Shown in pieces: positions 1-64,000 of a stretch of 64,000 bases of DNA. The notes under the pieces were generated by a model, which saw nothing but the letters and a program-made list of their open reading frames with translations, made no database searches and had not been told where the DNA came from. This DNA is from Narcine bancroftii (lineage: Eukaryota): assembly GCF_036971445.1 (NCBI RefSeq), contig NC_091478.1, forward strand, positions 21,824,001-21,888,000. The letters are read 5' to 3'. The first letter of the stretch is position 1. Each line of letters begins with the position of its first letter. The position numbers were made by a program, and so were the translations under genes.

Positions 1-124
1 AAAGCAATTAATGTAAAAATCATGAGATAAAATTTGCACAACATTGATCGGGGGGGGGGGGGGGGGAGAGGGGAGGCAGGGTTCAGTCTGCTAACACTTA
101 AGGAAATACATTCAGTGAAATTAC

Positions 125-200
125 CTTGGTGAGAGACTTCAGACCAAGAGCCGTGAAGACAGCTCCTGTCGTTGCACTGACATATGCGGTGCCCAGTTGA
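125..200 (-). CDS. SFXN3: Sideroflexin-3, coding exon 4 ([25 protein letters not shown]); gene continues beyond the left edge
   Basis: 76-bp exon with AG acceptor (201-202) and GTAA donor (121-124). Translation matches the sideroflexin segment [25 protein letters not shown], and phase joins the previous exon. Confidence 0.93.
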
Positions 201-344
201 CTACATTTGGGTAAAGGAGAAGACATTGAGAGTGAATGCAGGTCTACTCAAACATTTCAAACTAAATAGTTGCTCCAGCAAGATCTCAATTTAGGTTTTC
301 ATTTCAGGAGCTTCATCTATTTGACTTTAAGTTTTAATTTTTTT

Positions 345-550
345 TAAACTTTATTTACAGCACTGTAGAAGCCAATACCAGCCAATACCACCCAATTACA
401 CCCAAATTAACCAACAATTTGGAGGGTGGAGATCACCCGGAGGAAACCCAAGCAGACACGGGGAGAATGTACAAACTCTGTACAGTCAGCGTCGGATTCG
501 AACCTGGGTTGCTAGCGCTGTTAATAGCATCGTGCTAAACGTGCCACCCC
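345..550 (-). mobile_element. tRNA-derived SINE (V-SINE/HE1-like)
   Basis: GGTTCGAATCC B-box and the conserved core GAGTTTGTACATTCTCCCCGTGTCTGC..GGGTTTCCTCC. Confidence 0.8.
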
Positions 551-1499
551 TTAAACCAGAATATGAAAGTAGGCAGTTTTTTTTAATTTATATCAAGGAA
601 AAAATTAGTTTAAAGAGTCTGTATCCAGTCTAGAAAGCAGAACATGATCAAGGGGAGCTGGCAATTTTAGAATGAGAGTAATGTGCCAAATTATCCTACA
701 ACATTATATTCAATCCTAAGTATCACCTCTACATCCATCCAACCTCTACGTAATGAACCAAATTTTACATTGATGAGAGCCCGTGGACTTCTCTACCCCA
801 CTCCGGATGCTATACTTCCTGTTTTATGTCTGAAGTTGGGTGCCCTTAAAGCAACAGTACATCCAACTCCACACTGAAGGAGCCCAAGACGAACAGTCGG
901 TTGAAAGCTGAACTGAAGGATTTTAAAGTTTCTAAATGTCACTAACATTCAGAGAATTAAATAATTTAATACATATTAATCTGTTGAATTTAATTCACTC
1001 TTTAATAATTGGGTCAAAAATCAAATAATTAAAATGCTTAACGTGCACAGTTCCACACTGACAACTGAAATCAGTGGGGGGGGGGGGCACAGATCCTGCA
1101 CAAACCAACTCCAGCACACGATGTGAGAGGCAATTCCCTTATGCAAACTTTGTAACTCAGCAAGAGGGTGTTCCACCTCTAATCTCCATACGGAGTCTAA
1201 GAGCGGAGCACATCGACAGATGGGGCAGCGCCATCCAGTTGGTACAAGCCTTCCACGTTTGCATCAAAAAGCAGCAGGCAAGACGACAAATCCAATCAAA
1301 CTCAACTCACCTTCTGTAAACATTTCTATAACACTCTGCACACTACTGGATTTCTTATCACCTGCTTAGTTATTTTCTAAAGTCAAGTTGATAATCCTCT
1401 TCATCGAAGTAATTTTCACTAATTTGAACATGCACTCTTCGAACCATAGAACTCTACACCACAGGCTCTTCAACCCATCTAGTCTATTCAACCTATTTA

Positions 1500-1862
1500 T
1501 TCCACATAGTCCCATCACCTGGTCCATTGCCCACTATACCCTCCATCCATGTAATGTTGAAATTGAACCCACATCCACCACTTCCGCAGGCAGCTCGTTC
1601 CACACTCTCACCATCCTGAGTGCAGAAGTTCCCCCTAATGTTCCCCTTAAACATTTCATCTTTTACCCTTAACCCATGTCCTCTGGTTCTTGTCTCACCC
1701 AACCTCAGTGGCAAAAACCTGTTTGAATTTACCCTATCTATACCCATCATAATTTTGAATCTTCCCTCATTCTCCGACACTCCAGGGAATGAAATCCTAA
1801 CCTTTCCCTGAAAGTCAGCTTTTCAAGTCCCAGCAATATCTTTGCAAATTTTCTTTGCACTC
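1500..1862 (-). mobile_element. CR1-type LINE 3' fragment
   Basis: FKIMMGIDRVNSNRFLPL..ETRTRGHGLRVK: CR1 ORF2 tail. Confidence 0.75.
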
Positions 1863-2235
1863 TTATTTCCATACAGAAAGAGACAGTCTTTTGAAGTTCC
1901 TGCAAGTGTTCAGTATTCTCCATTCAACTTTATTCATTATAAAGAACCACATTGTTTTTTTTCCTCCTGTTTATTGACAGAGCACAGTACGGCTGGAAAT
2001 TATCAGTGAAAGGATGGAGAGAAGAATAAAAACAAGTGAATTAGAAACCTTTCCTTTCAAACTAAAAATGAATCATGTTTGTACCTTTAACCTCCCCAGT
2101 CTGCCAGTTTATTTCAACCCACTAAATTATTATGCAAATAAGATTGATAATAACTTGTGAATTAGCACAGATTATATTATTTTCATGAAAATGATTCAAA
2201 GTATTTTTGCCAGATTTATTCCCGAGCTGCCTTAC

Positions 2236-2334
2236 CCCACCGTCAGTGGCGCATCTCCACTTCTGTTGGTGTAGTTAACGATTGCATTGAAGGACTGGTT
2301 GGCCCATTGCCAAAAGACGACTGCTGGGGTTGTC
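2236..2334 (-). CDS. SFXN3: Sideroflexin-3, coding exon 3 ([32 protein letters not shown])
   Basis: 99-bp exon, CAG acceptor and GTAAG donor, with the hallmark sideroflexin WQWxNQSFNAxVNYxNR motif. Confidence 0.95.
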
Positions 2335-3204
2335 CTGTCAATGAAAAATATAATATGAATGGAAACTACCCTGAGCACCACAGCTCGTTTTGAACCATAA
2401 ACGTGCAAACATCAGCTATTAAATGCTCCTTTCTTTTCATGACTTACATATTTTGATACAATAACATAATTTTTCACCTCTATTACCTTGATAGATTTGT
2501 TTGCTAGGACACTAAAATTTATCTTGTTTAAGAGATCCAGTGGCCTATTGTATCATATTTATGAGATCATTTTCTATTTGTAAAACAATAAAGCCCAACC
2601 AGTTAAATCAGGACTGCTTGGATGAAGAACAGGGTAAAATTATGGCCCTTCAAATTAAAACTGCATGGCTCTCCAGCGAACTCTATTAATAACCTTCACG
2701 ACTTGTCACAATACAGTTAGCCATTGTGCTGAGAAATAATGAGAACTGGCCGGGAAATTATTTAGTTACAATGTCCATCAGTGACTTGTCATCATGACTC
2801 TATTAAACGAGGTGGGCCAGCAAGTACGGTGAAGGATGTAAGGAGGTACAGAATGGGCAAGAATTTGGAAGATTGTATACACTGTCATAAACTCTGAGGC
2901 CATGAGCGAAAATAAGAGTATTTGTGCAGTAGTGCAAGATTGAGTGTTGATGTACAAAGGGACCCAAGTGGGCTTATCCACAAGTTCCCCAAGGCTAACA
3001 TGCAAATGATTAAAAGGGCAAATGATAGATTAGCCTTCATTACAACAGTAATGAAATCTTACTCCAATGGCCAGACCACTCCTTGAATAATGTTTCCTTA
3101 CTTAAAAAAAAATATACTAAGCTTGGAAGAAGTGAAATAAGATTCATAAGTTTGATTCCAGGGATGGTGGGTTTGCTCCATGAAGAGAGATTGAGTAGAT
3201 CAGG

Positions 3205-3645
3205 ACCAGGATCTTAATGGCCTGGTATGGGGACACCAATACTCCTGAGCAGAAAGCCCTGCAAAAGGTAATGGACACAGCCCATGATATTACAAATAAA
3301 ACCCTCATCAAGGATCCACATCAACCAGCACATACTCTGTTCTCGCTGCTACTATTAGGAAAGAGGTACAGGTACCACAAGACTCGCGCCACCAGGTACA
3401 GGAACAGCTGCTACCCCTCCACCATCAGACTCCTCAACGACAGACTCAATCAGGGGCTCATTGAGGGACTCTTACTTTTGCATTTCATTAATTTTTTTTC
3501 CTTCTGTATTGCAGTCAGTTTGTTTACATGTATACATTTCTACTTGAGTAGTTTTTTGAACTACTCGGCCACAGGAAACAGAATCTCAGGGCTCTATGTG
3601 ATGTGATGTCATGTTTGTACTCTGACAATAAATCTGAATTTTGAT
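3205..3645 (+). mobile_element. Rex1/Babar-type 3' fragment nested in a CR1 fragment
   Basis: WYG..KALQKV..KDPHQPAHTLFSLL..GKRYR..RNSCYPSTIRLLN; same family as ~14490-14780 and 38935-40030. Confidence 0.75.
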
Positions 3646-4352
3646 TTTGAACTTTAAATATTCTCTGGGGTTGAAAATATGAAAGATCTCAAAGGGCTTG
3701 ACACTGGAAAATGCTTCCAGCCTATGAGACCATGCTGCCCAATTAAGGTCAATTAACCCACAACCCCCATATGTTTTGTGAAATGCAAGATGAGGAGCCA
3801 GTTGCAGAATTTGGATAGGCCATTTAGAACAGAAATGAGAAGTTTCCACACTTAGACAGTGTGGAATTTACTACCCCAAAAAGATATGGAGCTTCAGTCA
3901 TTGAATACATTTCAGTAGATTTCTCGTCATGAAGGAAATCGGAAGTCATGGAAAATAGCCCTGAATATGTTTGGAATGAATTGTGGACAAGACGAAGGGC
4001 TGAGAATATACTGGTGTTGGAGACAGTGTAGAGGAAGTTCACCAGGTTCATTCTAGAGATTGGGGGTGGAACTGCCTATGGGAAGAGATTGAGTCATCTG
4101 GGACCTAATAGAAACATATCAAATTATGAAAGGAATAGATAATATAGAGGCAGGAAAGCTGTTTTCACTGGTAGGTGGGCTTAGAACTAGGGGACGTCGC
4201 CTCAAGATTTGGAGATGTAGTTTTAAGGTGAGATGAGTAGGAACTACATTTTTCAGACAGTAGTGAACCTGTGGAATTTTCTGCCTATGGAAGCTGTAGA
4301 GGCTGCATCACTAAATACATTTAAGAAACGGATAAATTTTTGAATAGAAGGG

Positions 4353-4591
4353 TCTGATAGTACAGATTCTATCACCAATGTGTATATGTACATATGTACA
4401 GATGGTAGTGTAGGATGACTGTGATTGGCTGAGAGTGTAACCACACCTACTGGCAGGTCTTAAAGGATTGCTCCTAGCCAGACCAGGTCATTCTGGACAG
4501 GTCAACCTACTTGTGATATGCTCCAGTCTTTTAGTTAATAAAAGCCTTGGTTTGGATCAACAAGTCTTTGGTTCTTTCGACGCGCAATACA
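4353..4591 (+). mobile_element. Solo LTR (~240 bp)
   Basis: 5-bp TSD AAGGG, AATAAA, ends in CA; homologous to 38476-38715. Confidence 0.85.
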
Positions 4592-4724
4592 AAGGGGAAT
4601 TAAGGATTATGGGAAAGAGTGGAGCTAAGTCCATGGCCAGATCAGCCATGATCCTGCTGAATGGCGGAGAAGGCTTGCTGTTATTTCTGGGAAAGATAGA
4701 AAACAAGTTAGTTTTGGAACTTGC

Positions 4725-4895
4725 CTGTAAAAGGTCAACATGCAACCAGTTATCGACATATTCATTGGAACCTGTGCAGACATCCGTCCAATCAGAATCA
4801 TTTTCTCCCCTGTGTCTGGGTGAAAAGCAGAATCATAGAGATACTTTGCTTGCCAGAGCTCATCCTCGGTCAATCCTGGCAAGGTCTTGCCACGC
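4725..4895 (-). CDS. SFXN3: Sideroflexin-3, coding exon 2 ([56 protein letters not shown])
   Basis: 171-bp exon inside ORF 4625..4939, with the conserved HPDTGE and GRMSAQVP motifs. CAG acceptor; the donor is non-canonical AG|GCAAGT. Confidence 0.95.
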
Positions 4896-5419
4896 CTGGA
4901 CAAAAGTAAAATAAAAAATTTGGAATTGAATGGATACAATACTAAACAAGACCTTCAGATAATATATTAATATTCAGAAGAAATATAGGGGGCAGAAGCA
5001 GGCTGTCTTTGCAGCCAAGTTGTTAATCTAAGTCAGTCTCCTTAGCCCCTGTGGCCTTTATCTCTCTAAACCTATCACAAATTAAGTTAAGGTTTCAATC
5101 TTCCTCAACTATATAATGCATTTTCATTTTGATGCTTTCACAGTGTCTCAAATACTTCCAGTATTTCCACATTTTGCAGTTTTCAAAAGCTTTGAACAGG
5201 ACAATCCCGTACTTCATTCCATGCCAAATATGCTGATTCTGGTACCCAGCAATCCCTTTACAGACCATCCACAGCCTTGTCTGTTCTGGATCCTGGCACT
5301 GCCGGCTGCCTATGGATTTTGCCGCAGGATATTTTAAAAAGGTGCACCTAGCCCCTTATTGTGTGGAGTCAAGAGTTTCTAGAACATCGAACAAAAAACA
5401 AACCACTCAGCAGGTCAAA

Positions 5420-5600
5420 TTTTAATTTGCAAAATTTTACTCATGCAGCATGGTAACAGCCCCTTCCGGCCCATGAGCCTGTGCCACCCAATTACACCCT
5501 ATTAACCAACATCCCCGTATGTTTTGAAGGGTGGAGGAAATCAGAGCACCAGAGGAAATCCATGCAGATATGGGGAGAACGTGCAAACTCCTTGCCGACA
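5420..5600 (-). mobile_element. tRNA-derived SINE fragment
   Basis: Same core and tail as the other copies. Confidence 0.7.
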
Positions 5601-6399
5601 GCACTTGCCCTTATCCATGCCAGGTCAGGTAGTATTCATGGAGGGAAATGCACATTTAACGTTTTGGATCAAAACTCTGCTTCAGGACTTCGACCCTAAA
5701 CACCGATTGTTTGTTTCCTTCCATGGATACTACATGATCAACTTCTTATTGTGTTTTGGGGATGGGCTCTGGATCCAGATCAAAATTAAGTTCAATTTTG
5801 CAAGTAATGCGCTCCTTGATTGAAATGAATGCATGTTTTGCACCCACAATATTCAAAACAGGTGCCTCTTCAGTAGCTGAAGACCAGGACACTGAAGTTT
5901 CATGGTTCTGCATCCACACCTTCAAACAGGTGTTCTTGTCCCTTCAACAGAATGGGCTGAGCCTAAGCAGCTGTATCCAGCAGTAGTTAAAGGTCCACTA
6001 TGTTTGGAAATTCCCAGATGAGAAATCCTGGGAAAACGTAGATCCCCTGACATGTCTGGAAAGTACCGACAGACAGATGCTAATGAACCACTGCCCTGCT
6101 CCACATGCAGTCCAGCAACGGAACACGACTGTTCTGGGACTTGCCAGCTTTACTCTGGAGTATTTGCCTCTATCAATTTCCATGGGATTTCTGTGTAGTG
6201 AAGATTAGATGCAAAAAGGTAAGCAAGAATCTATGTTTCTTTAACTTAGTGTCCTTTATTTTAATTGTTTTTTAATTCGTATTTTTCCTGCACTTTAATT
6301 TTATTTTATTATTTAAAGAAATGTTAACAGTTTATAAACTGTTGCAGACTATCCAAACTTAACTTCCATCCCTATTAAAAATATCTACCTTCATCCACA

Positions 6400-7985
6400 A
6401 TAATTCACATGCCCTCCATCTTCAATAACTTCAATATCTTCAATAACTTCCAATTTCCTGAATTTGACTGTCTCCTTTTCACTATGGACGTCCAATCTCT
6501 CTACACCTCAATCCCTCATACAGAAGGACTCAAGCCCTTTGTTTCCTTAACAACAGAACGATCCAGTACCCCTCCAACACAACCTTCCTCTGCTTGGCAC
6601 CCTCAATAATTTCTCCTTTGACTCAACCCACTTTTTCCAAGTTACAGGAGTAGTCGTGTACACCCACATGGGTCCCAGCAATGCCTCCATTTTTGTTGGC
6701 TTTGTGGAGCAATCCATGCTGCAATCCTTCATAGGCACCGTTCCTCCTTTTCCTCTGCGACATTGGTGCTACCTTACAATGAGCATGTCAACTTTATTCC
6801 TGACCTCAAACTCACTCAGTCCATCTCCAGTGACCATCTCCCCTTAATAAATCTCTCTGATTCCATCAGGAGATAAACTTCCTACAGACATTGTCTATAA
6901 ACCTTCCAACTCCTACAATTATCATCACACTTCTTCACACCCACTTTACTATAATGATTCTATTCCTTTCTCTCAATCCTTCAATTTCCATCGCATCTCT
7001 TTCCAAGATGAGGCCTTCCATTTCAGATAATCCGAGATGATCTCCTTCTTCAAAAAAATGGGGCTTTCCCTCTACCACCATCAAGTCAGCTCTTACCCGC
7101 ATCTCCTCCATTTCCCACACATCTGCCCCTAGACGCAACAAGAACAGGATTCCCCTTGTCCTCACCTACCACCCCACCAACCTCCGCATCCAACATATCC
7201 TCCTCCTACAACAGGACTCCACCAGCAGACACATCTTCCCCTCTCCTTCCCTGTCTGCATTCTGTAGGGACTCCCTCATCCACTCATCCCTTCCCACTAA
7301 TCACTTCCTTGGTACCTTTCCCTGTACCCACACCCCCTCCCTCACCACCTTCGGGACCCCAAACTGTCCTTCCAAGTGAAGCAACATTTCACTTGTGAAT
7401 CTGCGGGAGTCATCTACTGCACCTGGTACTCCTGTTGTGGCCTTCTCCACATCGGAGAGACTGGACACAGACTGGGAGATCGCTTGGATGAACACCTTCG
7501 CACTGTCTGCATCAATGACAGGGATCTCCCAGTTGCCAACCATTTCAATTCTGCGGCCCAATCCTGCGCCAACACGTCCGTCCCTGGCCCTCATGCACTG
7601 CAAACCAGGGTCACCTGCAACGTGGAGGAGAAACATCTAATACTCCACCTGGGCACTCCAACCAGATGACATTAATATCAACTTTTCCGCTTTCTGCTAG
7701 ACCATTCCCCATCTCACCCTATCCTTCTGTCTCTTTTCCTCCAGCTCTCCACTCCTTCCCTCTCCATTCACAGAGCCATTCCCCCCCTCCCCTGTTTTCT
7801 ATTGGGCCCTCCCTCCCTTATCCACCTATTACCTCCTGCCTTTGCTCCTCCCCTGCCCCATCTTATTCAGGTGCCTGCCAACATTTTGTCATACCTTGAT
7901 GAAGGGCTGAAGCCTGAAACGTTGGTTTATCTTTGCCATGTAAAGTAAGCTGGGGACCTGCTGAGTTCCTCCAGCATTGTGTTTT
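6400..7985 (+). mobile_element. Degenerate Penelope-like retroelement (RT + GIY-YIG endonuclease)
   Basis: RT motif LFTMDVQSLYTSIPH; GIY-YIG segment FTCESAGVIYC..CCGLLHIGETGHRLGDRLDEH...PVANHFNS; several frameshifts; hammerhead-like motif at 7896-7923. Confidence 0.85.
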
Positions 7986-8496
7986 ACCTGGTCAAAGATG
8001 ATCAGATCATTCAAGGGTCTGGGCTTCAATATGAAACCTGTGGTCTGCTCACCACTGAGGCCTCAAATCAGCCCATTACTTTATTGAGAAATGGCTGTAA
8101 AGAATCTGGTGACCACTAAAGGCAACCCACTCCCAACTTCTCATTTGTTGTTTGCTCCTTCCTTCCGAATGCAATTAAATGAGGACATACTAGAGCAAAC
8201 AGAGTGAATAAAAACAGCCAACACCTCTCTTGTAGCAAAATGAATTAACATGAGCCCTTAATATGACATAAAATTACATTGTAGGTTATACCTTATCAAT
8301 TTTTAATTTGGCAGCAAGATAAAGTATAGCTTTACCCAACAGTCATCACGGAAAGCAAAATGACAGAATTGACTTTAAGTAAGATTTCAAGGCAGCAGTC
8401 ATAACCCTTTATTTAAACAATCCATTAAATAACATAACTATTGAAACGGAGCCAAGTGACAAAAATATTTTTTCCCAAGGCAACGCGGTCAATTTT

Positions 8497-8722
8497 AGGG
8501 CAACACAGTTAGTGTAGCGGTTAGTGCAACATTGTTACAGCGCCAGCGACCCGCCTTCAAATCCAGCGCTCTCGGTCCTCCCATGTTTTCATGGGTTTCC
8601 TCCAGGCGCTCCGGTTTCCTCCTACCATTCAAAAACCTTCCAAGGATGTAAGCTAATTGGGTGTAATTGGCTGGCACGGGCTCGTGGACCGAAAGGGCCT
8701 GTTACCTTGCTGAATGTCTAAA
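8497..8722 (+). mobile_element. tRNA-derived SINE
   Basis: A/B-box-like head, core, and GAAAGGGCCTGTTACC tail. Confidence 0.8.
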
Positions 8723-10393
8723 ACTTTTTTTTTAAATCTAAATTAAATGGATTGTTTTTGCAATAATACACCACACCAAACTAAATGCAGGCTTTCAGAT
8801 GATGAGAATGTCTTGGCAATGTTTTACATTTGACTGTATAGTGGCAAACGTCAGTCCATAGTTTTTACAAATAATGGGAAGCTTCTATCAATTAACTTTA
8901 TTCATTTGTGCAGCTGCAAGGAGGGGAAAGAGTGAATCACAGGAAAGTTTGAAATTCTGAATCAGTCTGATGACTTTAAAAAAAAATCAAGAGGATTGCT
9001 CATGGCCAGATGTTTGCATTTTTAGCCATAAAAAGTGTGCCATTAACAAAATGAGAAATATTCATTTTGTCAGGTTTCTTGCTGTTAGCCAAAAGGCATG
9101 AGTAGAGGAAAGTGTCTGTGTAATGAAATATTTTGTTCTACAATTTCCACAATGCATTCTAATACTCTGACGTCATGGTAACATTGAACCAGAAGTCATA
9201 TTGCATGATAGGAGAGTTCTGAGCTGGAGCAGAGTGAAATAATTTCAAAAGCATCAATAGCAGGTATATCTTTGGGTCAACAGATACTCAGTCAACATGG
9301 TAACATATCCACATCAAACATTTTTCCTTCACTGGTACCATTTGCCTTTGGCACAAAGCCCAGAATCTATGAGTCTAGACAGGAAGTGTTGACAGTCAAG
9401 TTGAACATGGGAATTAGGCTCTAAATTTAATTATTCTGCAAAACCCTTCAGATAGCCAACAGAAGCAGAAACTCTGATCTATTTTTTTCTTAATGGCCAA
9501 CAGAATGTTGATACAATCTGTCCATTTCTAATATTTACCACTATTTTAACTGCTGAGATATTGAGGCAGAGAAGTAATTTAAATGCTTTTAATCAATTAC
9601 TGCCACCTTGAATCTCACTCGCAGCTGACCAATCACAGCCTACTTTAAACCCATCATCTAGGCTATCATTGCTCTTAATTGCCATGGGTCTATTCAGGTG
9701 AATGTAAAAGGTCACATGGGACAAAGACAAGGGCATTATTCTGGTGCCCTATCCATATCTTCATTTCCAGATAATTATTCGGGAGTTCTGTTCAGTTCCA
9801 GCCAATGGCACCAACCTTAAATCCTGCTGTGAAATCGTTGGTGCAAAATTTGCTGCTACAATGAGTTCATTCAGATGGAGGCTCACAAGAGGAACAAAGA
9901 AAAATTCAATCAGGGTTGGAATATCTTAGAAAGAATTACAATGTACAGTAAAACTCCAAAAATCCAGACTGCTCAGGGATTGGCTCGATCTGGATTTTCC
10001 GGATTCTCAGGCAGCAATTAACAAATTCAAACTTAGGGAGGAATAAAGTGTTGTACAGGTAAATTTTGATAGTTTATTCATCAGCAAATACAGCATGCTT
10101 TATTTATCAAAATGAGCATTTTAAAGAAATTATAGCGTTTTTGCAGTATGATTACCACCTTGAAAATGGCGACCACAGGGTTGCTTTCTGCTGCTGTGCA
10201 TCTGTGGCACTCACATGCACACAAAAGCCCATTAAATTTTAAAATTTTGAGAGTTTTTGAAAAGTCTGAATTCTCGGGTGGTCCGGATTTTTTGACTTTA
10301 ACTGCATCAAAGATAATGCTATGCCCAATTTGTAGTTGACAAAGAGTTTGTATGACACAATCCTGATTACCAGTACATTGCTTGCAGTCTTAC

Positions 10394-10557
10394 TTATAGT
10401 CCTCGATAGTGGTCTTGGCTGCCTCCAGTGCTTCACTAGTGAACAGCACCTTCCGAGGATCAGTCACCATGAAGAAGTGCTTGGCTCTTCCTATGAAAGT
10501 TCCTTGGTCCCATCGTGGCTCTTTTAAATTGATATCAGACCTCAACGGTCCAGACAT
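10394..10557 (-). CDS. SFXN3: Sideroflexin-3, first coding exon (MSGPLRSDINLKEPRWDQGTFIGRAKHFFMVTDPRKVLFTSEALEAAKTTIEDY)
   Basis: ATG at 10557, 6 nt after a polypyrimidine/TAG acceptor (exon starts 10563); GTAAG donor; EPRWDQ-TF-GRA-HF-VTDPR motif. Called SFXN3 rather than SFXN1 because it is head-to-head with PDZD7, as in mammals. Confidence 0.92.
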
Positions 10558-11672
10558 GTTCCACTAAAGAAAAAAAACATCATGAAAAAAAGGCAAATGG
10601 CAAATTGACACAAGCCATACCAACTCGTCAAGAAAGATCAATGAAGACAAAGTTACCTTGTTGCAAAACTTTGGTTTTGCTTTTGTGAACTGCAGTTACT
10701 AATTGTGGAATTAATTTAACTTTAAATTTTGTTCAGGTTTACAAACAAAATAAATTCTTAGAAATGCACGATTAACATTTTAAACACAATACTGTATACA
10801 CTAGTTTGCAAAACGTTACACAATCTATTTATCCCAATATATAAAAATGTAGTCATCATATTCTTTACGTTCAGCACTAAAGAGAATTACCTGAAGACTT
10901 GTTTTTATCACCCTGAGAGGTGAACAACGTAGCAAAGTCAAAAACTCAATGGGAACAGTCAGTATTGTACTGGTGAGAACACAAGCTCCAGTAGAGTCCC
11001 CAATAGTTTGGAAAGCAGTCTGACAAAACACTGTCCATCCAGGAAGTGGACTATGTACTACGAGGCAGATTTAGCAACAAAATTATTATAACACATCTAT
11101 GGCAACATATCTAATGTAAATATTGCCCCTCAAATAGAGAGAATAATACAGCCCAATGCTAACAATAAAATGCATAATAATAAATCAATTTATGCTCAAA
11201 GATATGGCCTTTGTATTCTTTGAAATTTGATGAGAAAATCAGGAGAATACTTCTCAAAAACCAAATAGAACAGGCAAATAAATGTGAAAGATCCTGGAGT
11301 CAAAGAAAGAGGCTCAAATGCAAATTCCTTTTAGATACGAATGCACAAGAATTCACCAAGAAGTGGGGGTGTAGCCAGGGCGAGAAGCTACAGTCGGGAT
11401 GTTGGGAGCCCAGATGGTCGGGCGGATAGGGCGGCGGATGACAGAGGTAAGGGTCTTAGTTCAAAGACAATGGATTGTAAATTCTGGATTTTCCAGAATC
11501 TTGTGAACTAATTTAAAAATCAACACAGTCAAGTCTGCATTAATTAATGCAATACTTTTATATTTAGATTTATTAAATTAAGGACAATCTTTTTTTATAT
11601 TAATAATTCTTCTTTCCCCACCAAAAAAAAACAGAGAGAAGGATATGGTAACAGGAACAAGCCTTTCAGGTT

Positions 11673-11903
11673 TTCAGGCATTTTTAGGATACCTTTTAGG
11701 TATTCAATTTAACAACTTTTGTTGGTCTGGTTCCTCCTCCATTTAGCACTGTCTGTATTCTGAGATTTCCAGTTTTTTTTTGCTCAAACTGGTTATTCCT
11801 TGAAGAAGGACTCGGGCCCGAAACGTAGGCAATATACCTTTGTCTTCTATGGACATGGAAAGACCAGCTGAGTTCCTCCAGCATTTCAGTGTGTTTTTTC
11901 TAG
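11673..11903 (+). mobile_element. Short Penelope-derived terminal fragment with hammerhead-like motif
   Basis: 12-bp flanking direct repeat GCCTTTCAGGTT (11661-11672, 11904-11915); 3' end similar to 7890-7985. Confidence 0.7.
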
Positions 11904-13076
11904 GCCTTTCAGGTTCCTCTATCCATTCAAGCAATTTAGTCGATATTCTTGAGCCAAAGTCTGACCCTCCCCAAGGTGGGGGAGGGTTCGTTGTTATCTT
12001 ATTCATCTTGGACTGTTGGCTGTAGGTGAGGATTGGAGATGCTTTTCTGTTCCTTTTCAGTCTGGGGCTCTGTTTCTTCTCCCTGGCAATTTAGGCTTGT
12101 TTGGAGAGACAATGGCTTGGGACAGGCATCCTTGCCCTCCTCTGTAAAACATTAGTGTCTTTGGAATGGGGTGAAGAAAAATGCCTGTTCTGTTTCTAAA
12201 GAGGAGTTAAAATTGAGGCACTCATCACACTATGCTTTTTCAGCTTATTTGAAGTGAGGTCAATTAAATTGTTTGCTATCTCCTATTATCAAAAAGATGG
12301 GCTCCCCCAGGAAATATTGATGATGATTTCTCTTGTAATGTTTCAGAGTTCATTAGTTTTGGGAAGAGCTCTCAATGATCTTGACTTTAAAGAGAGTTGA
12401 AATTGCATAGGGATCATGAATAGTAACATTATAATTAGATGTCATTGTGTAATGAAATCTTAGGGCATAAAAGATTTAATTTGACAGGCAGAAGCAAAGA
12501 TATCAGTTCTTAAAATGGAAGAATTAAACAGAGGTTCTCATAAATGTGCCATTAAACCATTTGCTCAAATCACTTTACAATTGAAGAATATTTTCCAAAG
12601 AGTGAATTCACTGGGATAAATAAAGGAATGACAGTATATATCAATTTCCAGTTGGACCTCTGAGGTGATATGATCACCGGGAGTCTACTCCCTGAGTCAC
12701 CTTCAGAACAATTATTCTGAATATACTGTCCCTCCACCAAAAGCTTCAATCTCCTGTTACATCGTACATTCACATGACACTGATTTCTGCTGTCTGGGAA
12801 TGTATAATGCTGCAGATGCTCCCATCACCAGAGTGAATGGCCCAGTATTCTCAATTTCAAAAAGTAATTCTTCCTCTGGTGGCATATTGTTATTGTTGAT
12901 CTAATGGACTAATGGTCAGTAGCGATAACATCAGTGAAGTGATTGTGAGTTGAGATTATGTTGAGAGTTTATTGCCATTACAATGTGCAGATGCACCAAA
13001 ATTCTTACTTGCTGCAGCCACATTGAGAAGTATCCCCAATCCCATTCGCAGCTTATGCTACACTTACCCAGTCGAA

Positions 13077-14008
13077 AGCCCCTTTCACACTTGCATCCCA
13101 CTAAATTGGCTTTTCACACTTGACCACTCCTAACTGGGACAGTGAACGCTTTCACACTTGCAAGGAGCCATCCCCAGGGTTAGGACTGTTTCACCTTCTG
13201 CTGGTAACGTCATAACGCATCGAGCAATGGTGGACCTGTCCTAAATCTTGATCAATGTATTATGATCTTATATTTGAACAAAATGAATCATAGCTAATTA
13301 TAACATGATTAAACATTATGTACAGCACAGTATGAGCTCTTCACCCCCTGTTGCTGTTGTGCGGACCTATATAAACCTTTATAAAGGAACGTGGGAAGTG
13401 CTATCAATAAATAGCAACAGCGGACAATTAGTGTTCAGTTTATATAGCGTGGGAAAGTTGATAGCACTATCGTGCACAATTTATAAATATCATGGGGGAA
13501 AAGCAATGGTGGACCTACACTCCCAGAATTCCATGCGGCAGAGTAAGGGCTGTATGACCAGCTGCAGCAACGAAGCATTTATGGAGGGGTTTCTCTGCCA
13601 CATGGCATTCTGGGAAGTGAAGTCCACCATTGCTTTTTCTCATTTTTTTTATAAATTGTGCGCTTTAGCACTACCAACTTTCCCATGCAGTTTAAAAATT
13701 GCTCGCTAATGCTATTTCCTCTCTCTCTCCCGCTGCAACTTTCCCACAGCAAAGTTTATACATTCATTTTAATCTTTTCTTTCTTCATGTTTTTGAACTC
13801 TCGCAAAAACTTGGGTAATTTCAATCCCACAATGCAATTACCTGTTTCACACTTGCTTGATTGCAACTCCAGCGTCTGCAGATACCGGGAATTGTACGAG
13901 ATGATGTCATCTGACGCCGACATTGAGCTGATTATGCTTTCACACTTGGCACTTTAAAGACCGATTGGCGGTTAATTCCTGGGATCACTTGCAAGTGTGA
14001 AAGTGGCT
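13077..14008. mobile_element. PIF/Harbinger-type MITE with internal palindrome
   Basis: TIR AGCC(C/A)CTTTCACACTTGCA at both ends, flanks GAA/TAA, and repeated subterminal TTCACACTTG motifs. Confidence 0.7.
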
Positions 14009-14074
14009 TAAGATTAATAAGATTCTATGCTCAAAACAGAACACAACCCCTGCCTTCCCGGGAAAAGATTAGAC

Positions 14075-14277
14075 CAGCCATTCACAACCATTATCAGCGA
14101 TGGCCACTCCCCCTCCCCCAGGACTCTGTGAAACAGTCACATTTTTGTTTCTTCCATACTTCTCTCCTACCGACTCCACAAAGAACATTAAAAATATTTT
14201 ACGGGAGATGAAAAAAAAAACAAAGCTTTTATTTAAATGTGCCATGGGAGTGCATCGGGCCCTGTTGAGAATGGCTG
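14075..14277. mobile_element. hAT-type MITE (CAGCCATTCTCAAC TIR family)
   Basis: TIRs CAGCCATTC...GAATGGCTG and 8-bp TSD GATTAGAC/GGTTAGAC. Confidence 0.8.
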
Positions 14278-14489
14278 GGTTAGACTATGATCTGTATAAA
14301 AGAAATCTCTCTTTCTCACTGTTTGCATTCCACCTTTTGATAAATGTTAATATTCTACCTTTGATCAAGTACAAACTTTAAACAAATTGGCAGGTTCTAG
14401 AATCACCCCTTTATTGGATCCAAACCGATTGAGATTATAGTAAAAGCACATTGCTGGAGAAACTCAGCAGGTCACACAGTGTCCTTTAG

Positions 14490-14780
14490 AAAGAAACAAA
14501 TAAATGTAAACAAACTGACTGTGCAATACAGAAATAGAAAAACATTCAATGAAGTGCAAAAGTACGTGTCCTTAAATGAGTCCCTGATTGAGTTTGTTGT
14601 TGAGGAGTCTGATGGTGGAAGGGGAACAGCTGTTCCTGAACCTGGTGGCGTGAGACTTGTGGCATCTATACCTCTTTACTGATGGTAGCAACAAGAACAG
14701 AGCATGTGTTGGGTGATGTGGATCCTTGAAGATTGCTTCTGCTATCTGACGGCAGCCTTCCCTGAAGATGTTTTTGATGA
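14490..14780 (-). mobile_element. Rex1/Babar-type 3' fragment
   Basis: KDPHHPTHALFLLLPS.KRYR..TRFRNSCSPSTIRLLN. Confidence 0.75.
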
Positions 14781-15589
14781 GCAAGAGGATTCTGTAGAAA
14801 TTTGTAATGTCATACCTAGCACAAGAGATGACTACAATTGTTGAAGGTAAATCATCTGAGAGAAAGGAGATCCAAAGTACAGGATTCCTTGCCCAGCTTT
14901 TAATGCCTCTTCTATCAAGTCAGAAGAGAAAATGCCTCTTGACTATTGCAGTGTATACCTGCATCAGTACTTCTTCAGACAATAAACCAATGTATGCTGT
15001 CATGCCACAAGGTATGGAGATTTGAGAAGAGCACAAGTGGCATTTGCTTCATGCAAGAGCCACTTAATCCTCACTGCCAACAAGAAAAGCTACCAGTTTC
15101 TCCTCCCATTAACAGTACCACCATCAACATACACCTGTAGAAAGGCGTTCAGGCGAATGGAGCAATTTTTTTTGAAATCCAAGCATAGGAGCCCTACATA
15201 AATTTACCAGTGAACTCACCAGGAACCAACATCAGGCTGTTGCTGGCTCAGCCATTGGGTTTTTTTTTCCAAATGGATAACATTGATTGTAATGCATGCC
15301 CCTCCTTAGTCATCACAAGAAATCCAGCAGGTTGGGAATATTACATAAGAACAATATTCGAAAAAAAAATCCGAGGCGATGATTCAGTGACTTCGTTTGC
15401 CCTCCTGCAATGCATTCGTTGTCAAGGCAATATTCCTGACCTTGAAATTCCAAGCCGAGTTTACAGGAGCCTTTGAACAAGACGTCTGTTTGGAAAACGA
15501 AAGTTGTGGATTGTAATTTAAAAGATGCATTTCCGAAAGTTTGGGCAGAATGCACATTTCCGGATAGAGCAATCAAATCCAGAGGTCAA

Positions 15590-16000
15590 CACGCCCTCCA
15601 CCGCTCCTGGCGTGGCGGGTGGGCCGAGGTTGCCTACTGCAGAGCACCCAGATGCTGGGAAGGAGGGGTTGGAAGGGGGGGGGGGCCTTGTGACTTACCT
15701 TTGCCTTTCTATTGAAGCCCCCGGGTACCGCGCTGCAGAACCTCCACCTTCACCTCGTGGCCCTCGCTCCGACCGGACCCGATCGCCGGCCCACCGCCCG
15801 ACTGACAGGCGGCTCCAGCCACTGGCATGCGGCGGGCGGGGAAGCGCCAGCCAATGGGAGCGCCGGATTCGACGCACCCATTCTTTGCAGGGCGGATTGA
15901 CAGGCAAGTGCCAAGTCGTCTCCAAAGGTAACGAGGAGCTTGCGCGTTGATTGGTTGCTGGTTTGTTACACTGGAGGAGAGATCAAAGACGGCGAGAGTG
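15590..16000. promoter_or_regulatory. CpG-island promoter of SFXN3 (possibly bidirectional)
   Basis: GC/CpG-rich island in AT-rich surroundings; GC box GGCGGGCGGG at 15831-15840, CCAAT at 15851-15855, ATTGG at 15950-15954. Confidence 0.75.
15699..15830 (-). other. SFXN3: Probable non-coding exon 1 of SFXN3 (5' end approximate)
   Basis: Strong donor AG|GTAAGTCA at 15699/15698 inside a CpG-rich patch. The first coding exon has an acceptor upstream of its ATG, so an upstream exon is required. Confidence 0.7.
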
Positions 16001-16174
16001 CGTTACTGGACATTGATTGACAAAAGGGAATATTTGACATTTGCAAAGGTTTGGATGAATGCTCCCAAAGCACTTTGCAGTGTTTTTAAAGTGTTTCTAA
16101 AGTGCAGTGTTGTGAACATTGAATCATCTCACAAGCCTGACAAATTTTGGTTACGGATGTAGGGTGCATTAATG

Positions 16175-16925
16175 ATAAAACACAATGTTGGAGAAACTCA
16201 GATGGTCAAACTGTGTTCCTTATGGAGCAACGTTTCGGGCTTGAGCCCTTCATCAAGGCATGGACAAAATGTCAGCAGGTGTCCGGTCAAAATGGTTGGA
16301 GTGCGGCAAGGGGAGGAGCACAGTCCCAAAGGCAGCAGGTGGAGAAGGGAGGGAAGACACACCAGCAACCGGGCTCTGTGAATGGAGAGGGAAGGGAGTG
16401 GAGAGCTGAAGGAAAGAAGACAGAGGGAATAGGAAGGGAGGGAGAACAGAGAGAAGGTGGGCAGAAATCAGAGAAGTTGATGTCAATGCCATCTGGATGG
16501 AGAAAAATAAGTGTTGCTCTTCCAATTTACAGGTGGTCTTGCTGGGATAATAAATGAGGCCACATTGGAATCTTGAATAAATAAAAGGAAAAGCTGGAAG
16601 GACTCATCAGAGCAGTCAGTATTCATGGGGAGAAATGGACAGTACAGTTTCGAGTCAGTACCCTTCCTCAAAAGAAACGGAAGAGGAAACATCAAGCATA
16701 AAATAAGAGGTCGAGTGAATAGGATACTGTACAAATGAAGGTGGGAAAGGTGGAGAGACAGCTGGGAAAGGAGACCATGGGGAGAGGGGTGGGGAGGATT
16801 GAGAAAGATGTGATAACGGGAGTAGGCCAAAGGTAGATGGTAACAGTGGAACCAGAGTTAGCTGAAACTGGAAAATTTAATGTTCACATTGTTGGGTTTT
16901 CGTCTATCTTGCTGGAATGTGATAT
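16175..16925 (-). mobile_element. Two Penelope-like 3' fragments in tandem
   Basis: Reverse-complement similarity to 7650-7985 (TGCTGGAGGAACTCAGCAGG-type end, purine-rich tract, hammerhead-like motif). Confidence 0.65.
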
Positions 16926-17214
16926 ATGATTGAGGATATTGATGTAATTTTCTTTTTTTTTTTTTTTTTAAATTTTTTTTTATTTTTCACACCATAAATC
17001 ACATTAGCCATGATATACACTATTTCTTTTCACACATATACAGTTACTTTTTCTCCCCCCCCCCTTTCCTCCCAAACCACCCCCCCACCCCCCCCTCTCA
17101 TCCATTTTAGGTATACAATCTAGGTTGCATTAAGCCAGTCAGACAATGTTGTCATTCAACAAAATTACACCAGAAATTCTACTGAGTCCATTCTTTTCTT
17201 TCCTTCTCCTTCCA

Positions 17215-17427
17215 TCAACTTAGGTAATGTTTGTCCCCGGTAGGTTTTCGCTATTGTATTTAATGTAAGGCTCCTATACTTGTTCGAATATTTCAATATT
17301 ATTTCTTAACCAATATGTTATTTTTTCTAATGGAATACATTTATTCATTTAAATTTGGTAGTTTCTTCCTTTTAATTTGGTTATGTATACCATTAATATT
17401 TAAAGACATATAGTTCAGCGTAGCCCT
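17215..17427 (-). pseudogene. Fused N- and C-terminal stubs of L1 ORF2
   Basis: ATLNYMSLNINGIHNQIKRKKL (start of the APE endonuclease) joined at ~17350 to MNKCIPLEKITY...EQV*EPY (ORF2 C-terminus), out of frame. Confidence 0.85.
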
Positions 17428-18026
17428 TTTATATTTTGTTTATCTTCTCTTTCCGTTTTTCCATCATTACCTTTCCTCCTTTTCCATTTCTGTTTTCTTA
17501 TTTTCAACTCTTTATAAGACAACATTCCTACAACATCTAACATTTTCCTTATTCTCCTATTTCTATCTTATTTATCCCCAATCTCCCCTTCACCTCCTGA
17601 GTTGTCCTTTATCCCTTGTCGGACAACCACATCTCCCCTCTCCATTTGGATTTGCGAATCCACTCGCAAGCGTCAACTGATTTTGCAGTGACCGCTATTT
17701 CCCCCCACCCCGCCTCCCCCAGAAAAGATTTCACTTTTCATATGTCACAAAGGTCCCTCTTTTAATTCCCTCCTTATTCTCTCTATTCCATTACCTTCCC
17801 TTATTAATTCTTGTCTATACTATCTATATTTTCCTCTAAGTACAGATACATTCATGTATGCTCATTGTCTCTATTCACTCTTATACCTCTTTACCTGCAT
17901 ACATATCAATCGTGATCATTTTTACTCTCATTACCCGTCTTCATCCCTCAGTCTATTTTTGTCTTTACCCACATACATATCAGTCGTGATCATTTTAACT
18001 CTCATTACCCGTCTTCCTCCCTCAGT

Positions 18027-19250
18027 CTATTTTTGTAATTGTTCTGCAAATTTTCGTGCTTCTTCTGGATCCGAGAATAGTCTGTTTTGTTGTCCTGGAA
18101 TAAATATTTTCAATACCGCTGGATGCTTTAGTATAAATTTATACCCTTTCTTCCATAAAATCGCCTTTGCTGTATTGAACTCTTTTCTCTTCTTTAGGAG
18201 TTCAAAACTTATATCTGGATAAATGAAGATTTTTTGCCCTTTATACTCCAGTGGTTTGTTGCCCTCTCTTACTTTTTCCATTGTCTTCTCCAGTACCTTT
18301 TCTCTTGTAGTATATCTTAGGAATTTTACTACAATAGATCTTGGTTTTTGTTGTGGTTGTGGTTTAGAGGCCAATACTCTATGTGCCCTTTCTATTTCCA
18401 TTTCATGCTGTAGTTCTGGACATCCTAGGGTCTTAGGGATCCACTCTTTTATAAACTCCCTCATATTCTTGCCTTCTTCATCTTCCTTAAGGCCCACTAT
18501 CTTTATGTTATTTCTTCTGTTATGGTTTTCCATTGTATCTATTTTTTGGGCTAGTAGTTCTTGTGTCTCTTTAGTTTTTTTATTAGATTTCTCCAATTTC
18601 TTTTTTAAGTCTTCTACCTCCATTTCTGCTGCTACTGCCCGCTCTTCCATCTTGTCCATTTTTTTTCCCATTTCTGTTAAGGTCATCTCCATTTTAACTA
18701 TTTTCTCCTCTGTGTTGTTTATTCTTTTTCTTAAATCCTTAAATTCCTGTGTTTGCCATTCTTTAAATGACTCCATGTATCCTTTAATAAGAGCAAGTAT
18801 ATCCTTTACCTTGCCTATCTTTTCTTCTTCTATTTCACCATACTCTTCCTCTTCTTCTTCCTCTGGGTTGACCATCTGTTGTTTCTTTGTTGCCCTTTCC
18901 TCCTCTTCTTTCTTGTTTCTATTGTCTTCTGTGGTCTCTTCTTGCTGCAGGTGTTCTGCAGCTGTCGTTGCCGGCTGTGGAGATCGACTCCCCAGCTGGT
19001 CCCCCCTCCCGTCGGTGTGTTTTTTTTCATTCGCATCGCGCATGCGCGAAACTTCGCGCATGCGCGGTTGCTCACTTTTGCTCGGCTCTGCGAGCCATTT
19101 TTGTAGTCCATTATTTACCGACCTGAGGGAGCGGGTTTCTCTCTCCGCAGCGGGCCTCTTCGGACAGGTAAGGCCTTCACCTTTTTCCTCCTTTGTCTTC
19201 TCTTCCTCTCTTCTTACCGTTGCTTTCGACTTTTCTTTTTTTGTCGCCAT
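18027..19250 (-). CDS. LINE-1 ORF1p (407 aa; coiled coil + RRM + CTD)
   Basis: Uninterrupted ORF with a heptad-rich coiled coil followed by RRNNIKIVGLKE, IERAHR, PRSIVVKFLRY and IFIYPDIS motifs typical of L1 ORF1p. Confidence 0.92.
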   Translation of the reverse strand: MATKKEKSKATVRREEEKTKEEKGEGLTCPKRPAAERETRSLRSVNNGLQKWLAEPSKSEQPRMREVSRMRDANEKKHTDGRGDQLGSRSPQPATTAAEHLQQEETTEDNRNKKEEEERATKKQQMVNPEEEEEEEYGEIEEEKIGKVKDILALIKGYMESFKEWQTQEFKDLRKRINNTEEKIVKMEMTLTEMGKKMDKMEERAVAAEMEVEDLKKKLEKSNKKTKETQELLAQKIDTMENHNRRNNIKIVGLKEDEEGKNMREFIKEWIPKTLGCPELQHEMEIERAHRVLASKPQPQQKPRSIVVKFLRYTTREKVLEKTMEKVREGNKPLEYKGQKIFIYPDISFELLKKRKEFNTAKAILWKKGYKFILKHPAVLKIFIPGQQNRLFSDPEEARKFAEQLQK

Positions 19251-19635
19251 CTTCTTTCCACCTTTATACTCACTTTTCTGTAACTTTTATTTCTGTGCCT
19301 TTGTGTTTTCTCTTGTTTTTCCCGACTTTTCTGGAGAGGGCTGGAGTTCACCGTCCGGCCACTACTCCATCGCGTGACTCCTCCCTGATATTGATGTAAT
19401 TTTCCAGGTGACAGGAAGAGTGATGGTTGTTGATAATACAGTGATATTGATGTGTTAGTGAAATGAGCTGAGAAATGGCACATGGAGTTTGATCTTCATA
19501 AATAAATGGAGGACTTGATTACCTGAATTGCATTCTAAAGAGGCAAGGGCATTTGATATGAATAATAGGGCCAAGGCAAATATGGAGAAATACAGTGAAT
19601 TTGTGGATGTATTAAAAATCTTTGAAGATGGCAGC

Positions 19636-21140
19636 TGTTGTGTAAATCATGCCGCCCACATATATCTCTCTGTATTTCAGTAGCCATGTTAGTCTGATGG
19701 TAATAAAGAATGAGAAAAGCACCATGTCTCCGAGTCCTCATTATGTCAGTGCCTACACAACAGTGGTGACAAGGAATGAAACGAACCCTACGCGTGCTCC
19801 ATGCACCAACCGGGGGAAAGAAGCAAAAGGATAAAGGTAAAAGGTGACTACCTAACAAGCTCCACAAGTTCCCGCCAAAAAAATCAAAGCGAAAGCGCAC
19901 CAAGGTGGTGGAGGGAAAGTTTGGAGAATTCAACGAAGCAGATGGAAGTTGGGGTAATTACGTAGAACAGTTTAACCACTAGTGCATAGCTCATAATGAT
20001 TGAAGCCCCGGTGAACTGAAAACATGCCCTTTTCCTCAGTATAATGGGCAGCAAAACATTTGATCTCCTTAAAACTTTGCTGTCCCCGGAGGACCCACAG
20101 ACTGAGACATACACCAAGTTGCGCTCAGCACTGGGGAACCACTTAAACCCCAGACCACCAGTTATGGCAGAAAGGCAACAGTTCTACGAAAGGAGTGAAA
20201 TGCCAGGGGAGGCAGTAAGTGAATACCTGGCAGCGTTGCGTAAACTGTCCAAGCACTGTCACTTCGAGCAGTTTCTGACCCAAGCACAGATTGGGTTGGC
20301 AGATCACCAGGCAAAGCAGAAATTACTGGCAATGGACGACAAAGTAATTCTCAAAAATCGCTTATAGAACTGCCTGCACCTCTGAAATGGCAGACAAAAA
20401 TTTGGAAGTGGGCCAACAAGACCTTCTGGTCAGGAGGTATAACCATCACCCAGAAAACTGTTTCTTCAAAAATTCTAAATGCCACCATTCAACAAAAAAG
20501 GACATATCAAAGGAAAATGTCCAATTAAAGAAACAGTAAAAAGCAGGAGAACTCAAAATTGTGATGACCACCCAGCTGAGGTCAAATCTCTAATAGAGAG
20601 AGAGCATAGACAGTCATCAAAGAAATCCAAAAGGAGACAACATTAAGCAAAATCTTATACTTCACCCTTATTGGATGGCCAGAATCTGAGGTCATACCAG
20701 AAGACCTAAAAACTTACTTCACACGCTACCATGAACTATCAGTTGAAGAAGGTTGTTTACTTTGGGGTACCCATACAATTATCCTGGCCAAATGGCAAAA
20801 CACCATATTATCAGAGCTGCACCACAACCATCCAGGAATGGTACGAATGAAAGTGCTGGCCTGGATGCATGTTTGGTGGCCATCAATAGACAGAGACATT
20901 GAAATGACAGTGAGAGAATGAAAAATATATCAGTCAATACAGCCAAAATTGCCATAGGCCCAGGCTGAGGGCAATCCATGAAAATGGCCTTCCAGACCCT
21001 GGCATCGGATTCATGTAGACTTCGCGGGGCCATTCACGGGAGAGACTTTCCTTATAGCAGTAGACACACATTCCAAATGGCCAGTAGTTTCACATATGAA
21101 AAACACCAAAGCCAATTCTACAATTGAATATCTACAGATT
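19636..21140 (+). mobile_element. Degenerate, internally deleted Gypsy-type LTR retrotransposon (5' LTR, PBS, gag and integrase remnants)
   Basis: 127-bp LTR TGTTGTGT...ACACAACA (19636-19762) with AATAAA; PBS TGGTGACAAGG; gag-like ERQQFYER..PGEAVSEYLAALRKLSKHCHF; integrase-like HPGMVRMK...VWWPSIDRDIE and PWHRIHVDFAGPF...VDTHSKWP. Confidence 0.85.
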
Positions 21141-21410
21141 ACTTAAGTTGGTATGTGGGTGGAAAGAAAAAGTTTGAAAACCACCATTTTATTATGTGCA
21201 CGGTTTCAGAACTCCAAAGGAAATGGGCCAATGACAATTTTTCTCAAGCAAAATATTTCAGTAACAATTAGGTCTAGAGCAGTGGTTCTCAACCTTCCCT
21301 TCCCACTCACATACCACCTTAAGCAATCCCTAACTAATCACAGAGCACCAATGGCATAGGGAAAACTTAAAGTGGTATGTGAGTGGAAAGAAAAAGGTTG
21401 AAAACCACAG
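21140..21410. mobile_element. hAT/Charlie-like palindromic MITE fragment
   Basis: CAGTGGTTCTCAACC-type ends with TCTAGA flanks; homologous to 45439-45795. Confidence 0.7.
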
Positions 21411-23611
21411 GTCTAGATGGAAACTTGAATAGTCTGGGCATAGAAGATTACCAACCAAGAACCAGAATAGAAATTAACCTGTCTGGATGCATTGCAGCTT
21501 GGTACAGGAACTGCTCTGCCCAACAATTGCGAAAGCATCTCAGGCCATCAAGTAAATTAACCTGCCCTCCTTTGACTCCCACTGTCCTTAAAAGCTGCCT
21601 ATGTATTAAAGGACCCATCCCCCTCTATTCACACTTCCTTCTTCCCCCTTCTGTCGAGTCGAAGGGGGAAGCTTGAAAACACAAACTTTCAGATTTGAGG
21701 ACAGTTTTTATCCTGCCATTATCAAACTTTTGATAATGCCTCTGCACTGTTTAACTGTTTTTACCCCCGTCTCCTGCACTTGGTCCTATAGTAACATTTT
21801 ACCCAGCACTTTTATCCTATTATTGTACTACCTGCTGTACTTTGGTTTGGATGGACTTGACTAGGTATCATGCAAGATGTTTTACACTGTCTCTTGGCAC
21901 ACGTGACAAAAACAGTTCTGCACCACAGTCCCCAAGTCTGCGTTTGTTCGCCCTGATGTAGGGGAGGCTACATGAGGCGCACTGATTGTAGTAGAGATGA
22001 GGTTAAGAGAGATGCACGTGAACCTTTGCTTCATATCGAACGGCTGTTTAGGACCCTGTATGGCGGTGTGAGAGCAAGTGTAACACTTTCCACAGTTGCA
22101 GCAGGAAGTACCCAGGGGTGATGGAGAGGTGAGTGAGGAGGCATAAGCATTTGTCTTCTCATCACCCTGTATGACTTACCTTCCTCCATCTGAAAATGAT
22201 ATTTCATCAGGTTGCACTTGTGCAAATAAACTTGAACTTGAACCTGACCTGCTCTTTTGGACCCTCTCCTTTTGTTTGAAATCTTCCAATCCTATGCCTC
22301 TGTCAGTCATGTTTTACCACTACCTGGTGTCACCAATCCCATGCAGGGTCCCTGTCCCACCTCTCCCACCTTGTCCTCTTCACAGTAATTTCTACATTAC
22401 ATTTCCTCACTCTTGATAAAAAAGTTTCAGCAGTTTTGTATTTTGACTACAATCAGTGTCCAGAGAAATTTGTCTTCACTGATGATAGAATTCCCTCAAT
22501 TCACCTTCCCCAATCAAATGCTGTTAACTGTATCTTTATGTCGAATGTGACATGTGCATGGATTTGCAAGATACCTTCAGTTGTGATAGCCTGCGTTGTC
22601 AAGACAGAAAGTACACGGCAGAGCCATGGAGTATACAAACAGATTTATTACCTCACGATAGTGGGAGTGAGAAAGACCAAGTCAGGTAGACAATGTCACA
22701 TTTGTCAATATCGACCCTCGCTCCAAGATCACAGTGATTTGGTACAGTATTTATGGTATATTTTGGCAGCACATTTCTCACAAATTGCTCAACAAGTTTC
22801 TTCGAAGTTGTTTGAGGTAAATTGTTCCAGTTCCTTATTAACATTTGTTGTTGTAGTTCTTTTTTATGTAAATTACTGACATCAAACAGTGACACACATT
22901 AACGGTTAATCCCATTTTAAGTTTCAGGTCTTTACAACATTTGAGGCAACATCTCGAGGGTTTGTCTTTATGTTCTGTATATTTTTGGGTTAAAGATTTA
23001 ATTAATAAATACTAATTATCAGTTTGGAAACACACACATAGCAAAGGAAGCTTCCCTTTAGTGTTTGACACTGCTGTGTGACGTTTCTGCCTTCTGTACA
23101 TGTAATTCTGACAGATCACTTTCAGTCAGTCGTTTATGATGGAAACAAGTTCTGAAAGACTTCTTATCAATACACAATTGGAAGTGGACTCTTTCTGTTA
23201 ATATAAATGTGAATTTAGCTGTCTGAAAAGGCTAACAAGTCTGGTTTCAGTAAACATGAACTGTGGTTTGTTTATGTCAATTTTTTAAAAATCAGCAAGG
23301 CTAAGGAATCCTGTATTAATAAAGATAAATCAGTGGTTCTTTTCCTTAATAATTATCATTTCTGGATGACTTAAAAACAAATCAGTTTTCTCAACAGCCT
23401 TTCCTATTTTCTGAAAGATAGCTCAGTTTACTGGCACAACACAAATAGTTTGACACAAGGCCTGTTAAGAGTGTTTGGCAAGTCTTGAGCACTTGGTTGC
23501 AAAGGAAACTATGTATATCTATGCCTCAAAATTCAACAAAATTCTTCCCGTCGCTGTCCAAGAAATAGGATAATCATCTTCACGCTATTCTGAACCCTCA
23601 AAGATGATAAA

Positions 23612-23738
23612 TAACAGAGAAGCTGGTGGAACTCAGCAGGTATTGATACCTTGAAGAAGGGCTCAGGCCCGAAACGTTGGTTATATATCTTTACCTCCTA
23701 TGGGACCTGCTAAGTTCTTCCAGCATTTCTGTGTTTTT
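23612..23738 (+). ncRNA. Minimal hammerhead-ribozyme-like motif inside an inverted-repeat-flanked Penelope-derived cassette
   Basis: ACC-TTGAAGA-A-GGGC-TCAG-GCCC-GAAAC-GTT-GGT at 23648-23681, bracketed by inverted arms (~23612-23641 and ~23705-23734). Confidence 0.5.
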
Positions 23739-25623
23739 ACTCAGAAATCACAGCGATCTTTCAGTCCTTCTTATTTAAAAACTTTCACAGCAAATGTGTC
23801 CGTGTCAAGTGGCTGTTTGCAGACAACTATCAACAACCAGATCTCTCTTTCTCTGGTTTGATCTGCAGCATTAATTACTTTTAGCAAAATGAAAATTTAT
23901 ACTGATGAAGTCACACACTCCAACAAACTTTCCATTGAGATGTTTTATTTTTAATCAGTTGTTGAAGAAATTCGCTTTGCAAGTCAGATATTTTGTGTGG
24001 AGGAGGTAAACTCTACAATTCTTGTTTTCCCAGCTCAGACAGTCCATTGCTCAGCATAAAGGCTAACACCACTACAAGTTAATAAAATTGACTGCTGCTG
24101 CTGTACGCCTCGAACAAGAAATCTTTACATGGAAACATGGAATTTGTTCATTTGCTAAGTTTTTAAGAATTTAGCCATTTGGGAAAATGGAATGAGAATT
24201 TATTGTGAAATGGAATAAACTTTAGGAGTCAGAAAATATGGAACAATTTTCCACTTCAAGACTTCTACATTGTTTCTTAAATATAAAGTGGCCCAATAAA
24301 AACAGCACATATTAACACAAAATTAAATTGAATTAAAATTTTATTTGTTCTGGATGAATATTTCAAAGCAACTGCTTTGACTTGCCACAGGGTAGAAAGT
24401 GTGCAAATTTTACAATGGCTAAAGATACAATGGCTACTATATGTTTTATCCTGCTTCCAAAATTTGTTTTCATTGTGGAATCTTGGAATCAAAATAAACA
24501 TTCAGTCACCATTATCTATGGCAAATTTAGCATAACTAATCAAAGTTCTTCATAATCTTAAGAGCACCATTGGCTTTAAAAATTATTTAATCTAAAAATG
24601 ATTAAAATATATCCTAGGATGTTCTGTGACAATTTTAGGAATCATTTACATTCCACAAACATATATTTATATTTAATATATATTTGATTTAAGCAAAATT
24701 TATTCTAATATTAAATAATGTTTCACTTTCCATTCCCCTATTTGATTCAAAGTGGAGATCACAGGTCCGTCTCCTCCCACATTAACTCAACAGCTCATGT
24801 GTCACCAGGAGTTTTAAATTCTTTCCAGATTTATATCACAAAGGATCCAATCATATAGAAGTAAGCTTTAATGTCAGAAAGCAGACCAAGCCTCCCATTC
24901 AAGGAGTTAAAGGGTCATTGCTCTGCTTCTGTTTTACAATTTTAGTGGGAGTGATTGAGGGTTGTAGAATCGCTCCTGTGTCTGACCGTGCTCTCCTATT
25001 AAAGCGGCACTGTGCAGCACAGATTTTACAATTACTATTCCCCAACCTCCAACAGTGACATCACATGATTCACTCCCCACCAGGTCTGACTCTTTCCTTG
25101 CGGAACTCTTCACATTAAAGCACTTGTCTGTCTTCTGTTCACCCTGCCGGAGTTGTTTTAACCCCTGTTCTGAAACTACAGCAATTTCTAAAATAAGAAA
25201 GGATTTCATAAGCAAAAACAGGAATGATCCCAATGGATTTCATTGAGATAATTAACTACAACATGTAGCAGCCATTATAACATACATTTAGGACAATTTC
25301 CTACACTAAAAAAAAATTGTGCCCACATTCAACTGTGTGGGCATAGCAGGTAGAAGCAATAACTTTGCAATGTTTTACAGTAAAATCCCCATTATCTGGC
25401 ACATATGGGGATCGTGGAGGTTGGATTTGCAAATTTTTCAGTTGACTGAGAATGCCTAACTAATGTACCTGCATTAAGAATACGTTATTCTAAGAATCCA
25501 TTAAGAATGATGCAGAATGCATCACTTTAAAACTAAATTATATCAACATCCTTCAATGTAGATCAGTAGAGGATTATCATATCCATGACTGCAAGTAAGT
25601 AAATTGTGTATGGTACACTAGAT

Positions 25624-25854
25624 CACCCATTCTCAACAGCCCACCCCTTCCCCACCTAACAGCGGGGGGGGAGGCGAAGGCTCATTTAAGGGGGGGCCAT
25701 GGACTGAAATCATAAGAAATATGGTTTTTATCTAGTGGTAGGAGAGAAGTATGGAAGAAACTAAACTTGACTGCTTCACAGGGAAGGGTCAATATAAACT
25801 TTGAACAGACTCCTAAGGGCGCCATACCCAAACAAAAAAGGGTGAGAATGGCTG
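25624..25854. mobile_element. hAT-type MITE, same family
   Basis: TIRs plus 8-bp TSD CACTAGAT/TACTAGAT. Confidence 0.8.
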
Positions 25855-26873
25855 TACTAGATAATAAAATGTTCGGGAATTTAATGGGTTTGTTACCATG
25901 TTAAAGGTTTCATTTTGGAAGGCCAAATGTTTCATCTATGCTTCCGATCCAAAATTTTATCAGAAAGATGTCACACTCAGCTGCAGTTGTAGGAATGCCC
26001 ATAAAATTAACACTAAACATTATTGTTAAGTCCTTTGTGTGTGCCTTCAAGATAATTTATCAGCTAGTAACTTTAACAGATATTTTAATTTTTAAACTTC
26101 TATTTCATTGAATCCCTCACTTTCCATTAAAAATGAAGGGATTTGGGTCCAAATGGAATTACTTCCTGAATTCAAACTCTGAAATAAAAACTGGATTACT
26201 TATTATTAGTATACATTCTAATTCTGCTTTAGTTGGGGCCATCTTGTATTTTCATCAAAAAACTTCAGTGTCTGATAGATTCCTTCAATTCTCATTATCA
26301 TAACATTCCAAAATTTCTATTCAATAAGACATGGCAAAATACTGCAGGTGCAGTAAATCTGAAATAAAATCTGTAATCTTGTCAATAATCAGAGCAGCTG
26401 ATGGAAAGAGAAACAGAATTTATATTTAACAGAACTTTTTATGTTATGGAATAATTAGAAGGGAAAATTGAAGTAAAGATATAATAAAATGGAATGGAGT
26501 ATTTGATGATTAATCTGATGATGTACAAATTAATGGGAGGAACATATGTAATAAAAGAGAGATTCGGGAAGATGTAAATGGTAACAGTTGAAGAATAGAT
26601 TGGGCACAAAGCAGTAGAACTCTGAAAGAGTGAAGAAAGTTTCTATTAAACAGCTAACATGGATTAAGAAAATGAATTGGACAGATCTGTTTTTAATTAG
26701 CAAAACACATCATGTAATGTCGGACCAGGACTGTAAGGTGTCATGAAAATTTTAAAACGTTGCTTCATCAACAATTTGCTTTTATATGCTGTCAGAGTAT
26801 TTTCTCAATAGGTATGCTATCAGGTAGAATTAGATCCTAATGTTCATAAGGCAATATAGAGGACAGAATACAA

Positions 26874-27115
26874 CATGGTTGGCGTAGCAGTTAACACAAC
26901 ACTATTACTGTCCCAGCAATCGGGACTGGGGTTAGAATCCCATGCTGTGTATAAGGAGTTTGTATGTTCTCCCCATGTCTGCGTGGGTTTTCCCGGTGGC
27001 TTCAGTTTCCTCCCACCGTTCGAAACGTACCAGGGGTGTAGGTTAATTGGGTGTAATTGGACGGCAGGGGCTCGTGGGCTGAAAGGGCTTGTCACTGTGC
27101 TGCATGTCAAAATTA
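26874..27115 (+). mobile_element. tRNA-derived SINE
   Basis: Near full-length copy of the same family. Confidence 0.8.
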
Positions 27116-28256
27116 AAAATTTAAATACCTTAAATCAAAGTTTAAAATGCCTACCTAAGGAGAGGAAGTGAAGTAATTTTTACAGTGATAAGCAACAGAA
27201 ACAAATCATGACTTGCTGGAAATCTAAATTGAAGGACTGAAAAATACAGCACTTCATAAAACATCTGAAAAATGAATGGAGAGTTTTTCAGCTACAATTT
27301 CAGGCTAAAATGTTGACTTTAAATGTTTATCAGCTTTAAATGTTTATAATTGTGCTTCAACAACCCGAGGGGTCTGGATGTAATAGAATACTGTGGTCAG
27401 CATGCATCAGATGAAATCACTAGAATACAAGATAACTTCATTAATATTATGAATAGGAATGGACAGACAGCATGAAGAAGAAACAGGATATGAAAGTAGA
27501 TGCATTGGTGTCAGTTTAAACATATAAAAGCAGTGTTTGAGGCGACATTAATTCTATGATCATATAAAGGCCCTCAAAATAAATTCCATCTTTTTATCAT
27601 GTAGAAAACATAAACAGTGAAATATGCTCATTTGCATCTTTTAATTGATTTTATATTTCAACTTAGAATGTCACAGGCCCTGAATAATATTGCATGTATT
27701 TATCAATTATTTTCTGAAAACATTATACATTTTTACAACAATCACAAGTAGTTGCATTTACTATCAACAAAGAGATCATACTGGTTTTGAAAATAAACTA
27801 ACTCGCATCTTCCTAATGCTCATATGTTTTGGTCATGTCCCCATGTTAGAAAGATTTTAGAAAGCTATTTTTAAAACTCTTATCAATGATGCTGGTCATT
27901 CAATTACAAACTAACCCCTTTAACTGCTCTTTTTGGAACTACAGATGTAGGTTATAGCTTTTTCTACACTGTTAGCTGGAAGAGCTATTTTTCTTAAATG
28001 GAAAGACTCTGATTCTCCTACATATTTCAATGGCTTTCTCATGTTATGTCTTTCTTAAATCTATAACAAAAATTAGAAGTCATACTTTAGATAGAACTAC
28101 TAAACCTGAAGAAACAAGGAAATCATTTATTGATGACTTTCATGGGATATAACTGGCACTATTCTATGAATGAACCCTTCCTTTCCAGATGTAATATAAT
28201 TCCTGCCGTTTTTGTTATCTGTAGGTGTGGACCAGAGCTATGTTTTAAACTATTCA

Positions 28257-29138
28257 ACCCATCACATCATTGGGGACAAGGGTGTGAAACCACTTATCCA
28301 CAGTTGTTTTTTTTTTACTTTTTAAATTGTTTTGTTAGTAGATTAGTTGGGAGTTTTTATATATAATATAATAATTATTTTTTTATCTCTTTTTCCTTTG
28401 TTAGAATTATTTTCAGTTTGCAGCTGGATCCTTGACTTCCTTCCCAACCCTCCTCAGTCTGTGAAGATGGGCAACAAACAGGTCCCCCACGATCACACTC
28501 AACACTGGTTCTACTCAAGGATTCATATTCAGTCCCCTACCATATTCCCTCTATACCCACAGCTGTATAGCTAAATATCATTTCAATTTCATTTTCAAAT
28601 TTGCTGATAACACTGCAGTGGTGGGCCAAATATCAAATAACACCGAGACACAAAATGGGAAAGAGATTGAAATTCCTGGGACATAGAGCCAAGATAACAA
28701 CCCCTCGCTCAACGTCAATAAGAGGAAGGAAATTATTATTGACTTCAGGAGAGAGGGCAGAATTTACACCCCTGATCACACTAATGACACTGAAGATTAA
28801 AAAAAAATAGATAGAGCTTCAAGTTCTTAGGAATAAACATCTCCAAAGACCTGACCTGGGATGTGACTGTCAATGAAGTGCGCCAATGCCTCTACATTCT
28901 TAGCAAACAAAGCTCAGCATATCCCCTTATCCCTCAACAATTTCTACAGGTGCACCAGAGAAAGCAAACTTACTGGTATGGAGCGACTTTACTCAAGATT
29001 GAAAGAAGGTAGTGAATGCAATTAGAAAACCTCTCCCCTTCATGGGTCTATATCTCATACTGCTTAGGAAAGGCAGCTAATGTAATGAAAGACCCATCAC
29101 ATCATTGGGGACAAGGGTGTGAAACCACTTATCCACAG
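28257..29138 (+). repeat. Perfect 47-bp direct repeat (28257-28303 and 29092-29138)
   Basis: ACCCATCACATCATTGGGGACAAGGGTGTGAAACCACTTATCCACAG is present twice, 835 bp apart. Confidence 0.9.
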
Positions 29139-29340
29139 CTTGAAAACAGTTTCTTGCCTGCACCCATGAGGCTCCTGAATATTTACTCCATAACATAATG
29201 CTGCCCTTGCTTGATGTGAATTATAATCCTATACACTATAAATTGTACTCTTTATATGGCTTTATGAATTGTTGGAGAAAACCATTAATCTGTTAGTAGA
29301 AGAGCCCTTCTCAGTGCACTAAATATTTTGTGACAAATAA
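28420..29340 (+). mobile_element. Old Rex1/Babar-type fragment
   Basis: CSWILDFL..PQSV and KFADNTAVVG remnants; heavily frameshifted. Confidence 0.65.
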
Positions 29341-29959
29341 ACTTCAACAAGATCCTCTCCCTTATCCTCCAACACTCCAGGGGAAGATGTCCTTGTCTAT
29401 CCAGCCTTTCCTTTCCTTATAATTCAAACCTATCAGTCCAAACAACACTCCCTGCATCTTGAAACTCTTCTGCAAACTTTCCGTCTTAATATCATCTCTA
29501 TAGCTGATGACCAAATGCTTTGCGTGTGATCTCAACAATGTCTTGTACTTTGGTAACATGATGTCCCTACTCCTTACTCATTGCCTTAGCTAATGAAGGC
29601 AATCATACCAAATTGTTCACCAATCTGTCTACCTATGTCACCACTTTCATCCATTTTCTACATTGTTCTCCAGTGGCCTTCCATTCACCGTGCAAGTCCT
29701 GCACTGGTTTATAATAAAGTGCAACACCTCGCACTTCTCGGAGTTAAATTCCATTTGACTTTACACATATCACTAACAACCCTGAAATCATTGTTTTGTC
29801 TCCTTATGAGTCAAGTCACCTTCATTTATCATTCATACCATGCTTGCATGGTAGACAAGAAAGTGTTTCTCCAAGACCACAGAGCATATTTACATAAATA
29901 CAAGTTAGAATATAAGTTAAATTCATTTAAATATTAAAGCGTACACAATAAAAGTCCAT

Positions 29960-31670
29960 GGTACATTATCCACATATGTTCTGGGAATTCAGGACCCTGA
30001 TGGCTTGAGGGAAAAAGCTGTTGCTCAATCTAGATGTAAGGGCCCGAGCACTATGGTACCTCCTACCAGATGGCAGAAGGGAGAACAGATTACATGAGGG
30101 GTGTGTTGTGGAGTCCTTCACAATGTTTATTGCCTTTTGCCAGAATGGAGTGTTGCAGATGTCCTTCGTTGTAGAAAGAGAGCCCCCCAATGATCTTTCC
30201 CACTGACTACACCATCGGGTCTTGCGGTCTGAGGTGGTACAGCTTCCAAAACAGACGGTGTTGCAGTTGTACAGGATGCTCTCAATACATCCTCTGTAAA
30301 ATGTAGTGAGGATGGAGGGTGGGAGATTAACTTTCCTCTGCCTTTGCAGGAACTAGAGGTGCTGCTGGGCTTTCATGGCTATGGAGCTTGTGTTAAGGGA
30401 CCAGGTGAGATTCCCTCCAAGAAACTTGATATTCTTGACAAGAAACTTGATATTCTTGACAATCGCAATGGTTGAGCCAACAATGGTCAGTGGAGTGAGA
30501 TCTCCCTGGGGCCTCCTGAAGTCGACCATCATCTCTTTTGCTTTATTAACATTCAGATACAGGTTGTTGGCTCCACACCAGTCTATTAGCGACTGCATCT
30601 CATCTCTGTACACTAACTCCTCATTCTTACTAATAAGACCCACCACGGTCATGTCGTCACTTGATGATGTGGTTAGAGATGTGTTTAGCTACACAGTTGT
30701 GGGTCAGCAAAATAAACAGCAGTGGACTAAGCAGACTGTTCTGGGGGACCCCCATGGTCTTGGAAATGCTGTTACCGATCCAGACTGCTTGAGGTCTTCC
30801 CGATAGTCAAGAATCAGGCACTGGGTATGATTGTATTAAAGGCCGAACTGGTCAATAAACAGCATTTGAACAAATGAGCCCTTATTTTCCAGATGAGTGA
30901 GGGCTAGATAGAGGACAGAGGCAATGGTATTGTCCATAGAGTGGTTGGATCTGTATGCAAACTGCAGGGAGTCAAGTGACGGGGCAGCAGGAGCTTGAGG
31001 TGCCCCATGATGAGCCTCTCAAAGCACTTCATGACTAAGAACATGAGTGCAACAGGATGGTAGTTATTGAGGCAGGACATAGATTACTTTCTTCGGCACA
31101 GGGACATTGGTGGCAGCTTCGAAGCACATAGGAAACCATGACACTTCTCAGGGAGATGTTAAAGATGTCGGAGAGAACAGCTGCCAGTTGAGCTGCACAT
31201 CCCCTGAGCACTCTGCTGGGAATGTTATCCGGACCAGCAGCTTTCCGTGGGTTGACCTTGCCGGACACTCTCTTCACATCGGCCACTGCAAGACACAGCA
31301 CCTGATCATTTGGAGGAGAGGTGGTCTTCTTCACCGCCACATTGTCTTTCACCTCAAAACATGCATAGAAGTTGTTCAGTGCATCTGGCAGGGAGGCATC
31401 ACCAGCACAGACAGATGGCATAGTCTTGTGATTGGTGGTATCTTGGATGCCCTTCCACATGTGTCGTGTGTCCTTCCTGTCTAGGAAGTGACTATGAATG
31501 CACTGGGCATGTGCACGCTTTGCTTCCCTGATGACCTTAGACAGCCTGGCTCTTGCAATAGCTAGGGCTACCTTGACATCCACTCTGAAGGCAGTGTCTC
31601 AGTTCCTGAGTAGCACATATATCTCTGCAGACATCCATGGCTTCTGATTAGAGTGAGTAACGATGGTCTT
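29960..31670 (-). mobile_element. Degenerate Rex1/Babar-type non-LTR retrotransposon (RT region)
   Basis: KAAGPDNIP..VLRGCAAQLA..DIFNISL; VVGLISKNEE..YR..WC..NNL.LNV.K.KEM.VDFR; LFSLLPSGRRY..NSFFPQAIR; frameshifted. Confidence 0.85.
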
Positions 31671-31699
31671 GAGCAGTGACATCATCAAAACACTGGTCA

Positions 31700-32120
31700 C
31701 TGATGCTGCATTTTTTCATATTTTAAGTCTACTTCAAGCATACAAAACCATGAGGCAAAACATGTCAATGAAAATTCATTTTCTACATTCACAGTTGGAC
31801 TTCTTCCCTGCTGATCTTGGTGAAGTAAATGACAAACATGGTAAAAGGTTTCACCAGAACCTTGTGACCACGGAAAAGTGGTATCAGGACAACTGGAATC
31901 CATCAATGCTGGCCAAATATTGTTGGACAATGACATGAGAGGCATCAGATGCTAAGTACAAATGAAAATCAGTGGCAAAACATTTTAGGTCAGTTGTATT
32001 AATGCCATGTGTCAGCATCATTATGCAATGAAACATGCTAAATTCAATATAAGTTCATTTAATATTTCTCCAACTTCCTATGCGATACATCATATCTGAA
32101 ATTATCTTTGTGTTCAGCTT
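31700..32120 (+). mobile_element. DNA transposase C-terminal fragment (probably CMC/Chapaev-3-like)
   Basis: NMSMKIHFLHSQLDFFPADLGEVNDKHGKRFHQ...YQDNWNPSMLAKYCWT resembles the HLDFFPENLGAVSDEHGERFHQ transposase motif. The superfamily assignment is from memory. Confidence 0.6.
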
Positions 32121-33449
32121 GACATTAATCCCAATGGATGTAAAATATACTTGCAATTCTCTCTAACTCATTGAGGCATACAATCAAAGAACCAACTTCA
32201 CTCCCAAGGAACCCAATTTTTCTCAATAGCCACTGATTAGAGCTGAAGAATTTTCCAAGAGAATAAAAGGTCAAATTGGTGTCCATCCCAAACTGTACAT
32301 GGCTAATCTGACATTTTCCATCCTTTAGAGTTGGTGGATATTCCTTGGATGGGAGTGTGTACATTTTAATCAAATTTCTTCATTTTTTTAAATTTTTCAC
32401 TCTCCCTGACTGAAATACCTTGTGATGGGGAGAGTTTTGTCCTTTATTTTAAATGGCAGTAAAATTAAACTTTTTTGGCACAAGTAGTGTGGAGTCAGGC
32501 CCTTCAGCACAACCTGTCCATTGTGATACACATATAAATGTCTCCCAAAGAGCAAAGTGACCATTTATTTTAATGATGTCAATTGAAAGGTGAATGTTGA
32601 ATCCAAAAACAGTAAGAATGTCTTCAGTTTTTCCAAAAATCCATGGGATTTTTAAAGACCATTTAAGTAAACAGACAGAAAAGTTACTGTAAACATTATC
32701 TGAAAGACATTATCTCTTGCTAGCATTTCATAAGGTCTGTACTACATTATTAAGACAAGCTTAGGTTTATTTTATATTCAAGTCTCTGGAGCTGACTGCA
32801 AGCCAACAATTCTCTAATTTGCAGTGAGAACACGAGGTGAGCAAGGTTGACACATGCAGCAAGAAAAACAAGAACAAAAATAAACCTCCCTTGGACAAGA
32901 GCGGGGTGATGCACTTAAACAAGGGCAGCACTTGCATGGTGAATGGAAGGGACTTGGAGAGCATTGTAGAACAGGGAGAATTGGGAATACAGGTACATAG
33001 TCCCTTGAAAGTGGTGATACAAGAGGACAGAGTGGTGAAGGAGATTTGTGCATGCTTGCTTTCATCAATCAAACCATTGAGTACAGAAGAAAGGAATGTC
33101 GTGTTACAACAGCAATAAGAAATCCAACATATGTGTCATGTAAAAGGACCCTTAATTACTTGCAGTCTTTTGAGAACTGAGTTAGAGAAGAGCTTATTGT
33201 CTCAGTTACAAACATAAGGAAACATCAAAAAGAACTAAACTTTAACCATTTCATGATGGTAGCTTACCCAAAAGCAATGCTCAAGCTATTGAATTTGTGT
33301 GCCAGAACTGAGGTAAGAAGAGCATGTCAAATTTGACAACTTGTTTCAATCATGTAGTTGATGACAGCAAAGGCACTACTATATTAATTCAATATACATC
33401 AAGGTGACCATATTTCTTTCAGCACTGATTCTCCTGCTTAAAAGATAAT

Positions 33450-34031
33450 TTCGTCTTCTTCTCATTCTGTCATTTTAGTGGGTGGAGGTCTGCGGTAGGC
33501 CCTCTCTGTTGTGTTCCATGTATGGTTCCCAAATTTGTTTGAATAATGTGACTTTATTTTTTTAATTATATGTTATTTTTTCCAATGGAATACATTTATT
33601 CATTTCTATGTACCATTGCTGTACTCTCAGGGTCTCTTCTGATTTCCAGGTTGACATTATACATTTTTTTGCTACAGCTAAGGCTATCATAATAAATCTT
33701 TTTTGTGTTCATCCAGTTTGAGGCCTAATTCTTTACTTCTTATATTACTTAAAAGAAAGATCTCTGGATTTTTTTGGTATGTTGCTTTTTGTGATTTTAT
33801 TTAGATTTAGATCTTCCCAAAACTTTTCCAATTTCTCACATGCCCAAATTGCATGTACTGTTGTTCCCGTTTCCTACTTACAGTGAAAACATCTATCTGA
33901 TACTGTTGGGTCCCATTTATTTAACTTTTGGGGTGTGGTGTATAGCCTGTGTAACCAATTATATTGTATCATGCGTAACCTCGTGTTTATTGTATTTCTC
34001 ATAGTTCCGGAGCAGAGCTTTTCCCATATTT
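33450..34031 (-). mobile_element. L1 ORF2 C-terminal fragment, related to the element at 17-19 kb
   Basis: Translates to ...QYNWLHRLYTTPQKL...DRCFHCK*ETGTTVHAIWAC (CCHC knuckle)...MNKCIPLEKITY...WEPY. Confidence 0.85.
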
Positions 34032-34736
34032 CAGACAAAATGGTCAATACTTAAGCAAATGTTTCAATGTTAAACTACTCCTGTGATGATCAATGTCATT
34101 GTAAAATGTTATTACTAACATTGAAATTCCCATCTTTTGAATTCCAAATCTTATCTGCTTGCATACATTCAATAGACTATGATAACTTCAGTTGGTTGTG
34201 TACAAGAGTATTTTAAATAAGGCATGTTTGAAAGGAACAGTGCGGGCTTGGCATATTTCTCAAATCCAGTGATAACAAAAAAAAATCTCATCTTCTTCCA
34301 AAATAAGATTCTTCTGTTCATTTCAAAATGCTGACTGTGAGAGGAAATGTAGTTTTCTCCAGAAGTTATGGGTTATTTTAGAACTCTTTCTAGCAAAATT
34401 GTTTTGTGTAATTTAAAAATGCTCTATAGGGTCCCTCACCCTCAAAGACTCCTTCAGCATCCTATACAAATCAGATTAAATATATTATGTATTCCATAAA
34501 ATTTTTAAATCATAATAACAGGTGCTGCTTCTATTTTGTGATGACTGTCAGTTGATTAGTTCTGCAAATGAAGACAAGTAGTGCATCTAAAATGATTTTT
34601 ATGTTTTGTAGTTTTTCTCTCTCACACGGAATACAATTAAATCCCAAGCTTTGTTTTGAAAAAGTAGTGCAATAATCTAGGTGACCAAGTCATTACATTA
34701 AAAACAACGATGGACAGTGAAGACGGATATCTTAGA

Positions 34737-35447
34737 TTATAAAAGATATAAAAGATCAGCTATTCTCAACCTTTTTTTGACTATGGCCCCCCTCTTTCCT
34801 CCCACCCCCCCTTCCCCCACCCAGGAATCTGCTCAAAGTTCATGGGCCCCCTTCCCTTACCAACTACATAAAAATATTTTTGTTGTGCAAGGTGAAAACA
34901 AGACTTTTTTCTGAAATGGCTGTGGTCCCCAGGGTGGCCATAGGACCCCTGTTGAGAATGGCTGATCTAGATGAACTGGAAAAGTGAACCTTGGAATGGC
35001 AGTTGGAATTTATCTCAGAGAAGGGTGAGGCATTACAGTTTCATAGGTTGAACCAGTGCTGGACTCGCACAACGAGTGGCAAAGGCCTTGGGAGTGTTGT
35101 AGGACAAAGTGACTTGGGGGTACAGGAGCATAGATCCATGAAAGTGGCAAAGCAGGCTGACAGGATGGTGAATAAGGCATTTGATATGCTTACCTTCATT
35201 GATTAGAGCAACCATTCTCAACCTTTTTACTGGCTACAGCCACCCCTTCCCCCCACCCCCCTTCCCCACTGGATTCTGCTCAAAGTTCATGGGCCCCCTT
35301 CACTGTGAAACAGTCAAGTTTAAGTTTCCTCCACATTTCTCTCCTACCGACTACATAAAAAACAAAATATATATACATATTTATAATATGTGCCTCCCCC
35401 ACCAAAGGGGTTGGGGTGGGGCATAGGACCTCCATTGAGAATGGCTG
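34737..35447. mobile_element. Two more hAT MITE copies (~34737-34964 and ~35209-35447) separated by a CR1 fragment
   Basis: Both end in GTTGAGAATGGCTG-like TIRs and share internal sequence with 14075-14277. Confidence 0.7.
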
Positions 35448-37564
35448 CATTGAAGCATTGAGTGCAGGAGCAAAGATGGCACATTACAACTGTACGAGTC
35501 ACTGACGATAATCATACTTGAGAGTATTGTGTGCAGTTTTGGTTACCCACCTGTACGAAGAGGAGTATACAAAAAAGAAAAGGTTCAGAAAACATTCAAG
35601 AGGACTAATAGGCTTGAATAATAAGGAATGGCTGGGACTCTTCTCCCTCAAATGTCAGAATCTAAGGGGGAGGGGAACATTACAGAGATATACATAGTCA
35701 TGAGGACCATAAATAAATAATCAAAAGTTTTTTCTGAGGATAGACAAATCTAAAATTAAATGGCATTAAGTTCAGATGAGAGATTTAAAATGGACCTGAG
35801 GGGTATCTTCTTCACACAGAGGGTGGTGAATATATTGAATGAGCTACCAAAGTGGTAAGAACAACTTCAATGCTCGAAAAACCTTAAGCCTTTTAACATA
35901 GTAAAAAAATACAACTGTAAAATCGGAGATACTCCGCCCTCACATTGCTGACCCTACCATCATAAATGTTCTGGGACAAGCTCAAAGATACTGATATCGA
36001 TCTTTCCAGGCGGTAGTCCCAGCGGAGGAGTGGAGGGATCCACCTCGCTTCATAAATGTATAGTGGCTGGCTAGGGGCGGGCTGATGACATTGCAATGAT
36101 GGGGTCAGCCCACGACCCAGGACCTATCAAAGCTGTTTAATGAATCTATTCCAAACAGTTCGTGTCAGGCAGAGCCCTGGGTAATTCCTGCAGCATTTGT
36201 CTAATGAGCCTTCCTGAGGTTGTGCTCTCGCAGCTGTCTGTGCTAGTTCTCCCCCCTCGCCCCCACCCATGCACAAGGGGGAGTTTGTCTCCTCTCGAGG
36301 ATGCATAGCTGGCTCCAGTTTTGGGCCGATCGTGCCACGGTCCTGGTCTCTAATGATCTCCCTCCCTCGATTCTCTCCCTCCTCCACCAGTCACCCAAGA
36401 GAGAACTCGGCAGTCGGGGGCCAGAGTAGGAAATGGAAGGCAAGTCCGAGGAGGAGCACCCTGTCAGCTTCACATGCTTGAGAGGTGGTGCTGAGAGGGT
36501 GCACTGGACACAGGGTAGAGCTGGCACGCATCCCCAAGGACCACAGGCACTCTGCTCTCCTGCTCTGGTTGGTGGTGGTTGAACTATGAACCTGCTTCAC
36601 CCCCTTCCCCTCCCTCCAATGAACCAACCTAAATCATGTGGTCAAGATTCAACATTCCCATCAGCAACATTTCACCTGTCAGCTGGGGTGCGGTAGGTGG
36701 GAGGTGAGATGCAGTAAATGGCCTTCCCTCACACTCATGGATAAATCTGCCTCCCCTCCCCTCTCCCTCCCTCCCTCCAACCAACCAGCCTAACTCTTGT
36801 TGAAGGTGCCTTCCTCCCTCCCCCATCCCCAAGCGACAGTTCTGCAGTCAGGGGTCGGTGGGAGGGTGTGCTAGTTCACTAGTTCTCCTCTCCTGCCAGT
36901 CCTGGACCCTAAGAGCAGTTCCAGCTGTGTGGGGGATTATGGGTAATGAAGATAGCCATTGGTCTCCACCTATTTATGATGGATGGTGGCATGGCAACAG
37001 TCGTCCCGCCTACTGTGGTTCTGGAGGACACAACGAGGCACGGCTCTGCATAAAAGGGATATTGGAGCTGCCTTTTAGGGCTACTCTAAAGTGCAGATTT
37101 TTCTCCATGGATGGAGCCAGGCTCGAAATTACTTGCAGATATGAAGAGTAGAGAAGATAACAAGTTTCTAAAAAATGACTGTTTTGAAGTACATCAAATA
37201 AAAATAAATTATGATATGCAAATAATGACATGCAAAACATTTGTTCCATATAACCATATAATCATATAACCATTTACAGCACAGAAACAGGCCATGTTGG
37301 CCCTTCAACTCCACGCCGGTTCACTTGAATAACTCCACTAGCTCCCCCCTTCCTCTCTCTGCCCATAACCCTCCAACCCCTTCACCTCCATGTACACATC
37401 CAACCCTCTCTTAAATGACAGAATCTTTGCTTTTCTGATCACAGATATATAGGCTCACTGCCAAATGAAAAATAATGATGTGTTTTTCAGTTCTGAAGCA
37501 ACAAAAACTGAATTGTAAGAAATGGTTGCTTTTAAATTTGAATTTTAAATTAAGTTTTTTAAAA

Positions 37565-37792
37565 TCTAAATTTAGACATAAAGCACAGTAACAGGCCCTT
37601 TCAGCCCATGAGCCTGTGCCGCCCAATTATACCCAATTGACCAACAACCCCTGGTATGTTTTGAATGGTGGGAGGACTGGAGCCCCCAGAGAAACCCCAT
37701 GCAAACATGGGGAGAACATACAAATTCCAGATTTGAACCCGGATCCCGATCACTGGTGTGGTAAAAACGTTGCGCTAAATAAATGTGCCCTG
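37565..37792 (-). mobile_element. tRNA-derived SINE
   Basis: Same family; a further partial copy lies at ~41145-41280. Confidence 0.8.
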
Positions 37793-38475
37793 TGGTCAGA
37801 TGCATGATAAATATTCATCTTAAGTATTTTGTAAACACTTGGTACAAAAGGACTGAAAAGTAATAAATAATATTTGGGTGACTCATTGCTGAGCAATGAG
37901 CATCTACACCAAGAGCCTTGTTATTTCCACTTAATAAATGGCATTTTTACATGATAAATGGCATTGCTATAATTGAATCGATCACATCAATGTCGGCTAG
38001 AATTTTAAATGACATACAATACTACATAAATATCATGGATAGTGTAAGAATTCACTATTCGATTTCCCAACACAGTTCGAAGTCTATAAGATAAACATTA
38101 GTAGTGTAATGCATATGTTAAGATGAACACAGCACTACCAACACACGAAACTCAATGTCACCCAGGCCAAAGCAGTTGAGTTGATTAATAATCTACCCAC
38201 CATCATTCCATCACTTCCATATGGTGGCTACCTTATATCACCAAAAACTGGAACTTCTAGCATGTTTAAAAAAATACAGAGAATGCACTTGAAAACACTA
38301 ACATTTCCAAATTCCCAGGAATCGGTCCTAATAAGGATATTTGTCACCTCTCCATCATTGCCAAATAAAAAATGTTCATCTTACACTGTAGTTCTGTGAT
38401 GTACCTCCACTATATTAATCTCAGAAGTTCAAGAGAGTGAGGCACAAGGTGTAACTAGAGGCGGTTATGCCAGCC

Positions 38476-38715
38476 TGTAGAGCTCGTCGAAAGAACCAAA
38501 GACTTGTTGATCCAAACCAAGGCTTTTATTAGCAAAAGACCGGAGCTCTTCACAGGTGGCCGACCAGTCCGGAATGATCCGACCTGGCTAGGGACACAAC
38601 CCTTTAAGGCCCAAACAATAGGTGTGGCTTAGCTCTCAGCCAATCGCTGTAAGCACAGTCTAGATACAGTAACTATATACACTATGTACATTGGTGATAG
38701 ATCTGTACTATCACA
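38476..38715 (-). mobile_element. Solo LTR, same family as 4353-4591
   Basis: TG...CA termini and 5-bp TSD CAGCC. Confidence 0.88.
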
Positions 38716-38934
38716 CAGCCATACCCAAAAATCAGCAGACCTTTTAAGGGAAATATCAGAACAATATATTCAAATAATGGCATTTGGTCATTGACACAAG
38801 TTGCATTTAAATGATCATAGGTCTTGATACCAACTTTTTAAAATTCAATCTATGTTCAGAATTGGAGACATGGGGTCAGAGAGGCAGACAGCATGGAAAC
38901 AAGCCTTTGGCCCAACCTACCCAGGCCAACCAAA

Positions 38935-40030
38935 ATTCAGATTTCAGATTTATTGTCAGAGAACATACATAAATCCTGAAATTCTTTTTCCTGTGGACAC
39001 AGCAGAATTACCACTAATTGGTAGCACAATACAAAAAAAGAATCTGTACACAGCATATACATGTAAACAAATAAAGAACTGTAAACAGATAACGAATGTC
39101 AACAAATTGACTGTGCAACACAGAGAGAATAAAAAAGAAAAGAAGATCAATAAAGTGGACAAATAAGAGTCCTTAAATGAGTCTCTGATTGAGTTTGTCA
39201 TTGAGAAGTCTGATGGTGGAAGGGGAGCAGCTGTTCCTGAGCCTGGTGGTGCGAGTCTTGTGGCACCAATACCTCTTTCCTGATGGCTGCGGTGAGAACA
39301 GAGCATGTGCTGGATGATGTGGGTCTTAGTGGGAAGGATTCTGTGTTGTTCTGGACTGTGTCCACTACCTTTTGGAGGGTTTTACACTCAGAGGTATTGG
39401 TGTTTTCATACCATACCATGAGCAACCAGTCACAACACTTTCGGCCACATCTCCGTAGAAATTTGACAGGGTTTCTGGTGTCAAACCAAGTTTCACCAAC
39501 TCCTGAGGAAGTAGAGGTGCTGACGTGCTTTCTTCACAATGCCATTGGTGTGTTGGGTCCATGAAAGATCCTTCAAGATAGTGACTCCCAAGAACTTAAA
39601 TTTGCTCACCCTCTCCACCTCTATTTCCCCAATGATCACTTGATTGTATATCTCTAGCTTTCCTTTCCTGAAGTCATCAATCAACTCCTTAGTTTTGGTG
39701 ACATTGAGTGCAAGGTTGTTGTTGGTGCACCATTCAGCCAAGTTTTCAATCTCCATCATGTAAGGTGACTCATCACCTTCCTTTATACAACCCTCTACTG
39801 TGGTATTGTTGGCAAATTTGTAGGTTGTATTATTGTTGTACTAAACCACACAGTTGTAGGTGTAATGTGAGTAGACCAGGGAGCCCTATGGTGCTCCTGT
39901 ACCGATGGTGATTGCGAAGGAGATGTTCTTACCATTCTTCACTGATTGTAGTCTGAAGATGAGGAAATTTCATCTAGTGTTAATTTCTAAGTCTTGGAGT
40001 TTGCTGATCAGTTTTGTGGGGATGACGGGG
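38935..40030 (-). mobile_element. Rex1/Babar-type 3' fragment
   Basis: WCTNNNLALNVTKTKELI..VERVSKFKFLGVTI..LSW..KKARQHLYFLR. Confidence 0.8.
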
Positions 40031-40074
40031 CTAAATGCTGATCTGTGGTCGATAAAGAGTATCCTGATTGATTA

Positions 40075-40800
40075 ATGTCCCTTTCACATTAATCCCACCT
40101 GTGTTTGACCCATATCCCTCAAAGCACATTGTAGCCATGTATCCATCCAAATTTTTCTGAAATGTTGCAATAATACCTCCCTCAACCACCTCCTCAGGCA
40201 GCCCATTCCATACACTCACCACCCTCTGTGTGAACAGCATTAACCCTTTGTATTTAAATATCTCAACTCCCCCCCACCCAACTTTAAAACAAAGTCCTCT
40301 GGGCCCTACTCTGGGCAAAAAACTTTGTGCATTCACCCAATCTATTCCTCTCGTGATTTTTTTTATAACTCAAAATCATCCCTCATCTTCTCCCTTTTGC
40401 TCAGGCCCCTGAGTCACAGCAACCCCTTTTTAAATCTTCTCTGCATCCTCTCCAGCTTGATAACATCCTTGCTGTTGCATAATGTCCAAAAACAAAACAC
40501 GTATTCCAAATAGGGCCTCACCAACATCTTATACAACTGTAACATGACCTCTCAATTTCTGTCATACTCTAACTTCTGAAGGCCAATGTGCCAAGATCCA
40601 TTTTTGATCACCTGATCTACCTGTGACTCCTTTTCAAGGTTCTAATGTACCAACAGTCCAAGCCCTCTCTGCTCCACAACATTCCCTAGATCCCTACCAT
40701 TAATTGTGTAGGCCTACCCATGTTAGACGTCCCAAGATGCAACACCCGACATTTCTCTATTAAATTCCACCAAACGTTCCTTTATCGACCTGCTCCACTG
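40075..40800 (-). mobile_element. CR1-type LINE 3' fragment
   Basis: FTQRVVSVWNGLPEEVVE..FQKNLDGYM. Confidence 0.75.
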
Positions 40801-41356
40801 ATTAAGATCTTAAAGATTTTTTTTAAATTCAACCTTTAATTACAATATATTCCATAGTGATAACTTTCTCTATATTTTTGCAGAAAACAACAGAGTTCTG
40901 CTAGCTTCCCTTTGTATCACAACATAATCCAATACATTCTTCCCACTGCCACCTTACACTGGAATTTGATCTGGGCTTCCTTCTTCAGGACATTTACCAT
41001 AGCAATAAGAATACCTGGCCTCTCACAATGACGCACTGTTTAGTTCTCATGTAACTGACTCGTTGTACATTGATCCTTTTGCAAAGTGATGCATCCAGAC
41101 ACTGATTTTTTAAAAATGTATTTAAATTTATTTTTTATATAAATTTAAATTTAGACATGCAGCACAGTAACAGGCCCTTTCGGCCCATGTGCCTGTGCTA
41201 TCCAATTCACCTACTACCCCGGTACATTTTGAACAGTGGACGGGGAGAATGTACAAACTCTTTACAGATGATGCAGGATTGCGCTTACTGTGCCGCTCTT
41301 TTATACGGAAGAATTTGACTGAATGCTCACATTTCACATTGAGATGTATCAGTGGT

Positions 41357-42320
41357 TGTTACTGGATATATTATTATGGTTATGGATAAATATGACTTTA
41401 AAAGAGATAGATTGTGGGGGTTTAGTGTAGGTCACTTCACAAACAGAGTAACACTTCACAAAAGACATATCATTTAAAATGCAAGAGCTTTGCTGAAGCT
41501 AGACATTAAGGCTCTGAGTGACTTTGTAGAGACAATGGAACTGCTTTGGAAAGAACTTCAAAAGGAGGTACAAATGGGCAATAAAATCCAAGCTCAAAGA
41601 TACTGATAAAATCTTTCAAAGGTTTTTACAAGCAGAGAGAGGAAAAAACAAACAGGATTCTTCTCTTAGAGAGAGAGAGGTGAGTTCTCCAGTAGCAGTT
41701 GAGGCTGCAAAATGGCAAGCTGGCAAGCTTGATGAAAAACCCTATTTTGAAGACAAGTTGTGAGTTCTGAGTTCAGCCCGTTCAAAACCCTTGTAGTCCT
41801 TGCAAGAGAAAATGGCTGGCTGGAGTGTTTCTTCTGAAGAAAGGGTAACAAGAGGAACTCTGTGATGATCATTTGGAAAACCCACGATGGGGCAAGTTTC
41901 TTTGGTAAGAGACTGAAGTGACTGATCGGAGGAAATCAGTTTGTGCGTGTCCAACGAGCAACAAATACCTCTCTGAAACCAACAAGAACCTTCCTGAGTG
42001 GTAACCATTTAATTTTAAACACCAGACCCTGGTGAAGATTCATAAATGTTAAATTCTGTGCACAGTATAAGAATTGACTGATACCGGTGAACTTGATTTA
42101 AGAATTAATGATTGGACTGTGAAACAAAGAACTTTCCTGAACAAAAACACATGCGCTTAGAATTAGAAGGGAGTTAAGTTAGGTTCAGTTAATAGTAATA
42201 AATTAAAGTTTGATCCTGTTTTTATGTTAAAAGAAAATTAAAAGCAACTTTTGTATAAGTAACCATTGTCTCGGTGAATTTCATTTGCTGCTGGGGTTTG
42301 GAGTCCTCTGGGCTGTAACA
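41357..42320. mobile_element. Solo LTR (964 bp)
   Basis: Termini TGTTAC...GTAACA and 5-bp TSD GTGGT (41352-41356, 42321-42325). Confidence 0.85.
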
Positions 42321-43199
42321 GTGGTGCACAACATTAATTTTGTCTTCATTACTTGTCGTGAGTGCCGACTTTGGACAATCCATCATCTGAGTTAAACAGG
42401 ACAAGTCTGTGATTGGAGTGCACTGCAACTGCGATTTCCTCGCCCGTGAACTGTCCATGGTGCTGAATTCACTCTCGATTCCCTTGGTCCTTGCAAGTCT
42501 GTTTGCCTCAAGTGCCTGCCCTCTATCCATTCGAAGTCATTGATGGGTTCCCTTTCCACCACCTTCATAGACAACGAGTTCGAGGTCACCCTTTCTCTCC
42601 AAAATGGAGCAAAACGACATCATCACTTTCCCTGACATGTCACATCGCCAAATCAAGACATCAAAAACTTTGACACCCCCCCAAAAAAATCATTTAGACA
42701 AACAAAAATGCTCCACTGTAATATGAAGAACCTGTTGCCTTATCCCCAAAAGAACCAAACTCGTAAGAAAGTAGAGTGTTCTTGTGAAGTTTTAAAACTA
42801 AAGCAGTCCGAATTCTATTTGGATTCGTATTTTCTGATGGAGTTTCTGATACTTTAATACAGAATAACTTCATAAAATATATGTACGAGTTGCAACACAA
42901 TACCTTCATTTCTAGTTCCCAGGAACACAATCCAATGAATTTGCCAATTCAAGCAACGCCAATAAGTCATTAGCGATGGGTTCCCAACAAGTCAACGATT
43001 TATTCAATCATTTGTCATTGTTCACGGCCAGAAATGTCAGCATTAATGTTCAGTGCTCTTGAAATAAGGGGGCATCTGCACATTTAACGTGATTCCTCTT
43101 TTTTCATTTAGTTTTGCTGCGCATGGCAAAGAATTTACGGCAAACAGCCGCCACTCAGTGTCTTCTTCCCGACCAAGCCGGTGACACTCAGAACGTATC

Positions 43200-43770
43200 A
43201 ATGGAGCTCATCTCGAATTCAGACCCGCACTGGTGGCCGGGGGGGGGGGGCTTGAATGATTGACGGATGTATGGACCAATGGGCACCCGCTGCACCGACG
43301 GCGATGCGCTCCAATGAAGAAGAGGGGCGGGGTGGAGGGCTGCTGAGGGAGGCAGGGACCTGTCGTCTTCTCTCGAACCTCAGGCATCATCTCCTCGGCC
43401 GGTGAGTGGATGGGAATTGTGTTTTTTTTTGGGGGGGGGGATTGTGTTGGGGAGGGGGTGGGAAGGGGAGTCCTTCGGATGCTTGACCCCCCCACACTCC
43501 CCTCTACGAGTCTCCCATCCTCCGGAGGATTTCAGGGCCCAGGGAGGGAAATACCGCAACCACCCTGGTTACCTTAACATTTTACCTCGCCGGCTTGTTC
43601 TTGATGAATCCGGATGAGCTTCGGGAGTTTTCCCCAGTCAGACGACGGGCGTGGGAGGGACAAGTTTACCCCCTGACAGCCCTGGGACGGGTGGCACCGC
43701 GCCGGCTGCTCGTGGGCGCATGCGCACAAGAGCCACTGCCCTGGGGATGCCACTGAAGGGTTGCCCACTG
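43200..43770 (+). promoter_or_regulatory. CpG-rich candidate promoter and non-coding first exon of PDZD7
   Basis: CCAAT at 43276 and 43311, GC box GGGGCGGGG at 43324-43332, donor CCG|GTGAGT at 43401/43402, NRF1-type GCGCATGCGC at 43716-43725; about 3.9 kb upstream of the PDZD7 ATG. Confidence 0.45.
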
Positions 43771-43979
43771 ATTCACAGTCAAAGAGTAAGGGACAGCAGG
43801 CTCTTCGACCTAAACTGACCCACTTGGTATTGTGCCTTCGAGGCCATGATCAGTCCATAATGGCCTTTGAATGTCAACATTGTACCTGCTTCCTCTGGTT
43901 GTCAATGACCCTCTGAATGATAAAGTTGCCTCTTGGATCCATTTCAGATCTCTCTCTCTCTCTCACCTTGAATCAACAT

Positions 43980-44410
43980 CACCAAACGATAGGAAAGATA
44001 TCCATAAGATTGAAAGAGTGCAGAGAAGATTTACTAGGATGTTGCTGGGACTTGAGGAACTCTGTCACAGGGAAAAGTTAAAACAGGCTCGGACTTGATT
44101 TCATGGAGCACAGAAGAATGAGTGGAGATTTGATAGAGGCGTACAAAAATCACGAGAGGTATAGATAAAGGCTAATAAGTTTTCCCTTTAAGGTTAGATG
44201 AGATACAAACCGGAGAATATGGGTTATGGTGGGAATGTGGTATGAGCTGCCAGCTAAAATGGCAAATGTGGACTCAATTTTAACAAAAAAATTGGGCAGG
44301 TGCATGATGGAATGGATATTGTGTGGGTGCAGGTCAGTGGAACTAGGCAGAACAATAATTTGACACAGACTAAAGGGCCTGTTTATTTGCTGTAATGTTC
44401 TATGGCTCTA
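43980..44410 (+). mobile_element. CR1-type LINE 3' fragment
   Basis: RKDIHKIERVQRRFTRML.GLEEL; related fragments also lie at ~32900-33110, 47990-48400, 52095-52610 and 62000-62310. Confidence 0.7.
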
Positions 44411-45438
44411 GAATCATCAACCATGGGGGGGAAAAACTGAGCATTCACTTTGTCCATGCCCCTCATGATTTTATACCTCTATAATGTCATACCCCCCCCC
44501 TCATTCTTCATCTCCCCAGGGAATAAGGACCTCATATCCTACTGGAAAATGTTGAAGATGAATTACCAGGTTGCTGCAGTAACAAGCTATCACAGAAGGG
44601 TTGCCCAACACTTTAGAAGTGAAGATGAATTGCACTAGCTTTTTTTCAATCATTCACAGTCAAACTGAACATTTAAGCTCCACTCCTAATTATGTTGACT
44701 CCCTAATCTCCCAATGGCCTTGAATTTAGCAGTAGAGGCAGAAACCCCTCTCTGCATTCACACATTTAACAAGAACAGGAACATCCACTGGCTACACTCA
44801 CTGACACAAGTTTGGTTCGACTGAGTTTCATTCATTATCTATTTTAAGTAATTTTTCATCATTTTGAAAATGTAGCTCAAGTACAAAATGAGATCATTAT
44901 TCAAGTGAAATTATAGTTAAAGCACGATGTTTAAACTAACGCTGAAACTTTAAAAATACATAAATTATTAAATAAACATTTTTAACATTTTTTATTTAAT
45001 ATCTACCAAGCACAGCACATTGATCTATTCTGGTCCCTTCCATCCCCTCAACTTCCTATTGTGGCTGAACTATTTCTACAGGAAGTATGGTCAAGGGATA
45101 GGTGGGACTTTCTCCTTAGCATCAAAGAGAAGGTATAGTTGGCACAAATTTTCTGGCCTGAATGCCTTGTTCCTTTGCTCTGTAGTTCTAAGACTGTAAA
45201 TCACTGGTAACTACAAATACTGGTAGTTGCATAGTGTGTCGTGATCTACAGAACACAGCTTCTCAGAAAACTGCCCCACTTTAAGGAAACGTAAGTTTTT
45301 GCCACCAGCAACTGCCTGGTTATCCCACTGGGTTGCACTGCCTGAGGTGAACAGTTTAAGGGTGCTGACATTAGAAGGGAGGTGGGGGCAGGGGGGTGGG
45401 GGAAGACAGAATATCTGATACAGAGAATAAGTCTAGTG

Positions 45439-45794
45439 CAGTGGTTCTCAACCTTTTTCTTTCCACTCACATAACTAAGTAATCCCTATGCCATCGGTGC
45501 TCTGATTAGTAAGGGATTGCTTAAGGTGGTACGTCAGTGGGAATTGAAGGTTGAGAATCACTCCTCTAGACCCAATTGTTACTGAAATACTTTGCTTAAG
45601 AAAAATTGTCATTGGCCCATTTCCTTTGGAGTTATGAAACCGTGCACATAACAAGTCAATCAGGTACAATTAAAACAGTGGTTTCCCCACCCACATACCA
45701 CCTTAAGCAATCCCTTTCTAATCACAGAGCATCTATGGCATAGGAAATACTTAAAGTGGTATGTGAGTGCAAAGCAAAAGGTTGAGAACCACTG
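45439..45794. mobile_element. hAT/Charlie-like MITE at the centre of a larger inverted duplication
   Basis: TIRs CAGTGGTTCTCAACC / GGTTGAGAACCACTG. Confidence 0.75.
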
Positions 45795-45917
45795 CACTAG
45801 ACCCATTCTCTGAATTAGATATTCTATCTTTCCCCCTCTCCCTTCTAACGTCAGCACCCTCAAACTGCTCACCTCAGGCAGTGCAACCCAGTGGGATAAC
45901 GAGGCAGTAAAGAACAA

Positions 45918-46025
45918 AAGTGAAAACACAGTACAGTGCTGGAGAAACTCAGCATACTTTATATAAGCAAAGATAAAGATACATAACCAATGTTTAAGGC
46001 TTAAGCCCTTCATCAAGGTAAAGGA
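45918..46025 (-). mobile_element. Penelope-derived terminal fragment (decayed hammerhead motif)
   Basis: Same terminal sequence as the other copies; GAAA has mutated to TAAA. Confidence 0.6.
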
Positions 46026-47268
46026 CAAGTTAGGTCTGTGCAGATTTAAATGAGAAGTACAATTGGTTGAATGTGAATAACAATTCTTCCACAAATCTAA
46101 TTTTCATATAGTTTACATAATGTATTTCCTGTAATTGCAATCTGCAAAATAATCTGGTGTATCAATGAACAATATATGATTGCGCTTTGCAATGTTTCGC
46201 CATTTATTAAACAAGTCTTTAGGCCTTTTTATGGTCAAGTAAAAAAAAGGTGATCTTTACCTTTTATGATAATAACCTATAATGCAATCCAATGTTACTG
46301 TAATGAAGAGCAGAGTCGGGAACTGTCTTCTAGAGTTGAGGGAGGTGGAACGAGTGGTGCAGTAGCATTGCCCGCCACTGTGACATCAAACATGTGCACC
46401 GGGAAGTGAAAGTGCCGAGTTTGCAGATGGGTCCAGCATTATGTTTTTACACTATTGACCTACTGAGTTTCTCCAGCATTGTGTTTTCACTTTGAAAATT
46501 GTGCTTGAGTTGTGGGCTGATGATGTCATCAGCACTCCCCTTTGCAGCCTTTTATGGAGTGACTACACTCCACCTTTAAGTGTATCACGCTGGGCGGATG
46601 GAAGGTGGAGCTTATTCCAGCAGTCCATTTGCCTTTGGACCTTTGAAAGAGGAAAGTGCAGCAATGTAAAGGTGGAGAATCTGTCTTTACATTCACCTTT
46701 TTTTTCCTCTATAAAAGATCATTTTAATCAATGTTATATCATCAAGACCATTGCCTTCTTTATGAATATTTGTTTTTTTCCACATTAAGAATTGATTTCC
46801 AGTTTAGGTACAGAATTGTGTTGTTTTATTCCTAAAAGAATTTTCTTCAGTTTATGAAATCTGAACTTGAATAAACAAGAAATGTTAACTTATCCTTTTT
46901 GAGTTTTATTCGGTGTATGTAAAACTATAGTTCTGCCTTACCTTTGATATTATGAGTAATGGATTGTTTAATTTGATTTGCAGGAATTCTTGAATTTATT
47001 TCAAAATAACTTTCCACTGAAAACTGAGGCAAAATGGCTGCAAATTTGGCAAGTATTTGTTATCTCAATAAACACATTCCTGGTCTCTATATTCTACATG
47101 GAACCATCACCAGTACCTTGGGGGAAAAAGATGTAAGGTAAAGATTCCGTCGTACTGTTTCAGACTTCAAAATGAAAGAAGTTGGCATATTCATCTCCCA
47201 TGCCTGGTAACATAACATGAATTTATGCATTCCTGATTATTGATGAATTGTTGGTGGACTACACCAGC

Positions 47269-47467
47269 ATGGCTCACTCATTTGACTCGGCAAGAAGAGA
47301 ATTTACAGATACGATACACGTCAGCAATCATATTGGTAGTACAAACTCAGCAACGCGGTACCTGTTGAAGAAGCAACACAAACAATTGAATGGACAGCCC
47401 AGAGCAACCCGATCTAATTCACCCATGGGCAGGGTGATCCTTATCACTGGTACTTCTCCAATTGATG
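47269..47467 (+). CDS. PDZD7: PDZ domain-containing protein 7, first coding exon ([12 protein letters not shown]...[40 protein letters not shown])
   Basis: Matches the PDZD7 N-terminal motif ATRYLLRKQ...LNG...SPMGRVILI; 199 bp ending at G|GTAAG. Confidence 0.92.
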
Positions 47468-48959
47468 GTAAGACCATATGTGCCAATTAACATTACAATA
47501 ATATGCACTTCACATTCCGTTTTAAATTGGATCTGGTTACATAGTTAATTAGTATCTTCGCTACCTTAATGCCTTTTGACATTAGTCCAATGTGTGGGGC
47601 CTGCCATTTGAAATTGAACCATGTACATTTTCAACACAGGACGATTCAGCCCATCTTTCCATACCCTCTGGAAATGAGCTATAGAGACAAATTCTGTTAT
47701 CACATTACCTCAATCTTAGCCTGTGTCCTTTATTTTTAAGTTCTGGGATGAATCCAGATGAATTACCCTTTTGCAGGATGTATTTTAGCTGCTTCACTTT
47801 TTAGTGAAGCTAAGGACCAAGCTGCCTACCATTTGATATTAATTGCAAGAAAAATTAGTAATATTATTCAAAGTTTACAAATAACATATAACCCATAATT
47901 CCCTTAAGAATCCAAAAGTCAACTGACCTTGCACATGAAAATACTCAGAGACTGAGCATTAACTAGCTTTTAGGTGGAGAATTTTATAAGAAGATTTATG
48001 AGATTGTTGCTTGAGCTATAGGGAGAGGACTTCATTCCTTGCAATGTAGGAGGATGGGGGTTGATCTTATAAAGGTATACAAATTATGAGAGGAATAGAT
48101 CAGGATAAAGCAGAGAGAATGAGAATCGATAACTAGAGGATGTAGATTTAAGGAAGGGGTGAGAAATTTAACAGGAACCTGAGAGGTAACTTTCTTTTAC
48201 ACAGAGGGTGGTGAATTTTTGGACTGGACTGCCAGGGAGGTGGTTGAGGTGAGTACTATTGCAACATTTAAGAAAAATTTGTGGAAATACCTGAATACAA
48301 TGAGTTTAGAGTGATATCAGCCAAACGCAAGCAGATGGGAAATTTGGGCCGGCAAAAGCATGTTGGGCCTTAAGGCCTGTTTCCACATTCCGACTCCATG
48401 ACTAATTCCAAATTCATTACAATTTCAACAATAAAATATTGTGCTTGGATAGAACCGTTTGTGGATTAAAGGAGCAGATTTACAAGTGCCACTGAAATAA
48501 GGTGTAATGAAGACTTGGTCAATGCGGTGGACTCGTACTTATCACCTCATTTCAATGGCACTTGTAAATGTCTGTATGCCAGGAACAAAAAAAATTCTCT
48601 GCAGAATTTACACTTTCAGTTTGTTTTAAAAATTCTTTTTTAAAATGTGGACATCAGGAATATAGACGACTAACCAAGTTCACTGATTATGGAATGCTGA
48701 TCAGTGATGCGGTAATTGTACCCTTGGGAAACAAAAGATGAAGAATAAAAGCACTGGTGAAAAGGGGCAAAAATATAAAAGATATTTGTGATTATTGAAT
48801 TGATTATTGTCATGTGTACCGAGATGCAGTGAAAAATCTTTGTTTTTGCACACTATCTGGTCAAGTCGAGCTATACTTGAATACAGAGTAATGCTGCGGA
48901 GAAAGAAATTCAATTAATAACACAGAAAGGCCAACATAATTTCACAAACAAGAGGTCGC

Positions 48960-49710
48960 TGGGATTCAACATCCTTCTCTGTAACTGGATTCTGGACTTC
49001 CCAACAGAAAGACCACAGTATATCTGGGTTGGTCAGCATGTCAAGCATCGTCAAGCTGAGCACTGGCACACCTCAGGGCTCTCTACTTAGCCTGCTTATG
49101 TTCACACTGCTGGTGTCCACTTAACTAGTGACCTATTGTTGACCCACATCTCACTCGTTATGAAGGCACAACAGCAACTGGACTTCTTGAGAAAACTGAA
49201 GCGGGCAAGGCTATCAGCCACCATCATGCCTATCGAGAACATCCTGCTGACTATATCACAGTGTGGTACAGTTGCTGGAGATAAATGGATTGGAGCTCGA
49301 TCCACAGGACCATAAGAGTGGCAAACAGGATCACTGGAGTCTCCCTTCCAAAACACCCCCATCCAATCAACATATTCTACCAAGATCATTGTCTGAAGAG
49401 GGTGCAAAAATTCATTGAGGACCCCTACCAACTGCACCTGTCAGGAAAGAGATGCAGGAATATCAGGTCCAGCACCACAAGGCTGAGAAACCTCTTCCAC
49501 CAGGGACAGTAAGAATGCTGAATGACCAAAGGAACCGCTCACATTAATCATCCATGACTTTCATATTTACAAAACAATATTTATTTATCGTACTATATGA
49601 ATGTTTGTCTTCATGTTCTATGTCTGGCTATGTGTCTGCGGTTTTACGCTGAGGGCCGGTGACTGCTGTTTCATCGGGTTGTACTCGTGCAATCAGATGA
49701 GAATAAATGA
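48960..49710 (+). mobile_element. Old Rex1/Babar-type fragment
   Basis: LCNWILDF.., LSTGTPQG, SGKRCRNIRSSTTRLRN remnants. Confidence 0.65.
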
Positions 49711-50917
49711 CTTGGCATTTCATTAGTCAAAATCAGAGTTTACTGTCTGTTAGTCTCATAACAGGGTGAAACTGTCATTGAATCTGGTATTGGACGTTTT
49801 CAAACTCCTGCATCTTCTGCCCAATAGGGGAGGATAGAAGAAAATGCGATCAGGAAGTAGTGAGTTTTATAACATATTGGCTCCTTTCCTGAGGCTGCAT
49901 ATTGAGACGATAAGGGGAGGCTTGTATAGTCGACATTTTCCAAGTTCTAGTATTTCCCAATTTCAAAACCTGTCATCTTCACAGAAACATAAGCGACGGT
50001 ATTCTGAATTACCATGTAACTATTTATGGAGCGGAAACAGGCCATGTCGGCCTTTCGAGTCTGCACCGGTTCACTAGAACAACTCCACTAGCTCAAACCT
50101 CTCGCTCTCCGCCAATAACCCTCCAACCCCTCACCTCCACGTACACATCCAACCTTCTCTTAAATGACAGAATGGACACAAGTCTTCCCACCAATTTTCA
50201 TTAATCATTGTACCCAAGTCTGACTCCTATTTCTCCCTCGACCAGAATAATCCTGGTTTTGGACCCTCAATTTGGAGTACAAAATATTCTAGAAATACCA
50301 TCTTATTAATTTAATAAATCAAACTTCGTAGTTGAAGCTGTAAGAAGCTTTAATTCATTGATTAAAAATGGATGAATATTTTGCATAACTTCACAGTGAG
50401 ATTTACATAACAATAAGTAACAAAGCAAACTGTGCAATGATAAGATATTCAACTTTAAACAGATATTAAAGAAATACAGGATGAAATAAAAGATGAAATT
50501 AGATGAAATCAAAGAAAAATATCTCGAGAACTTGCACCTCTGTCATAATTCTTTGAAGAATGAGATATAAACTCTCAGTCCGCTCAGATATTATGACATC
50601 ATTAGTAACTCTGGAGTGATATGTATTCCATGAAGTGACTCTATACTAACTCAAGAAAAAACTGTTAAAGATTAAACTTTTAATCAGGAAGACTCTTCCT
50701 TAATGTGGGGAAATGCCTCATTGTAAAGTTGGAATTTAGGATCTGTGTAGGCTCTGAACATAACTTTGGAATATTTATCAAAGTAGGAGGAGGAATTATG
50801 GCTAGTATTTTATGCCTTTCTTTAAGTCAAAGAATTAGTTGCATTTATCCAAAACAGTAATATTTCATCTAAGCATTTTGCGGTTTTCATATTTTCTTAA
50901 AATAGAAGGTCTTTTGC

Positions 50918-51809
50918 CCTCAAGGAGTGCAGTTGCTTCTCGGATCATTCCCATCAATCCCATTCCCCTCACTTATTTCCCAATAAACTAATTACATCCT
51001 CCTTCCACCCAACAACACTCGGATTACTTGAAAGATTTCAAGCAACGTGGCTGAAGACAGGAACTTGCACCCTTATGTCATTTCTTTACTGACCTTACAG
51101 CATCCTCGTGTTTGTTCACAGCCACACTAAATAGAAATAGAAGCCTTCAACATGGTTTGTCCTGTATCCGAGTGCTTTCATCATGCTAATGGTATTTTGA
51201 TTCCGTCACGTTCCAAAAAACATCCTGTCAACTTGCAAAAGACTCTGTAATTGCTTGCTGCATTCACGATGGGAAAGCTTGAAAAAAAAAACACAGATTT
51301 CTGAGAAGTTCTCTGGCTTGATTCAACATTTCCTTTTGCTTTCAAAAATCCATGACTTCATTATTAGTCCTGATATTGAAATTGCAAGAGAAAAACACTG
51401 AATAGATGCTCCAAGGTCAAACTGATGCTACTTACAAAATCTAGAAAAATGCCAATTCTACAGTACCGTAATACCTCATATTTCAAATGCTCACATAATG
51501 GAAAAACTAGCAAAATCCATTCTGCAAATCTCTTTCCTTTTTGGACACTCCTGACTGTACTCAAATTTTGTATAAAAGGAGTTTACAGGAATGTATCCTC
51601 AAATATTAGCTCAGGCCATCAAACGAGAGGTTGTAAAGGTTAAAACCTTGTGTTTTTGATTTGTAGTTAATTTTATGCCTATCCCTTTCTCAATACAAGT
51701 AATCTGAGTGTTGTTGGGTGGAAGGAGGATGTAATTAGTTTATTGGGAAATAAGTGAGGGGAATGGGATTGATGGGAATGGTCTGAGAAGCAAACTGCAC
51801 TCCATGAGG
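50918..51809. repeat. Inverted repeat pair, ~113-bp arms (50918-51030 and 51696-51809)
   Basis: Arms are near-perfect reverse complements separated by a 665-bp spacer. Confidence 0.9.
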
Positions 51810-52978
51810 AGTACAGTGTATTTTTTCAGCATGTTTGAAGAATAGTTTTGTTCCTTTACAATTAGCTCCTAAATAAAGGGTGTGAGAGTTAAGAGGTGTT
51901 TTCACTGCTCTCTGCAATCATAGACATGAAGTTAGAATCCACAGCCCAGAAATGAAGCACCCATTTACACCAAGCCTTTCAAAATCACACTTTATTCTTC
52001 CTACCTTTCCATCAACTCCCCCACATTTTACCACTCCCCTATATACATGGGGCAGTTTACAATAGCCATTTAACCTACCAATCTGTATTACGTACAGTCT
52101 TAGTTTCTGAATCTAAGGAAGGATATTTTTGCTATTGAGGAAATGCAGTGAAGTTTCTCCAGACTGATTCCTGGGATGGCAGGACTGACACATAAACAAA
52201 CACTCGACAGGGTAGGAAAGCGCACTGGAATTTAGAAGAATGAGAGGGGATCTCATTGACACATTTAACATTCTGATGATTAGACAGGAGATGCAGGAAG
52301 AATGTTCCTGATGTTGGGCAAGTCCAGAACGGGGGGGGGGGGGGGGGGGGGGGGGCGTGCCACAGTCTAAGGGTAAGCCATTTAGAGCTGAGGTGAGTAG
52401 AACTCAGAGTTGGGAACTTGTAGAACCTCCTGCCACAGAAAGTTGTTAGGCCAGTTTATTAGCTGTATTAAAAAGGGGGATCAAAGGGTATGAAGATAAA
52501 ACTGGAAAAGGATACTGAATTACTGAATTCACATAATCAGCTATGATTATGGTATATTGAATAGTGGTGCAGCCTCAATGGCCTGAATGGCCATCTGAAC
52601 CTATTTTCTTTGGTTCCATATCCTTTGGATGTGGGAGAAAAGCCAGTAAACCCACACAACTATAGGGAGAAGATACAAACTCCACAGACAGGAGTGGAAG
52701 TCGGGATTGAAGATCACTCAATAGAACTGTGAGCTGGGTCTGTCGTCTCATTCTCATAAGGGAGATAGATAGAAGGCTATAGCAAATCTCTACAGAGATG
52801 CAGCAAATCTACAACAAAAACAGAAAATGCTGAAATACTCAGCAGGTCAAGTAACATCTGTGAAAAGAGAAATGGTAAATATTTTGGGTCCAATACCCCT
52901 CATAGACAGGAAAGAGAGGAAAAAATTAGTGTTCAGTAGCAAAGAAGGTGGTGAGGAAAGGGTATAACAAAATGAATA

Positions 52979-53287
52979 TTTTTTTCACAAATTTATTTAT
53001 TCGTTCAACAAGGTTATTACATACAGTAAAAAAAAGTTCATATTGTGAACAATAAAAAAATTTTATATATAAAAAAAAGAAGAGAAACAAAAGAAAGAAC
53101 CCCACCTCCCCCCCCCACCCCTCTCAGCCAGCTCTCTTTAGGAGAGCCAAAGAGAAAAAAAACCTGAAATATATTTACTAAAATCTAATCAAAGTAAATT
53201 TAAATGTTAATATTCTGAATATAAAGACCACTTATTAAGAAAAAAAGAATAATTATCATGTAAAACATACGCGATTTTTTTTTCCAT
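52979..53287 (-). mobile_element. Strongly 5'-truncated L1 3' end of a different subfamily
   Basis: 11-bp TSD CAAAATGAATA (52968-52978, 53288-53298), A-rich tail, G-rich tract, and an ORF2-tail-like peptide IAYVLHDNYSFFLNKWSLY. Confidence 0.7.
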
Positions 53288-53796
53288 CAAAATGAATACT
53301 TCTGAAGGGGCTGGACCAAATGGATTACCGGTGGAATGCAAGTACATCATGCTTCTTTGTCTGTGCAATGTGTTAATATCCAGGAAATGGGTCGTGCCTG
53401 AAGGTCAGACTATACTAATATAAACAGAACACTGAAGCAAAATGATGATGGGTAGAAACTGTGAGCTCTGAAACAAAAAGAATCAAGGAGTTGGAGAACT
53501 TGATATAGAGTCGAGAAGGTTACAATAAGCCTGTACAGAAAATGGAGTGGTGTTCCTCAAGCTTACATTGGACCCTGTTGTAACAGCAGCCCACAGAGAA
53601 TTGGTCAGACTGGTGAAGAATTAATGCAGCAGGCAACTGAAAGCTCAAGTTCACACTTGTGGACTGAACATGGGTGCTTGGCAGGCAATCGTCCAATCTG
53701 CATTTCACATGGAAATGCCAGTTCTTCATTGTTATGTTAAATTTGATCTAAGATTAGAATAATGCAATGAAGTGATTTTTTTTTCTCTCTCCACAG

Positions 53797-53946
53797 CTGG
53801 CACTGAAGACTGTGATTCTGCTGAAGCGATCCACAACATCACGGTGGGAAAAAGCCTCGATGGAAAGCTGGGATTTAGTGTCCGTGGAGGCTCTGAGCAT
53901 GGTCTTGGAATATTTGTTAGCAAAGTAGAAGGAGGAAGTGCAGCTG
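53797..53946 (+). CDS. PDZD7: PDZD7 coding exon 2 (PDZ1 N-half, [21 protein letters not shown])
   Basis: 150 bp, polypyrimidine-CAG acceptor and GTAAGT donor; PDZ1 sequence typical of the whirlin/PDZD7/harmonin family. Confidence 0.95.
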
Positions 53947-54219
53947 GTAAGTGGTGTCTTACTAAATTATATCTTAATAAGTTAAGAATTGAGAAATGTA
54001 CTATATGATTTTTTTTTGGCTTGAGGTCAAGTTGACCCTAGAAATTGCTACCTTTTACTTTAAAATTATTATTTGTTACCATTCTTTGCCTTCTTTAAGT
54101 TATCTTTAAGATATTAGTACCAAGCTTGTGTGTAAAGGAATGAACCATGTGAATGAGGAAATAATATAATACAAGTGTTAAGCTGTGAGACGTTTTTTTT
54201 GTTTTGTTTTTCTGTGTAG

Positions 54220-54394
54220 ACCAAAGTGGCCTCTGCTTGGGTGATAAAATCATGGAGGTTAATGGAATCAGCTTCGAAAACATCACAATGGGAAGTGCTG
54301 TCAATGTACTCACTGGGAGCCATTGTTTACATTTGGTAGTAAGACGCTTGGGAAAAGTGCCAGGGATCAAATATTCTAAAGAACTGACCACATG
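54220..54394 (+). CDS. PDZD7: PDZD7 coding exon 3 ([13 protein letters not shown]...[13 protein letters not shown])
   Basis: 175 bp, TAG acceptor and GTAAGT donor; frame is continuous with the flanking exons. Confidence 0.95.
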
Positions 54395-55954
54395 GTAAGT
54401 AGGCAGTATGCTTAAACCGCCAGAAGGAGTGTAATTTGCTTTGATGTGGGCAGATGTTCTCACAAGCTCTTTGAGGTGGCTTCAAGTGACATACCTGAAA
54501 ATTTTAAATTGAACAGAGGATTTATATTAATGAATTGTCAGAAATCCTTGGTTTAAATTTATGATGACTGTCCTAAAAGAATTCAAGATTTTGTTCTCAA
54601 AGTTGTGAATTGAAGGAATATCATCTACCAGAAATGAATTGGTGAGGCTTTCAACATCCAATGTGTCACGGCATTGCCTTTAAATTATTTCATTGTCCCT
54701 TGAAAATGTAGAGGAGACCATTTTTTTTCCATTTCATTCCAAAATATTAATTTAATCAGACAATTTCCCTCACCAAAAAGAAAACTTGAAGAAACTGGTA
54801 ATCTGGAATGAAAATCAGAAGTGATTGGAATCATCTGAAGGCATGTGGTATCTGTGAATAGAGGAACAGAATGCCATTATTTCATTTGATCTTCTTCACA
54901 ATTTGTACTAATCCAAAGCACAAATTAAGCCTCCCTGTGCATTTATTATTAATGCCAGTCCTAACTAACTACAAGCACTTGTGTAAAAGTTCCAAGCAAT
55001 ATTGTTCACTTAGCACTAATGCATAAATTATATCACTTCCAATATCTGTCAATGTATTCTAATTTTGTATACATGGTGTTGGAGGACGAAGAGAAGGACT
55101 GCACAGCATTTGAAATTTGATGAAGCTATTAGTGGATCCTTGATGATTTGGTCAGAGGGAGAAGATTACAGAGTTGTTATGAATCTCTTGCGTCAGTCAA
55201 AAGCATACGGGAGATAAATTTAATATGGGGAAATGTGTGATAAAAGTGTTAATGGGGAAATTCAAAGTATGTTGGGAGCTACAAATCATGGGATACGACT
55301 TTATAGGTTTCAGTAAATGGGGCTATGGTGGGCAGTCAAGCTGCTTCTAGGAATCAGATTGGAATTTTAAATGTATTAAGTAGTTTGGAAACATCTTGTA
55401 TGTTTATGGCCTGTCAGGTTGAAATCTGCCAGCTGAAGTGAGATGAAAAAAGGACAGGGAGAAGGCAAGTTGATGGATACACAGTGTTTAGCTCTTCAGG
55501 AGGAGTGGTAATGTTTCTTCCTAGATCTCTGAGATTCTCCTTGTAAGTGCCTGGTCATGCAATTGGGAACAAGATGAACTGTTCAATCCTGTGAATTCTT
55601 GTATAACCATTCTTTGTACAACTGGAAAGGCAGTCTATCAATGGAGGTAAAGCCAGACTCATTTCCCCTTCTTTGTTAGTCGAATGATTCCTAATGGACA
55701 GCTCCTCCCTGAAAGAGTGGCAGTTAGTGCTGCTGCCTCCCTGTTCCAGGAACCTGGGGATTGACCATGACTGCTGCATCTATAGAGTTTGTATGTTCTC
55801 CCTGTGACCCAATGGATTTCTGCCAGGTACTCTGATTTTTCTCTAAAGATGGAATACTCTCTACTTGCCTACATAAATTGGCAATATGTATAACATTCAT
55901 GCTTTTTGGGACTGATGCACAGGGGCTTTAGTGTGTATTATCTACAAAATGTTC

Positions 55955-57140
55955 AAAGTTCAGATTTATTGTTAGAGTACATATGTATCGTGCAGCCCGA
56001 AGATTCTTTTTTCCTGCAGGCTAGGCAGAGTTTCTACTTGTCGGAAGTGCAAAAAAACTGTACTGAAGAAAACATGCTTATGCAACAAAAAAAATTCAGT
56101 CATAAATAATGTGCAGTCTAAGGGGCCTTAAATGAGTCTCTGATTGGGTTTGTTGTTCAGGAGTCTGATGGTGGAGGGTTTAGCAACTGTTCCTGAACCT
56201 GGTGGTATGAGTCTTGTGGCAGCAACAAGAATAGAACATGTCCTCATGATGTCTATTCCCTGCGATTGCTGCTGCTCTCTGACGGTCGTGTTCCATGTAG
56301 GTTTTCTTGATGTGAAGAGAGTTTTGCTTGTGATATGTTGGGCTGTGTCCACTACCTTTTGCAGGGCTTTCTATATATCAGGCCATGATGCAGCCAGTCA
56401 GCACACTTTCCCCTACAATCTGCAATCTGTTGCTCAGGCGACTTGGACAGCACATCTTGATTGTGTGACCTCTGCTTCCAGGAAGTAAAAGGCAGCAGCT
56501 ACATGGAAGTCAGGAGAATATGAACCAGACCTTATCGAGGGCTCAGTGGTGGAGAGGGTTGCGAACTTCAAATTGCTGGGTATCAACATCTCCGAGGATC
56601 TGTCGTGGATCCTCCATGTCAATGCAACCATGAAAAAGGCTCATCAGCGACTATACTTTGTGAGGTGTTTGAGAACGTTTGGTATATCACTGAAGACTCT
56701 TGAAAACTTCTACAGGTGTACTGTGGAGAACATTTTGGTTGGTTGCATCACTCTCTGGTATAGAGGTCCCAATGCTCAGGACAAGAAAAAAATTCCAGAG
56801 GGTTGTTAGTTCGGCCTGCGACATCACAGGCACCAGACTTCGTACCTATCAGGACATCTACAAAAGGTAGAAAGCAGCCTCTATCCTTGAGGACCCCCCA
56901 CCACCTAGGCCAAGCCCTCTTCACTCTGCTACCATCAGGAAAATGGTACAGGGGCCTAAAGACGTGCATTCAGTGGCACAAGGACAGCTTCTTCCCCGCT
57001 GCCATCAGATTCCTGAATGACTTTTTGTACATTACTTTTATTTATTTAGTCAGGTGGTCGACGTGAATGATTGCACTGTGATACTGCTGTAAAACAATGA
57101 ATGTCGTGACCTGCTCATGGCAATAAATTCTCATTCTGAT
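55955..57140. mobile_element. Two Rex1/Babar-type 3' fragments in opposite orientation (~55955-56410 minus; ~56490-57140 plus)
   Basis: VERVANFKLLGINISEDLSW..KKAHQRLYFVR..FYRCTVENIL.GCITLWY on plus; homologous tail on minus. Confidence 0.75.
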
Positions 57141-57494
57141 GACCACCATCTGTAAATTCCCCTACCAATGATACACCATACTGATATGGAAATATCTATT
57201 GCTGGTCCTTCATTATCATTGGGTCTAAAAGTTGAAAATCAAATGAAATTTACAAAATGAAAATGTGAATCTTTGCCCCTTTTTGCTTGTCACTGAATCA
57301 TGCAGAAAATCCTTGCAAGTGGATTTCACTGAAAACTGATCTGGCTGCAAAGATTTCATAGTGAATAGCTACAAAAGTTGGGATCAATGCTTGGCAACTA
57401 GTATAATTTTAGAGAGCAACTGGAGGAAAACATGCCCTCCCCAAAAGGAGTCAATCCCTTCAAGGATAGAAAGGGAGAAAATTTTACATTTTAC

Positions 57495-57661
57495 TCTCAA
57501 TTAACCTACATCCCTGGTACATTTCAAACAGTGGGAGGAAACTGGAGCCCATAGGAAAACCCCACACAGACACCGGGAGAACATAGTGCAGGATTCGAAC
57601 CATCGTCTCGAACACTGGCACTGTAAAGGCATTGCGCTAACAGATACGCCAACTGTGCCAC
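57495..57661 (-). mobile_element. tRNA-derived SINE
   Basis: Same family head and core. Confidence 0.75.
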
Positions 57662-58541
57662 CCTGGAGGGAATTGATTAGGAAAGAATGAGAATCACCTC
57701 TGGATTTATTATTGTTCCTTCTTTACTTTCCTGAAATGGAGCCAAGTGTTACGTGTTTGAACAACTACTCTCTGCGGATCTAAATTTGAACTTCCTGCAA
57801 CCAACCATTTTAACTCTCCAAACCATTCCATGTCTGTCCCTAGCCTCATCCACGTCCAGGGCAAGGCTAAATGTAAACTTAAGTAATAAAACATCATATT
57901 ATTCCTAGACAGTCTTAAGCCAAATAGCATGAACATTTATTTTACTAATTGTAGGTAACCCCTAACCCCATCAGATTCCACTGTTCCTACTGTTCTTTGC
58001 CTGCTCCTGTATTGTATATTCTCCTGCTCCCTCCAATTTATTTCTGCCCCTACACTCCTCTAACACCTTCTGTCCAATACAATCAATGATGGACTCCATT
58101 ATATACACAATTTTACCTATTGATAAAGGGATCACACCAAAACATTGATAGAAAATTTCTACCCATGGATGCTGTCTGATCAGCCAAGTTTCTCCACTAA
58201 TTCTTTGTTTCCTCCTTGATGTATTCCATTGTTAACGTCCAAATGCTTCGGAGTAGTTACTGTTCTACATAAAATCTTGTGTGAGAAGTATTGTTTAACT
58301 ATTTGGCTGTGCAAAGAATTACCATTTTCTATAGAATTCTGTTAATCTCACTGTGAGGAATTGCAAAAGTTGTGCTAGGTGCATCTCTAACTTTTAGGGT
58401 GACTTTCTGTTCTTCTAGTAAACTTTTGTATGGTGTGCTTGCAATTCAAGGGAGACATTTATATTTTAATATTATGACCAATTATGAAAACTGACTAGTT
58501 TTGGAACATTAATTGACAACTCAAGGGTTTGATTCGAGCAC

Positions 58542-59084
58542 AAAATTAAACTCAAACCATTTATTTAAACAAGTTAATCACTGAATAAGAAAATTAAACT
58601 CAAACCATTTATTTAAACAAGTTAATCACTGAATAAGAAAATTAAACTCAAACCATTTATTTAAACAAGTTAATCACTGAATAAGAAAATTAAACTCAAA
58701 CCATTTATTTAAACAAGTTAATCACTGAATAAGAAAATTAAACTCAAACCATTTATTTAAACAAGTTAATCACTGAATAAGAAAATTAAACTCAAACCAT
58801 TTATTTAAACAAGTTAATCACTGAATAAGAAAATTAAACTCAAACCATTTATTTAAACAAGTTAATCACTGAATAAGAAAATTAAACTCAAACCATTTAT
58901 TTAAACAAGTTAATCACTGAATAAGAAAATTATTAAACTCAAACCATTTATTTAAACAAGTTAATCACTGAATAAGAAAATTATTAAACTCAAACCATTT
59001 ATTTAAACAAGTTAATCACTGAATAAGAAAATTATTAAACTCAAACCATTTATTTAAACAAGTTAATCACTGAATAAGAAAATT
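58542..59084. repeat. AT-rich minisatellite, ~11 copies of a 48-bp unit (last three are 51 bp)
   Basis: Unit AAAATTAAACTCAAACCATTTATTTAAACAAGTTAATCACTGAATAAG; CTCAAACC recurs at 58551, 58599, ... 58887, then at 58938, 58989 and 59040. Confidence 0.97.
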
Positions 59085-60001
59085 GTTTTCAAAATTACAC
59101 TGCCATAAGAGCAATATTATCATGAATACTCAATTCATGTGAGGAGAATTAATTTACTGGGGAGGCACATTGGGACTATTTGCATGACTTGGCATTGCGT
59201 TGTATTTCATTTTGAAGTGATACACCAGTAATTTAATCCATAAATTACACAATACCATTTGGCATGATTTAATTACGATCTATTGACTAAAATAATTTTG
59301 AGGAAAAAAAGTTGACCGTTTGATTTTATGTAGATGAAAGATTTTATTGATGGTCTTGAACCAACAAATTTTCATTCCCTTAGAATCAAGTGCAAATGAA
59401 ATATTTCACAACTGTTATGTGTTTTTGCATATCTATAATAAAAATCAGTATGTTTTTGCTAAATATTTTCCTAGTTAATATAATGGACATTGTAAGTACT
59501 AGAATATTATTTTGATACACTCTTGTTCTAATCCTTTTATGAATAAAGTATTTATTAATTATCCCATTGAAACTGTTTTAATTTTTTCACTCTGAAATCA
59601 AATATGTTTCAAACTTTTTTCCTAGTGGGCAAAAATACGATTTCTTTTGCTGCTTTAGGAGAAATTCATTCAAACTTCTCTGTCTGAGAGAAATATTTCC
59701 GATAAGATCACCTAAATCACACATTGAGGATGTTCTTGTGATGAAGCTTGCTGTTTTTGACCACTGGTATCAGAAGGAATAAAACCTAGAACAAAGAAGA
59801 TGGAAGGTTGATTGTAGGAATCAGAGTTTGGTGGGATGGAAGGTTGAGGGGCCATGACAGAACCAAGAGAGTATGGAAGTAGCAAACCTTTTTTCAAATG
59901 ATTAATATATTTCAGATTGCCAGATGGTCTGTGTCTCAATATGTTTTGACAATTTACTTCTGTCACACATAGACATCTTTTGGAAACAATTCCCATAAAG
60001 T

Positions 60002-60186
60002 GCGGCATGGTTGGCTTAGCGGTTAGCCCAACACTTTTACAGCGCCAGTGTTGGGAACTGGGGTTTGAAATCCATGCCATCTGTAAGGGGCTTGTATGTT
60101 CTCCCCGTTTCTGCATGGGTTTTCCTGAGGCTCCGGTTTCCTCCCACTGCTCAAAACGTACCAGGGGTGTACAATAATTGGGTGTT
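60002..60186 (+). mobile_element. tRNA-derived SINE
   Basis: Same family head and core. Confidence 0.75.
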
Positions 60187-60468
60187 AAAAGAAGATTTCT
60201 GGTAATAGGATGGGGTGCTGAAGATCAAAATAGAGATTGGATAGGTGTTTGGAAAAATGATAAGTAAAAGTTGTGAAAATATGGCTGGCAAATAGGATTG
60301 GGAAAACAACTGGGTGCAGCAGAAAAGTGTCACAAGCAAATACTTGACAGAAAGGCCTATTTCTATGTAACTTCCAGTAATTTTTAAATGATCATGGATG
60401 TTGGCACATTTTGCTTACTGCATATAAGTTGTTTCTGATCTAGTAAGCCTTTTGTTTTTGACTATTAG

Positions 60469-60642
60469 GGTTGACACTACAACAAGGAGGATAATAGCAG
60501 AGAAATCTCGAAGTTCTGCAGACACTGTATCTGAGAATGGAGCCAGGAGAATTATCCATCTTTACACCAGTTCAGATGATGTGTGCCTAGGTTTTAACAT
60601 TAGGGGTGGAAAGGAATTTGGCTTGGGAATATACGTATCCAG
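60469..60642 (+). CDS. PDZD7: PDZD7 coding exon 4 (VDTTTRR...[28 protein letters not shown]; PDZ2 N-half)
   Basis: 174 bp, TAG acceptor and GTAAG donor; PDZD7 motif [19 protein letters not shown]. Confidence 0.95.
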
Positions 60643-61050
60643 GTAAGATCCAGTTTTTGTTCAAGTTGCATGTAGAGTTGATTGGCATTTCGATTTTTGC
60701 CGGGTATTAAGGTTTTTAAAAAGTTATCTGATTGCTTTTCTTTAATGAAATAACATCAAACACAACTGCTGGCATATGCTATGCTGTCAGGGTTATAATT
60801 CTTTTTTATTTGTGGTGCCAACAATCATTAATGTACAGTTAGTTCCACTGTGTTAAACCTCCAATGACTAGTATTCAGTCCCAATCTTGGCTGGAATCAT
60901 TTGCATTCTTCCTGTGCATGTGATTTCCCCCCAGGTGCACCAGTTTCCCCTGATTTCCAAAGACATGCAATTTGGTTGGTTTGTTGCGGTAGCGTTCTTG
61001 CCTTTGTCAGGAGCGGTGTCATCTGTTGCTGATGAAGTAAGCAATGCAAC

Positions 61051-61280
61051 TGCAATGATATGGTTTACTGTATGTACTAGCCAGTACAGACATGGGCTGG
61101 TCCGCCCTCCTGATGACATCCTCTCCTAGACTCCACCTTGGACTCCTCCCTCCCCTGTGACCCAGACCATAAAGATCGAGTCACCTCTTCCTTCCCTAGC
61201 TTGGACCCGGGCCAGCAAGTCTTGTGTGTAATAAAGCCTATCGTTCCCCTCAGTCTTTGTCTTTGTAATTATTGGGGCAA
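61051..61280 (+). mobile_element. Probable decayed solo LTR
   Basis: LTR-like layout (TG start, CATAAA box, AATAAA near the 3' end) and a possible GCAAC duplication; the 3' CA is not intact. Confidence 0.45.
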
Positions 61281-62329
61281 CTGGTAGTGCCCAACAGCGA
61301 CGCGCAGGAGTATTAGCACACATGCGCGGGTGTGTTAAGCATCAGTATATGGGTGATCCCTGACACTCTCACTCTCCTCTTCCTGCATCTGAGATTCATC
61401 ATTCTGAAGATTTTGAGCAGAAGTATTTTCATTCATGCCACCAAACGAACTTAATCGTTGTGACTAATCGTGATTAGATTGGAATTTGTAAGATATACAT
61501 GAAGTGCTTGGTTGGAGTGTGGAATTGTAAATATGATCACTTCATGGCTGGTTTTATTTATGCAGTGGAGCATGCCATCAAAAATAAAGATTATTAGGAT
61601 CCAAGGCAGATTTTCTCAGTTTGTCATCACAAAATTCATTCTACTCCATTCTGGAGAGACTGCAGAGATTAAATTAGCCAACAGCTATGGTGCAAAATGG
61701 GCTTCAAGCCGGCCATTTTACCCAAATTTGTTATATTTCAAGTTGGTGAGAAATAAATCACATCGGAGTTGCCTTCAATCTATTTTGGGTGTCTGGCGTT
61801 GACCGTTTCAATTGGTCCTTTTTTCTTTGCATAGTGGCTTTAGGAAAGTTTCTCGACATCATAAAGTCATGAGTCATTTACACTTTTTTAACAGACAACA
61901 TTTTTTTATAAGCACAACTTTTGAACCTATTCCTTTCCTCTTGAAGACAAAGTGTTGCATGCGCATCAGGCATGTTCAGTATCTTGCCCGAGTAGCCCTT
62001 TTTAAAGGGTACGAATTACAAGAAGAGGTTGGACAAACTTTAGGTTGTTTTCTCTGGAGCACCAAAGACTGTGGGAGGACCTGATAGAAGTTCATGAGAT
62101 GGATTGATAGAGTAAACAGTAAAAATGTTTCTCTTAGAGTAAAAAGCATCAAGTACAAGAGGATGTGGACTTAAGGCGAGAGCATGAAAGTTGAAAAGAT
62201 GTGTGCAGGGCTAGTTTTTGCATGGATAATTGTAGATGCTTGTAAGTGGTTGCCATAGATAGTGGTGGAAGCACATATGATAGTCATGTTTAAGAGGCTT
62301 TTGGGCATATAAATATGCATGAATTAAGG

Positions 62330-62710
62330 ATCCGAATTTATTATTATAAACGTGTCATGAAATTGGTTGTCTGCAGCAATTTCACAGGTGTCTGCGGTTC
62401 ATTGTCCGTTCAGAAATCTGATGGCAGAAGCTGTTTTTGTCCTGTTGTGTGTTCGTCTTCAGGCTCCTGTACCTCCTTCCTGAAGGTAGTAGTGAGAAGA
62501 GGGCATGGCCTGGATGGAGAGGGTCCTTGATGATAAAGGCTGCTTTCTTGAGACACCGCCTCTTGTGGATGTTTTTGATGGAGTGAAGACATTGTTCCCA
62601 ACTATCTGTGGCCTTTTCCTGTCCTGCACATTGGCACCTCCATACCAGACAGTGATGCCACCCGTCAGAGTGGCCTGTAGAAATTTGCAAGTCTTCGATG
62701 AGATACCAAA
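62330..62710 (-). mobile_element. Rex1/Babar-type 3' fragment nested in a CR1 fragment
   Basis: KDPLHPGHALFSLLPSGRRYRSLKT..NSF. Confidence 0.75.
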
Positions 62711-63080
62711 TGGAGGGATGAAGATCATGTAAAGGCAAAAGATTTTTTAAGCTCAATTTGGCATAATGTTCAGTGTAGATCAAAGGGCCTATTCATTGCT
62801 GTACTGTTCTATATTCTATATATGCAAACTGAGGTAGCAAGGATGCAGATCAAAATAATGTTCCCATGCCCAGCACCAATAAAGGATCACTGTCAGAATC
62901 CTATTTTTACTCTACCCTTCACAACCCAAAAGTACCCACTGCTTCCCTGCACAGAGATTTAGCACAGCTAAATTACCTCATTTGCACTTTAGGAAAACAA
63001 ATGTAACATCACAGATATTCTAATTGCTTGTGTTTATTTCATTGAATCCCATTTAATTAAAGATCATTATTTAATGGCAG

Positions 63081-63228
63081 AATTGATCCTGGAGGACTTG
63101 CAGAGCAGAATGGCATCAAAGTTGGAGACCAAATCCTGGCAGCCAATGGAATAAGCTTTGAGAAAATCACCCATAGCAAAGCAGTAGAAATCCTCAAGAG
63201 TTACACACACATTATGTTGACAATAAAG
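63081..63228 (+). CDS. PDZD7: PDZD7 coding exon 5 ([49 protein letters not shown]); gene continues beyond the right edge
   Basis: 148 bp, CAG acceptor and AAG|GTACG donor; PDZ2 C-half. Absent from the ORF track, translated by hand. Confidence 0.95.
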
Positions 63229-64000
63229 GTACGAAGCACCTTCCACATTAATATATGAGTGGAGAATGGAATTTTACACTTCCAAGATACTTTTAAGCAA
63301 TCTGCAGCTCAGATTTACTGCCGCTGTTCCTGAAATAGTTACGGTACGAGAAGATCAACATGGAAAATATTCCCTTCTCCTAAAATTATTGGAATTTGGC
63401 AAATGGCATGTACATTGGCTAAATGCCAATATTTAACAGATAATGAGACATTAAATAGATGTGTTTATAAACAACTTGACAAACAGCTGGTTTAAAAAGT
63501 GTCCCACAAACCTGGTGTGTAAGAGTACTTTGTTTATGACTTATACTGAAATGATCATTATTATACCCACTACACTGAATACGCTGACAATGTATGGCAA
63601 ATAACAAAATGAAAGCATTCTTTCATTAATCCTGCAGCTCATTCATTTTGCTGTGAAGTATTACTGGAGGTAATTATACCCTTGAGATCACAGCAATTGA
63701 CAGTGCTTTCATCTGAAGAGATTAACAGATGGCAAAGTAAATTAAAAAAAACACAAATCTGGAAGCTGTGGAAACTCTGAATATCTTCCAACTGGAATGT
63801 CAGTTCTGGCCCTGCATTCACAAAATTGTGAATAAGGAGGGGGGAAGGACAGGAAACCGGGAAGTATGGGTTTTGTAAACCTCTTGTGGAAATTAATACC
63901 AGGACACCTTTTAAAATTGTTTTAAGTTTCCTGAACAGGCTGGTATTATCAAGTGGGAGAGCCATCTGAGAACCAGAGACAAGAGGAGGATACTGGGTAT

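What the first reader, a model, noticed from the sequence alone, without database searches (positions are those of the whole stretch)
16935..19404. Young, full-length ORF1-only LINE-1 derivative (HAL1-like non-autonomous family) next to the SFXN3 promoter
Seen: a 2.43-kb element with a 136-bp 5' UTR, an intact 407-aa L1 ORF1p, an inter-ORF spacer, a G-rich 3' UTR tract, poly(A) and a perfect 18-bp TSD, but almost no ORF2. The ORF2 stubs look decayed (probable start ATG>AGG at 17427-17425, a TGG>TAG stop) while ORF1, its CpGs and the TSD look pristine. Known: ORF1-only HAL1 ('half-L1') elements have arisen repeatedly from L1 and need ORF2p in trans. Inference: the deleted form has been replicating as its own lineage, keeping ORF1p under selection and borrowing RT/EN from autonomous L1s. 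It may be an undescribed chondrichthyan HAL1-type family. It lies ~1 kb upstream of, and co-directional with, SFXN3.
Basis: partly seen in the sequence, partly recalled or inferred. Interest (0 to 1): 0.75.

Follow-up and report, generated by a model that had tools for sequence, protein, structure and literature searches.

The report
Half-length LINE-1 parasite in electric rays
A 2.4-kb LINE-1 jumping gene has kept its RNA-packaging protein but lost its copying enzymes, and it likely multiplies by the hundreds with enzymes borrowed from intact LINE-1s in what is probably an electric ray, a freeloading design known from mammals.

Summary
Observation confirmed: a 2,434-nt minus-strand L1 with perfect 18-bp TSD, 136-nt 5' UTR, intact 407-aa ORF1p (human L1ORF1p E=5e-13; Narcine bancroftii models up to 97% identical) and ORF2 cut to 208 nt by one deletion at 17350. 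Public-run contigs show a high-copy family, order 1,500-2,000 copies by my calibration, whose intact-ORF2 form leaves the element exactly at 17350. This copy's ORF2 lesions are shared: 56% of depth lacks the ATG and 24% lacks the TGG of a Trp kept in 112 of 113 ORF2p relatives, against about 0.1% for one copy. Shared alleles fall in matching tiers on both sides of the deletion, and 5' ends are nearly as deep as 3' ends. So the deleted form likely replicates in trans: a HAL1-type lineage (about 0.8). No listed contig spans the junction, so its copy number is inferred. Contig geometry points to an empty allele, a young insertion. Selection on ORF1 is not shown, and nothing links the element to the sideroflexin gene 1 kb away. 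My searches found HAL1 only in mammals. New member of a known kind; interest 0.47.

The parts
19387..19404 (-). Target-site duplication, 5' copy (18 bp)
   Evidence: D5, 100% identical to 16935-16952
19251..19386 (-). 5' UTR, 136 nt, likely internal promoter (inferred)
   Evidence: fish L1 5' UTRs average 165 +/- 42 nt (PMC5381506 Table 2, passage); X1 depth 623,832 in bin 19275-19385 against 352 in the next bin
18027..19250 (-). ORF1, intact 407-aa L1 ORF1p (N-terminal region, coiled coil, RRM, CTD)
   Evidence: PDB 2ykp LINE-1 ORF1P E=5.3e-13 over residues 195-401; Pfam PF02994 only E=0.086, below cut-off; N. bancroftii P0179 97%, P0001 91%
17888..18035 (-). 74-bp tandem duplication (93% alike) at the ORF1 stop
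   Evidence: D1, 70
17428..18026 (-). Inter-ORF spacer, 599 nt including the duplication
   Evidence: fish spacers 536 +/- 132 nt
17350..17427 (-). ORF2 N-terminal stub (start of the endonuclease), start codon reads AGG; the frame stops at 17343-17341, just past the junction
   Evidence: 44.5% of X1 depth reads ATG at 17426; no Pfam or PDB hit for the 28-32 aa stub, so its identity rests on position, the loose ends and a recalled motif
17350..17350 (-). Deletion junction; one base fits either side; no GT/GC donor; about 3.55 kb of ORF2 missing (inferred from fish ORF2 length 3,773 nt)
   Evidence: loose ends before and behind 17350 (table 7); relic alignment
17220..17350 (-). ORF2 C-terminal stub (last 42 codons) with TAG at 17276-17274 in place of a near-invariant Trp
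   Evidence: W in 112 of 113 aligned relatives, of 152 examined
16988..17219 (-). 3' UTR with G-rich tract (about 17098-17053)
16953..16987 (-). AATAAA (16984-16979) and poly(A) tail with a TTT interruption
16935..16952 (-). Target-site duplication, 3' copy
   Evidence: D5
15698..16050 (-). CpG island and likely first-exon donor of the neighbouring sideroflexin gene (context, not part of the element)
33493..33999 (-). Older, broken 5'-truncated L1 ORF2 3' end (context: shows the sequence that precedes the C-stub in the intact form)
   Evidence: 43% to RT protein P0028 with RVT_1

Best explanation
This is a full-length, ORF1-only L1 whose ORF2 was removed by one internal deletion at 17350, and it is likely a young copy of a non-autonomous (HAL1-type) lineage that is copied by ORF2p borrowed from intact L1s of the same family. 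Shown: the anatomy, the junction, an intact-ORF2 form that leaves the element at the same base, and wide sharing of this copy's ORF2 lesions. Inferred: an ancestor lost about 3.55 kb of ORF2 (one-base overlap, no splice donor, so template jump or DNA repair); its 5' UTR still drives a 2.4-kb poly(A) RNA; its own ORF1p coats that RNA; ORF2p from an intact L1 nicks the target and copies the RNA by target-primed reverse transcription, leaving the TSD and tail; the short RNA is mostly copied to its 5' end, so daughters keep the promoter and seed further subfamilies while the ORF2 stubs decay.
For: (contigs of 4 public runs, likeness 85): (1) X1 flank contigs have depth 11-14, element bins 325,818-1,112,867. 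Two near-private sites (17756, 18698) leave only 398 and 63 for this copy's allele, and a toy simulation gives an overcount of 22-26: order 1,500-2,000 copies. The tool warns that depth is no copy number, so this is my estimate. (2) At 17275, 23.6% of X1 depth (167,966) is not TGG, about 450-560 copy-equivalents; 27% in X7 and 28% in X5. The Trp is kept in 112 of 113 aligned ORF2p relatives, so a source with this stop likely made no working ORF2p. (3) At 17426, 55.5% of X1 depth is not ATG (48% in X7, 82% in X5). (4) This copy's minority alleles fall in tiers found on both sides of the deletion: 23-25% (17275; 17406, 18549, 18697, 18839, 18840, 19230), 13-15% (17310; 18590), 5-7% (17165, 17312; 17896), 1-2% (18405, 19072) (32 of the 40 rows listed, 109 rows not shown): a cascade of source elements. 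(5) Depth 3' of the junction is only 1.14 times the next three bins 5' of it and 1.57 times all 18 such bins in X1, 0.31 in X7, where 6-kb L1s should be heavily 5'-truncated (established for L1; full-length copies are very rare in fish and lizard, PMC5381506 section 16). (6) Only 30 and 34 X1 contigs have loose ends at 17350, 4.0-4.5 per unit of contig density; the simulation gives 7.4-17.6 for a unique junction and 3.5-7.5 for 75% deleted copies at minimum alignments of 20-25. (7) The loose ends behind 17350 match the ORF2 sequence of the in-window relic: a helper family exists. (8) X1 contig 1 stops at 16934 with 30 letters unlaid and contig 4 starts at 19387, the geometry of an empty allele for 31-letter words. 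(9) P0179, a model on another N. bancroftii record, shares the shortened C-terminus.
Against: No contig piece that was listed (32 of 28,778) spans 17350, so linkage of AGG and TAG to the junction is inferred. 'Not-ATG' and 'not-TGG' depth may include third letters. With a minimum alignment of 31 the simulation lets a unique junction give loose-end values as low as 4.7, close to the observed 4.0-4.5, and 1,453 loose-end rows were not shown. The junction bin's ratio to its neighbours (1.30) ranks only 4 of 19 in bins that scatter 0.66-1.40. In the RNA-like run X5 the 3' side is 3.6 times deeper, as truncated or intact L1s would give. Human ORF2p needs no AUG. Run X11 shows only ATG and TGG alleles. 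Selection on ORF1 in this lineage is not shown (p=0.12; an intact frame after 20 neutral changes has chance 0.3). No close full-length ORF2p was found (best 43-44%), so a live helper is inferred from contig ends.
Confidence: 0.8

Rival explanations
1. A single internally deleted copy of an autonomous L1 subfamily; the deletion happened during or after this insertion, and AGG and TAG are tolerated subfamily marks in full-length ORF2s.
For: Intact-ORF2 contigs exist on both sides of 17350; one-base overlap fits a one-off deletion; ORF2p can start without AUG; no spanning contig was listed.
Against: The stop removes a Trp kept in 112 of 113 relatives yet is shared by about 24% of depth; flat 5'/3' profile; few loose ends at 17350.
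Confidence: 0.12
2. The junction is common but each copy is made afresh from intact L1 RNA (recurrent splicing as in SpIREs, or a template-jump hotspot), so deleted copies are dead ends, not a lineage.
For: The intact sequence has AG just before the C-stub; spliced L1 insertions with recurring junctions exist in humans (PMC5860796, abstract).
Against: The removed part begins AC or CT, not GT or GC (loose-end consensus); fresh products of intact L1s would carry ATG and TGG, not tiers of shared ORF2 lesions.
Confidence: 0.05
3. Many junction copies arose by DNA-level duplication (segmental or inside another mobile element), not by retrotransposition in trans.
For: Not excluded by depth alone.
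Against: Depth falls about 1,800-fold at the 5' end and 9,000-fold at the 3' end (table 2), so copies do not share flanks; this copy has its own TSD and tail and likely an empty allele.
Confidence: 0.02
4. A domesticated ORF1 gene or a selected promoter for the sideroflexin gene (L1TD1-like).
For: Intact ORF1, 1 kb from a CpG-island promoter on the same strand; RefSeq models join this ORF1p to host gene names.
Against: High-copy family, TSD and tail intact, likely empty allele; no listed RNA contig joins element and gene.
Confidence: 0.01

Closest known systems
HAL1 (half-L1) of mammals, e.g. rat RNHAL1
   Same: L1-derived, encodes only ORF1p, arose several times (PMC5753468, passage); made by deletion of ORF2, about 7,500 copies in rat and still propagating, 98% like the active L1 (PMC2241872, passage).
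   Different: Cartilaginous fish, so an independent origin from a fish-type L1 (136-nt 5' UTR, 599-nt spacer); keeps short stubs of both ORF2 ends; 2.4 kb. The papers I saw place HAL1 in mammals. Bao and Jurka 2010 was not held; I know it only through these citations.
Fish-type autonomous L1
   Same: 5' UTR, spacer, ORF1p domains, G-rich 3' UTR, poly(A) and TSD match (PMC5381506 Table 2).
   Different: Lacks about 3.55 kb of ORF2; 5' ends are abundant, whereas full-length L1s are very rare in fish and lizard.
ORF1-only telomeric Jockey elements of Drosophila (HeT-A type)
   Same: Repeated loss of ORF2 with dependence on ORF2 of other families (bioRxiv 10.1101/2025.06.09.658640, passages).
   Different: Other clade, telomere-specific arrays; this element inserts singly with a TSD.
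SpIREs (spliced L1 insertions)
   Same: Internally deleted L1 with TSD and tail.
   Different: SpIREs have splice junctions in the 5' UTR or ORF1 and are mostly dead ends; here no splice donor, and promoter and ORF1 are whole.

Membership tests
HAL1-type element | Derived from L1 and encodes an intact ORF1p | tested here: met
HAL1-type element | No ORF2p (EN and RT absent) | tested here: met
   208 nt of stubs only
HAL1-type element | Inserted by target-primed reverse transcription (TSD, poly(A)) | tested here: met
HAL1-type element | Many copies share the same ORF2-less structure at different sites | tested here: inconclusive
   Strong indirect support (shared lesions, tiers, flat profile, few loose ends), but no spanning contig listed and no genome held
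HAL1-type element | An L1 partner supplies ORF2p in trans | tested here: inconclusive
   Intact-type ends at 17350 in 4 of 4 runs; no close full-length ORF2p in protein searches; trans-mobilisation needs an assay
HAL1-type element | ORF1p kept under selection in the deleted lineage | tested here: inconclusive
   RRM+CTD more conserved than N-terminus+coil against P0001 (7/161 vs 22/150, p=0.003), but P0001 may be autonomous; 6 of 18 listed sites synonymous, p=0.12
Named mammalian HAL1 families (HAL1, HAL1b, RNHAL1) | Descent from a mammalian L1 or HAL1 | tested here: not met
   Closest ORF1p are ray proteins (69-97%), human ORF1p only distant; fish-type layout
Autonomous L1 | Intact ORF2 of about 3.8 kb | tested here: not met
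SpIRE | Junction at splice donor and acceptor | tested here: not met
   AG acceptor-like but no GT/GC donor in the loose-end consensus; rests on consensus of 30 and 10 contigs
Known Repbase/Dfam family | Match to a deposited consensus | not testable with these tools
   No such library offered

The most novel reading that the evidence does not exclude
In electric rays an ORF1-only parasite has overtaken its own parent L1: it makes up half or more of some 2,000 copies, runs its own cascade of subfamilies, is still inserting, is the main expressed form (82% of RNA-like depth lacks the ORF2 ATG), and feeds promoter-plus-ORF1 exons into host genes. It would be the first live HAL1 system outside mammals and would break the rule that full-length, promoter-bearing L1s are rare in fishes.
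Probability: 0.45. Interest if true: 0.65.

Novelty: new member of a known kind. Interest (0 to 1): 0.47.

Why it matters
HAL1 elements raise an open question: how does an RNA without ORF2 beat the preference of L1 proteins for their own RNA, and does making ORF1p in cis give the edge (suggested in PMC2241872)? A young, likely polymorphic lineage living beside its parent in a cartilaginous fish would be an independent repeat of this evolution and would let the question be tested with matched parent and parasite. It also matters for annotation: RefSeq models named after TEFM, FAM122B and GrpE in N. bancroftii are wholly or mostly this ORF1p. The design itself is known, so surprise is moderate.

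Tried and rejected
No genome is held, so no junction count. Junction patterns: 0 matches in viral contigs and metagenome contigs; ORF1p relatives: none in viral contigs or metagenome contigs; these collections are not expected to hold rays. Earlier findings of the scan: nothing in 4 look-ups. C-stub search for longer proteins: none; relic searches gave only distant ORF2p pieces. Stubs have no Pfam or PDB hit. No RNA holder is on record among 13 runs ('no RNA holder listed'); X5 is only guessed to be RNA and contigs cannot show strand or read-through, so the sideroflexin link was not tested. The junction-bin depth ratio is too noisy to use. dN/dS could not be computed from a cut table. Rejected: splicing (no donor), domestication (high copy, likely empty allele), assembly artefact (junction coincides with loose ends in 4 runs and shared lesions in 3). 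Paper searches for a shark, ray or fish HAL1 (listings, plus word finds in PMC5381506 and PMC5203782) found none; subscription journals, Repbase Reports, Dfam and supplements were not seen and may hold one.

Full report
Observation. On the minus strand an element runs from 19386 to 16953 (2,434 nt) between identical 18-mers (chance about 2e-4). It has a 136-nt 5' UTR, a 407-aa ORF, a 599-nt spacer with a 74-bp tandem duplication, 208 nt of ORF2, a G-rich 3' UTR, AATAAA and an A tail. The ORF is L1 ORF1p: human L1ORF1p structures match at E=5e-13, though Pfam is below cut-off. The closest of 24 hits are Narcine bancroftii models (91, 88 and 69%) and cluster member P0179 is 97% identical, so the window is probably from an electric ray. 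The exact protein is not in the collection. A sideroflexin gene starts about 1 kb downstream on the same strand; the SFXN3 label rests on recalled motifs.

The junction. An older broken ORF2 3' end in the window (33493-33999; 43% to an RT protein) aligns to the element only from 17351. In one search I laid contigs of 4 of the 13 runs listed. Loose ends pile at 17350: 30 before and 34 behind in X1, 10 before in X7, 2 behind in X11, 26 behind in X5 (24 of 1,477 rows shown). Those behind match the relic's ORF2; those before read on in frame as a Lys-rich stretch that fits the endonuclease start (recalled motif). So an intact-ORF2 form exists, and one deletion with a one-base overlap joins codon 26 to the last 42 codons. 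By fish ORF2 length (3,773 nt; PMC5381506 Table 2, passage) about 3.55 kb is gone. The removed part starts AC or CT, not GT, which speaks against splicing.

Is the deleted form a lineage? No genome is held and no listed contig piece (32 of 28,778) spans 17350, so the case is indirect. Flank contigs in X1 have depth 11-14, element bins 0.33-1.11 million. The tool says depth is no copy number; two near-private sites leave 398 and 63 for this copy's allele and a toy simulation (20 runs) gives an overcount of 22-26, which puts the family near 1,500-2,000 copies. Against that scale, this copy's ORF2 lesions are widely shared: 55.5% of depth at 17426 is not ATG and 23.6% at 17275 is not TGG, some 450-560 copy-equivalents; X7 (another organism code) gives 48% and 27%, X5 82% and 28%. 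The start loss is weak evidence, since human ORF2p needs no AUG (PMC4091050, passages). The stop is strong: it replaces a Trp found in 112 of 113 aligned relatives (152 examined). A source element with that stop likely made no working ORF2p, yet it left hundreds of copies. This copy's minority alleles also fall in tiers (23-25%, 13-15%, 5-7%, 1-2%), three of them with sites on both sides of the deletion (32 of 40 listed rows used, the 5' UTR and flank rows left out; 109 rows unseen). Depth 3' of the junction is only 1.14 times the next three bins 5' of it in X1 and 0.32 in X7, not the steep fall expected across 3.5 kb of a truncating 6-kb L1; in fish and lizard full-length L1s are very rare (PMC5381506 section 16). 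Loose ends at 17350 (4.0-4.5 per unit of contig density) fit roughly 50-90% deleted copies for minimum alignments of 20-25, which the joints table suggests (sides down to 22).

Against. With a minimum alignment of 31 a unique junction can give 4.7. The junction bin's ratio of 1.30 ranks 4 of 19 in noisy bins. X5 is 3.6 times deeper on the 3' side. X11 shows only ATG and TGG. 'Not-ATG' may include third letters. No close full-length ORF2p was found. I put the lineage reading at 0.8.

Age. X1 contig 1 is laid from 16512 to 16934 with 30 letters left over, and contig 4 begins at 19387, where a sample carrying only the filled allele would run on into the element. That is the geometry of an empty allele for 31-letter words. 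The tool dropped one joint at its repeat mask and I did not see the 30 letters, so polymorphism is inferred.

Selection on ORF1 is not shown. RRM and CTD are better kept than the N-terminus and coil against P0001 (p=0.003), but P0001 may be autonomous; 6 of 18 listed sites are synonymous (p=0.12) and an open frame after 20 neutral changes has chance 0.3. Nothing ties the element to the sideroflexin gene.

Mechanism. Shown: anatomy, junction, intact partner ends, shared lesions. Inferred from established L1 biology: transcription from the 5' UTR, ORF1p made in cis, ORF2p borrowed in trans, target-primed reverse transcription. The short RNA is likely copied to its 5' end more often, so daughters keep the promoter.

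Known kin. It works like HAL1, the ORF1-only L1 derivative that arose several times in mammals (PMC5753468, PMC13756887, PMC4859970, PMC4161310, passages) and still spreads in rat (PMC2241872, passage). It is not a member of a named mammalian family: its ORF1p and layout are fish-type. ORF1-only telomeric elements of Drosophila are an analogue (bioRxiv 10.1101/2025.06.09.658640, passages). Searches listed no shark, ray or fish HAL1; Bao and Jurka 2010 was not held, and Repbase, Dfam and supplements were not seen.

Verdict. A real, young, ORF1-only L1, likely one of hundreds in a non-autonomous lineage of electric rays: a new member of a known kind in a new vertebrate class. Interest 0.47.

Noticed in passing
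proteins P0179, P0002, P0003, P0006: N. bancroftii RefSeq models named TEFM isoform X1, FAM122B isoform X1, GrpE-like and uncharacterized are wholly or partly this family's ORF1p; P0003 and P0006 switch to unrelated sequence midway, as chimeric L1-host transcripts or mis-joined models would.
   Followed up: partly
window 18018-18367, run X11: Organism D holds ORF1 pieces with 0 differences over 165 and 215 nt at depth about 50, only ATG and TGG alleles, no flank cover, and 255-letter loose flanks: a relative with few copies, contamination, or transfer.
   Followed up: no
window 17055-17276, run X7: In organism B the 3' part is only 0.31 as deep as the 5' part, the reverse of 5' truncation; its copies may carry another 3' UTR.
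   Followed up: no
window 17888-18035: 74-bp tandem duplication at the ORF1 stop; both units have one more A than P0001's end implies, which shortens ORF1p to QLQK, as in P0179.
   Followed up: partly
window 19036-19066: 14-bp perfect inverted repeat rich in CpG inside ORF1 (I5); the family shows indels there (joints 19026-19059; 6-residue gap in P0179).
   Followed up: no
window 33493-33999 (-): Older broken L1 ORF2 3' end, 77% like the C-stub, lacking the G-rich 3' UTR.
   Followed up: yes
window 19700-20650 (+): Repeated sequence just upstream of the element (depth up to 4,046 in X1) with an ORF at 20044-20367 that looks, from memory, like a decayed Gypsy gag; no Pfam hit.
   Followed up: partly
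window 31035-31598 (-), 7301-7669 (+), 3199-3606 (+): Open stretches that look, from memory, like pieces of other non-LTR or Penelope-type elements; no Pfam hit.
   Followed up: partly
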